From Tricharina praecox (taxonomy: Eukaryota), in the NCBI RefSeq assembly GCF_024521635.1, contig NW_026250448.1, positions 1 through 64,000 of the forward strand: a stretch of DNA of 64,000 nucleotides, given 5' to 3'. Positions 1-64,000 of the stretch are shown one piece after another. The translations under genes and the position numbers were made by a program. Below the pieces are notes generated by a model. The model had not been told where the DNA came from. It did not search any database and saw only the letters and a program-made list of their open reading frames with translations. Position 1 is the stretch's first letter. Every line of letters starts with the position of its first letter.

Positions 1-410
1 GCTGCCCGGGAGTCTGGAGGCAGTCCGCCCAGGCCTGCGGGCGGACTACACCATTCAACGACCTTGGTCTGTGGCCGATGAATGGTATTTTTGAACTTTG
101 TATCCTTCATCTTCCGCTTTCGCTATTGGCGGTGTGGCAATAATTGCACATTGCTGATGCGGAATCGGGGTGGTGGCATTGGGTGCTCCAGACCTCCAGG
201 AGACGTGCGCGAGATATGAAACGAATTTGATGCAAAGAATAAGAGTTGGAAAGACTGTGAAGGGAGTAAGGATGCTCAAGACCGTTGTTCAAGGCGGACA
301 TAGGAGAGTCTCGGTGTTGGTATTGAAGAATGCACGCCCCGCTGTCATAATATCACGAACTTCGTTGCACCGCGTCATGCGAGATCACTCCGATCTATTT
401 TATCCGCTCT

Positions 411-627
411 GGTCATAATCTCACGAACTCCCGTGTACCGCGTCAGTTCCGCGAACTGGGTCATGAACGATCACTGACTATGTCGAGATACTTCCGTTAT
501 CCGTTCTCACAGAGGTGGTGAACGGGGCCTCTATCCGAGAAATCCCCGAACATTCCTGTATATATGCCTCTCCTTCTGTCGTATCTGATACACTACACAC
601 TATCTCGCGATACCACTCTTCTCGACA
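411..627 (+). mobile_element. Solo LTR (217 bp) inserted into an older related LTR that starts at 343
   Basis: Ends (G)GTCATAATC...CTCGACA; flanked by GCTCT/GTTCT (5-bp TSD, 1 mismatch); highly similar to the inverted copy at 49040-49266; a related terminus TGTCATAATATCACGAAC starts at 343. Confidence 0.75.
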
Positions 628-868
628 GTTCTCACGGAGGTGGCAGCACGCACATGGTGCCAGCGGATCTGCTGCGCTAGTGCAAATGCAGGACTGTGGC
701 TTGCCAGGTAACTGCGCCACATCGTATCGCGAAATCTCACTCGGTGTGGCTGCACGTTTGAAATCGCTCAAAACGGTTTCCTAATCCCCGGTTACAGTCT
801 TCCATGCTTATAGGCGGGCCAGAATTCCATTACATCCTTCCCGGCGTTCCTCGCCGCCGCTGCCTCCG

Positions 869-1592
869 CTACGACGGCACCACCCCCAAAGTCACCGTAA
901 CACACCCATACCCCGCGGCCGCTGTCCTCCCCGGCTCCGGTCAGCATCCACCCCTTGCCTCTCCCGTCGTCCCTACCCGCGCGTCTGCTCGGATTGACAC
1001 GTACCTTTCTTATTCCCCTTCCCCGAGTACCTAAACTCATACCTCTCCCCGCTCGCCAGCCTCACGCAAACATCGCCGCCATTCGCAAGCTTCAACAGCT
1101 TCTGCGGTGCGCCAGTGGTGGGACTGCAGCCATCAAAGACGTTGAAGAACGCGCGCGGATCGCCGCGCTGTGTCATGAAGATCTTGGTCGTGTTGTCGTA
1201 TGCGGTGTACTAGCTTCCACAGTGATCAGCCTACTGCGTGGGATAGGAGGGAAAGAACGGAATGAGGGCAGGGGTGGAGGAACCTCGCCATTGATCACCG
1301 CGCGAATTGTCACGCCGCCGTTGAACCACCACTCCGAGTTCGTCAGCACGCCGGCGACGAGCGTGTGGTTGCTCACGGCGTCGCCGGCGGGAGAGAGGTA
1401 TAGGTGGTTATCGCCGCCACCGGCTTTCCAGAAGTTGAGGCGGCGGTCGTGGAGATCTGGGTAGGAGGCGTTGTGTACTTCAATGGCGAAGGGTGTCGAG
1501 ATCGTGTTTGAAACTGGGTGGGATTTGGGGATGCATTGCGCCGTGATGGTTGGGAGGGTGAGAAGGAGGGCGGTGAGGACGGGGAAGAGCAT
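869..1592 (-). CDS. Secreted protein of unknown function (~188 aa, 2 introns)
   Basis: Signal peptide MLFPVLTALLLTLPTITA; introns 1283-1210 and 1004-922 (GT..CTGAY..AG) join three exons in frame, ending ...GYGCVTVTLGVVPS*. Confidence 0.75.
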
Positions 1593-1962
1593 ACTGGAGG
1601 TTGTGGGGATGTGGGATTGGCGGCGGTGGAGCTGTGAGGATATTCCGCACTGAAAGTGCTCGGAGGGAGGTTATATAAAGGATTGGGGTTCTAGATCGGC
1701 TGCGGTGAAAATTAGGTTTTAGGAAACGTTGCGTTTATATGCACGTTGGAGAATTTACACTCATGTTTGTATCCGCGTAGCACGAGGGCTAGAATTGTCA
1801 GGTACGAAGACTCAAGAACTGCGGTCACAAGTGGCTGTTATGGTCACACACGTACGCGATCCTCCGTTATCATTGGTAAGGTCCCAAATCGTGGTACACG
1901 CGAGGGAATACAATATGTTGAATTCCGGTTAACAGCAGTAGCTTTCATTTGTAACTTCCCGC

Positions 1963-3070
1963 TCATGTTAGACGATAAACCTTCCTAGCAACGGCACCCC
2001 ACACATCCTTCGCCTCCTTCTCGGTGAGCTTCTTTCGTGCAACCAGCCTCCCCAGAATGCCAAATGTCGCCTGCCGCCAACAGCTCCATGCGTACTGCGG
2101 GTGAGCCCCCTCCTTGCCTCCATACCCGATGTTACAGACCGGCCAGTCACTCGCCCACATCACCCTATCGGCTCCAAAGATCTCGAAGACGGCGGTTACC
2201 CAGGGAAGAACCTGTTGTTCCAGTGTTTCCGGTTCCCACATCCCGGCGGACGTATCGAGCTCGGAAAAGACGCCCGACATCTTCACTGCCACCCGCGGGA
2301 AAGCCGCGATCCGGGTGAGATGGGCCTTCCATGCGATGAATGTGGGATGCGATGTCGCCGCCTCGCTAGGAATGGTCATGTCAGGCTTGCCCATGTGATC
2401 TATCCACACACCATATCAGCATGTTCCCTCTCCCAAAGGTGCGAAGGGAATGCGCACTCAACACGATCCAGCCGCCTTTGTCGCTCGCCCCTTCGAACAC
2501 TCCCTTCAACATCCGCAGCGCTTCGTGCTTCTGCCACTCTCCGCCACGATGAAAGTCCACGCCTAGATCGAACGCCAACCCCTTCTCGAGCACCCACTTC
2601 ACTCCCTGCTCCACGTTTGCCGGCAGCATCGTACCCGCGGGCTTATCCTGGAACAGGTACCTAACTCCACACACCCGTTTCCTGTCGGACTCTGCCACCA
2701 TGGTCCACCACTTCTCCATCCCGTCTCTACCGAGCGTTACGGGCGCAAACGGTACAACAGCCAAGCAGCCCTCCAGTGCGGCCGCGAATCTGAGCTCGGC
2801 AAGCGGCTGGGAAAGACATTCCTCGGTCGCTTCGAGCGGAAGCGTGTACGCACGGTCGGTCTCGACGAAGATGAACCCTGCGATGGAAGTGCGGTCTGGG
2901 CTGGCAGCGGAGGTATCAGAGCCGTCTGTAAGGGCGGTATCGCATGCGACGGTGTATTCCGCGACGGAGTGCGGGGCGTTAAGCGAATTCGACGGGGTCA
3001 TCCATGATAGGTGCGGCAGGTCGGACGCGGTGAAGAGGTGGATGTGCGAGTCGATTATTTCGTGGGGCAT
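1963..3070 (-). CDS. LRA2: Amidohydrolase_2 family protein, L-rhamnono-1,4-lactonase-like
   Basis: IIDSHIHL, FIFVETDR, GVRYLFQDKP, NHMGKP (across intron 2457-2400), KMSG and RVMWASDWPVC motifs. Confidence 0.8.
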
Positions 3071-4519
3071 TGTGGCGGTGACGTCGTGGTGAGCGCGGAC
3101 GGTGCGGGGGGCACTGGAAGCCAGCTCGCTAAGCGTATGTCGGGAGTCGGGACCCCGGGCGTGGAAAAAGAAAGTCTCTCGGCTAAGGTGACGGGTTTTG
3201 CCAATCTTGGAACAAGGCTGCAGCGGAGAAGTCAGAGCTATGGAGTAGATGTCTTGGACGGTGATCTCCGAGAATTGTTTTTGTTCTATCACCCTTTTCA
3301 TCATGCAGTGAGGGGGCGCCTGGTGTCCCAACGCTGCTGTCGCGAGCAGACGAGTTTCGGTCGATGATCCCAACATTGATCCAGCGCCCCAGTGACCTAT
3401 CGCCGGCACACCAAATGCCCCACCCACTTCGGCTTCAGGATTCATCTGTCGTGTGTGTCCACTATTTCCGACAGCGGATTGAGTGTTCCAACCGACGAAT
3501 TCGACGACGATGAGCTTGAAGCGATAGACATCAATTGAGCCTCGGTCACTGACTGGAGAACTGCACCACCACGGGTGCTACGTCCGAGCCTCTGAAGGAG
3601 TCTCACTATCGCTTCCCCGCAAATCATCATCAATTTTATCACTCTAGGAACGCCTGTTTAGTTTTTTCAAGCGGATGTGAGCAGACGAACGAGTGAGACA
3701 AAGATGGAGATGTGATTGCTAGATACCGAACAAAGAGAGCGGACAACAGAGAGAGTATTTCAAGAGTTACATAGTAGGAAAAAACTAAGTCCCACGATAT
3801 CCTTCCGTCCCATACTATCCGTCCGTCCTACGACATCCGTCCGTCCCCACTCGGTCTATTGATGCCCAAGGACATTAAACCAGATCACCGACATTTAGCA
3901 GGCGGTACGGCGACGGCGGGGAGGAGAGTGAACTCCAGGGGAGAGCTCAGGGCTTGGCCCAGGACAACGTCGACCATGACAACCGGCATTTTTCCAATCC
4001 CGCCTTCGATCCAAATATCTTCACTGCTATTCATCGGGCCCCGGCCTTGACAGCTACGCAAACCCCGAGACGACAATTCCTTTCGTGCACCATGCGGTGT
4101 ACGCTAGACTCGGTATGTTGAGGGTAGTACCGAGTGGAGGTACCTTTTAGAGAAGAGGAGGGCTACGACGCGCCGCTACAGCGCAAAACCGACAACCCGA
4201 GCCTGTTCGGAGGCACACCGTAAAATATTGCGAGGCGAAGGGATTTAGCTTGTCATTTCTGTATGGATTTGGTGATGGAATATCTTTGTTGCAATGTTGT
4301 ATTGTAGATATCTCTATCGGCCATAACCTTCAGGTTCCATGCTGTATGAACAATCACTCAATCAATCGATCAGTGACCTATCGCCCATCTGGTCGTGTAT
4401 GTGCCACTCATCGAAGATGGATGGACTACGGACGATGCTGGGAGCTTGTCTATTTGTCGGCGGAATAGAGGTGAACGCTGGTGGACGGTGCGTGCCACCA
4501 CGTGGGTTGCGATAGAGAT

Positions 4520-4780
4520 TGTGCTCTTCAAACCATTTCGCATGCAGCCCATCTAGACTATGGCGAACCGTCGCACTCATTTCCTCCCAACTCGGGCCGG
4601 ACAGCAGGATGTGACGCCGCTTCCAACCACACAAATACGTAGGATATTGCAAGACCTGACAATCATGTATCGCTCCTCACCTCCCTGCACCGGCCCCGGA
4701 AACAGTGTCCTGCTGAACACTCTTGCTCTGCCGCCGATTTTTCACTCCCCTCCTCCTCGTCGTCCAAATCTGGCAGAGCT
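4520..4780 (+). repeat. Left arm of a diverged long inverted repeat (partner 9765-10030)
   Basis: ATTTCGCATGCA..TCTAGACTATGGCGAACCGTCGCACTC..TGCACCGGCC..AACAGT matches the reverse complement of 9765-10030; boundaries approximate. Confidence 0.7.
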
Positions 4781-5038
4781 TCCCTCCCATATCCGTCGTT
4801 CCTACAAACTCAAGGATCGCATCTCTGGACCGCTGGTCCGCGAACACGTAGTTTCGTGATTTGGCCATTGAATTATCTATCTACCCCAATCTACTTACGC
4901 CGCATTTTCAATCTCCTAGTCTTATTCGGCGTCCGCCACATGCTCCTGACCAAAGCTCCCGCACCTATTTTCTTGTTCCTCCTGGTTTTACCTTTCCCTC
5001 CGGGTCCCTCGTTCATCCATTGCGGATTTGATGCTGCT

Positions 5039-6068
5039 CTAGTGATCCTCCAACCATTCCCGCACCTTCCCCACGATGTCCTCCCTCAAATCGCGCCTTT
5101 TCAGGCCGATGTTGTGGACGGTACAGAACACCCTCAGCTTCTTGACGTTGAGGGTGTCGGGGTCAGGGTACGGGCGCTGGAGGAAAGACACAGCTGTTTT
5201 GCACATCTGATTAGCACTGACCGGAAACATGAACATGCCACTGAAGCTCAGCGAGATGTACCCGGCCTCGCCGTTGTTCTCCCGGTGGGTGGTGATGAGC
5301 TTACCAAGCAGGGCGTTGAGTGTGGCGGCTCGAATTGGTGGAATGGCGGCGGGAACGGGTGCGGCGGGAGCTGTTTTGCACATTTGATTAACATCGCAAG
5401 GATACATGAACTGGCCTATGAAGCTCGGGGCGGTGTACGTGGCCTCATTGTTGCTGTCCTGGTGAGTGTTGAATAGCTTACCTGGGGCGTTGGGTGCCAC
5501 GGTTGGAGCGGGGGCAAGAGCAGCCAGGACGTGAGCGGCCAGAGCTGTTTTGCACATCTGATTAGCACCGAACGGATACATGACCTTACCTCTGAAGCTC
5601 CGCACGATGTACGCGGCCTCGCCGTTGTTCCGTTGGTGAGTGGTGAAGAGCTTACCTGGGACGTTGGGTGCGGCCATTGGAGCGGGGTTCGGAGCATGAT
5701 CAGCCGGGACATTGTGGGCGAGTACTGCACATCTGATTAGCACTGAATGGATACATGAACTTGCCTCTGACGCTATGCACGATGTACGCGGCCTCGCAGT
5801 TGCTCGCCTGGTGGGTGGTAAAGAGCTTACCTGGGTCGTTGGGTGTGGGTGTTGGAGCCGGGGCAGGAGCATTCGGGACGGGACCGAAGAGCGGAATCCC
5901 TTCGTAGACGAGATCGGCAGGACCACCAGCTCTTGTGACGAATCTTACACATCCCGGAAGAATACGATCTGCATCTGAAGTGGGAACACCAGGTGCCGCG
6001 AGCCACGGTGCCACGATGAAGAGGTTAGTTTCTATCGAATAAAACCCCTGCGACTGATTGTTGTTCAT
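5039..6068 (-). CDS. Hypothetical protein (~196 aa): Pro/Ala-rich linker, C-terminal SAP/HeH-like helical motif, four homologous introns
   Basis: Exons 6068-5831, 5724-5656, 5544-5482, 5370-5305, 5193-5039 total 591 nt; each intron reads GTAAGC...G(C/T)TAAT...CAG; splicing resolves the apparent frameshift; C-terminus PDTLNVKKLRVFCTVHNIGLKRRDLREDIVGKV. Confidence 0.7.
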
Positions 6069-6959
6069 CTTTCGAGAATATCTAAGTAGGTTGAATCAAG
6101 GCTTTGTAGAAAACAAAAGGGGTTAAACTGTAGTATGAAGTGCTGCAGGGGGAGAAGAGGTTCTCAAGGTCGACGATGGAGAAGCATAGGAAGTGTGCTA
6201 GGGCAGGAGGAGATATCGTTCTGAAAGGTGGTGATGTAGTAGGTTTCGTTCGGCTGGTGGTTGGGGGAAGGATGGTGTGTAAAGTTGGCGAGAGGGAGGA
6301 GGTTTTCTAAACGTAGATGAAGCTTGCAGTTTGACATTCATCCTTCAAAAAGTGTTGCACATGGCATTCTTTACCTGCCACACTAGTAGTACCCAGAAAC
6401 TACAGAAATCGACAAGACTCTCCTCGTTCCAAACCGACATCGCAAGCATGTTGGCTGTGAGAGGTGTGAGGTATCACGAGAGAGAGTTGTAATGAAACTC
6501 TTCACCTAAAGCCTTTCTAGAGCATGGCTAACGGGATGGGGATCGTGGAAAATAGTGAATGTCAACTTCGTAACCTCTCACACGGTCATATTCATGCACT
6601 CGCTATTTTTGCCGTTGAGCGTATGGGGAAAGCTAAATCGCAGATTTTCGAGAAGCAGGAACTCCTGAATGTCACCTGAATAAATGTCTCGATGTCATAT
6701 GGTAGTCTTCCTATGTAAATGGCATATGGCGGCTGGGCGGGCTATGGAAAGTTAAAACTTTCATCCGCCGGTATGCGGGAGTCACATTTGTGACGGTATG
6801 AGTGGCAACTGCAGAGCGTGCGAGACGTTGCATATAGCAGGGCTTCACACATACTACAGCGACACACAGCGATGGACGGTCTGTGTGTGATGATGGCCGG
6901 GCTGTAGATACCAAAACAAAGACGTAGATGTCTGTGCACAATATGCTGACTCCTGAGCA

Positions 6960-7115
6960 ACTTATTCGATCCGAAACTGTGACGAATATCCTGCACGTTA
7001 TTCGAACAGAATCTGTATGGTATATCCTGCACACTATTCAAAGAGGAATCGTGTCGAACATCCTGCATGCTATTCGGTCGCAAAGTTGGTCGAATATTCT
7101 ACACGCTATTCGAGT
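6960..7115 (+). repeat. 36-bp-period array: 21-nt quasi-palindromic core with 15-nt variable spacers
   Basis: Cores of type GAATATCCTGCACGTTATTCG at 6984, 7020, 7056 and 7092. Confidence 0.8.
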
Positions 7116-7680
7116 AGAAAATGTGTTGTGAGCAGCCGAAACCAAGCTGGATCACGGATGCAACATTTCAGAGAAACGGATCACCGTGAGCACGATAATT
7201 TGAGAATTTGCTGTCCGAGCTGAGTGGAGATCGGTTCTAAACGATCATCGGTGATAGTGGAACCGTCATTTAATGGATGTGGATGAACTACTGAACGTCG
7301 GTCCTGGGAAGACTGGAGTACGAGGAGTTGAAATCAGAAATTGAATTTCTGGGAGGGTATCCACGTCCTTCAAAAGACCCACACCCTCCTACCCCTCGCA
7401 ACCGTCTGCGATCTTTAACCCGACTCCTCCTCTTGCTACCACATCAAAAGCAGACATCGATCCACCTTGTTTCCACCAAGATATCTTCCGGAATCATACA
7501 CAATTACTTACATCACCCGGTCATCTCTTTGACTACGATTCAAAACACCCTTCCTACATCCTCTTTCCCTGTATCGTCGCCTCGACCGCGCATCCAAACA
7601 CCAGCACAAGCGAAGCCGCATCTCTCTCGGAAACTATCCTACCTCGACCAAGCGACCAACAATCCAAGATCCAGGGAAGA

Positions 7681-9095
7681 ATGCCAGTCATGGATAGCGG
7701 CAGCGGTAACGGAAGTGGAACGCACGATCAGGAACACCATCCTGCTCCCGGAAACCATCAGCATCCGAGGAATCCTAACGGAGGCAACGTCACCGGAGCC
7801 GACTACGGAATGTCCACATACGCCCGACTAAGCGGTCGCCGAGTTCTCACGGGACGAGAGCGGTTGAGGCAGATGGAGCTGAACGACTACGGTTTCATTG
7901 TGCGGAGTGACGATTCCCGCCGACTCGCTGTCGAATACTGGAGGAGACAGGAAGCACGCCGTCTCGCTCGCGAGGAACACCAGAGGAGAGAGGAAGCCTA
8001 CCATCTCGCTCACGTACAGATGCCGACGACAGCCGCACTAATTCATCCTACTGTCGAGCACGTGAGTGAAGTCGACGCGCTACGTCTAAGTATCCTGCAC
8101 ATGGATAGAACCGTAGCTACCCATGTAGCTCCCGGAAACCAGCTGCAAGCAAACCAGACAGCGCACCAACCGGTCAGTAAAGTACCTGTTCAATAGACCC
8201 GACTTACCACATATTAATTAATAGACGTCTCTTGCAGCCCACCAACAACGCGGCGAACGTTCGACTTTGCAAACATGGCCACGCCATCGGAGTCGAGCAC
8301 TGTACGAACAGAACTTACCGACAGAGCGGGCGTCCAACCGTGACGGAACAGAGTCTGTTACGACACAAGCAAATGGTCGAACACATATTTACTGAGTGGA
8401 CGGAGGACGTACGTCGTCTCGGTGTCGAGTTAACGGTCGAGGGAGCGGTAGCACTGGGTGCTATGCGTGAACGCCAGCGACAGCAGCAAGGATATGAGAG
8501 ATCGTTCTACACGTTCGATGAAATCACCATCCAGACCCCGGAATATTTCTGCCTGTCTTCCCAACAAGGTCACCAGACCGAAACCGAGCAACGTACGCAA
8601 AAGAAATCACCTCCAGCCCGCAGTCGTCACTTCGTCAATCCACGCAGTCTGCAGCGTCAAGCTGAACTAGCCGACTACGGTTACCTTCTGCGCAAAGCGC
8701 ACGCACGCCGTCTCGCGATGCAACACCTGGCCAATCCAGACGCCAGTCAGACAGCTTATCGGATGAGAAAAGAGCTGCGTACGCGCCATTGGGAATATAT
8801 GGCCTCGCAGAAGACCAACTACGCATGCAAGACGGTTCTCTGGAGGGAGGAAACAGCATCTTGCGCTGAGCCCGCCCCTTACCTACAACCCCACTGCCTA
8901 AAGAGAACCCAAGACATCTTGCGTCGCACCTTTCCCTGGATCGAGATACCGGGGGCTAGGGATCCGTGTGTCAATTGTCTGGCGGAGATGGCCATGCGCA
9001 TCAAGAATCAAGAAGAGACCTGGGTGGATGAAGTCTCGGAGCGCTTCGCGCACATGATGAGCAACGAATGGCGTTTCGAGGATATTCAGTGGTAG
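7681..9095 (+). CDS. Hypothetical protein (~449 aa, 1 intron) with an internally duplicated motif
   Basis: Intron 8173-8237 (GTCAGT..CAG) joins two ORFs in frame; motif pair RQMELNDYGFIVRSDDSRRLA / RQAELADYGYLLRKAHARRLA. Confidence 0.6.
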
Positions 9096-9764
9096 TCTGT
9101 CTGTCATCGGGGCCAGGAGGATCCAGTATGTACTCCTTTTGCACAGCTGTTCTGTGTTTACTGACCGCCATAGATTCCATCGCTTCAATGAACGAAATGT
9201 TTCTCGAGAGTCCAGAGATCTTCAATTTCTGTCTTCTTCCCTGATTCGCCGTCTTTTGTTCTTGTAACCTCAATGCCATTCTTTCCGTTCCTCTCTCTGT
9301 GCATTCTCCTATTCTTGCCTCATTCATTTAGGACAACTCCGTCTGGCGTGTGTGTGCATGAAAACCCGTGAAGAGTGAAGAGCACGGCCGGGATATTTAG
9401 GTAGATACGAGGTTAGAAGAGCTGCGTCACAGGAGTCCCAAATCTCACATCGAAGGAAGTAGTATGGCGTGGATGGAATGGACGTTCCAACGTAGATGGA
9501 ACCATCTACAGCATGAATTCAATCCGCGCCTAGTATTTTCCACAAATCGAACCTTGGTAGGCTTTAACGTAAATTTCCAGCAGCCACAGAAGCCTAAGCC
9601 TCCCGATCAACAGAAACCGATCCTTTTTGATATCATGCAAATAACTATAACTGTCTTCCGTGAGTGTGGTCTGACAACCCGAGATGTGCGACAAGATGTA
9701 ATATGATAGGATTAGATGAGGGATAGATTAGATTACTCCTAGGCACAGGTAATCACTCGACTAT

Positions 9765-10030
9765 GAAGTAATTTGCCAAATCTGTTTATGTACGGGTGGC
9801 ACACTCCGGCAGGGTACTGTTCTGCGGCCGGTGCAAGTAGGTAGGAAAGAAATATATGTGGTGATATTCTCTTGGTGCGATTTCCTTTTTTATTTGTTTG
9901 GCAGGCAGGCAGCGGCGCTACATCGTGCTGTCTGGTAACGGGGTCTCAACCCCCGGCCGGCCAGAGTGGGCAGGAAAGGAGTGCGACGGTTCGCCATAGT
10001 CTAGATTCTTAGGTTGCATGCGAAATAAAA
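9765..10030 (-). repeat. Right arm of a diverged long inverted repeat (partner 4520-4780)
   Basis: GAGTGCGACGGTTCGCCATAGTCTAGA is the exact reverse complement of the left-arm core. Confidence 0.7.
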
Positions 10031-10037
10031 AGGAAGA

Positions 10038-10062
10038 TCTCTCTCTCTCTCTCTCTCTCTCT
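10038..10062. repeat. (CT)n microsatellite
   Basis: Seen directly. Confidence 0.95.
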
Positions 10063-11533
10063 TACGGTTGGCGCACATATTATTCCCTGAACGGGAGGGA
10101 AAACAATTAAAATACAATTATCTTTCATATCGGAGGCCAAGGTTCGAGATAACCACAGAAAACATATTGCCAAACATGGCGACAGCATTCTTTCCTAGCA
10201 AGTGAGATACGACAGTATTCAGCGAGTGATGCAAACTGTAAACTTTTGAGATGTCCGTCGGAAGGCGCAAGAGCCCGAAGGCTCTGTAGTGTATGTACGG
10301 TCTGTTGTATATGTCACCGACGGGCCTTGACGGGCCGTGCGGGTATTAGAAACCAAACGTCGTGGATATTTCATACGTAAGATTAGTGTTTCTTGGCCTG
10401 GACGAGCATTTGTATGAAATGCGTTTCTAGCCCGATGAGAAGAATGAGAATTGATACAATATAGTCAGTCTATCTATTCGTCCCTGGTCCTAATCAGCAA
10501 TCGCAGACATTCTAGACCATCGAAAAAGTCACATCGCTGCACGGAACTACCAAATATCAACATTCGACCCTAAACCATCGGATTTGTATTCTCTTTCAGA
10601 TTTCTATCAGTCCCGCATCTTCTTTGGACGGCTGATGCACACACTAGAAGTTGAGGTAGACTAGCGCCCCTATAACGGCAACGCCAGAAGTAGCAAGCAC
10701 AATCCAGAAAAGGGCGAGGTAATGGCGGCACATGAGCTTGGTTGCGACACGCTGAATTCAATCGTCAGTTCAGTTCAGAGTGGTGGCGGAGACAGGGAAG
10801 AGTAGCATACGGCCGAGATGATGCGGCGAGGAGGAAAAGCCGCAGTCTTGGAGTCGTAGCAGAGAGCAGCGGAAGCTCCGTTGGAGTCGTTGCAACGCAA
10901 AACTCCAGTACGGTTTGGAGTACCACCCGGAAGAAACGTGTCTCTGACTAACGGTTGGTGTTAGCATTGCGTTCCGGCAGGATATGTGTGTATGGATGGA
11001 GCGGAAGCTGTCAGGTATGCTTACTCATCAATTTTAACTCGGGAATTTCGGCAGAGCCATTCTGGGAGTAGACGGGGTGGCTGCGGGGGACCACGGAGGA
11101 GCCCTCGGGAGATGGATCCTCGACTAGCGTCTTGCAGTTAGTTTCGGTTTTTAAGAACGCCGCACACTGACGACTTCAGCCTGGGACGCAGCATAGCGAG
11201 GCTGATTACTAAGGATCGTAACGTCATAAATCGGATTGTGCAAAGGGTCAAACAGGGTGGCGGAGAGCCGGGAGGCAGGCGTCATGGTGGGGTTGTTGGG
11301 TGTTGGTGTAGAGGAAACTGAGGCTGGGAACTGGGTGGGTGAAGAGATGAAATATTGTTAAAGCTTGGCATCTACGCTTGTGATTAACCCTCTTACAGAA
11401 ATTTGCTCTTGTTTCTGTATTCTTTCAAACCGCTAGTTCCCTAGGTTAGTTACAACCCGCGCCGTCCACGTGATATGGTCTGTCGCTTCATCACTCGGTC
11501 AACGCTGCGCAGGTCATTTGCTCATAAGCAATT

Positions 11534-11763
11534 TGTTGAATGAAGATAGATGATCGATTGTACTAACAATATTACAAGCAGAAGAGACATCTATATATAC
11601 AAACTATCCAGATGTCCTGCCGGCACCGAGAGTCCTCCGGCGCCGGTAGTCTGCCGACCTGCTGGTGGTCTTCCCGCCAGCCGGCGGTCTTCCGACTCGC
11701 CTGTGGTCTTCTCTGAGCGCCTAGAATCTAACCATATTCCTTTATATCACCATATTTCTCACA
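11534..11763. mobile_element. Possible solo LTR
   Basis: TGTTGA...CTCACA termini, TATATATA and LTR-like size; no TSD found. Confidence 0.3.
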
Positions 11764-12109
11764 TCTTTGTAGCCCTATTTCCTTGTTAGGGTCTCTAGTT
11801 CGTTATGATTCTTTGGAGGAGCTGAGTGACCAGCAACAGAAAACCCACATCGAGCTCACAACAGTGGTCGTAGGCAGCAGCAGGCCTGGGAATAGTCCGT
11901 TCTGACGGAAGACTATTGGGGCCCGGCGACGCCGTCCCGTCTGGGCCGAGGATTTGGCCGAACGATTGGGGCTCCGTCCCAGGTCCAAAAAGCGCGGGGC
12001 CCGGAAACCTTTAGTGTGGAAACGGTTGGCGACTAAGTGTATGGTGCCGGCTATATATCCGGAAAATTTTGCCTAGTGAAAACGTAAGAAATTGCCGCAC
12101 AGTCCGATC

Positions 12110-12200
12110 ACCTCGTATATCTAGTCACTTCGGCAGAAGGCCGGTCACTTGGTCTGGTGGCCGGTCCATTTATAGAATACTAGTTTTACCCGGCAGGCTA
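12110..12200 (+). repeat. Dispersed repeat (second copy at 24986-25074)
   Basis: ACCTCGTATATCYAGTCACTT...CTTGGTCTGGTGGCCGGTCCATTTAT...GGCAGGCT shared between the copies. Confidence 0.85.
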
Positions 12201-12218
12201 GAACTCATGTGTATGTGC

Positions 12219-12540
12219 CAGGGCAGTCAACCGTCCGTCCCGTCCGTCTTTGAGGTTGCCCCGTCCGGGACGGAATCAGTCGGGACGAGGAGACCAAGGA
12301 CTACAGTCTTCCGGGCTGGAGAAATGAGGACGGATACCCTACAGGGCCCGGAATTGACTGGGACACTGGGATAATGCAAGCGGCGTGGCGCCACGCAGCG
12401 GCACCGGTGTGCGGATTTGTGGCTGTGCAGCTGTATTTCACAGAGTCTCTCACGATATTAAACCTTCACACCGTCCCCATTCCTACTTTCAGCACGTGTC
12501 TCTCCCCTGAGCCTGTTTGACGACTCTGAAAATTCTGTTG
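12219..12540 (+). mobile_element. Truncated copy of the hAT-type MITE at 20846-21384
   Basis: Starts CAGGGCAGTCAACCGTCC and aligns over ~320 bp with the reverse complement of 21050-21384. Confidence 0.85.
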
Positions 12541-15500
12541 GTAGCCCCCACCCCCCCTCCCGTTATTCGACTTCTTCTTCCTTTCCCATCATCAATCTTC
12601 TCGTACCGACCTCACCATCAATATTTCGACACACCGATAATACGACACCACCAAACCAAAACAAAGAAACAAGAGACTTAAAAACGGTAGCGGCGAGCTC
12701 CAGTCTCGGATATTAATCGGTAACGAAGTAATATGTTGTGCTATCCACCGGCAGTTGCGGGTTATTATTATTTCAGAAACGCATTGGCGAAGCGCAGGCT
12801 CTAGTTTCAACTGAGTAGGAACTTGGAAGCATGTGTAGGGTATGACCTCCTCTCGATTCTCCATTGCAATTATCGTTTTTCAGCAAAACATTATGGCTCC
12901 AAGTGCATTTTGACCTGATAACTTAAAGATACTTGACGCTTTGGGTAAACGATGTGAATGTCAGTCTGCAATGGCCCCCAACGGCACTACATCAGTCGGT
13001 AGATGATCAAAGGGAGAGACGAAGAACAAGAAGCCGGCGACCAAGACGGAGACGACTAAGACGCAGTCGATTTCGTTGGACTCGCCAACGTTGATGCTCC
13101 CTACCAAACAGATTCGCTTCCTCCCGCCAACAGGAGTCCTCCTTCATTTCATCCTTTCGCAGGCAGTGCCTACACCGCTCCGTCCCAAGGACATTGCTTT
13201 CACCGCTCTCTGTGAGAACTCTAGGACACCAATTGTTTCTGCAACGACACGAAATGGCCACTCCCGAGGTTGGTACTAAGCAAGAGAATATTGGCGGCGG
13301 CGACGAGTGGAAGCCATTAGCCTTGACGAAGATCATGGCCGTGGTAAAAAGAAAATACTCTTTGTCAGGCTTAGACATTCCTAAGGCTTGAAGTCTCTAG
13401 GTCCTGAAGGCTCGCGGTTGCATAGGTTTGCAATACGCGGCAACCGACGAGTTCCTATGCTCGGCGGCACCCAGGGAACAGCAATTGAAACCAATTTCTA
13501 TACAAAAGTAAATTGGATTTTGGATCACATGAGCATGATGCGATTTCCTATCCATGGCAAGAAGCTTCAGGATTGACGTTTATATTGCCGACACGGGCAT
13601 GTAAACGTTGCGGGGGAGAGCGATGACAGTCCGATCACAGGCGCAGTCAGTGAGATCTACGTGGCCAGAGGAGATGGAGGACCACCAGGCGTACGAGGAG
13701 CACAAGGATAGAAACGACGCTCATATCGGTGGTATTGTGAGGGATGGTACAGGTATGTGGCCAGGGATTCCATTGTCCAAAGCCTCTAAAGCCCAAAGGG
13801 GTTCGACCGACTAAACCATGACGAGCGCGGTAAGACGTACACCACACTCTGGACGTTGCATTATTACATATCACAATGGTCAAGGCAAGGAACAATCGGC
13901 CAAACGAAGAAATACGTCAAGCCCCATCTCAAGAAGACTACTGGTTCCCTTACTTCATGCAATTTCGTCAAGATTTAGTGATGTTCTAGTAACGCTACCC
14001 CCGCAGAAATACGCGCATATCTAGCCCAGTAACCTCGATCCAACGCCTACCCTCGTAGAGGTAGGAACAAACACCGCAATGGCTAGTCTTTGTGCCCGAA
14101 GACGAGGATGGTCACGACAATGGCAGTGACGATGACCAGGAAAATCACCAACGCCATCACGTGGACCATGTGGCGAATGAAGAATCCGGGGCGGGGCTTT
14201 GCTCGTCAGCATGAACCCAGAGGAGACGGAAGATGATGGGAACCTACTACTCGACATCCAGGAATGCCATCTGGCTGACCATCCATGTAGCAGGCTTGAT
14301 TCACATAATGGTAATCGATCTGTCGTTCAGTCAAACGGTTAGTTCGTAGATACAGCCGGCACTGGAAGTGGAATGGAGCATACGACAGAGAATGAATTAG
14401 GGTAACGCCTCTGGTTCGACGACCTGTAGCCTCCACCGGCCTCGATGTCGCGCACAGACATGCCACGGAAATAGCGCGGCTCTTTCTTGATAATCGCCAT
14501 CGCCGAGGCTTATGGGTGAAGCATGCCAGTTTGCATGTAATTAGCTTGTGCCGACGCTGTGTCGATGGGGGCAAGGATCAGGTATGCATACACAAGTGGG
14601 CTTTGATGATGACGCAAAAAATCGCCATTGATGCGGATATGAGTGGTGGTTATGATGTTATGGTTTATTCTGAAGAGGGTGAGGGTGATATTTTAAGGAA
14701 AGGAGAGAGAACGCTGTCGGCAGAAAGTGGAGAGGAAGGCAACAGTTGGGGGTGCTTTAAAACCGCCACTGGTATGAAGCTGTCCCCAAAGCCCTAATCT
14801 TAGATGCAAGTTTCAACATCACCCACTTATCGTGAGGTCATTTTCTACAGCGCGTGTGCGCATGCTACTCTACGTAGCTCGGTAACTGAAGGTAGTTAAG
14901 CGCCATTCGTTACACGGGATCTCCGCCATGAAGCGCGACTCGATGCAAGTTCACCGAAAAACGTGTATGGCAGCCACAATACCAAGACAACAAGATCAAC
15001 CCCGCTGTTAATAGTCATGTATTTATGCAAAATTCGAGGTCTACTAAATTCATACAACGTGGAAGAAGGCGGTGGCAGAATGACACTAGCGGTTGGATTG
15101 AACCTTCGAGAAATCATACATGTGAATGCGGAATTCACGACTTCACCTCCCAGGAACGGTGCTGTAAAGTGATGGCATCACGAAGCTAGAGGAATCAGTG
15201 GAACCAACCTCACATCTACTCCTACTCTATCGCCTATTCACAATTGCGAGGACACATAAGGATGTTCTGTGCAGTATTCACTGTAAGGACGATGTAAGAT
15301 GAAACAAGATTCGGATTCAAACGCCCGATTCTTCACACCATCCGATCCGACTCCACTATCCTTTCACGGTAAAGTGAACAATGACCGAACCCACCCCAAA
15401 CATCATAACGAGGCAGAAGATCGTGGTCGCGATACACGGGAGTCTCGAATGCAAGGTCTGCTTGTTGCGAAAGCGGGGGCCCTTGGTGCGTACGTTAGAG

Positions 15501-16563
15501 GTGATCTAGCGCTGGAAAGGATGACGAGGCCGCGAGAAAATACTACAGCGTTGACGGAACCCATCTCAATGTCATTGTGGTGACGGCTGGAGATGTCTGC
15601 ACCGAAGAAGAATCGGCGAATAACCGCAACTAGGATGGATGGTCAGCTTTACTTCTTGACCACGGTGGCAATATTTTTCTAAGGATAGCTATTCAAGCTT
15701 ACCAACTTGAGACTTGACGTTCTCTTTCTGGGTGAAGCTGGTCTGAGTTGCCGCCGAAAGGGTCGTCATGTTGTGGATTCGTCTGGTGGTTTGGTAACTG
15801 AGGAGGGAGAAGTCGGAGAGTGCCAGTTGCCCGCGGGAGGCTGGAGGTGGTTTATTGGCGGCGGAGCAGCAGGGTCGTCGGTAGTACAGAAGGGAGGAAA
15901 AGAAGGCAGTTAAATTGACACATTTCTCGCCTACGTTCATGTGCAGTGGTCGTAATCATTAGAACTGGCTCGCCCAAGACTCATGCCGGATCACTCGTCT
16001 TGCTAGTCATGACTTATCGCTCTTATTCCTGGAATTTGCCTCCCCTTCTTCTCCCCTCAAGTTCGTTTACCTTCTTTCGAGCTTGACAATATCCCATGTC
16101 CGTACTTCAGTTTCAAGAATTGAGAAAGCATTTTCAGGTTCCACCTCTAGCTTGCAGGACAACCAGTTTTCCCCTCAGTTCCTCGCCAGACCGATTTCAA
16201 CTGCCACTCTTTGGGTTTATTCGAACGTCTTAGCTCGTGTGTCCAATCGGCGAGCAGATATATCACACGCGACTCGATCGCCAAATATAAATCCTGAGAT
16301 CCCAAACACCGTGTATCAACTGAGGATGAAGACAAGGATCAATCACGAGTGGTAGTATGTTAGTACAGGATGGTCCTGTTGGGCTCCTGTCTGATGTCTT
16401 GTCTCCGAGGCACGGTGCAGAGGCGTCTATCCGTCTTGATTGACGGCCGAGACGTCGGCTCCCCAGTCGATAAGCAGTCGGATTACTGTCTCGTATTCCG
16501 CATATAAAGCCAAGTGTAGAGGCGTCCGTCTCATCCATGGATCCCGAGTAATGGAGGGGACTG

Positions 16564-16783
16564 CAGTCCAATGCCAAGAAATGAAAAAAATATTTTTCTT
16601 CTAGAAATCGCGAGATTACGCCAAACTAAAGCAAGAAAAAACTCTTCCCTATGACGTGACATTCTAGTGTGGAATCTTTCCATCACGTGACGTTTTCCAT
16701 TCGCTTTCTATTCCGTCTTAGTTGGCCGTGATTTTGCGATTACTGAACGAAAACATTTTTCTCCATCTCTTGGCATTGGACTG
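16564..16783. mobile_element. Tc1/mariner-type MITE with ~70-bp imperfect TIRs
   Basis: CAGTCCAATGCCAAGAAATG... / ...CATCTCTTGGCATTGGACTG; TA on the right, TG on the left. Confidence 0.7.
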
Positions 16784-16919
16784 TAGTCGACTGTAGTCTA
16801 CTGCAGTCCGTCCTGACCTCAAAACCTTTTGGATTAGTCCGTCCAAACACAGCTCCCGGACGGACTGCCGAGATACAGTCCAGTCCGGTCCGAGGCCCAG
16901 GACGGACGGACTGGACTAT

Positions 16920-19900
16920 GTAGAACACTGCTGCTTCGTTCCCTCGGTACGAGGCTATGTGCAGAGGCATCTGTCCCCATTTATCGACGATCGAAATGTC
17001 GGCTCCCCGGTCGATGAGCATTCCGGCAACGTCGAGGTCCCCGAAAAAAGAATGGCTGATGAAGTAGTTGATCTATGCGGGCCGTCTTTGGTAAGTCGGA
17101 ATCGAATATGGCGACCAACTTCTGCGCTAACCCATACACGCAGATGGTGAAAAGTACATCGCAACTAGTTTTCTGCAGAGCTCTCGATCGCTGCTAGGAA
17201 ATGTCTCTTGGGTAGTTGACGTGGATACACAAAACGTGATAGCGGTGCCATCGCTGATGGCTATTCCCCGATTCGAATATATCCCAGAGAAGTGTAAAGA
17301 TATGACTGCTGCTGCTTGCATCGTGACAACGAGCGATATGCCACGGCTAGAAGACTGCCGAGTATAACAACAGGTGTCGGTCGTCATACTGCGCTTCCTT
17401 GGTGATTTGTGTCATAGTCGTCCCAAGAGCTGGATTTGCAGAGTAATGAAAGGCAGACTTTCGAGATTTCCGCATGAGAATCAACCGTGGGCAGTTGGGT
17501 CTCCAAGTACTCATCCACGGAAAGATGTGCAAACCAGAAAACATTCAGACCTTCGTCCCGAACGACCAGGCTCTGGCAAACCTTCAATAAGGCATTCGCC
17601 TGCACCGCGGCATGCGAGAATTCTCCCGAGTCGTCAATCTCGACCGTGATTGCATCAAGCAAGGTCTCAGATCGAACTGGTTCGTATGAATATTGAATCC
17701 ATCAGAATTCGTTCAGTGCTAGTCGAGCAGCGCTGCCTTTCTGGGACAGAATGCGCTTGTATATTTCTCCGTAGGCCTCCGTCAAGGTGGTAGGAAGGGA
17801 CGTCAGACTACGCCTTACATCCCTTGGTGTGACCATGTCGCAGAAAAACTCGGTGATGTCAAGCGCGGCAAGCTGAAATCTGTCGACGAATCAGTAACAG
17901 TCATCAGTATCTGGAGTCGTCGTGGCCCGCTTACATTCCCTTTGATCGTTTACAAAAGACCTCGCGTATTTCAGCTTTGCGCTCACTGTCAACTTTGCCA
18001 TCAAGCAGTAGCCTGTCGTCGATAATGCTTTGAACTTTCGATTCGACGAACCGCTTGATGTCGGTGACGTTGTCGTCAGGTTGCAAGTCAATTCTGGGAA
18101 ACATCTCAAACTGCCGGACGATGTCGGTGTCCATTCCAGTCGTCGCAAAGATCTTGACTAAGTTCTTTGATCGCTCTACGACGTGCTTCAGCGACGTCAA
18201 CAACTGCAACGGGATTCCGTATTCGACTTCGTCCAAAGCATCAATGCAGATCGTGGCCTGGGGATGGATATCAGTGAGTTGAACAAGGAGCTCCAGGCTT
18301 TCCATAAAGCTCAGTCGCGAAGACGTTTGTCCTTGCTGTTCTCGCTTATGGTAGATATCGACGATCGGCGTCGAAAGTTGGTTTTTTTCCGTCGGAACAA
18401 ACTGATGGATAAGCGTGTTCAGGATACTCTCGGGTTGTCGGCAATTTTCTTCGGCTCGATGGCAGTGAAAGTACCCTAATTTCTCTGACGTCGAACCCTG
18501 CAAAGAGTCGATGACTGTTGGTGCAAGGTATGTTTTGCCGGCTCCAGCTAGACGGATTGATAAGACGAGAGTACTTCCTGATGAAGAGGCACACGGAAAC
18601 TTACGAATCGCCCCGTAGAAGCAACAACATCGAAACATCCGATGATCTCCAATCACAGTACTCCTCCCTTTAAAAGAGCCACTCGCCAGTACCTTTATGG
18701 CGCCCTTCGCTGATACGCTTATGGTGACTTAGGTATGGAATCGTGGATATCCATTCAAGTATATCAGAACTCCCGGACCCTAGTAAAGTGTATCAGCATC
18801 GGTAGCACATACCCGGAAAGCAAACGTGGGCCCCTCCGGCCGCCTTGTCCCAGCTTGATTATCATTCCGCCTTGCCCTTTCTCGCAGTTCACTAGCCTGT
18901 ATTCAAGCTGGGAAGTATTGCCAGTATTCGTACATACCATCATGATTTCCCCTCGCGGCGCTTTGCAAACGTGCTTCGACGATACCCGGAGCGTTCCGGA
19001 CACACTTCGATAGTCTGTCGCGTACTGTGGTGTATCAATGATCGCAGCCGTCGCTGAATTTGACCATGTTCGAGTGGTCGACATCGATCCCGAGCTGCAT
19101 GTGGATGGCATTGGCAGGGAAACAGAAGGTTGCGCACTCCTGCGTAACGACCCGCATCATCGCGCCACCTTTTGTCCAGCGTCCGGTGAGGCTGCTAACA
19201 ACCACGCCTTGAGTGGCTCTGCGTTCATAGCACGACGTGATCTGACAGCGCTTGAGCTTGACGCACTGGAAGAAAACTCGATAGTCCCGCAGTAGGATGT
19301 CCGAGCCTTGTCGTACGTCGATAATGAAGTACTCGTTCTTCTGGTTCTTCACGAAGGTCCTCTAATTGTCGATGGGGAGTCCTCAGCAGGGGACTCCGAA
19401 TAAAAAGAGAGCAGCACACGAATCCAGGATGGCTAGACCATTGTCATACTTTTTGTTTCATTGAGATGCATCCACGAGTGCCTGTAGAGTGTAAGGATCA
19501 ATGACGCGCAAGTTGCAACAGAGGCGAGATGCTGCCTAACTACGTGTTTGATGACCAGACCGCCGAGACTATGGCCTATGAAGATGACCGAACGGCGCCG
19601 CTCCTGTGTAGATCTATTAGCGGTAGCTCGCAGCAAATCGCATACATCTTGCGCCCACATTTTCTGCATTACGTTCGCCGGCCAGACTGTTGAGAAGTGT
19701 TCTCGCATGGTGTTGAATGGAAGGTGTATTCGTGCCCTCCATCAGAGCTGAGTTGTAAAAGGGAGAACTCTCACTTGATAGCCTTGGGCATCAAGATCGG
19801 GCGGCAGAAAGTCCCGTAACCACATGTGAGGTTGTGTACGAGATTTCCAGGATCCATATGCGTGGCCAGCGGGGCTGGTTACGGCGACAATGCTAGACGC

Positions 19901-20352
19901 TCAATCAGCATCTCAGAATCGGGATTCGGCACGCGCAAGGCGGGAGCATTACTTCATCGTCGACTCTGATGCGCTGTACAGCGGCGTCCTACCGAGAAAG
20001 TCGCAGTCGACGACCAGGGCAGTTTCCTGATAGTACGGGTAGATTTTTTTGCCGGGGTTGCAGCTTGAAAGAGCTGCCGGCTCCCCCTTCGTGAGAGTAA
20101 CAGTCGCCACCGCATAGTTACTTGGCTGGACCATCGATAGGAGGAAGCCATCGTATCCGAGCGGTCCGAGCAGGTAAGTCTTGAAATCATCCTTCGTGAC
20201 AGCCAGCGGGATGGCGGAAACCGGAGTGTTCTAACCTGACTCTGTTGGGCTGGCGACGGTGTTGGCGATTGTTCGGGCCGTGTTGCCGGTAGGCGCCTCT
20301 CTGCCGGCGTTGGTTTCTGGGTGTGGTGGTCTGAGGGCGTGCGTTTCGACAT
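16920..20352 (-). pseudogene. Decayed fungal NLR: SesB/DUF676-like alpha/beta hydrolase - NACHT - ankyrin
   Basis: AGHAYGSWKS..MWLRDFLP, FIGHSLGGLVIK, DHSNMVKF, Walker A GAGKT, Walker B ICIDALDE, FAHLSVDEYL, ankyrin LIDRGADI..GQMPLHIAS; several frameshifts (e.g. near 20220) and truncation by repeat DNA at ~16920. Confidence 0.85.
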
Positions 20353-20845
20353 TGAATGATGGAGTAAACCTTCCCTTCAGCAAACGATGAAGATCCGGGG
20401 AAGAAAGGAACGCTGAGACTCCGCGACCCTTTTTCTAGACACACTTCTTAGGCGACTCAGTGGCCATTATATTCCTTCCTCGGGTACTAAGGCCCGCGGT
20501 GCAAAGCTCGTTCGGGATTCGCCAAGTTGGCCAGGGAATGTGAGTTACGGCAATTTCTTGCAGTGTTGCCACGTCCGTCTATTCCAGCCTCCATCACGAG
20601 CAAGCTTAGCAGCGTGTAAGATGGGTACCGGTTCTATATATGGATAGTATTTATTACGGGAAGCCTGCCTTGAAGATTTGCCTTGCAGGGCGATCAAACT
20701 GCTACCGGTATGTACGGTATTCGCCGAAAGCCCGGACAGAACCCAACCAAGTCTGCAGATTTGTCCATTACTGAGGACGATGCGGTTTATCTGCCGGCCC
20801 CTGTGCGGGCGCGGTCGTGCTGGCTGAGCAATGATGGAACACAAA

Positions 20846-21384
20846 CAGGGCGATCAACCGTCCGTACGTCCCCGGCAGGCTCTCCAGAGGTATGATCCGT
20901 CCCGTCCGGGGGATAAAATGCCCGGATACCGGACAGGTACCTATAGGTACCTGATAGCATTAGCGTGCTGTGCTGACTACGGTACTGGTTTACGGAGTAG
21001 TCGCGCGGTGGCTATACCTAGTAGCGGTAACGGAACAGAATTCTCAGCATTCAGCAGTATTTTTAGAGTCGTCAAACAATTTGATTGGGCTCAGACTAGT
21101 AGACAGTGCTAAAAGTAGGAACGAGGATTGGGTGAAAGTTCTGTGCGGTGAGAGACACTGTGATCTGCAGCCGCACAGACACACGTCCGAACACTGGCGT
21201 CGCTGTGTGGCGCCGTGCCACCAGCAGTGTCCTACCTAGTGTCCCAGTCCATTCCGGGCCCTATGGTATCCGTCCACAATTCACCAGCCCGGAAGAATAT
21301 AGTCCTTGTTCTCCTCGGCCCGACTAATTCCGTCCCGTCTCGGGCAACCTCAAAGACGGACGGAATGGACGGTTGACTGCCCTG
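20846..21384. mobile_element. Complete non-autonomous hAT-type element (539 bp)
   Basis: TIRs CAGGGCGATCAACCGTCC / GGACGGTTGACTGCCCTG; perfect 8-bp TSD AACACAAA (20838-20845, 21385-21392); subterminal CCGTCC repeats. Confidence 0.92.
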
Positions 21385-24300
21385 AACACAAAAAGTAAAT
21401 AAAAGAAGATGATTCATCTGATGGATTTTATTACCGGGCTTTTGTCTATTTTGTATATCCCAGTCGCAATCAACAGCGATTGCCCGACTCCGCCCATGTT
21501 CCGCCTTCACCGATATGCTTGCCTAAGGAACCGAATATTGAACGCTCGATGTCGCAGACTCGCAGTAATCACTTGGTATGAATGTGCGTACGGACCTTCC
21601 AAAAAACCAGCCCTCGAAGCCTCGCGCGCGGTGCAAAAGATCCACACAAGCCTTGATCTCCGCCTTGATCTCTTTTTTCGAACCGCCGCCCTCAGATGCA
21701 CCCAAACCCCAGCGGTTGGCCAACATCCTTAGCCCTCCACCGTGAGACGGCCCGCATATACGTGACCGCAATCTCCACGATCGCCGCTTGCTTCCCCCTC
21801 ACCTTTGGCATGCAGAACCCCCAGCAGCGATCCGCGCCCCATCCGCCTTACTCACAGCTGTCGACAAGGTTTTCTCCGTCGACGCATTACCGTTTGAGCT
21901 GGGCGGTGGCAACATGTGAGCGGAGTGCCCTTTCTTCCGGGATTTACGCCATCGGGATCACGTAGATAGTAGACCGACCATCTGCCGGCGTGCACGAGCT
22001 GCGTTTCAAATGTTCCGGTCGGGGAAAGGAAGTATCGTTCCCGTAGAGGGACTGCTTGAACCCGATCGTGGTGGCGCCCTGGCGTTCCGAACACATCGAG
22101 GAAGTAGGGTTCGTAGATCGTACCACGGTACGGTAGTGATGCGCCTTCGAAGGCGCATAGTTGCCAGAAACAGCTGCAACGATCGGATACCCGCATACAG
22201 CGGCGCGACGATGCAGTTCAGGCGGTCGAGCTCGGCAGGCGCCTAGGTAGGTGCGGCAGTGGTATCGAGCGTGGGTGTCGAGACGTGACGCGGCGTCACG
22301 GCTCGAGTAAAGTGTCGCGATCGCAAACGTCCGACAGAAGCCTTCAGGGATTTCACTGTACTAGCTGGACGCGAGCTTGCGGATTTGGCCCGCGTCGGCC
22401 ACATTGACTTTGCAGGTTCGTCATCATCTCGGCGACGGTGGGCTCGGAAGGGAACGATCGTGCGACGTCAGTTGCAGCTTCGTTTCGGCGGTGTAGACGG
22501 CATCAATGCCAAGGTAGGACTAGATGAACGTGACCTGGTTGCGAATAGATGGACGGCGCGATGACGGAGTTCGTGTAAGCCACGCATCGCTGCGCATACG
22601 ACGGGCCGGGAGGTAGGACGCTCGGTCGCGGTGATGGCGGGCTGAATCGCGAGAAAGGTGAGGAATAGCGGGGCGCAAAACTCATCGCGTCCGTGAGCAG
22701 CATCCTAGCCATGCATATCTCACGTGGAGATTATCGTACGCGTCTCATCTCATCTTATCAACAGCCGAGATGGATCACCAAACATCACCCACACAATGCC
22801 TAAGAATCCCGACTATCGTTTGCCGATTCGGAATATTCTGCAACGGCTGGATAGAGGGGCGGCGGACAGGCGGATATCTTTTTTAGTCTGTCTTTATAGT
22901 ACGTTCGTCATCACCAGAAAACATGACCATGAAGGGATCAGGAATGATATTTGCGGTCGTGAAGATTATGCAGGTTGCAGACAGTGAGAGGGACGGCGAC
23001 CAACGAGGCTATGTGGCATTCTGTCCAGCCTGTCTCTATAAATAAGATGTTGCCAGTCATTTTCTATCTCGGTTAAAAGAGAATCCTTCCTATTCATTTT
23101 CCATCGAGGGTAAAGTGTGACGAATTGACCATTGGCTTTGTACCGTGGTAGATCATTGTACCTACTGTTTTCGTTGTAATTGTCCGTTGACACAGTTCCC
23201 ATCTCTCACCGTTACTTGCTGTGGAAGCAAATCCGCCCGACTAACACGATCTCAAGGATCGTGTAGTCTACCAGATCGTTGCGTGGATATTCGCACAGCC
23301 ACCATGCTATTACCACCCAACCTGTCCGAATACCCACGTCATCATTTAGGAGTGCTACTACATCCGGTGACTGATGTTGCATATTACCGCGGGCCGAACC
23401 TCCCCCCGAACGCACGAACACCTTCGGACTTTCCGCTGGTCAGCGGCCAGCCCTGGGGCTTGCCTCAATATACACATTCCCAAACCAGCTCCACCACACG
23501 GCATCGCTACTACTCATCTCGATTCTCTACTCTACATTCCCGGCATCCACCCCTGCCAGCAATCAACCACATATAGATGTGAATCGTACTCGCCATAACG
23601 GTCTACATCGCCCCATGACCCCGCTGCTCGCTCACGATTATCCCTCCGCTGTGTCCCGTTCGCCGGTGGTGTCGCTATTCAAGTTTCAACAGCCGCCGCT
23701 TCCACAGCGGCTCCGGCGTCTGGAATCTGCTGCAACCGTCACTGCTGTCACAATCATATGTCCTTTCCACCACCTCGATTCCTCTTTTGCGAACGGTTCT
23801 TAATCTTTCGCCAACACCTCTCGCGGCCGGAGGTGCGATCGAGAGGAGAGTACATACAGACGAAAGAAAAGATATAGAGGTTGATCGTCTATTCGGTATG
23901 TGATGAGAGAGAGAGAAGAAGAAGAAGAAGAAGAAGAAACCTCGGCCTGGAAAGCAAAGAATTACGTCGTCCTCAAGGCAAGCAAAACCGGCTGGCCGTT
24001 GATACGCGCTGGACACGTGGCGCCGTCACCCCGTACACCAGCCCCGGTGGATATTCTGGCTGCCTGGGGCGGGGGCGAGACCATGGTGAGCTCGTCGTCG
24101 TCGTCTTGCCTGTCTTCATTAACATCGGCAGTTGATGGTGGTGGTGGTGGTGGTGGTGGCGGTTGGTGAGGGGAAGACATAATCTCATTATCGTCGGCCA
24201 CCTTGGTAACCGTGGTGGCAGCCTGGTGGTTCTTGTAGTCGTCGTCATCGCTATCACAACGCAACTCCTGCGACTCCAGGGCGTCACAGGAAACCTCCTC

Positions 24301-24654
24301 GTCGTCGTCATTGTCAATTTCAGCTCGGCGAGATTCGACTGTGCGGCGGTTGGATGTGTTGTTGAGCATGGCACGGAGGCCGGCGAAGTAACTTGTCGGA
24401 GACATTCTTCTGAGTTGGGAGGTTTCGTCAGCGGGTTGTTCGTTTGCTAAGTTCGGGTTGGGGAATGGGTAACGTACTCTTGTGGTGGATGTGCTTACTT
24501 ACTATATGATGTTGAAAAACATGAGCAGAGATGAATTTCGATGGTGGTGACGAAGGATTGACCGCTAATTTCGGTCGTGTAAATACGATTTCTAGAGGGT
24601 AACTGGTGATCGTCTGTAGAGGAACGGAAGGGGTAGTGGTAAGGCGGTAGTGAA

Positions 24655-24845
24655 GAAGAAGAGCGAAGAGTCGGCTGCGAAAGTGTCGACAGGATGAGCA
24701 GAGAGTATCTCAGATTCTCAGGTTCGTGAAGTGTAAGAGGTGAGGTGGTAAGGTGGAAGTCAAGAAGAAGAGGTAAGAGTCGGTTCCGATTGTGTCGACA
24801 GGAAGAGCAGAGAGTATCTTAGGTTCGTGTGAAGTGTAAGAGAAG
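24655..24845 (+). repeat. Imperfect ~110-bp tandem duplication
   Basis: GTGTCGACAGGAWGAGCAGAGAGTATCT...AGGTTCGTG..AAGTGTAAGAG occurs twice. Confidence 0.75.
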
Positions 24846-24985
24846 TAAAGGTTGTGAAGGGAAACAAACTGTAGTGGGGGAGCGCTCTGACACTAGCGCG
24901 GAAGCTGCGAAAAGTAGGCTCAATCGCTGGCGCAGTGTAGTGTGTTGATATCACGAGTGATCTGAAGATACCAATGGCTGCGCTA

Positions 24986-25074
24986 CCTCGTATATCCAGT
25001 CACTTTGGCAGGGAGCCGGTCGCTTGGTCTGGTGGCCGGTCCATTTATGAAATACCAGTTCTGCCTGGCAGGCT
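24986..25074 (+). repeat. Dispersed repeat (copy of 12110-12200)
   Basis: Direct sequence match. Confidence 0.85.
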
Positions 25075-26370
25075 TGCACACATATCATCGCCCTTACTGC
25101 GATAGCAGAAGCTACAGATGCCTCTTCCGAACTTTCAAGTATTGATTGACAGAACTGAGAACCGTCCACGAGTCGCCGCTGTTCTACCGGCACCCACAAC
25201 AAGCCGCCGCAGCTCCAAGGTGCTCAAGAAGCATCCAGCCAGAACCGCTTTTCTCCGAGTTCAGGAACTTTACAGTACATACTTCGTGTTCCCGCCTAGA
25301 GGCCATGTATAACAAGCGATATCCGCCTCATCGACATGCCCCCATTGCCTCTCTTTGCACTCTTTGCGCCTAGCGGCGCAGATGGAAACCGTGGAAGCTC
25401 ACTACTTCACTGTTCATCACTCGAGTGACGTTCCCGGTCTGCATGCAGGGTGGTTACCATATTTCACGAGCGGCGGCGCCGAAACGTTCAGCCTGGAGAG
25501 CCGGGTATCGTAAGGCCAGTACTGAGGGTATATACGGTTCAGAAACAGAAGAGACAGCGAGGAAAGATACCGACACCGAGTAGCACTCGCTGCCCTCCGC
25601 GGCTCCCGGCGCGTGCTGAGTGATGAGTGATTCCCACATTTGATCCGCGGTTTCAACCATGCACAACCCGCCCAGTGCTAGCATTGCACCTCGTTTAGAT
25701 CCTGAGAGTAAGTGCCGGCTGCGACTCGCGAATGGCACATTTCGAACTCGCATCTCGACCTAGAATGGCGAGTGAGCGGTTATGATCAGTCATGTTGCAT
25801 GTTGCACATCCGAGCTGATACCTACCGCCGTATGTACACGATACACATGGACTCGAATGCTCAGCAGCAGGTAGAGAGACATTATCCACTGTCGCTGATC
25901 GGCTTTCCCCCTCCCACATAGGCAGCCGACAGGTATGATATTTGATATCTGATAATAGCCATGCACTTACTATGCACAGAGCTGAGCGGGTCAGCCGCAT
26001 CTGCATACACAGCGCCCGCCCGATCCGTAATACCGACGACAGCATTATTGCTTCCGTACTTATCTGAACCTTTCTTTCGAGAACCAAAGTACCCCGTATA
26101 GACCCCACGTCCCGTGTAACGCCACCATGGCCTCATTCCATAATCTTCCATTCGCCAAAGCCTGGCGGAACGAGTGATTCTCCATGCAGTATGTACAGCA
26201 CGTCGATCCCACTCCAACTCCCACTGCCGACACCAATGCCGATCCCACCATGCCGAATACCAAGACGCGCTCCCCGGAAATGCATTCCGCCTTATTCGAA
26301 TTCGAGTGTTCACCCCGCACCCAGCAGCCCGCCCTACCCCGCTACAATTGTCCCCTCCCCAGTTGCCAGA

Positions 26371-26699
26371 TTATTTCGCATGCTCAGCCTTAAACCTCTT
26401 CGCCTCGCCCTGTCCCTGGTCCTGTCGGCCCATCCCCGTGTTAGCCCTTTCCTCCCAGCCGTCCCTCCAGCCGTCCCCCCAGTCCACTCCCTCCCCCCTC
26501 CCACCTCCCCCCAAATGCCCCCCCAGCCCCATCCCCCCCAGCAGTTTACTCTCTAAGGTGAAAAGAATGAAAGGGAAAGGGGACTAACAAGCATCCAAGT
26601 AAACCCGTACGCGCCCGCGCCCGAGGCCATCGCGATCCCGATGAGTGCCCAGGACTGTGGTTGTCTGAGTGAGCGGGTGAGGGCTGCGCGGAAGGGCAT
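26371..26699 (-). CDS. 53-aa single-TM microprotein, possibly mitochondrial
   Basis: Exons 26699-26589 and 26421-26371; intron GTTAGT..GCTAAC..CAG; MPFRAALTRSLRQPQSWALIGIAMASGAGAYGFTWMLDQGQGEAKRFKAEHAK*. Confidence 0.6.
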
Positions 26700-27025
26700 C
26701 TTTTTCTTTTCTTTGTGGAGTTGTGGAGTGAGATATAGGGAGGAGGATATGGTGGTGAGGAGTGCTCGAAGAGATCAGGCGGAGGAGGTGGATGGCCACG
26801 GCGTTATATACAGGTGGATGCGGAAAAGGAGAAGGTGGTGGTGGTGTGGACAGCATCGACGATCTGCACGCTTCCGTATAGCTATCAGCTATCAGCTACT
26901 CAGGTGGGGTATGATGCGTAAATGTCGTACGCATATTGCCATTCCCATCTGATCGGTACTTTTAGTGATCGAGTGACTTGTGCGCAATCCAACCCTCGCG
27001 TTGACTATGTACAGTACAGTCTCCA

Positions 27026-28362
27026 TTACCCCAAGAACATACAAACCGGCAGGCGATACACGCCGCCGACATCCCAATAGCGTCTCCTGACGCCCTTCCA
27101 CGTCTTCTCACTCACCACCCCCTTTCCCTTGCCCCTATCCCCCCCTTCCCCATCCTCCACATCAATCTCCACCTCCGTCCACGACGTCTCCAATCCAGCA
27201 TCGAGCAGATCGATCTCAACGACGCGAGTGTAGACGTCCCAGGAGACACGACGGTCTGCGCCGAGGCCGTGGAAGAAGCCGAAGCGTCCGTCGGGCGCGA
27301 GCAGCGCAATTACGAGCTCGTTAAAAAAAGTCTTGAGCGCGCTGTACGGCTCCGCAAACGTGTCGAAGTAGATCGCGTCGAAGGTGCGCCCGGAGGAGAT
27401 GAGGGGGAGGAGCGCCTGTGGGGGGTTGTGTGAGTGGGTTGTTGGAAGGGTGGGACGGGGATACAAACCTCCTGCCACCGGCCCTCCAGCACTGTGACAC
27501 CAGCCCGGTCCATCCACCCGTCCTTCCGCATCTTCGCCAGCACGTCGGGGTGCGCCTCGACGATGAAGTGTTCGCCGCCGCCCTCGGCGTTGAGCCGCTC
27601 CTGGAACGCGGTGTCGACAATGCCCATGCCGAAGCCGACATTGAGCACGCTCCTGCCAACCTTCCCATCCTCCCGCTCCCCACCCTCCCCCACCTCCCCC
27701 TTGGGCAACAACATCTCCACACTCTTCACCATAATCCCCGTCTCCCACTGCATCATCACACCATTCGCCTCGTCGTCCAGCAGTGTTTCGCCTGTATACA
27801 CGAGCTTGCTCGCGAGATACTTCTCCGCGTTAACATCCTCTGGCCCTCCCTCACCCAACCCATCCGCCAGCCCGCCCTGTGCCCCCCCATCCCCCTCCCC
27901 CCCATCTAGCGCCTCCCCGCCCTCCCCCTCCCCCTCGTCCCCACTGTCCTCATCATCATCATCATCATCATCATCATCACTCCCCAACACTCCAAACCTA
28001 GCCATAATCAGCTCGGCCCTCACGCCGGCCTCCACAAGCAACTGATAGGCCGCGCTCCCTGCGCCACCGGCACCTCCCGCCCGGAAAGCAATACAAGCGG
28101 GCGTATCCCCATTCGCATCGACGTCGTTCCAGATCGCGCCGTTGAGGAGGAGTAAGCGCACCGTTTCTGCGGCTGCGAGAGATTCGGAGGGGGGGGAGGT
28201 GGCGGACAGAGAGGAGACGGCCGCGTGCAGGGGCGTCGTGAGCGTGATGGGGGTTTGCACCTGCGCGCTGGTCGTCTTGAGGAGGGCGGTGAGTGTGGCG
28301 ATGTCGTGCGTCGAGGCCGCGTGCAGGAGTGCTGCGTCGGCGTCGGTCCAGGCAGGGTCCAT
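27026..28362 (-). CDS. RMT2: Protein arginine N-methyltransferase 2 (ankyrin + type IV PRMT)
   Basis: GAIWNDVD, LVEAGVRAE, NGVMMQWE, VLNVGFGMGIVD, EAHPDV, GRWQ, FDAIYFDTF and GLGADR motifs; intron 27468-27416. Confidence 0.95.
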
Positions 28363-28704
28363 GGCTAAGGGAGTGGTGGGGGAGCGGAAGGTTGGAGGTG
28401 GGACCTGGATGGCGGGCCGGATGGGTGGTGGGGGATAACTTTGGCATGGTGGGGCAGGTTGTTTGCAGGGTAAACTTCTATCGCAGAGCCGCACTTGCAG
28501 GCAGGCAGACAGGCGAAGCGAGAGCGTGGCCACTATGCGTCAACCACCACCGTTCGCGAGCGACATCACTTGCGCCCGAAGCCATCGTTCGGTTGCGTTG
28601 TAGAGTACAGTTCAGCCCATAGAACCACCATAGAAAGACACCGAGGTGGAAGAAAAAAAACACGTGTAGATATAGGTAGCAACAAGTGAAGACGAGCAAT
28701 CCGT

Positions 28705-29539
28705 CTAACCGCCCTTCCTGTCTCCCGCCGCCGACACCGGTGTCCCCATCCTCTTTCCCGTCTCCAGCTTCCGTCTCTCGCCCTCGAGCTGTTTGGGGTT
28801 GTGTCAGCAGTGCAGTCACAATCGCATTCCGCGCGGCGTTCGAAGTGGGGGACTGAACATACCACGTGCTTGACCCGATCCACCGCCTTCCTGTCGTTGC
28901 CCTTCACCTCCGCCAGCCCATACGGCTCCGAGATCATGACCGAGTCGAGCACCACAATCTGCTTTTCATGCCAACGACACGGCATGCTGTGTGCCCCTAT
29001 TAGCCCACGCCCCCCCTCCATCGGGAGGTCACTCACGTCCTGCTCAACGCATCGAATATATCCTGGCCCTCCCTAGTGACTCCCTTGCCGACTCTCGCGA
29101 GCCTCTTCATTTCCTCCGCTTGAGCCAGGCCCTCCCTCTGCGCGGGACCCCCAACACGCCCGATCTTCGGCTCGGCCCCCGCAAAGCCCTTGCGCGGCTG
29201 CGCGGCCACAGCGAGCACGGCCACGTCCTTGAGAAACGACACCTTGACGATGCGGATGTCGTGGGGGCCCGGGCCGGACGGCGTGCTCGACGTGATCACT
29301 GACACCGTCGACGTGTGCGCGTCGTAGGCATACACTGTGCCTGAGATGTGGTCGTCCAGGATCGTGGTTAGGCGGACGCTGCGAGGTCGGTGTTAGTCTG
29401 GAGGGGCGGGGGCGCGTGGAGGGGGCGGGTACCGGAGGCCAAGGGCCCAGTCCAGCGCGGCTAGGGGGTTGGGGCCTGGAGCGTTGTTGGCGGGGCCGCG
29501 GGCGGAGGAGGGGGTGACGGAAGTGGGACGGCGGTCCAT
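28705..29539 (-). CDS. LSM12: LSM12-like protein (Lsm fold + anticodon-binding domain), 3 introns
   Basis: Spliced: [82 protein letters not shown]. Confidence 0.85.
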
Positions 29540-30726
29540 TGTGGCTGTGGGCGTGGATTGGCGATGTACGGAGGATGGGATGATGGCGGGTGGGCGGGCG
29601 GGAATGGGGGCGGTTGGTTGGGTTGGTGGGTTGGGTGGTTGTTCGTTGGTGGTCGTCGTCGTCGTCGTTCGTGGGGATGATGGAGATTACTGGGACTGGA
29701 CTGGAAAGGAGCGACGGGACGGGAAAAGAACAGGCGAAAAAAAAAGAGCTGAGCGAGCTGACTGGCAGACACACGAAGAGGAAGGAAAAGAAAAGAGAAC
29801 CGAAACACAGCAGAAACCCGAGGTCGGCAGCTATCGTCACGAGGTATAAGTTTCGACGGGGCTGTAACCTGGCTAGAGTTGAGCCTCAAGTCGGAGTGTG
29901 GGGGGGGGGATTGGTGGAGGGGAGTGGACGATGCGGAGAGGAGGCGGGGACAGGGGGGCGGGCGCGCGAGGCGATGGGCGCAAGTGGGGGAGGCGAAGTG
30001 AGAATGGATGAATCGCTGTATGGAGGGGTATTTGGGGTCAATTAGGGGTGGGGAAGAGGGCTGAATTTGGGATTGCGCTTCAATGGGGACAGTTATCGAT
30101 TGTCGGTTTCGTGGTGGGGAGCGAGTGAGAGGCTGCGGCCGGCGCAGATAAGATTAGATCGATCTGATTGAGTGCATCTTGCGTGGCCCGCGGCATCTGA
30201 TATCTCTATCGCATCGCCAATCTTATCATGCGGCTCTCTCCTGCCCCGCAGTCCTTCGCCGAAACATGCCAGACAGCCAGTCCGCAACCGCAATTCGCAT
30301 TCGAGAGAGCCCGAAAGAAAACCAGATTCATCTTGATCGCCGCATCCATCGCGACATCCTGCCGCATTGTGGCTGTGATCCTCCTAGCAGTGCTCTAGAT
30401 CTCTTCTCCACCTCGTGCTCGCCGTCGTCATCTCGACCCAACAGAATTTTCTGACTTCGCCCATCCCGGTCGCCCGACAAGGAACCAAGACGAAAAAAAA
30501 AACAAACTCGCTATCTTCACCCAACCCCGATTGATCGATCGTCGGATACATAAGATCGTCTTCCTCCCGAACTCCTTCTCCTCTTCTGCTCCTTCTCTCC
30601 CTCTTCCAGCATCAAGCAGTCTCCGCACTTCGAACCCCACCACCACCGAACAGCACCCCCCACACCCGCCTCTTCTCGTATACGAGAATACCCACCGTGA
30701 CAAAGGGTCATACACGGATTGCACGC

Positions 30727-31162
30727 ATGCGATTGTTTCCCACCGTCTTCACTTCTCAGGTACGTGAATCATCAAGCACCCGTCTCCCGATCGATGTTGT
30801 CCGCTCCCTTTCCCCGCCTTCGAGGAGGAGTCATTAGTGAACGCACTAGACGGCGGGCTAGTGGCCGCACGCTGGCAATTCCGTGATCCTTCTTTTCACC
30901 TTTTTTTTCTTTCTCGCCTCTTGTTTTTCGTTTATCTGCTCGGCTTCCCTTCTTCAACCCCGTTCCTCCCCAGCTTCATATTGCATCCGTCCTTTCACAC
31001 TCTGCGGGAGAGGGAACTCTGTCTTTTGATCTGTGATCGATCGTGCTGACTTTCTCGAAGGATTACCTCTCAGGTATGCTCGTCACGATGATGCCTCCAT
31101 CGACAAGGACCTCGTCCACTGACAGTTGCGCAGACCACATCTGGAAGAACAGCTCAAACTAA
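30727..31162 (+). CDS. AAP: uORF encoding the arginine attenuator peptide (24 aa, 2 introns)
   Basis: Exons 30727-30759, 31061-31073 and 31134-31162 give MRLFPTVFTSQDYLSDHIWKNSSN*, with the AAP core TSQDYLSDHxW (D12, Y13, W19), stopping 75 nt before the CPA1 ATG. Confidence 0.95.
30828..30834 (-). promoter_or_regulatory. Candidate Gcn4/CPC-1 response element (ATGACTC) in uORF intron 1
   Basis: GAGTCAT on the + strand, in an amino-acid biosynthetic gene. Confidence 0.4.
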
Positions 31163-31237
31163 AACGCTACCCACACCGATCGCCACACTACACCTTCGTT
31201 CGAAAACAGAATTCCACCCGATTTCGTCCTAAACACA

Positions 31238-32680
31238 ATGCTTTCCCGACAGATCCTTCTCAGGGGCTTCAAGCCTTCCGCTGCGTTTGCCCGCAGGGGA
31301 CTCGCTACCGTTGTCAACACCGCCCACCAGGCGACTGGCGCCAGCACCCCCAAGACCATCAAGGATCGTGCTACCTTCACCATCAGGGTATGTCACCGTC
31401 GAGCACAAGGGCCTGTGCTATGTGGAACTAACCGTGTCTAGGGTGGACCCGTCTACCACGGCACCTCCTTCGGCGCCCGCCAGACCATCTCGGGCGAAGC
31501 CGTCTTCACCACCTCGCTCGTCGGCTACCCCGAGTCGATGACCGACCCGTCGTACCGCGGCCAGATCCTCGTCTTCACCCAGCCGCTGATCGGCAACTAC
31601 GGCGTCCCGTCGGACGTCCGCGACGACGCCGGCCTCCTCAAGTACTTTGAGTCCCCGCACATCCAGGCGGCCGGCATCGTCGTCGCCGACCACGCCGAGA
31701 AGTACTCGCACTGGACCGCGATCGAGTCTCTCGGCGACTGGTGCGCGCGCGAGGGGATCCCCGCCATCTCGGGCGTCGACACGCGCTCGATCGTCACGTT
31801 CCTCCGCGAACAGGGCTCGTCGCTCGCCCGCATCACCATCGGCGAGGAGTACGACGCCGACCAGGACGAGGCCTTCGTCGACCCCGAGCAGATCAACTTG
31901 GTGGCCAAGGTCAGCACCAAGCAGCCGTTCCACGTATCGTCGCCCGGCGACCTTCACGTCGCCGTCATCGACTGCGGCGTCAAGGAGAACATCCTGCGTT
32001 CCCTCGTCGCCCGCGGCGCCTCCGTCACCGTCTTCCCCTGGGACTACCCGATCCACAAGGTCGCCCACCACTTCGACGGCGTGTTCATTTCCAACGGCCC
32101 CGGCGACCCGACTCACTGCTCTCCCACCGTGCACCACCTGCGCAAGCTCATGGACACGTACTCCGGCCCGATCATGGGCATCTGCCTCGGGCACCAACTT
32201 CTCGCGCTCGCGGCCGGCGCCAAGACCGTAAAGCTGAAGTACGGCAACCGCGCCCACAACATCCCGGCGCTCGACCTGACCACGGGGCGCTGCCACATCA
32301 CGTCGCAGAACCACGGGTACGCGGTCGACATGAAGACGGTCCCTGCCGACTTCCAGGAGTACTTTGTCAACCTCAACGACGGGAGCAACGAGGGCATGAT
32401 CCACCGCACCCGCCCGATCATGAGCACGCAGTTTCATCCCGAGGCGAAGGGCGGACCGCTCGACTCCGCGTTCCTCTTTGATGCCTACATGGACAACTGT
32501 GAGACGTACAAGAGGGAGCAGGCGGGGATTATTCCGGCGAGGGTTGGAAGACCGAATCCTCTGCTCGTCGATATGCTCCCCAAGGAACGCGTCGGTGTCA
32601 AGCCGGAACATAAGATTGAGCCGTTTGCGGCCGCGGAGAAGGTCGTTGCTAGGGAGGCGGAGGTTGCGGCCGCGGCTTAG
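31238..32680 (+). CDS. CPA1: Carbamoyl-phosphate synthase, arginine-specific small (glutaminase) subunit, mitochondrial
   Basis: Basic presequence; intron 31388-31441; [51 protein letters not shown]. Confidence 0.98.
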
Positions 32681-34144
32681 GACGGAACATGATGGGTTGG
32701 GTTAAGGTGTTAATTTGGGTTGGGTTTTTTTCTTTCACTTTTCTTTCCTTTATATTGGATCTGCTCGGCTTGCAGTGATGGGATGGCGGATGTGCTGGTC
32801 CTGTTGAAATTGAAATACCATGATCTTTTTTTCCCTCATGAGTGCGAATGGAATGTGATGTGATCTGCTTTGACGTGTTGTGATGTGAATTGAATAGAGC
32901 TGCTGAGAGTGAGAGTTGCTGACAGTTGGAGACTTGCGGAGAGGGGGGGAAGGTCAGGGTTTGGGACGGCGGGGATTGGGTTTGGGAAGGCGCAGTGTGG
33001 GGAATCCTGGTACTTGCTGCCGGATCTTCGGGAGTGGTGCCGCTGTGCGCTCGGTCCTTGTCTCGAGAGGGGGTTCCTAGGGAAGGCGTTCTCTGAAGGG
33101 GTTCCGAATGGTTCGGAAGGAGGGAAAAGAAGGGATCCGCGAAGAAGCGGTTTTCTGTAGACGGGAATCGTGAAGTCTGTATATATTGGGGCCGTGCTTA
33201 CGTTTGTGGTGGTTAATAGTCATCTCGAGTAGATATTCGAGGCTTCCTTCACATGCGACTCTCACTACTACCGGTGGTGGAGAAGTTACTGCTGAAGCTC
33301 GGACGCGACGCAACGGCTCTCCTCCACGGCACCCCCATAGAGTACTCTACCGATAGTCATTCATACAAAGCTCTCCAGCGACGGTTTTATTGTGCGGTAT
33401 ACGGGCCCTCCTCGATGGACTGCGACCGCGAGTCCGCGAGCACTCCTCCAGCCCCCGCATAGTCACGGCACATACCCATGCCACACCCCACTGTGCAGAC
33501 GAGCCACCAACGACGGCGACGGCGGCTTATGTACCCCGTACTCCACCTTGTGCCTATGTGGGTAGTCTACCCCACATTCTCCACAGTCTCACCTGCCACA
33601 CTCTGCACTCTCCTGAGTCCCGAGTCGACAGCGGACACCTCCCGCATCCGGCGATACCCCAGCCATTCTCGAATCTCGATGGTTATAAGTTACATACATG
33701 CAAGTTACAACCTCCCTGCAACCTCCCTGCAAAGTCGAGAGGATGTGCGTGGGACCGGGGTATCTATCAGCACTGAGATGTGAGCACAGAGAGGTGGGCT
33801 GATGTGGCCCATCGAGGATCTGCCTCTGCCGGGCTGCCAGACTGCCACTCGACGGTCGAAGTGGAGTGGAGTACGTGCTCCCCCTCCTCCCAGTGCCCCC
33901 CATCCCCACAGCACAACAGCAGCACAACAGCACAACAGGACGGAAAAAGAGCTTGGCTGCAGCAACTTGCAGGACTCCGTTATTTTTGTTATTACACATT
34001 ATTCAGCATTCCCCCGCACGAGACGAGGGTGTGCGACGTGCTTAAAAGCCTTCTTGTCCCGCTCCTGCTCCTGCTCCCCCCTCAACCGTCTCACCGCCGC
34101 CTCTCCACCCTCACCCTCACCCTCAACCGAAAAACAGAAAAGCG

Positions 34145-34455
34145 ATGATCCCCATCCTCCGCCTGGCCCCGCGCCTGATGACATCGAACCCAGCCATGCG
34201 GCAGCAGCTCCGCCGCGAAGGCCACTGCATCCCGCACGCGGAGCGGATGGTCAAGTCGGGGGCGCCGGGGATCGGATGGATCGGCGTGGTTGCTGCTGCT
34301 GGCGGGCTGACGGGCGGGTTTTGCGCTGCTTTGGTGAGTTCCTCCGTCTAACGGGGGGGTATAAAGGGAGGCGGGGGGAGGTGGGGAGTGAAGAGGGATG
34401 AGAGGGCTGACGAGATGGTGGGATGGGATAGGCCTGGGCGGATCCGGGACGGTAA
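34145..34455 (+). CDS. 70-aa single-TM microprotein, possibly mitochondrial
   Basis: Exons 34145-34333 and 34432-34455; intron GTGAGT..GCTGAC..TAG; basic N-terminus, TM GIGWIGVVAAAGGLTGGFCAAL, tail AWADPGR*. Confidence 0.55.
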
Positions 34456-35536
34456 ATGCTTTGCGAACTGGGGATCAGGGAGGGGGAGGGGGGAGGGGGA
34501 TTGTGGGGGGAGGGCGTTCTTGCTTTTGCTTTTGCTTTTTGCTTGTTGTTTTGTTTTTGCTGGCGGGGATGGGCGGGGATGGGATGGAGATGGGGATGGA
34601 GATGTCCATTGGAAATTACTCGACAGACTTGCAGTTCTTCCGACTTCGTTGCTTCTGTGCTTCTGCCGTCGATGTAGATGGTGGGGAATACTATACCTAC
34701 CTAGGGATACTAGGAATGCATCCGTTTATCTGAATACATACACGCAATACACGCAATACACGCGATTGGAACTTGAACTCGCACTCGACGATCCTATTGC
34801 TTTGTAGAGTCCTCGGCGAGCTGCAATCCTCATACTCTTCGTCCTCGAGGTGCGTCCACCTATAACCGGAGACCTCTCCCAGGCTCCCAGCAATCCCTAG
34901 CAATTCCCAAACGAAAAATCACAGAGTATCGAGTATGGAGTACCGTATCCACGCCACCCACGGGCCACGGCAGATCACGATTCACGAACATACGCACGAA
35001 GTAACGACAGTACAATCAATACACTGGGGCGGAATATGCCCGGACTTCCAGCGCACTCGGCACCTCTCGAGTCTCGACGGAAACCCACAGAAACCCACGG
35101 AAAGCCCGAATGCTCAACGGATACCCGCGAGTGCGGAGTGCGGAGTGCTCGAACTTGGTCGCTTCGGGCTGGGGCTCGGGCTCGGGCTCGCGAGTCGTGA
35201 TGCTGGGAATCTGGGATATCGCGATTGGAGATTCTCGATCGGCTCGGTCACCGGTGGCGTGCGGCGTAAGCGAGTACCTATACAAAGACTGAAGATGAAG
35301 GATGAAGGATGAAGGGTGAAGGCCGAGGATCTCCGTCGCCACTGCTGGCAATGGACACTGGAGTGGGCACTGGGTTTCACTCCACTTGCAGCTGTTGTCC
35401 GGACATGTCACGATCACTATCACACAGTCTATCACTCGCATCATCTCATTTTTATGACGGCAACGGAAAATTGTTTTTTTTGGTGCGCTACAAGTACAAC
35501 TCCCCCGAAAGGAGTCTGTGCAGTCTGCTGCTGCCA

Positions 35537-36812
35537 TTACGACAGGTAGCTCATATCTGCCCAGGTGGTGTAAGTGCTTCCTAGCACGTTTGCGGCGGTT
35601 TCCGGTGCTGTGAGCTGCGATGAGAACGAGGCCTGGGGGTGTCAGTACTAGTCTGCACGGGAAATGGGGAATGGGAGATGGGAGATAGTGGGGATAGTGG
35701 GGATAGTGGGGACGTACCCGGGTGCCTTGCGAACCCGTGCCGGTGTTCAGATACTCGCGGTAGTACACGTTGTCGGTGCGGGGATCGCCGCTGTTCCACT
35801 GCACCCAGCCGGCGGAGTTGACGACGGCGCTCATGGAGGTGCGCTGGAAGACGACTGCAGATGTGTTAGCTGCTTCCAGCACGGCAGAGTTGGGGGGCTG
35901 CAGACCTCTAGAGTAGTTCCTCCACGGGCGGCCGAGGTACGTAGAGCCGGCGGCGATCGTGACACCCGGCGCGGCCTGGATGTCGGAGTCGGTGATGACG
36001 TAGTAGCTCACGTTGCTCTCGCTATCCCTTCCGTTGGCGGTGATGTAACCCGTTCCCTTGATGCGGATGTCGGCCTTATAGAACCAAGCGCGCGCGCGCT
36101 GTCCAAAGATGAAGTCGGTGGCGCCGTCGATGTAGCAGCGTGCGTAGATCTGGTTGCCCTCGTTCGCGAGAATCGTGTCCTGGTACCCGATGAACTGCAC
36201 GCCGTAGTAGCCCTGCTGCGTGGCCTGCGCGGAGACGGCGAGCGCCTGGCTCCCGTTGCCCCGTGTGTTCTTGAGGTTGATGTTGTACACCTTTAGCCCG
36301 ACGTTGTGAGCGCGAAGTGTCGCTGTTAGGTCGTTGCTGGAGACGTCGTCCTGCGAGAGCCCCTGCGTGATAGTCACGGTGTTGGACGTGTATGTGCTCG
36401 TGTCCGTGGTGTAGCCGTAGACGGTGAGCTGTGCGGTGCGCGCGGCGATGTAGACTTGCTCGTTGTAGGTTCCCTAGAACCGGTCAGTATCTGCCGCGGG
36501 GATTCAAGGATGGTGGATGCACACCTGGTAGATGAAGATGCACTGAGTCCCGGTTGCAGTGGTGCTCAGCGAGTTGACGGCTGCTTGGAACTGTTCTCAT
36601 CAGCCACCGCACTTTAACCCGCTTCGACACGCAGCACATACCGTGGAGTACTCCCCAGTTCCAGCTGACTGCCGCACGACTGTGCATCCGGTGGGAGGCG
36701 AGGTCCTTCCAGCTCTGCGCATGTACTGTTTCTTGCCTGGATTAGGCGCAGCGGAGACGACGCCCAGCAGCACAGTGGCCGCCACGAATACCGAACTGAG
36801 GTGGAAAAACAT
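35537..36812 (-). CDS. Secreted pectin methylesterase (CE8), 4 introns
   Basis: Signal peptide; GTYNEQV, QALA, YQDT, GATDFIFG and YLGRPW motifs; last exon ends ...WADMSYLS*. Confidence 0.95.
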
Positions 36813-39800
36813 CGTCGGGGAAGGAGTGCGAAAAGAATTGCAGTGGAGGATGTAGATTATGCCGGTCCTTCCTCCTGGTTTTATACCCATCGTCTCTGCA
36901 ATCCCTCCGCTGTCAATCGCTCGCTCGGCTCGGTGTCATGGCGATTGTCCGAATCGCATCGTAACCGACTACGGAGTATAAACTCACCGAGGCATTCTTC
37001 ACCCCCGCCACCCCCGGCCCCTGCCCATGTCTTCCCTAGCCCCGCTACTTTGTCCCCACATACATTGCGGGGAAATATACTCTACTCGCCTAGATATTAA
37101 GCGGAGGTGTGTCTGGACCGCGTGGGGAAATCGAGCTGGTGTGAAACGCTTATTTGCCCGCAGGTCTCGGCCCTGCTAGAGTGCAGCGCGGAATCGAAGG
37201 AGCTGGGTTCCGGACACTATATTACATGCCAGATTTGACGGGGCCGGGTTGGGGGTTCGGGCGCTCGGGCTATCGAGGGGATCCGGATCGGCGGGTGTCG
37301 TAGTTAGATACGTCGTTGTCGCAGAGAGAGCGCAGGGCTGTGGAAGGAAGGAAGGAAGGCCGTCAATCTCAATGGAAACCCACAAGGCGCGAATCCCACC
37401 ATCTTCGCAATTTCCCGTTCGCGGATCCCCATAGGTAGGTAGTAGTTACCTCTGCATCCGCTGCTCTCGCCGTATCACGATTCGCACCACCGGCTCTCGT
37501 CGCCGTCCCTACGGGCCCGTTCGCGGCTATTCAGCTTCGGTGTTCGGTGTTCGGTGTCCACCGTCCAGTCCCGCTGACGCGACGCCACCATGCAGGTACG
37601 ACGCCACCATGCACGCACGCAGTTCAGCCGCCATCCTCGTGCCTCGTGCCTCGTATACCGGAAACCTTCTCATGTACGCGTCATTCTTATTCATCCGCCC
37701 GGATACGTCCAGCACTGATTGATCGATTGATTGATGCCCTCCCTGCCTGCAGGTCGGATGCAGCTGTGAATTTTGCCAGATTTTATGTATGTACGTTCCC
37801 CCACATGCCCATCTGGGAAGTTGGCCATGCCGGTGGGTATTCAATATTCCGGGGAAGCGAGCGTGTGGGGTCCCCCGCTCCAGCTGCCTGGGTTCGGGTT
37901 TTTCTCTGCGCTCCGAGATTCCGAGCGCGATGGGAGTGGGTGTACGGTCGTGCTTCTCACGCCGCGTGGCCGGAGGCATCCGATTTCATCCCAGCTCTGT
38001 CTCCCATGGCCTGCCTCTTTCTCGGTCCCACCCTCAGTCGATTCCTTTTCGCATCCGGCTGGTATCAGGTACCACCAGCACCAGCCGCGAACAACGAGCG
38101 ATGACTGGATTACACTGCGGTTCACCGTTCGCACAAGCACAAGCACCGCTTCCGACTCCCGAGAAGCGAGCTCGGATTATCTACCCTCCGGAATCCCGTG
38201 TCCCGCGTCTGCGTCCGTGTAGGTGGGTAGGTGACACCGTGACACATGCCCGGCAGATCTATCGGTGGGTTTCGCCCTCGGATTTTAGAACTGGTGTTAC
38301 ATATCGCTGCTCATTGGGATTCTGTGCGTCCACGGCGTGATGACTTGGGGTGACGGGCCTCACGATACACAGTGTGACAGGGGCTATGATGATGATGAGA
38401 AGAAAACAAAACGAGCCGGACGAACAGAAATAGTGACAGCAGAAAGTTGAAACATTTAAACGTTGAGCGACCATATCGGGTCTCGCCTCGATAATACTGG
38501 GCATCTCCGCCATAACTCCTCCATAACAGTTGGTCCCACCAGGTCCCCACAAGGCCCCACCCAGGCCCCGACTAGGTCTCCCCAATCTTCGGCGCTCACG
38601 GAAGACACCAATCCGCCTCAGTCTCTACGCCCCTCACCAGGAGGCGGGGGAGTGGGGGCACCAGATGCGGGTACTGCCATAGCAGAAGGATATCACATCT
38701 CCGGCACCGTAGCTGCTCCCCATCACGGGTGCGCTGCTCACAACATCTCGCACAGAGTCGCAGACTTCGTATGTAACCATGCAAACTTGCGAGATCTCAT
38801 ATTTCACGGTATGAGCCTTCTCCTCGGACTGAAACCACCACTTCTATCAAGTACTAACTTGAGGGCCGTTCAACACATCACCGCACCCCGATACCAGAGC
38901 ACTGTCAGCTCTCTGATAGTCCCTTCGGCGACTCCAGGCTCCAGGCTCCAGCGGCTTTGCCTTGCGCAGTCCGCGCGGACGGTTGTCTGCTTGGAAGTAG
39001 GTACTATACATGAACTAGCACTCGGCGCCAGCATGCTGCTACTTTTTGAAACTGGGAGAACAACTTGACTTGATTGATATAATGATACGAGAAGATGAGA
39101 AAGGAGACTGCTTATAAAGGGATACGAGCTCGTGTAAACAATGAGATAAAGCCAGGCCTCAGACAGAGGATGCGACGATAGCCGTCGCCGTCGCCGGACT
39201 CGCGCTGGGGGCCTAAACTGTAGAGAGGTTGATTCTGGTGAGAAGCCAGGACAATGCTAGTAAGCCAGGAAGGCCATGAAGACTGCATATCTGACGAGGA
39301 GAAGGGACTGAGGATAAAGAGAAGTAGCAGTGACACCGGAACAGGCAATACGACGCACAATAGCAAGGTTCAAAACTGCCAGTTGGGGACGAACGGCCGC
39401 AAGGGTCATTGTTGCGAGTTGGATCTGGCGGAAGCGGGTCGGCGGCGGTCCATGCAGTCCATACAGTCTATAGTACGTAGCGTACTTTAAACCCGTCTTC
39501 CTTTCCGTCCTAGGAGTCTGTAGTTAGTTTTCCGCGAGTGATCGCGGCATGAACCATGTACCGAGGTACGATCCTACCCCTCGTGTCGCGGTTTTGTTTT
39601 CAACATGCCAGATTCGAGTGAAACCGCAATGCTTCTATCCGCCGCACGACCCGATGGCAAGGGAATGTCGACGGTTTCGTCCTCAGATCCGCCGTGCATC
39701 CGTGTGGATCGGAGCGGGACCTGCGGTTCGCCAACAGCGGGGGAGCGCTGAGGGAAGATGCGAACTCGGGGCCGAAGCCGACCTGCTTCCTTGTTGCCCT

Positions 39801-40194
39801 CCCAGACTCCCAGCGCTCTGGGTGGATCCCGGGAACCGGGTATTGAATACCTACCTCGGTACCGTTGCGGTAAGACCCTCCCGGCAGGGGTACTGTGGAT
39901 CGATATGTTTATTCTGATGTTTCTCGAATGCTGGGGAGGATGTTGTATGGGTATGTGCTCGCCGGTCCAACATCTAGATTCTAACACTCTCGGGAAAGAT
40001 AACATGTTACATACACCCTTTCATCGGCTCCGCTCTGCTATGAGAGGAAAACATGTAGGATAGATGGAGGATCCGGTAAGATAGGAGACGGAGAGGCTAG
40101 CCGGATGGGTTGATCTGACTGGTTTTGTTGTCAGCTAGACTAGCCGGATCGCGGGACATCGAACGTTGTAGGGAGCGGAGGAGAGCCGTATGAC

Positions 40195-40311
40195 ATGGCT
40201 CTTCGAAGTTGAATAGAACCTCAAATTCTCATTCATTCTTCATTTCGCCATGAGATGGCTCGTCGAAGTTGAATAGAACTTCAAATCCTCATTCATTCTT
40301 CATTTCCCCAT
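40195..40311 (+). repeat. 60-bp tandem duplication
   Basis: ATGGCTCNTCGAAGTTGAATAGAACYTCAAATYCTCATTCATTCTTCATTTC twice. Confidence 0.9.
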
Positions 40312-41484
40312 CTCTATTCTAGAGTTACGTCAAGCTAGAAAGGATACGTGATCGGGTACCATCCCTGCCGTTGGGAGCGAAGCTTGATAGCGCTCATAGG
40401 TATCTCCGTAAGAGGTGCCCTGCCTCGAGTTCGGTATGCTACTCTAGTTGATTGCGAAGTACTCCCGCACGACATCCTTGGGCCGCATCTTTCGATTTCA
40501 GCGATCACCGTCTCCATTCCTGCTGCCGCGGTAGTGGCCAGCGGGTAGGATATACGGACAAACGTAGTTGCCGAGGAGCGTGGGCTGGGAGGATTACTGC
40601 ATCATCAACGTCGCCATTCTCGCCGCGCAGTCGATTCCGCTGCCGATATCCGCGTGCCCGGACGTCCGAGCGGGTACGGAAGATATGTGTGCGGGATGTT
40701 TCTGCCGCCAATCCATCCGAATACACAAGGTGCTTCTCCTCCTCCTCCGGTGGCCTCTGTTTATCTCTCCATGCGCCACCGCGTCTGACCACACACGCAG
40801 CACACCGTCGGCGCGCATATTAGCTACTACTACTGGTACTGCATCTCGCTCGGCTCTGCACGCGCCTCTCTCTTGCCGCGACTTCTTCTCCCCGCTTCCT
40901 CGCATATTGGGCGCTTCATTGCAGATCATATGCTAGATTATGGTCGGACTAGGCTGAGGGCTTGAAGATAAGACGCTTGTTCTGGTGAGAAGCCAGGGGC
41001 AACGATGAGAACTCAGAAGCCACAAGTTGGGCAACAAAGGCTGCTTATGCGACGATATATGCGACGATGCAAAGGGACAAACAATAGAGAAAGAACAAGT
41101 TATTTTGGATTAGGCATAGATACCAGAACGTATCCCACAATATCAACAGAGCAGTCGGCGGTACTCGATGGCGGTTGGAAAGTGCTATGGTGATATGAGT
41201 ACAGGGCTGACTGATTAATGAGTGACCCAACCATTCAAAGATTTCCCGTAGCAGATCCGAGCTATCGCTGTTGGAGGCGCAAACCGCTCCTCACGATTGG
41301 CTCGGTTAACTATCCGTTAAGCTAAGCTAAGCTTCGCCGGGAAAGCCACAGCAGAGCACTAGCCACGAGTAGCAATCTCGAGCGAGCGAGTGATAGCTAC
41401 CCCTATACTCCGCGTGCTTATAACCAGACGTCGTCGCCCCCCAAAGAAACAACTTCTCGCTCGCACAGCAAACAGTATCACACC

Positions 41485-41997
41485 ATGCACCTCACGCACC
41501 TCACACTCGTCCTGCCGGCGGTCCTCCTTTTCGCCGCGCTCAGCGTGGCGCAAAAGCCCGAGAACCCGTACTCTCCCTTTCCCCCATCCGTCCATCCCAT
41601 CAAGTAACACCGCTGACTCCCCCGACGCAGTAAACGCGACGTTGCAGATCCGGCGCCGATCGTCGCCGCCTCCGACGACTATTTCGCCGAGTACGCGCGG
41701 GACCACGCCAATCGTGGGACGTCATACCGCCGTCGCGGCACGTGCGGGAAGGGACGCGGACGCGGGGGTAGGGGTGGTGGGGGCGGGACTGGAAGGGGCG
41801 GATTCACGACTACTACGGGAGAGGCGCCGCCGACGGAGACGGAGGCTACCGTCGAGCCGACGGAGACTACCACTACTACCACTACCACTGATACTGATAC
41901 TGCGACGGTCGAGCCCACTGAGACGGCCACTGATACTGCGGTGCCGACTGAGACTACGGGCGGCGGCGGCGGCAGGGGAAGGGGACGCCGTAGGTAG
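41485..41997 (+). CDS. Small secreted protein with dibasic sites, Arg/Gly-rich and Thr/Glu-rich segments
   Basis: Signal peptide MHLTHLTLVLPAVLLFAALSVA; intron 41568-41630; ...NPKR..SYRRRGTCGKGRGRGGRGGGG..TETTTTTTTTDTD..GGGGGRGRGRRR*. Confidence 0.75.
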
Positions 41998-42501
41998 ATG
42001 ACTGTGGAGGCGAGGTGGCGGTGGGGATGTAATTGCGAGGAATAATATACTGGCACTGACAATTTTGGTCATGGAGCGGTGGTGCTGGTAGTAAGACGTA
42101 CGGTGACGACGAGTAGTGGCTGCGGAGTACGATGTCTGAAATCGACTACACACGACCGAATCGTATAGGAGGTTCGCGTACTAAAGCCCATTGACCTCGA
42201 GCTGCTCCCTTATTACTTTTGTTAGTCGTATGGCGATGTTTGCGCTGCCACTGACCGCTCCGGACTTCCCGATACCTGTAATGATTCAACGTGCAAGTAC
42301 CTATAAGTACCAAGGCCACTTCCCGGTCTGGGCGGTGAAAAGTACAGTTCACACGCCGTGTCCAGATATCAACAGCGGGCAGTCGTAAAGATCACATACC
42401 GGTACGTCCGTGTATCGGTCGAGTTATTGGCGTGCTGACGGGGAGCTTGTCCGTTCCCACCACTGTATAAGCATCGAATTCCTGTATCCAGCACGGAAAA
42501 A

Positions 42502-42597
42502 ACCCCACGTGGTCTAATGGTCACTAGTCAACTTCTATGCCCATGCAATGGGTGAGGGGAATCGAGGGGAAGCTCCGTGTTAAACCCGGTTGAAAGA
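42502..42597 (+). pseudogene. Possible degenerate tRNA relic (Arg-TCT-like, with intron)
   Basis: A-box-like GTGGTCTAATGG, CTTCTA loop and degenerate T-arm CCGTGTTAAACCCGG; stems are poor. Confidence 0.25.
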
Positions 42598-42825
42598 CCT
42601 TTGTATTCAGATTTTGGGGTTTCCGGTTTCCGGTTTTTGTTTTTGTTTTCGGGTGACGGAGGGAGTACAAGGCAGATATCACTCGGTGATATCACGTGAC
42701 ACCCCTTACGCTAACTACCGGCTGTGGAGTCGGGAATCCACGCAGTGACTGTACTGTAAATTACACTAAATGCGAAAGTCACATCTTTGATACATTCATG
42801 TTCGTAATGAACTGATCAACGCGAT

Positions 42826-43045
42826 AGAGGAGTTGTCAGTCGGCGAGCGGAGGAACTGTCGGCGAGCGGAGGAGCTGTCGGCGAGAGGAGGAACTGTCGG
42901 CGAGAGGAGGAGCTGTCGGCGAGAGGAGGAACTGTCGGCGAGAGGAGGAGCTGTCGGCGAGAGGAGTAACCGTCGGCGAGAGGAGGAGCTGTCGGCGAGA
43001 GGAGTAACCGTCGGCGAGAGGAGGAGCTGTCGGCGAGAGGAGGAA
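42826..43045 (+). repeat. Minisatellite, ~19-20-bp unit (GAGGAGGAGCTGTCGGCGA), ~11 copies
   Basis: Seen directly. Confidence 0.95.
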
Positions 43046-43101
43046 GTGAAGGATGACTCAGCCTTCAGGCTGCCGGCAGGAGAAAACGAATGTGGTTAGT
43101 A

Positions 43102-43601
43102 AAGTACCCTGACAAAAAGGATTGGACAAAGCCCGTTTTACACCAAAAATGACCATTTTCATGCAACCAAAACAGACCCTCTACCGGTCGAAAAAAAATC
43201 GTCTCTTTCACAGAAGCGTCAGAATCACAAGCTTCTTCATCATTAAAAACTTTGAAGACTTTCCTCGCGGACTGGGGCTGTACGACGTTGTATTGTGCAG
43301 GAGTTGAAAAGTGACATTACATCTTGTATGTAATAAAAAAAGAGAAAGAGAGAAAGAGAGAGAGAGAGGGGCTCCCATACAAAAAGCTACTTGGCAACCA
43401 TAAACTTTTGCCCCGTATGGTATTGCTCCAAAACAACAGTTCAGAACTCCGTGAGGAGTTCCCATATCGTTGTCGGTGTAGTTACAGAGGTCTCCTAATG
43501 GTCTCTGAATTTTTTCGATACGTTGTGGTTGTATCGGTGGTTGAAAATGGCCATTTTTGATGTAAAATCGGCACTGTCCAATCCTTTTTGTCCCAGTACT
43601 G
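43102..43601. mobile_element. Tc1/mariner-type MITE (500 bp) with ~70-bp TIRs
   Basis: Left AAGTACCCTGACAAAAAGGATTGGACA, right TGTCCAATCCTTTTTGTCCCAGTACTG; TA on both flanks. Confidence 0.85.
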
Positions 43602-45194
43602 TAGTAGGCATCAACGGTGGTGAGAACTAATGTTTGCTGGCACGGCAAGGTCCCATTGTTCTTCTTCTTCTTCTTCTTTCTTGATCATCATCCCTCGAAT
43701 AGACGGTCAACCCCTATCTTCGCTATACCCTCTGTGCTCCCCCTTCACGCCTGTCGGCCTGGAGTGGCGGCAAGGAGCCCTCGCAAACCGACATCCTGGC
43801 TGGCCATGGCCCGTAGGAGAACTAGCCAATCACGAACGACTCTCCACGGGCAAAGTCGAGGCCAACCCTGCGGAGCTGCACGCACGTAGCTCGTATCCGA
43901 ACCACTGGCACTGCTACGCTTGCACTGGGTACACGACGGCGGCCGGACGCCATTCGTCGAGGCTGTGAGTATTCGATGACCGTCCGAGACAGCGGTCAGG
44001 TGGAGTTGAAGAGGACAGTACTCCGCGGAAACGTGGTTCTAGCCCCTCGATTAGGTCCCGCGAAACCATTGGGCGCACGGCTGGTACAGGGGCGATTGGC
44101 AGTTGCTCTGTTTCCTCGAAGCTCCTCCGACCTGCGCGAATCCGACCCTGATCTCCGTTACCATGCGGGCGGTATGGTCGCTGCTGGGTTGTCACTTCAT
44201 CGTGCACTTAACAGTCGACCAAGCCCAAAGAACCACACGTAACTGAAAGCACATCGTTGGATATCAACTCTCCATGTATCATACCAGTGCTGACACACGG
44301 CCTTCACCGTCTCAAGCTCGCCATCCGCCACGCGGGATAAACCACGATGCTACGCGCTACGAAACACCATGCCGTGATCCATAACGATCGAGCGTACACG
44401 GGCCAGTCACAGATCTGCACGGAAGTTATCATGGTCATTGACGATAAGATCAAACGGAAGCGCCCAGCCTCAGGTCTCGCGCATTACCCCGCACCAACCC
44501 ACAGCCCACTGTGCTTCTGCACGTGTCTGCAAGGCGCGGCGTCGAACGTGCATGCCATACATATGCTGCACAACGCACGCTGGGATCGGGGAAACTCCGA
44601 CTTGCGTCCGAGTGACTCATGTACACATCGTATTTGGTATGAATGTCCCATCCGCCATCCTCTGCCGCGGCCTCGACTAGCATATGTGGGTCGTCGAACG
44701 CACGTATTTCGGCATTGACGTGTCCCCTCAAGACGACCGGAGCTCGTATGTACGAAGTCTGGACATGCTGTTGGTCGGAACTTTGCACCGTTGTCGGAAT
44801 CCAGATGCGCGGATGTACTCTACATCTCATGTATCGTGCGTGATGCACCAAAGGCACGCAAGTGATGCGTGAGCTTCTCCTTTTTCTACGTGGGGACCAA
44901 TCGCGTGCACGCTGGCATGGTAGCGGAGGAGTACTAGAGTTGATACCTACTGACAACTCTCTTCGGGTGTCCCGGCCGGTACGATAAATCTACTTAAGTG
45001 TGGCCAGGAGAAAAGTTTTCCCAACAGTCAATAGAAAACTCGCTCACCAACCCGCACAAGGGATCGTTGTTCCTCACATGACGCCCCATCTCAATCGCTA
45101 TCTCCGGAATTAGCTGCCAGTAAGGAAGCATACCGCCGCCACCGCCGTCACCACTGTCCCCATTGAACGAGGAGCCTGTGGTCTCGACGGGAGA

Positions 45195-48100
45195 ATGCAG
45201 ACAGACTTCGAAGAGGTTTGGGACCCACGTACGATGTTGGGCAGATGTCAATACACCCTCAGCACATTCGTCGAGAAAAAAAAACCCGGATTGCGCGATT
45301 GTTTCTTTCCGCATGAGAATTTCGGCGAGTATGTGTCCAGAGGCGCCCGTATGGTCGTCGAGCTACAGCTGCGAGGCTGTCCCCTGGAGCTTGCCCACGA
45401 GTTTGCCGTTCTGGTCCTGTACGATCTAGTCATTCTGGTTGGTAAGTGAGGCTGTTGCCCTCTCCCCTAGGAAGACGGACTAACCGGTCCCCCAAATCGA
45501 TCAGACGACAGTCATTCATTGCTAGAAGAATTCGACGGTAATCAAACATCGACGTTGCGGACAGTGTTGAGGGCGGTCTCAGAAATCTACGAGCTGGCAC
45601 GCGAAGAGGGAATTCTGTCCGTCCGATATCTCAATTCTCGACAGGGTCAGAAAAACGTCACCACGGAGAAGGTAGATAAGATAGTCGCCAATATTCGGTA
45701 CCACGGTCTCAGCACGGTCGGCACACAACTGCAGCAAAAGGTCTTGGAGCCATTCGTGCAGCGGAAAACGATGACCAGGCCTTTACTGGCAATGGTCATA
45801 ACCGACGGCAATGTAAGCTCATCGTGCCCCACGCTGTGATTGGGTGCTGACCTAGTTCCAAGATTGAGGGTGAGAGGAGGGGGACTCTAGAGAATAACAT
45901 CCTCAACTGCCTGGCCAGGCTACAAACCGATCCGGAAAAGACAGAGCATGGTCCGTGTATTAGATCCCACAACCCCGAACTCGATTCCTGACCTCTTCAG
46001 CTGTCGCCTTCATGTTTGCAAGAATCGGCGAGAACCGAGACGGCGAGGCCTTTTTGGCGACGCTGGATGACCATCAACAAATCGGCAGGTGGATTGATAA
46101 TATACCCGGTGGGTTGATATGCATCCGTTTGGCGAATTCTACTGACTTCTGGATGAAGTGGACTGCCACCTAGAAGATATCGCTGGTAGTGGTCCATCGC
46201 ACTGGTTGGTGGTATGTCTCCTGTTCCTCCACCCCCTCCGAGCTCCCCGTGCCGTCCAGCTAAACAAACATTACTACTAGCTCCGAAGGCTTCTTCTAGG
46301 AGCTGTGCTTCCAGAGGTACATCTCCGTATTATGCTTGAAGCGCAGAAACTTCATCTGACGGTGACCAGATTGACCATCAGGACGATGACCAACCGCGCT
46401 TTGAGGACGATGAAGACGACGACGAGGGAGGGAATAAAATGAGCCCATATGGGGAAGGTAACCACTGTGACGACGTCGAAGACGACGATAGCCGGTCGTT
46501 GAGCACACGCCGTGAAGAGGAGGATCTCCCACACGTCCTTCCGACTAAACATCACACCTCGAGCATCAAAGAGGAGGACAAATATCGCCATCCACCACTG
46601 CGCTCAGCAAGCCCAGCACATACCGCTCCTAGCGATGTTTCGCCATCACACGGTACCGCCGCAGACCATCATGCCTGCGATGCGACGGGGCCGTCCACGG
46701 GGCCACCGGAAGTGGAGAACAATCCTCCCCAAGGGCTAGCAACCCACCACCCAAACGCGCCTCCGAGGGAAATCAACGAAATCTCCCGAAGCCCAAAGGA
46801 TTGCTGTCTATTGCCCCCCAGGGATTTACCAGATGCCCGCATCAGGCATCTCGATATCCGACTAGCACCGCGACTAGACAACTTTCACGTGGCGTGGCTA
46901 GAAAGAGAGAAAAATCGCTGGGTAGAGGAGGAGGGCATCACGGAGCAGCACAGGGACAATCTGATGACGAGCGTTGGATTCCGTCAGTATTCAGCTTTCG
47001 CAACCTGTCATATCCCTAGACCTACTGACAAAGACTGCAATGTACGGTAGTCTTCTCCGTCCCGGGCATGGAAAGTCGCGAATGTACCAGTAGCAAGCGA
47101 GACATACAGGATGTCTACCTTGTCCCCATCGGTGCCGATTTTCCCTCCCTGGTCGTGGAGTGCGGTGGGTTGCCGGACAGGCAGGAAATGATTGCCGACA
47201 TGCGAGACTGGTTCAGAAAGGGCCATGGCAAGGTGGTGAAAGTTATCCTCATGATTTGGATCATGCTGCCGGAGGCCATCATGGGGGGCCGTATCGAGGC
47301 CTATGACTTCGACCACGTGCAGGACCGAGAGATCCTTGTTCGGGAGTGGGTACGTGCGAATTCGCGAAAGGGTGCGGGAGGCCTGGAGGATTCAATTCGT
47401 GCTGACCATTTTTCCGCTAGGTTTTTCTACCGGAGAACGATCGGTCGCGGTCGCAGTCGTTACAGATGACTCTGGGCGACCTATACGGAAACAGAGCGAA
47501 GGAGCTGTCGGAAGCCGAGAGAGGCATCATAGTTTCGATATTCAAGCACGACTTTTGCGACGAGGCTGCCAGGGCGATCGGGTCGTCGGGTCTTCATATC
47601 CCGGACTGCAACGATGCGCTCTGGCAATTCGAGCGCGGCGGACGGAGCAGTATTGAAACCACCGGTGACGAAGGACGAGGAGGAGGAGGACATGTCAATT
47701 CACACAACATCACTGGAAGTCACAATACGAGCTACGACTACTCGCGCAACCAATTGAGCAACGATTACTCCAGCAGCAGTAACAGCACCACTACCAACTA
47801 CAGGATCAGGATCATGAAAGCTGGTGCCAGTAGACTCGCCCCCAAGATCGGAGTTTCTTTTCCGCGCAGTGGCGCCAGGAACATTGCCAGATCGCGAGAC
47901 GCCAATCGACAAGACGCCATTAGAAATCCTAGTACGGACCTCGTCCCGCCGCAAGATGTTAGTTCACTCGCCGCCAATGCGAACCGCAGGATGAGCGTCG
48001 ACACCTTGGAAGCGGAAGATTCACCGGCCGTCGCGCCTCCGGAGAGGGACAGGGAAACACTGGGGAGCGTGAACGACCTACCTCCGCACATCCATGAAAT

Positions 48101-48255
48101 TGTATGTTACCCAGTAGTAGTATCAGTGATGGGGGGCGGGTGGCTGACATCAGTAGGCTTCGCAGGCAGCCGTAAACAGCAATTTTCTCGCCGCTTTGAT
48201 GAACTGGTTTTGGTGGGCGAAGGAGGCTTTATGGAATTGTTGGCGGCTTGAATGA
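45195..48255 (+). CDS. vWA-domain protein fused to a Uma2/PD-(D/E)XK-like domain and an N/S-rich motif (9 introns)
   Basis: All nine GT-AG introns keep the frame; MIDAS DDSHS, TVGT, VITDG; later SKRDIQDVYLVPIGADFPSLVVECG..MIADMRDWF; start codon and last exon less certain. Confidence 0.75.
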
Positions 48256-49039
48256 GAAGGTCGTGGATGGGACTTGCAATAAAATCAGTATTTCTCCGAA
48301 CCCATCCAGGTGTGAGTCGTGTCGACTCTCCCACTGCAGAGTGGCCATGTGGCTACCAGCCACTCTGTAATGCAAACGCAGCCTCTAGTGGCAGCTACCA
48401 GACGCGTATGTACATCTACATCTTGTTATTCCTATTGGGGGCCATACGGGGACCACTCGTCGAGCCCAATGAGGCGAGAAACGACAAGGAGCCAAGTGCT
48501 TAACCCGTGACTTTCACGCGATTTGGACGTGATCATGACGTGATAACAAGCAACATCGTCACGAAGCCCCCGATTATGGTGTTCGCCTTATGAAAGAGTA
48601 GATACGGTACCCGCTGTGTAAGGATCGGCTGTCGTTATGCATCTTCCTAGGCACGTATGCACGTATCTATACAGCCCGATGAACTCTACGAAAAAAATGG
48701 CTGTATGCCTGATAGTTAGTCATGCGTATTCCTACACTCGCCGCTTGGCGATTGCAACCAGTAGTCAAGGCCTAAGTCGCGTGGATGCGTGAGAGAAAAT
48801 GTTCCGACCGGATGGATTCTCACTTGTCTTCTGATAGTAGGGCACCACCGCCGGCGCGGTTGCAACGGAAGAATAGCAGTGGATCACTAAACATGGCGGA
48901 CAGAATACATTGCCGACCTCAGAGGATAAAGAGGGAGTACTACTGAAGGTATCCACCAACAGTGGAAGCAAGTAAGACTAGTCCCCAGCAAAACGAGCTC
49001 AGTTCACAGCTAATCACCCGCGCGTCGCGAAAATCACAG

Positions 49040-49266
49040 TGTCAAGAAAAGTGGTATCGCGAGATAGTGTATTGAGTATCAGACACGGCAGAGAGGAAGG
49101 TATATATACAGAAAGGCTCGGGGATACCTGGGATAGAGGCCCCACGCCGCCGCTCGGCACCTCCGTGTGAGAACGGATAACGGAAGTGTCTCGACATAGC
49201 AAGTGATCGTTCATGACCCGGTCCGCGGAAGTGACGCGGTACACGGAAGTTCGTGAGATTATCACA
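49040..49266 (-). mobile_element. Solo LTR, same family as 411-627
   Basis: TGTCAAG...ATTATCA(CA) termini; CACAG on both flanks if the end is taken at 49264; high similarity to 411-627. Confidence 0.8.
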
Positions 49267-50290
49267 CAGGAAATTTTTACGACCTTTTACTTTCCACAAT
49301 TTCTGGCTTAGGGTCCGAATGGAAGACCGAGGTAAGCGGTAATTGGTCGTGGGAGAACTTCGCCAACGGCGTGAAAGTGCAGAGGATTGAGGAAATCATC
49401 ATCAGTCACTCATGCGTGACTAATAGGGTCCAGCGACTTCCGCTTCCGTTTAGCGCCAAAACGCTGGAATCATTCTGGTTGGATTTGCACACCAAAATAC
49501 CGCTTGTGGGGAGCTCGATCGAGAAACGACGATCTGGCCAAAGGATAGATTGGAGGAAGAAATCTAAGAATTGAATGGTGTCTGAAGATTCAGCTGCAAA
49601 GTTCAATTCTCTCATGAGAAGCTGGTGATGTCGGTGGAAGCGGTGGTTTCGCGCATTCTGGGGCGGAGAATGCCGAAAACCCCACGCCCCAGAAAATCCC
49701 TCAGCACTCACTGTAGCTGCACCTACGGCAATAAAAAGGATTTTAAAATAGTTTTGCTTGGATATGGAGAGTATTGTTGGTTTTAATCGTTTTGGTATTT
49801 GAATTTGGTGCGAAGCTGGGTTGTGGACTGGAACACCATCAACTCGTCTTTGTTGTTTCCGGCGGGCCAGAAAACACCTATGTAGGTTCCACTTGCTTAC
49901 ACGTTGACGTGTCCTCCGTTGCGGCGGTGCTCGAAAACTCCAAGCCAATCAACTGACACCGTCGGCAACTGTGCTTATTTATAACTGGATGGAGGCGTTA
50001 GATGAGCGATGGTTTCATGCACGATCCGGAGGAACTCATAGGTGTGAAGTGTACTCAAGTTTGCTGGGGGATTAACACCGACCCAGTAGCCCGCCCGCAG
50101 GAAGAGGCTTCATAGCTGAGCCGTATACACTATCTAGTAGGTTGATCTGGAGCACTTAACTAGGGCCAGGGGACCTCTTGCTATTGCAATCGAAAGCCAC
50201 CTGAACCGCCATCTCGCCGCGCGAATCCTACAAACCACGGCTAACTCACGCTCTTCCACGGAATCGCACCTGCCTACTCCGCCCGCAACT

Positions 50291-52830
50291 ATGACCATGG
50301 CCGTGGAGCAACGCGCTGCAAGGCTCAAAGAATACGCGGCGCAGTACAAACCCGGTCTGCTCACGTGCTTTCCGGGCAGCTTCGCTGCGTACGCGCCCAG
50401 AGCCGTGACGATGATCGAGAAGCTCGTCAAACGCAGATGTCCCCCGGAGATTGCCGAACAGCTTGCGGTCTTGGTGCTTTTCGATCTGGTGCTTTTGCTT
50501 GGTACGTACCTAGTTTGTATCGCCGAACTGGCCACGCCGAGAAGAATAGGGCTAAGCTCGCCTTTCATCAGACGACAGTAGCTCGATGGACGCCGAGAAT
50601 GGTGGCAAACGTGAAGAGACGCTATTCAGAGTGTTGGGAACGGTCGCGGATATCTACCAGCTGGCCCGCGAGGAGGGAATTGTGGCCATCCGGTTATTTA
50701 ATACCCGCGAGGGGTGGTCGGATGTCTCTCGGGATAAGGTTGAGGAGCTATACGCCGGCATTCATTACTACGGTGTTAGCATGATCGGCACACAGCTGCA
50801 AGAAAAGATCCTGGAACCGTTCGTCGAGAACAAAAGGATGGAGAAGCCTCTATTGACCATGGTCATCAGCGACGGCAAAGTAAGCTCATCATAGTCCACC
50901 CTGGGACTGTGCTAACCACAGTTCAAGATCGAGGGCGAGGGAAAGGGCCTTCTGAAGAGAACCATATACAACTGCCTCCTGAGGCTCCAAGCCGGTCACG
51001 AGACAACGGAAGACGGTCGGTACAACGATTCTGATACCTGAGACTGATATCTGACTGTTTCAGCCGTCGCTTTCTACTTCGCACGGATTGGAGGAGATGC
51101 AGGTGCCAAGCAGATTATAGAGCTGGAAAACGACGATGCAATGAGATCTTGGGTTAACTGTCTACCGGGTAGGTTCGAATGGGCTTGGCTTCGGGGAGGT
51201 TTTGCTGACCTGTCGATCGAGTGGATGCGCGGCTGGAAGATATCGGTGGCGGTGAGCTAGCTCATTGGACTGTGGTAAGTATCTCTTCCTTCCCCGGGTA
51301 CTTGGTGTTATGACTCATGAAGCAAATAATTTCTACTACTAGGTCCAAAAGCTTATGCTTGGAGCCCTATATTCGTCTGTCAATCCCGACGGTAACCCGG
51401 AAGCTCTGTCGTCTCCTAGGTTATTGCCAATCATGCCGGACGGCGGCTCTACAGCCATCGCTGATTTTCGGTATCGCTCGACCGGAAACTCGAAACTGGT
51501 CCAGCAATTGCACATCGCTGCAAGGAAAGGCGATTCTATTGCTGTTGCGCTCTACATAGAAAAGCTAGGAGTCGACAAGGACGCCGAGGATGATGAGGGT
51601 ATGACTGCGCTGCATCATGCCGCGAGTGCTGACAGAGTTGATACCGTCCTATGGTTGGTGATCTCTGGAGCAAATCTGGAAGCTAGGTCTACGCGTGGCG
51701 CATCTCCGCTGCATATTGCTGCTTCAAATGGTCACGTGGACACAGTTCAAAATCTGCTTAGCCGCGGGGCGGACATGGAGGCGACGAACGATAAAGGCGT
51801 AACTCCACTACACAGCGCGGCACGGAAGGACCATGCGGACACTGCTCGGAATCTCCTCGACCACGGCGCGAATATTGAAGCCAAGGACAGTAGAAATCTC
51901 TCTCCGCTAAATAAAGCTGCAGCCCGTGGCAATGCAAACACTGCACGGCTTCTGCTCGACCGCGGCGCTGACATCGAATCGAAGAACGATGAAAACTCAT
52001 CTCCATTGCACTTCGCTGCAGCGCGTGGCCATGTCGTTATTGTACGGCTTCTGCTCGACTACGGCGCGGATATCGAATCGAAGAACTATGAAAACTCATC
52101 TCCATTGCACTTCGCTGCAGCGCGTGGCCATGTCGTTATTGTACGGCTTCTACTCGACTACGGCGCGGACATCGAATCGAAGAACTATGAAAACTCATCT
52201 CCATTGCACTTCGCTGCAGCGCGTGGCCATGTCGTTATTGTACGGCTTCTGCTCGACTACGGCGCGGACATCGAGGCCGAGAATAATGACAGTGCTTCTC
52301 CGCTGCTGCTTGCTGCATGGGAAGGGCAAGCGGAAACTACAGATAATCTTCTCAAGTGGAACGCAAAAATCGATGCCATGACGAATCGTAATGCGTCAGC
52401 ATTACACTGGGCTGCATCACGTGGCCATGTCCAGATTGTACGCATTCTGCTAGACCGCGGCGCCGACATCGACGCCGTGTCAATGAACGGCTGGACTGCG
52501 CTACACGCAGCTGCGCGGGACGGCCATATCGATACCCTGGAGATTTTGCTTAGCCACGCCGCGGATATCGAGGCGACGAACGACGAAGGCTTGACTCCAC
52601 TACACAACGCTGCACGGAAGGGCCATGTAGATATTGTGCGGAATCTGCTTAACCGCGGCGCAAAGATCGAGGCCAAAACCAATGGTGGCGCATCTGCACT
52701 ACACTGGGCAGCATCGAAAGGTCATGTCGACGCCGTACGCCTTCTGCTAGAGCGCGGTGCGCATATCCGTGGCTTGGCCAATGCAAGCCGCTCCATATCG
52801 CTGCGCACCACCAGCGCCGACAACAGATGA
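50291..52830 (+). CDS. vWA-ankyrin repeat protein (5 introns, 13 in-frame ANK repeats)
   Basis: MIDAS DDSSS and VISDG; exons splice into the 51355 ORF; repeated xPLHxAA..G..LL..GADI units. Confidence 0.88.
51964..52260 (+). repeat. Three near-identical 99-bp ankyrin-coding units
   Basis: Units start at 51964, 52063 and 52162 and differ by only a few bases. Confidence 0.95.
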
Positions 52831-53925
52831 AGATTCTGATTGACCGTGGCGCCAACGTCGTCGCGATAACCATCAATGGAGAGACACTGGTTCAGCTATG
52901 GCCGGACTGGGAAACTTATTGTGTTTGAGCACGAGCTTTGGTATAGGCGGGGAAATATTTGTCCCGAGCGGTGTAGCGTTCCCAGAGGTGGTGGGGCTTA
53001 ATGATCGGGTTAAGACTTTCGAGTGGGGGTTGTTTATTAGGGATTGTGTTCGGGCATGAGAAATTGAGAATCAGTTGCTGAGCTGCTGGATGTTTCCATT
53101 TTTAGATGTCTCGGCTTGGGAAAATATACAGAAGTACTTATTTCGTTTGAATATGGAGGAGTAATGGTGTAGCTCGAGAATAGAACGTTGAAAAGAAGTA
53201 TGATCGAGAAGTTGAAGTTCTATTCAACTTCGGAGTGCCATCTTATGGCCCGCACCGCTGGTAGTTACGGACTAATCCAAAACCGCATAGCGTCGTTCCT
53301 TCACAATTGGGAACCATCACATGCGGCTAGCCTGCTCCGCCATCTCATCTTATCGATCGTTATGATCTTATCCACCATAGTTATCCTACCGTCCCTAGCA
53401 TGGCGCACTTCTCATCACGTAATGGCATAAATCACGAAAGCACCTGATGACTCAGTGTGAAGTGACTCTGGTACGAGCCACAATCACGTGACAGACAGTC
53501 GCCTGTGTGGCTTGGAGGTGGGGCGTTGTGGCGCTCGGTTTAGGTTTGGTCCTGGAGTCATTGTTACCTACCTCATACCCTCTGCCCGACCAACTGCGTC
53601 TCTTCTCGGGGCGATCCCACAGAAAGAACGGACACCCTAGGTATTCTAGGCCCTAGTTTCAATTCAAGGCATGTTTAAGCCAGACCACTCCGCATCTCCG
53701 ACAGGATCACCCGTCGAGCGCTGCATCTCCCTGTGATAGAAACATGCCATTACCCGATCGAAAGCATTCCAATTGGCAAATTGCTACATACGGAAATCGA
53801 ACATGAAGCCCGTGGGATAAAGCACACTCCTGAAAGCCGATGCCAGCGGCTCCCTCACCCCCGGGAGTCTCCCTGAAAACCAAAGTGCCGGAGTATATCA
53901 TACCCGTCGTCTTCCTAAAATAAAC

Positions 53926-56900
53926 TCAAGATCTCTCTCCCTCTCGTCGTTTTCCTCCTCCTTGTTTTTCCGACTTATGAAACACCAGAGGGGAGGGTGG
54001 CTTTTCTTTAATGCTTCTGGTAAATCTTCGCATGCTCGCTCGTCGCTCAACAATGACTGGTTTCAGATTGACGACCGATATGTTTGAGATCTCGGACAGA
54101 CTCAGCCCCGACAGCTGGGACCACCCGTCACCCTTCCTAGCGCTACTATCAGAGGAGGACATCGACCCGCTCCGCTTCACTTTTCTGTACACGCGAGTGT
54201 CCAGAAGAGTCCGCTCAAAGGGAACGAGATAGCTATCAGTTGTCGGAAGGATCGAACTCATGGAACGGATCGAGTGTATATCGTTCTTTCCCTCGGATGA
54301 TGCTCGGCTATTACGCTTGAGGGACGCCTCGCTAAACACACCTTCTCCTTGACTGCCGGCGCGGGTAAACCCCTGCTCGGACAACCACTTTTCCCACAGT
54401 TCCCTCTGTAATGAATATAAGGGCTCTCCAGCGCCGCCACCCTCGTTGCCCTCATTACCGCCGTGGGGAAGGCTGGGTAGTGTTGTCGAGACAGTCGCCA
54501 TGATGTCGTCCAAGGTTTCAATGATCGGTATGAAATACGCCCATGGCGAGGAGGTGGATGTTGCGTGGAGATATCCCAACAACTCCGAGGTAGTCGAGTC
54601 CACTGCCCAGGCACCTGACATTCCACGGGCTAATGACAGCAGTTGCCGATGTCAGCAATTGTTCATTTCAAAAGCTGGATTACATGAGCGCATTTACCAA
54701 GTTCACGACTCGTCATAACCATGAACACCAATCCGAGGCCAGGCTGGTTCCGAAGGGACACGAGGCTAGGAACACCGGATGCAGTACCATGGCAGTATAC
54801 CGAGCCGTTCATGATAATCTTTACACTTTTGCTGGCAAGGTGCCCCGTGGAAATGATGGGATGGGATGCGTCCGAGCCTCGACTGTCCGTTTGCGCGTCA
54901 TGGAACACATTCGGAGGGTGAAAGTGGGCACCTACCATCTGCGGCGGCGAAATGAGTGCCCAGTCCATGATATATGAAGTGGCATCACGGTGGTCCACGC
55001 CGGTGTTTGCAGATCTGCTCACACGATTACCCGACGCGCAATGCACGGCGGTCATTTTATGGTCGTCGCGAACAGAAATGCGGATGTCCGATAATTCGAT
55101 ATGGTCCTCCGTGACGCGCGGTTTCAATCTCCGATCACCGTCGTCGTCGTCGTCGTCGTCGTCCGAGATTCGTGTTGAAGAACTAGTGCTGCTTGTCCTA
55201 TCGCTTGACTGATCGCTCGTCTCGCCCGAATCGCTGTCTTCCGTTTCTTCATCCAACACATGCGAAACCGTAAGTCCAAAATACTGTCCATCAATCTCAA
55301 TGTAGCCTCCGAGCAATGCCGTGCCCAGAGTCCTCTTACCACGATATGCCGATATCGGAATCCCACTCCCACTCCGATACATGCCGTTGCCAAATAAATT
55401 GCTCCCCCCCGGCGCGGCGGCATAGCTCACTCCTCCCTCCAGGAACTTCACACTGAACTTTCTTTGGTCAATGCAATTCGTCTTTGCAATAAGCCGCCTC
55501 ATATCTCGTACGCTCCTGCACGTTATCAACACGGTTGGTCGGTCCTCGCACATAACGAGTTCGACGCAGAAAAATGCTTTTTTTTTGTACAACGATTTGT
55601 TGATCAGCTGCTGGATATTGGGTAGTACGACTGTGTTGAATTCTAGATGTATCTTCGGATCGCATTCAACCATGGAAGTATCGCCAGAAGATGTGCCATC
55701 GACGTGCCATATAGGTATGGGAACTGTCAAGACTGGTGGCGGGCTCTGTATTTGAGTAGACGGTTGAATCGCCGGAGTAGGTAGAATAGCTGACGGAGAA
55801 GGAGGCAGAGGCAAAGCGGCAGGGTCAATCGCGGAAGTAGGAATAATAGTTGTTTCACTAGGAGCAACAATTGCCGGAGCAGGAAGAATAACCGCCACAG
55901 TAGGAGGACCAACCACTGGAGGAGGAGTAATATTCGCCGGAGTAGAAGGCAGAGTCGGGGCGGCGAGGTCAATCGCCGGAATGGGAAGAATAGCCGCCGG
56001 AATGGGAAGAATAGCCGCCGGAGTAAGAGAGATAGCCTCAGAAGGCGGAGTAATAGTCGCCGGAGTAGAAGGAAGAGTCGGGGCGATAGGGTCAATCGCG
56101 GGAGTAGGAAGAATAGCTGTCTCAGAAGGAGCAACAATTGCTGCAGCAGGAAGAATACCCGCTGGATCAGGACGACGGGCCTCAGAAGGCGGAGTAATAA
56201 TCGTCGGAGTAACAGACACAGTCGGGGCGGCAGGGTCAATCGCCCAAGTGGGAAGAATAGCTGTCTCGATAGGAGCAACAGTCGCCGGAGTAAGAATAAC
56301 AGCCGCTTCAGTAAGAGTATCAATCGTCGGAGTAGGGGAATCGATCGCCGGAGGAGTAGATATACAACGCAACGTTTGAACGAAACGCAGCAATTCCTTA
56401 CTACAACCGCCTTCCCCAGCTTTGTGTAGGGGTAGGAGCAGCCACCGGAGAAGGAGTAACAGTCGCCAAAGTAGGTATAGCTGTCTGGGGAGGAACAACA
56501 GTCGCAGAAGCAGGAGAAACAAGCTTAGAAGGCGGAGTAATAGTCGGCGGAGTAGGACTAACAATCTCCTGAGTAGGAGAAGGAATTGCCGGAGTAGAAG
56601 GTATAGCGGTAGCCGGTGGAGCAAGAGAATCAATCGTCGGGCTGGATACTGGCACTGTCGGGCTGGATACTGGCACTGTCAGGATGGATACCGGCGCCGG
56701 TAGTGCTGCGCAAGCGGTTGATGAAGGGGCAAGTGTTGGAATGCTGTCATCCAAGACCGGCGAGGAAACCGGCGCATCTTTCCCGGTAAACAAAGCTCCG
56801 AGAAAACGCAGCTTACGTCCCCCGCCCTCCGCCGGAGTTGGAGGATCCGTCGATGCGTTGCTACTCTGTCTTTGCCCGGGCCTCCGTGAACGGCTCCGGA

Positions 56901-57075
56901 GCTCTCTCTCGTCACCACTGAAGTAATCGAATCCGTCAGCAGAATCCGTCGGTATTGATGTTGTAGTTACCGTGGCATCGTGTCGTGTGCTTTCTGTGGC
57001 TTGATCATGCGCTGTGTAGGTAGTACTCTGGTCCTGGATTATGGATTGTTCGGCGCCAGATCGCCGCCGCGACAT
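53926..57075 (-). CDS. Trypsin-like serine peptidase with Pro/Ala/Thr-rich N-terminal repeats; frame break near 56400
   Basis: LGGYIEIDGQYFGLTVSHVL (His), MDWALI (Asp), and RGMSGAWAVD (Ser) after an intron at ~54630-54697; the ORFs overlap out of frame around 56360-56430. Confidence 0.65.
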
Positions 57076-59661
57076 GGCCAAAGTACTACATAGTAGTCGC
57101 CCCATGGCTGAAAAGGGGTAGATCACGCCACAGAAGTAAATTAGGACTAGCGCTGCGAATTGTCACTTGTTTTCCATGACTACGGCCGAGGGCCTGACTG
57201 CATGTCTTCATCCAATCACAACTCAAAAGCGGTGAATTTTGTAAAATGAATCACGGTTTTACCGGGTTATCGTGGCTTCGTCAGGCCGTGCCACGACGTC
57301 GCGGTGAGAGCTTGGCAGCTACGGGGATCACGTAAGAGGAAATACCTCTACTGTAATGAGGTTTCCATATCTGTCATCCTGCCTCTGGTATCAAAGACAA
57401 AGTTTTACAGTGATAGATTGACAGTTAGCCCCTAAATGTCAAGTATGGTGATTTTGGTAATTACTTACTGAGTCAGCCAACATCGCACTCAACGTTTCCG
57501 GACCTGCCTGCCCGGTTCTTTGGAGCGCCGTCAGGGTCCACCCTGCCCCCTCTTTCGAAGCTTTCCTATTCATATGTCACGCCGAACGATTCTTCAACGT
57601 CGAAAGTCCAAAGTAAACCTTTTAATGTCGCAACTAGAAATCGGTGAGGTCATGTCACCGCGAAAACATCAAGGAACCCGGTCACTCCCAGGCTGGAGCA
57701 TCGTTCTATCCGGAACACCGCGCACAGATTTGGCTGCCTACGGCGGAGGTGCCGAGTTTGTGCAGCAATCGGAATGCTTGGGACTCAAATAGGTAGTCGA
57801 TTAACGATTTTTTTGTTTTTGTCGAAGTACTTTCACGGGTCACGGATGCGCTGGACCTTGCTTATTCCACGTCCGGCCGGCGCAGATACGCGCTGCATGT
57901 GCCTAGGCAGATGCGCCCGCCCCTTCGGGCATCCGATGTATGTATGTAGAAATGTGCTCCGCCGAATACTTCGCCGCCATCATGAATGCATTTACGGCTC
58001 TGATGATCCTGTTCATTGCATCATCGATTTGATGCGGGGAAGCCTTGGTAGTTGCCGTGAAGCAACGGGAACAACATCGGACAGTTCGAACTGCGAAACG
58101 TTGACTACTCTATTGGAGTCTGGTTCGTCGAAGTTGGCAGAGCGGAGTAACCATCCAGAACGCACCGCCGCCCCGCTCTCAAGTGCCAGCCCGTGCATGC
58201 CAAATTCGGCAGTTTACCAATCTGTCCCCCCTGAGCTGGAGACGTCTCCGAACGACAAGTAGATATCTATAGAGTAGAGCAGAGTATGTATGTGCCGCAT
58301 TTGAAAATGGCATTTTGGGGGGGGGGGGCTGATGATCGCCCGATATGCGGTTTCCAAGCGAGGTGATTGGACGAATCCCCCGGCCAATCCGACACTGCAG
58401 GTTTCCATGTCTTACTCCCGTCGCACATGCAGTGACCACTGACATCAGACGAACCGCAGCAATCGCGGTGTTCGAGTAAATTACGGCTTTCGTTATCGTC
58501 TACGAACCGTTCGAACGGCAGTCAGAGACTCAAAGGGGAAGACTGTGTATGCGAAGCGGTGCATAAGAACATACGAATTGGCATTCCGGCTTGCAGTCGA
58601 TTCCGCGTCGCCCACTATTTACCATGTTACTCTAGAGAACGAGGAAATATTTGCGAAGCTTTTTGGAAAGGACGCCTGACGGGAGGCAAACTGGAACGAG
58701 AAAGGCGGTGTCTCACCTGCGCTCCGCAGATGTGCCCGTCCGAGTCCCCGCGACAAATGACATTGATACGGGACACTCAGCCCGCCCCCTCCGTCACAAA
58801 CGGAACACATGAGTACCGTATTCCAATGATTGGTTTGGTTTAGTTTCAGCTGACGTCCATCCATCTATCCATCCATCCATCGTCCACTACAAAGCCGCCC
58901 CGATCGAGCCGCCGGTTATCGACAGATCGATACTTACTGTACGGATTCTTGAACAGAACCATGCGAGTCGAGGCTAAGTTTCCCAGTCCATGCTACGACT
59001 TTAATGTTTGGATGCAGCCGTTTGGCCGGCCGGCGGCGATCAACTCGGGGCCGCCTACTAGAGTACTAGCAGCTGATGCAGCATACGGACTGAAGACCTG
59101 CTCTTGCATCGGCAACGATGGCCTCCGGTAGTGGTGCGGGATGTAATACGGATAAGTCAGGAAAGCCTGCGCATCCGCGGCCGAGTGGTGATTCCAAGTA
59201 GTGCAAGCAGGCATGGGATGGCTCTGGAAATACGTCGGGTCCGTGGGAATAACTATTGCATTATGATTTATATAGATCAACACACGTGTAAAAGAAGCCA
59301 TTCTCCTTACCCCACCCCACCCTTATCATTACTTTCATCCTAGTCGTGTTCCTTTCGTTATCGTCTTCCTCCTCTGCCTTCTTTCCACCTTGGCCCTGAA
59401 CTCCTCCTTTTCCTCCTCCTCCTTGTCCGCCTTTTCTCCTTTTCTTCCTCCTCCTTCTTCTCGGTTTCCAATTTCCGGAACTCCTCCTCCTTCCCGGTTT
59501 CCTCTCTCCCGTACTTCTCCCTTTCCCGAACTCATCCTCCTTCCCCGACCTCCTTCTTTTACCCCCCCTCTCCCCCATCTCCCCCCTCCATTAACGACCA
59601 TCCATAAACCACCACTAACTAACCCGAAGGCTTGATCGTCGCCTGGCCACTTACACTACCG

Positions 59662-61977
59662 TCATGGGTTTACCTGATTGGTATTCGTTGATAAAGTTGT
59701 CAGTGATGCGCTGGCTGCTGCTCCCGCCTCAACATCACTCGGACCCCTATCTATCCTCCTCCGGAACGGGCGTTTCAGATACTTGACCAGCGTGCGGTCT
59801 TCGGTGTACTCGCCGCTGGTGTATTTCTTGAGCATGACGATGTAGAACGTGAGTGCCGCGAACGCAAACGTCGGTACCGTCGCGTACTGCCAGAACTCGG
59901 CGTGCGTCTTGACGGTCTGCTCGCCGGGGTGCAGGGCAAAGTACTAGTGTCAAATGTTAGCTAGGACGGGAATAGGAGGGTGAAGGTGGGAGAAAGGCGA
60001 GCTCGGGTGTAGATACCGATGTGAAGAATGTCAACGGAAGGAATATCGTCGTCACGATGGTAAACATGGACATCGTCTCGGCGCTCATCTTGGCGTGTGC
60101 GGCGTGTTTCTCCGTGGTTAGCCGCACGTGTGTTCCTCCAAGCTGTAGATACCGGTGGCATCAGTCTTGGGCGCGCTATATAGCGGGATCTACTCGGAGC
60201 CGGCGTTCCGAGTACGGCGGTACGGGAAAGAGGGATCTCACATTCTGCTGCGTCTTCCTCGCCTCCTTCAGCAGCGGTTTAATCTGCTCTTCGAACCTCC
60301 TCCGCTCGTTCATCATGCTCTGCAGGGCATCGAGAATGATCACGTTATGCTCGCGGTTCTGGAACAGCAGCGGCAGCTGCACGATATTCTGGTTGTACCC
60401 CTTGTATTTCACGTGCGGTGCGCTGTTCTCGATGATCTCCGCCAGGTCCGCAAGCACCTGCAGCTGTGTGGTGATCAGATGCAGTATTGTGCCCACGTCG
60501 GCGATGTGGCTGGCAAGCTCCTGGCCGATCTTGACGCCCTCCTTTTTATATCTTTTTAACTGATCGGAGTGCATCTTGGTGGAGTCGGCGGAGACGTGCC
60601 GGTGCGTCCGATGTTCCTGTTGTTTTAGTTTCCGTTAGCGACGGTATCTGCAGCGGCCGGGGGTGGTGATGCGATCGACGCGCACCAGGTTCATGGATAT
60701 CCGCCGCAGTTTGTCGGAGACAGCTCGGGCCGAGAATTGCAGCGCCGTCGCGATCATGTGCACGAGCAGGTGCAGCGCGCTCACTCGATATTGGTGTGGA
60801 AAGAATGGGAACGGACTGGACTGTTTGTCGTTGGCCGTCCGCGCCATGATGATCATGTCTATGGAAGGCGCCGTGAGCGGAGCACCATGGAGTGAGGATG
60901 GGAAAACAAACCACTGTTGATCACCATGAACGTTGACCGGTGCACAAATATTTGACCTCCCTGAGAATCTCGATTCGTGTCTGGATTGACTGGTGTTGTG
61001 GGTGCGAGTCCCCCAATGCATCTTCGGTACTCCTCGAGTGTATGGTTATTTGAGCTTTCGTCGGGCGTGCCGATGGTGAGATGTGGAATCGCGATCATCA
61101 GGCGAAATCGCATCGGCTCTCGCATGGCAAAGAGGGAGACAATGGGCGTGAACCGATCGTCTACCTCCCAAGGGGCAGGGTTGGGAACGTTGGTTGCCCC
61201 GGTTTGATCTGTACCACTCAACTGCTGTTGGGGCACCATCTCCGCAGGGAGCAAGTTGATGTTATTATACAGGTTGACGTACGCCGGATGGCTCGCGTCC
61301 TCTTCTGCCGCGGGTGGTTCTATAACGGCTGGGTCTATCGGATCATGCACGAACTCACTGTTATCGCATCAGTCTCCACACCGTCTCCAGCGCGCGGACA
61401 GTAAAACATACAGAACATGCACACGCAACAAAGAATCTCCCGACCCATCACTCGGTGGGTATATCTCCGACGCCACCTGCGCAGCGACCGACAACTTGAC
61501 TGCGGTTACATGCGGCGTTGCGACACTCGGCTCCCCCTCCGACGACGATACATACCAGTCGCTGTCGTAGCCGGCGGGCTGTTGGTTGAGCAGGTACACA
61601 TGCCGCACGCAGTCTCCGGGTTCGTTTCGCGAAACTGCCTCTCCGGGTTCGTTTCGCGAAACTGCCCGTGGGAGTGCCAGTTGCATCGGCCGGCCTCCCA
61701 CGATCCGCATGCGGCGATATGGGTACGTGAGTATCGTGGGTGCGTCGGATCCTGCGGATCCTGTGGGTGCTCCGGTTGCTCCGGCTGCTGCGGGATCTGC
61801 GGGTGCTCCGGGTGCTCCGGGTGCTCCGGTTGCTCCGGCTGCTGCGGGATCTGCGGGTGCTCCGGGTGCTCCGGGTCCTCCTAGCTGCGCAGTGATGATA
61901 TTTTCTCGGTCCAATCCAGGGGCGTCGTGGCGTGGTGGGATGTTTCCGCTGTGGAACTGCTGCGCGTGGTCGGCCAT
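59662..61977 (-). CDS. CorA-like transmembrane domain protein (multi-intron; model approximate)
   Basis: Coiled-coil region then MFTIVTTIFLPLTFFTS|YFAL..EFWQY + second TM; N-terminal GAPGAP repeats. Confidence 0.65.
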
Positions 61978-64000
61978 AATTTCGAGATAGTCAACGGACG
62001 AACTCCGGACGGAAACGAAAAGCGGATACGAGAGGTATTTAAGTAAGTGGGCATCTGAGCAGGTAGTTATGTAGTTAGCTACATGTGCACATCGCGTCTG
62101 TTGCGCGGCCACGGGTGAGACACGGCCTCTCGCTTTCTGATTCGTCTCCTTTCCATCGCAGCGCCGTCGTTCCTCTCTAGCTCAGCCTTGACATGGCCCG
62201 AGGATGAGAACTAGTTTAACCCATCGTCCAATGGTACGCACTACCGTAAAGCGATCGCGGAGGTTCATCTCTAGTTTTGTAGGTCCTAATCGAACCAGCG
62301 GCAGCGATGGGGTCTACGCGGGCCATTGAAATCAGGAATGCGAATCCATGCGCATCGAAAAGAAAAAGGAGAAGAAAAAAGGATGAATCTCCCCCCCGCG
62401 TTCGAATGGTCGGCTGCCAAGAAAAACCCACGACTGCGGCGACCTGCCTTTGTATGATACGTTCCTTCGTGCGGTCGACCGAACCCATCCAGATTCCAAT
62501 GTGAACATGTTCCAGTGCGGTCGGTGATCCTGGCGTGTATTCGCCGCCCTGCGAGACATGCCACTGCAGACCCTCGATGACATATTGGCGTTCATCCAAT
62601 CTTGTCGACCTTGCAACTCCGTGGCGGTGCATTCAATTTGGAACCGTAAAGAGCCAGACGCGTGACCTGCTAGCTGGATGGCGAGGCTGTCAGCTCCGGT
62701 AAGACAGATGGATCGGCACGGCGCGGACATCAGTGCCCACCGTAGTACTAGTTAGTAAATATCTACTAGTACTGTAGGAAGATAGCGTTCCAGCCACACG
62801 GTATGCAGGTTTCTTCGGTTACTCAACTCCCCCGTCTCCGGATTCGGACCCATACTACCAGGTAGTAGTCAGCGATCTGTCTTTCAGCTCCGCCAATTTT
62901 GGCTGCCATTGTGACCGACGTGCTCAAAGATCTCCACCGCCCTTCACACCGAGTCCTCTCATTGTTGGCCATGGGACTCCCGTGATCTTCTCTCCAACCA
63001 CTTGAGTAAACCAGTATGCGACCCTTCAGATTTATTTGGCCCGTTGGACGGGCGGAGATCTCCGATGCGAGCGGCGAGCCTGGGTGGGGGGGGAGGCGGG
63101 GCGGGGCACCACCACGGTGCTAGGTACTAGTTGGCCTCGGCTGCGATCTCGACGCCGCTGGGATGAGGCTGATGATGACGGTCGGCGGTTGCCTTTCCCG
63201 GCAACCCAACCACCATGATTTCCGTCACGAAACCGGGACTAGTGGTTGTGGCGATGATCGACCTGAGTGACCGGGTCGACCAGAGCTTGGGAAACTCACG
63301 AAAATCTCTGCAAGGTTGCATCCTTGCCAGCATCAATACCAACTCTACCCTATTTCAGCCGCATTTTACAGTATCTCGCCGCATCGTCGGACCCTGATCT
63401 CCGTCGCTCAATGAAGATGCGCGCGGCATGAAGGGCCGGAATGGAGTCCTTTCGTTTGCACTACGGTACGCAATCAACTGCAGTCGAATACCTACCTATG
63501 TGCTCTACATACATAGCCCGAAGAACGGTACGTATCTAGGCTGATAAAAGCTCAGATACGCGTACGTGAGTACTTACCAAGATACTGCTAAGGTAGGCGC
63601 CCTGCGCTTGCATATGTGCAGGATGTACATAGCCTGTCGCGCACCAATCGTTGCACGCGGCCAGTGCAAACTCGGCAATTCCGCCGTAGCCAAACCCATG
63701 CGGCTCGGCGTGAATCCTGATTGCGGGCTGGTGCAATGGTTCCTTTTCGTCTCTTCAGAGTCCAAGCTGGCAGCAATTTTCGCGATAAACTATTGCTGTC
63801 CTCCCTCGGCGGCCATTTGTCGAAGGCGGGGCAGCCGCAGCGGGGAAGTAATACGGTCACCGCCGCTGCAGATTCTTGTGCTCCGCTCAGTGGCAGTGGG
63901 ATGTAGATGGTTATCTGCTACGTACGGATGTAGAGTACATAGGTAGGTAGAGTACCTACCTGATGTACCGGTGTCAGTACCTAGCATCATCGGCACGCGA

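Follow-up and report, generated by a model that had tools for sequence, protein, structure and literature searches.

The minus-strand gene at positions 6068-5039 (1030 nt) of the window, by which we mean the whole 64-kb stretch of DNA that was analyzed, carries four homologous segments in its repeat region (5194-5830), and the question raised by this locus is whether these segments, hereafter the units, are introns or a translated peptide repeat. Tandem Repeats Finder returned a 174-nt repeat in 3.9 copies at 5192-5880 (74% matches; score 656), and the period of the exon-plus-unit modules is regular at 174-177 nt. A sequence-only reading of this stretch had described the units as introns of 106, 111, 111, and 111 nt, all in phase 1 and each running from a donor GTAAGC through a branch site G(C/T)TAAT to an acceptor CAG, masquerading as a protein repeat. 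Every element of that observation is correct. On the minus strand, GTAAGC occurs at 5830, 5655, 5481, and 5304, that is, in 4/4 units, and is directly preceded by CAG in three of them (TTG in unit 4); G[CT]TAAT occurs at 5741, 5566, 5392, and 5215; and in all four units a CAG acceptor follows 12-17 nt past the branch. The consensus of fungal U2-type introns is a CTRAY branch followed by a YAG acceptor, and the branch motif reads CTAAT in units 1, 2, and 4 and TTAAT in unit 3. The lengths and the phase were likewise as described, with Pro/Ala exons of 69, 63, and 66 nt spacing the units, and the signals sit exactly at the borders between Pro/Ala exon and unit in 4/4 copies. In pairwise comparison the units are 75-87% identical, unit 3 being the most diverged (75-78% to the others). 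The features are collected in Table 1.

Table 1. Features of the repeat-bearing gene and of its surroundings (positions in the window).
Feature	Position	Strand	Description
Exon 1	5831..6068	-	ATG 6068; unique N-terminal part; identical to residues 1-79 of P0001
Exon 1, last ~56 nt	within 5831..6068	-	Pro/Ala; homologous to exons 2-4
Unit/intron 1	5725..5830	-	106 nt; CAG|GTAAGC...GCTAAT...CAG; phase 1; removed in deposited model
Exon 2	5656..5724	-	69 nt; Pro/Ala-rich
Unit/intron 2	5545..5655	-	111 nt; CAG|GTAAGC...GCTAAT...CAG; phase 1; 3n; stop-free
Alternative 45-nt intron in unit 2	5545..5589	-	GTAAGG donor; unit 2's own branch and acceptor
Exon 3	5482..5544	-	63 nt; Pro/Ala-rich
Unit/intron 3	5371..5481	-	111 nt; CAG|GTAAGC...GTTAAT (weaker branch)...CAG; translated in deposited model
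Exon 4	5305..5370	-	66 nt; Pro/Ala-rich; 3-nt insertion adjoining donor
Unit/intron 4	5194..5304	-	111 nt; TTG|GTAAGC...GCTAAT...CAG; translated in deposited model
Exon 5	5039..5193	-	Unique C-terminal 51 codons and stop (5039-5041); GC3 0.84; codon-usage margin 21-24
Carbamoyl-phosphate synthase small chain	31442-32677	+	
Pectinesterase	35019-36473	-	
Amidohydrolase	1966-2415	-	
DUF7909 ORF	1176-1670	-	

Joining the five exons (6068-5831, 5724-5656, 5544-5482, 5370-5305, and 5193-5039) yields 591 nt in one frame (196 codons plus a stop), in agreement with the earlier claim that splicing out the units removes the frameshift, and all differences in exon length are multiples of 3. When copy 1 is read through in the frame of the ATG at 6068, a stop is reached at 5700-5702. 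The source of this frameshift is copy 1 itself, which is 5 nt shorter than the other copies next to the acceptor; since the 5-nt deletion shifts the frame, removal of copy 1 is needed for the downstream frame. Copies 2-4 are multiples of 3 in length and stop-free in the exon frame, as the sequence-only reading had also held, and lie within a 301-codon open frame; their removal is frame-neutral, and that of copy 1 is obligatory if there is to be a single frame. Although the copies have diverged by 13-25%, a continuous 227-codon frame (5722-5042) runs through them without a stop. When we simulated the copies without selection, the chance of having stayed stop-free since the duplication was 0.23 for all four copies and 0.31 for copies 2-4. 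Because chance survival is of this order, the open frames argue for neither side, and selection for open frames was rejected as an argument either way.

If all units were removed, the spliced product would have a small unique domain at either end and a Pro/Ala linker of ~65 residues between them. Exons 1 and 5 gave clear coding scores, the coding signal of exon 5 being the strongest in the gene. That the downstream frame and the strongly coding exon 5 have remained intact despite the copy 1 frameshift would make sense if copy 1 is spliced, and an intron at copy 1, which carries canonical signals, does not appear implausible on its face.

To see how often such signals occur together elsewhere, we scanned the window for complete splice-signal sets, defined as GTAAG[CT], CTRAY, and YAG at suitable distance and spanning 40-130 nt overall. 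Three sets were found in the 1030-nt gene, copy 3 falling outside the pattern only because its branch reads TTAAT, vs. none in the window's long ORFs, 14.5 kb in total (0 in 7143 nt of Pfam-supported ORFs; 0 in 7365 nt of other long ORFs). Thirteen other complete sets among those listed in the window were either ORF-joining probable introns or lay in short-ORF, weak-coding stretches, and none was inside a long ORF. The GTAAGC donor is also used in the probable introns at 17880-17934, 24410-24498, 45813-45862, and 50880-50927. Comparing the units column by column, we observed variation in 1/12 of the signal columns vs. 36/94 of the other columns (one-sided p = 0.035, for four copies that descend from one ancestor, such that this statistic and the periodicity statistics given below each rest on about one independent event).

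These observations bear first on the best-surviving alternative, in which a 37-residue repeat, joined by Pro/Ala linkers, is translated and its codons (GGT AAG CT. and GCT AAT CAG) happen to spell out the splice-like signals. The 5-nt deletion in copy 1 would then have left the gene broken or N-terminally truncated, or only copy 1 would be spliced, and the deposited introns would be a predictor's way of bypassing the frameshift. Such a repeat is expected to have the coding imprint described below, units of 3n length, and an open frame free of indels in copies 2-4, and over the continuous 227-codon frame a sense coding model indeed wins, the best antisense model trailing it by 28.9 log units. 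A by-product of codons does not, however, explain why equally complete signals are absent from the long ORFs, why the signals fall exactly at the module borders in every copy and are better conserved than the remainder, or why the frame downstream of the copy 1 frameshift is intact. We therefore consider a translated repeat unlikely.

The sole protein relative, a hypothetical protein of 292 residues from the burn-site mushroom Lyophyllum atratum (FPV67DRAFT_1682615; P0001), was the 1 match among 4360 candidates of a word-indexed protein search. Translation of exons 6068-5831, 5724-5590, and 5544-5042 returns its exact sequence; it is the gene's own model. In it, copy 1 is spliced whole, in line with the sequence-only reading, 45 nt are cut from copy 2, and copies 3 and 4 are translated. 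The translation of copies 3 and 4 is as expected for a translated repeat, and together with that of most of copy 2 it counts against introns in these places. The donor of the 45-nt cut is a GTAAGG that lies in frame, 45 nt before the common acceptor, and is unique to copy 2; in unit 2, two donors would thus compete for one acceptor (5545-5589). Since homologous sequence is handled in three different ways, the deposited model must be wrong in part, and nothing in it appears to need transcript support.

Searches beyond this model were negative. Using phmmer against 1.84 billion representatives, we found nothing besides the gene's own model; at E ≤ 10 no stretch of the gene matched a Pfam family, and the ESM Atlas gave no usable match for the protein. 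For a translated repeat, a peptide with no relative in a collection of this size and no Pfam family is unexpected. A protein-pattern scan of metagenomes produced 102 pattern matches, of which 0 were confirmed, and a metagenome scan with a 20-nt motif from the 3' end of the unit produced one match, on an AT-rich contig (GC 0.37) having only 21-42 nt in common with the gene, which we take as chance. By these searches the gene is a lineage-restricted orphan. Its C-terminal helix may resemble a SAP-type motif, for which Pfam gives no support. AlphaFold2, run on 5722-5042 as a single sequence, was uninformative (mean pLDDT 32.6; no residue at 70 or above).

We then examined the substitutions among the copies. 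The sequence-only reading had named codon-level purifying selection as the finding that would speak against introns, and no such selection emerged: in the units, 10 of 41 single-change codons were synonymous vs. a share of 0.23 expected under neutrality (P = 5e-6 if omega were 0.2; an alternative count gave 9/35, the difference arising from random tie-breaking in the consensus). Variable columns numbered 10/15/12 at codon positions 1/2/3, and pairwise dN/dS among the units ranged from 0.36 to 1.56. The missing synonymous excess, seen both in this count and in the spread of the variable columns, weighs against a translated repeat. The exon parts, although coding under any of the readings, were near-neutral as well (10/25 synonymous vs. 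0.32 expected), so the neutral pattern does not single the units out as non-coding. The number of differences per site per copy was 0.11 in the units vs. 0.23 in the exon parts. Since the units differ half as much as the exon parts but show no codon-level constraint, whatever keeps them alike must act on the nucleotides and not on the encoded protein.

A second alternative is that the gene is a dead or never-functional orphan ORF, unexpressed or untranslated, and that its regularities are leftovers. Such an ORF would have no codon-level constraint in the repeat, and none is detectable in its exon or its unit parts; it would have neither relatives nor domains, and the only relative here is the deposited model itself, with no domain found; and the pLDDT of 32.6 is in line with it. 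A dead sequence is, on the other hand, hard to reconcile with a 227-codon frame that is open across such diverged copies, with exon lengths that differ only by multiples of 3, with the clear coding scores of exons 1 and 5, and with splice signals conserved above background. Accordingly, this explanation is improbable in our view.

Next, we asked what the units look like as sequence. GC by codon position in the exon frame is 0.42/0.42/0.72 in the units vs. 0.60/0.47/0.69 in the window's Pfam-supported ORFs. A permutation test of GC3, which takes the best of three phases, gave p = 0.0066, 0.027, 0.027, and 0.0008 for copies 1-4, respectively, and p = 0.0001 for their majority consensus, in which 29 of 35 third positions are G or C. 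Codon usage favored the exon frame by 7.9-12.1 log units per unit; for true 111-nt coding chunks the median margin was 9.8 and the right frame was best in 60/63. Margins as large as those observed were reached by 10-102 of 3000 dinucleotide shuffles, and the non-ORF null for coding potential comprised 44 chunks only, too few for use. By comparison, 15 probable ordinary introns of the window, hand-picked as canonical and ORF-joining from candidate lists and without annotation or RNA confirmation, were flat in GC (0.55/0.54/0.50) and 48-89 nt long, the units being about twice that length; naive intron scans gave too much noise for a catalogue of introns, and only these hand-picked candidates were used. 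Judged by their composition, the units are not ordinary introns merely resembling a peptide repeat, because they carry an imprint of coding sequence in GC and codon usage, unlike the flat probable introns. Having a composition like that of other introns is a feature of U2-type introns that the units lack (GC periodic; 106-111 vs. 48-89 nt).

This result qualifies the earlier interpretation, which is partly supported: the introns it proposed do have their splice signals, and "masquerading" is too strong a word for sequence with a real coding imprint in the exon frame. Taken literally, that interpretation amounts to constitutive introns of the ordinary kind that were never coding and were duplicated along with the exon, and whose periodicity, 3n length, and open frame are coincidental. 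The splice signals, the homology of the exons, and the neutral substitutions are all as such introns would have them. The third-position GC excess of the consensus, the codon-usage margin like that of true coding chunks, and the flat, shorter probable introns of the window are not, and introns that are 3n and stop-free are counter-selected in eukaryotes (Jaillon et al., 2008, cited in PMC4484396). We hold it to be very unlikely that the units are introns of this kind.

The exon sequences that precede the units, the final ~56 nt of exon 1 among them, can all be aligned to each other, which bears on how the copies arose. Because the adjoining exon parts are homologous, the module would have multiplied as exon plus intron by tandem duplication rather than by insertion of an introner, and tandem duplication of the exon-plus-unit module is the supported origin as far as the 64-kb window can tell. 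This was the origin favored by the sequence-only reading, which had kept an introner-like element as its alternative. Four insertions of such an element, mutually similar and longer than the window's usual introns though the units are, can be dismissed almost entirely, given the homologous flanking exon parts, the regular period, the coding-like composition of the units, the lack of another copy in the 64-kb window by blastn (next match at most 31 nt, E at least 0.36), and predicted folds that were not more stable than those of 200 shuffles each (z = +0.86, -0.74, +1.17, and -0.74). An intronic RNA gene (snoRNA or similar) was rejected on the last ground as well, and also on Rfam, which matched neither strand at E ≤ 10.

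The opposite strand holds an ORF at 4643-5476 (277 codons), antisense to the 3' half of the gene, with only sub-threshold Pfam noise. Over its full length it scored slightly better as sense than as antisense of coding sequence; in the repeat (5195-5473) the minus strand wins. A plus-strand gene was rejected as the source of the repeat, antisense-of-coding beating plus-strand coding there by 10.8 log units.

Thus, two signals of similar strength oppose each other in the units: a splice set that is absent from genuine exons, and a coding imprint that is absent from ordinary introns. A coding-derived unit that the spliceosome can remove fits both, the complete splice set as well as the coding imprint. 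We put the probability at about 50% that the units are splice-competent introns derived from coding sequence, exitron-like or intronized, and multiplied in tandem with the linker exon. Several observations are uncomfortable for this reading. Copies 3 and 4 and the greater part of copy 2 are translated in the deposited model, the 3n, stop-free, and indel-free state of three copies is also expected of a translated repeat, the units are about twice as long as the window's probable introns, and the branch of copy 3 is weaker (TTAAT). Splicing of the units in the cell, and the frequency at which it would take place, are predictions made from sequence.

Under this reading of coding-derived, spliceable units, each 174-177-nt module would consist of a 63-69-nt Pro/Ala exon and a 106-111-nt segment recognizable as a short U2-type intron. 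The segments would once have been, or may still partly be, coding in the exon frame, making them exitron-like or intronized exon sequence, and unequal crossing-over or replication slippage would have multiplied them four-fold together with the exon. Copy 1 would later have lost 5 nt, after which splicing would be obligatory for translation of the C-terminal domain, while copies 2-4 could be removed or retained without breaking the frame. The splice signals would predate the copy 1 deletion since they are common to all four copies.

A bolder version of this scenario is that an exon-to-intron conversion was caught midway and then multiplied, a splice-carrying coding module having become an exitron and then four copies with their linker exon. 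The locus would then work as a combinatorial switch, in which copy 1 is obligatory, copies 2-4 are optional, and copy 2 has two donors, to give up to a dozen isoforms with 0-3 copies of the 37-residue insert between fixed end domains. We offer this version tentatively and would rather doubt it than rely on it, placing it a little below the translated repeat discussed above.

The surroundings of the gene contain other repeats and several recognizable genes (Table 1). A 36-nt tandem repeat (4.6 copies, 65% matches) lies ~0.9 kb upstream of the gene start at 6963-7126, within a short ORF of the plus strand (6928-7131), and an 18-nt tandem repeat (3.3 copies) lies downstream of the gene at 3789-3847, in open frames on both strands. 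Further away, at 17934-18728 on the minus strand and 51343-52827 on the plus strand, there are NACHT/NPHP3_N and long ankyrin-repeat ORFs, NLR-like genes of a kind typical of fungi. The long ORFs (178-671 codons) at 7295-9095 on the plus strand and at 54666-56678 on the minus strand matched no Pfam family at E ≤ 0.01.

How spliceosomal introns come into being has long been debated, with few clear examples of recent date. If the units are spliced, two proposed routes, intronization of coding sequence and tandem duplication, would be acting together in one young gene, with the coding ancestry still legible in the intron sequence, and copy 1, locked by its 5-nt deletion, would illustrate the passage from an optional exitron to a fixed intron. 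If they are not, what is left is an orphan repeat of an ordinary, fast-evolving kind that has suffered one frameshift. The three-way handling of homologous repeats in the deposited model is a warning for automated annotation.

Finally, we compared the locus with known systems. In tandem exon duplication, an exon is copied together with its neighboring intron. The present gene is alike in the homology of its modules over exon and intron alike, in its regular period, in its symmetric (3n) exons, and in having one intron phase; it differs in that here conservation is higher in the intron part than in the exon part, and the intron part bears a coding imprint. A related model explains intron gain by tandem duplication of an exon segment containing AGGT (Rogers model; PMC3265369, PMC4974935). 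As described there, it shares with our locus a tandem duplication within a coding region and an intron made of coding-derived sequence, but in the model the intron is one whole duplicated unit with both splice sites supplied by AGGT, whereas here it takes up 111 of 174 nt. We rejected the AGGT model because of this mismatch between intron (111 nt) and duplicated unit (174 nt), and because the acceptors read CAG|CT or CAG|TA, not GT.

Fungal introner-like elements are reported to occur in hundreds of copies, to be longer than regular introns, and to form stable structures (PMC3609843). The units likewise closely resemble each other and exceed regular introns in length; the elements of that report lie in unrelated genes and have stable structures, in contrast to units that are local, in tandem, flanked by homologous exons, and without a stable fold. 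A KEX2-processed repeat protein or dikaritin-type RiPP precursor is characterized by a signal peptide at the N terminus and by dibasic sites on both sides of every repeated core (PMC9769878). It was rejected on the dibasic sites: the units are flanked by Pro-Gly and Thr-Ala, and there is no KR, RR, or KK at their borders. Copy 1 recalls the idea that exon sequence may be intronized once a mutation has disrupted its frame (Catania and Lynch, 2008; Irimia et al., 2008; both cited in PMC4484396), in that the frameshift caused by the 5-nt deletion would be neutralized if the segment is spliced out. Our case differs in that the signals, common to all four copies, are older than the deletion.

The closest relatives in kind are exitrons, exonic introns described in Arabidopsis and human (Marquez et al., 2015; PMC4484396). 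Some differences from the exitrons of that description are evident: they are from Arabidopsis and human, and the present locus is fungal; they show a prevalence of synonymous substitutions, and the units show a neutral share; their splice sites are weaker, and the donor here is near-consensus; and they are alternatively spliced, whereas the units are candidates known from sequence. Four homologous tandem copies within one gene, as seen here, are not among the exitron features in the passages of PMC4484396 cited here. Canonical signals inside an open coding frame without a stop, by which exitrons are recognized, are found in units 2-4, copy 1 being out of frame with what follows. The likeness lies in the absence of stop codons, a length divisible by 3 (in copies 2-4), and an exon-like composition, and as in the exitrons described there, removal of such a unit would drop an internal peptide and leave the frame unchanged (PMC4484396).
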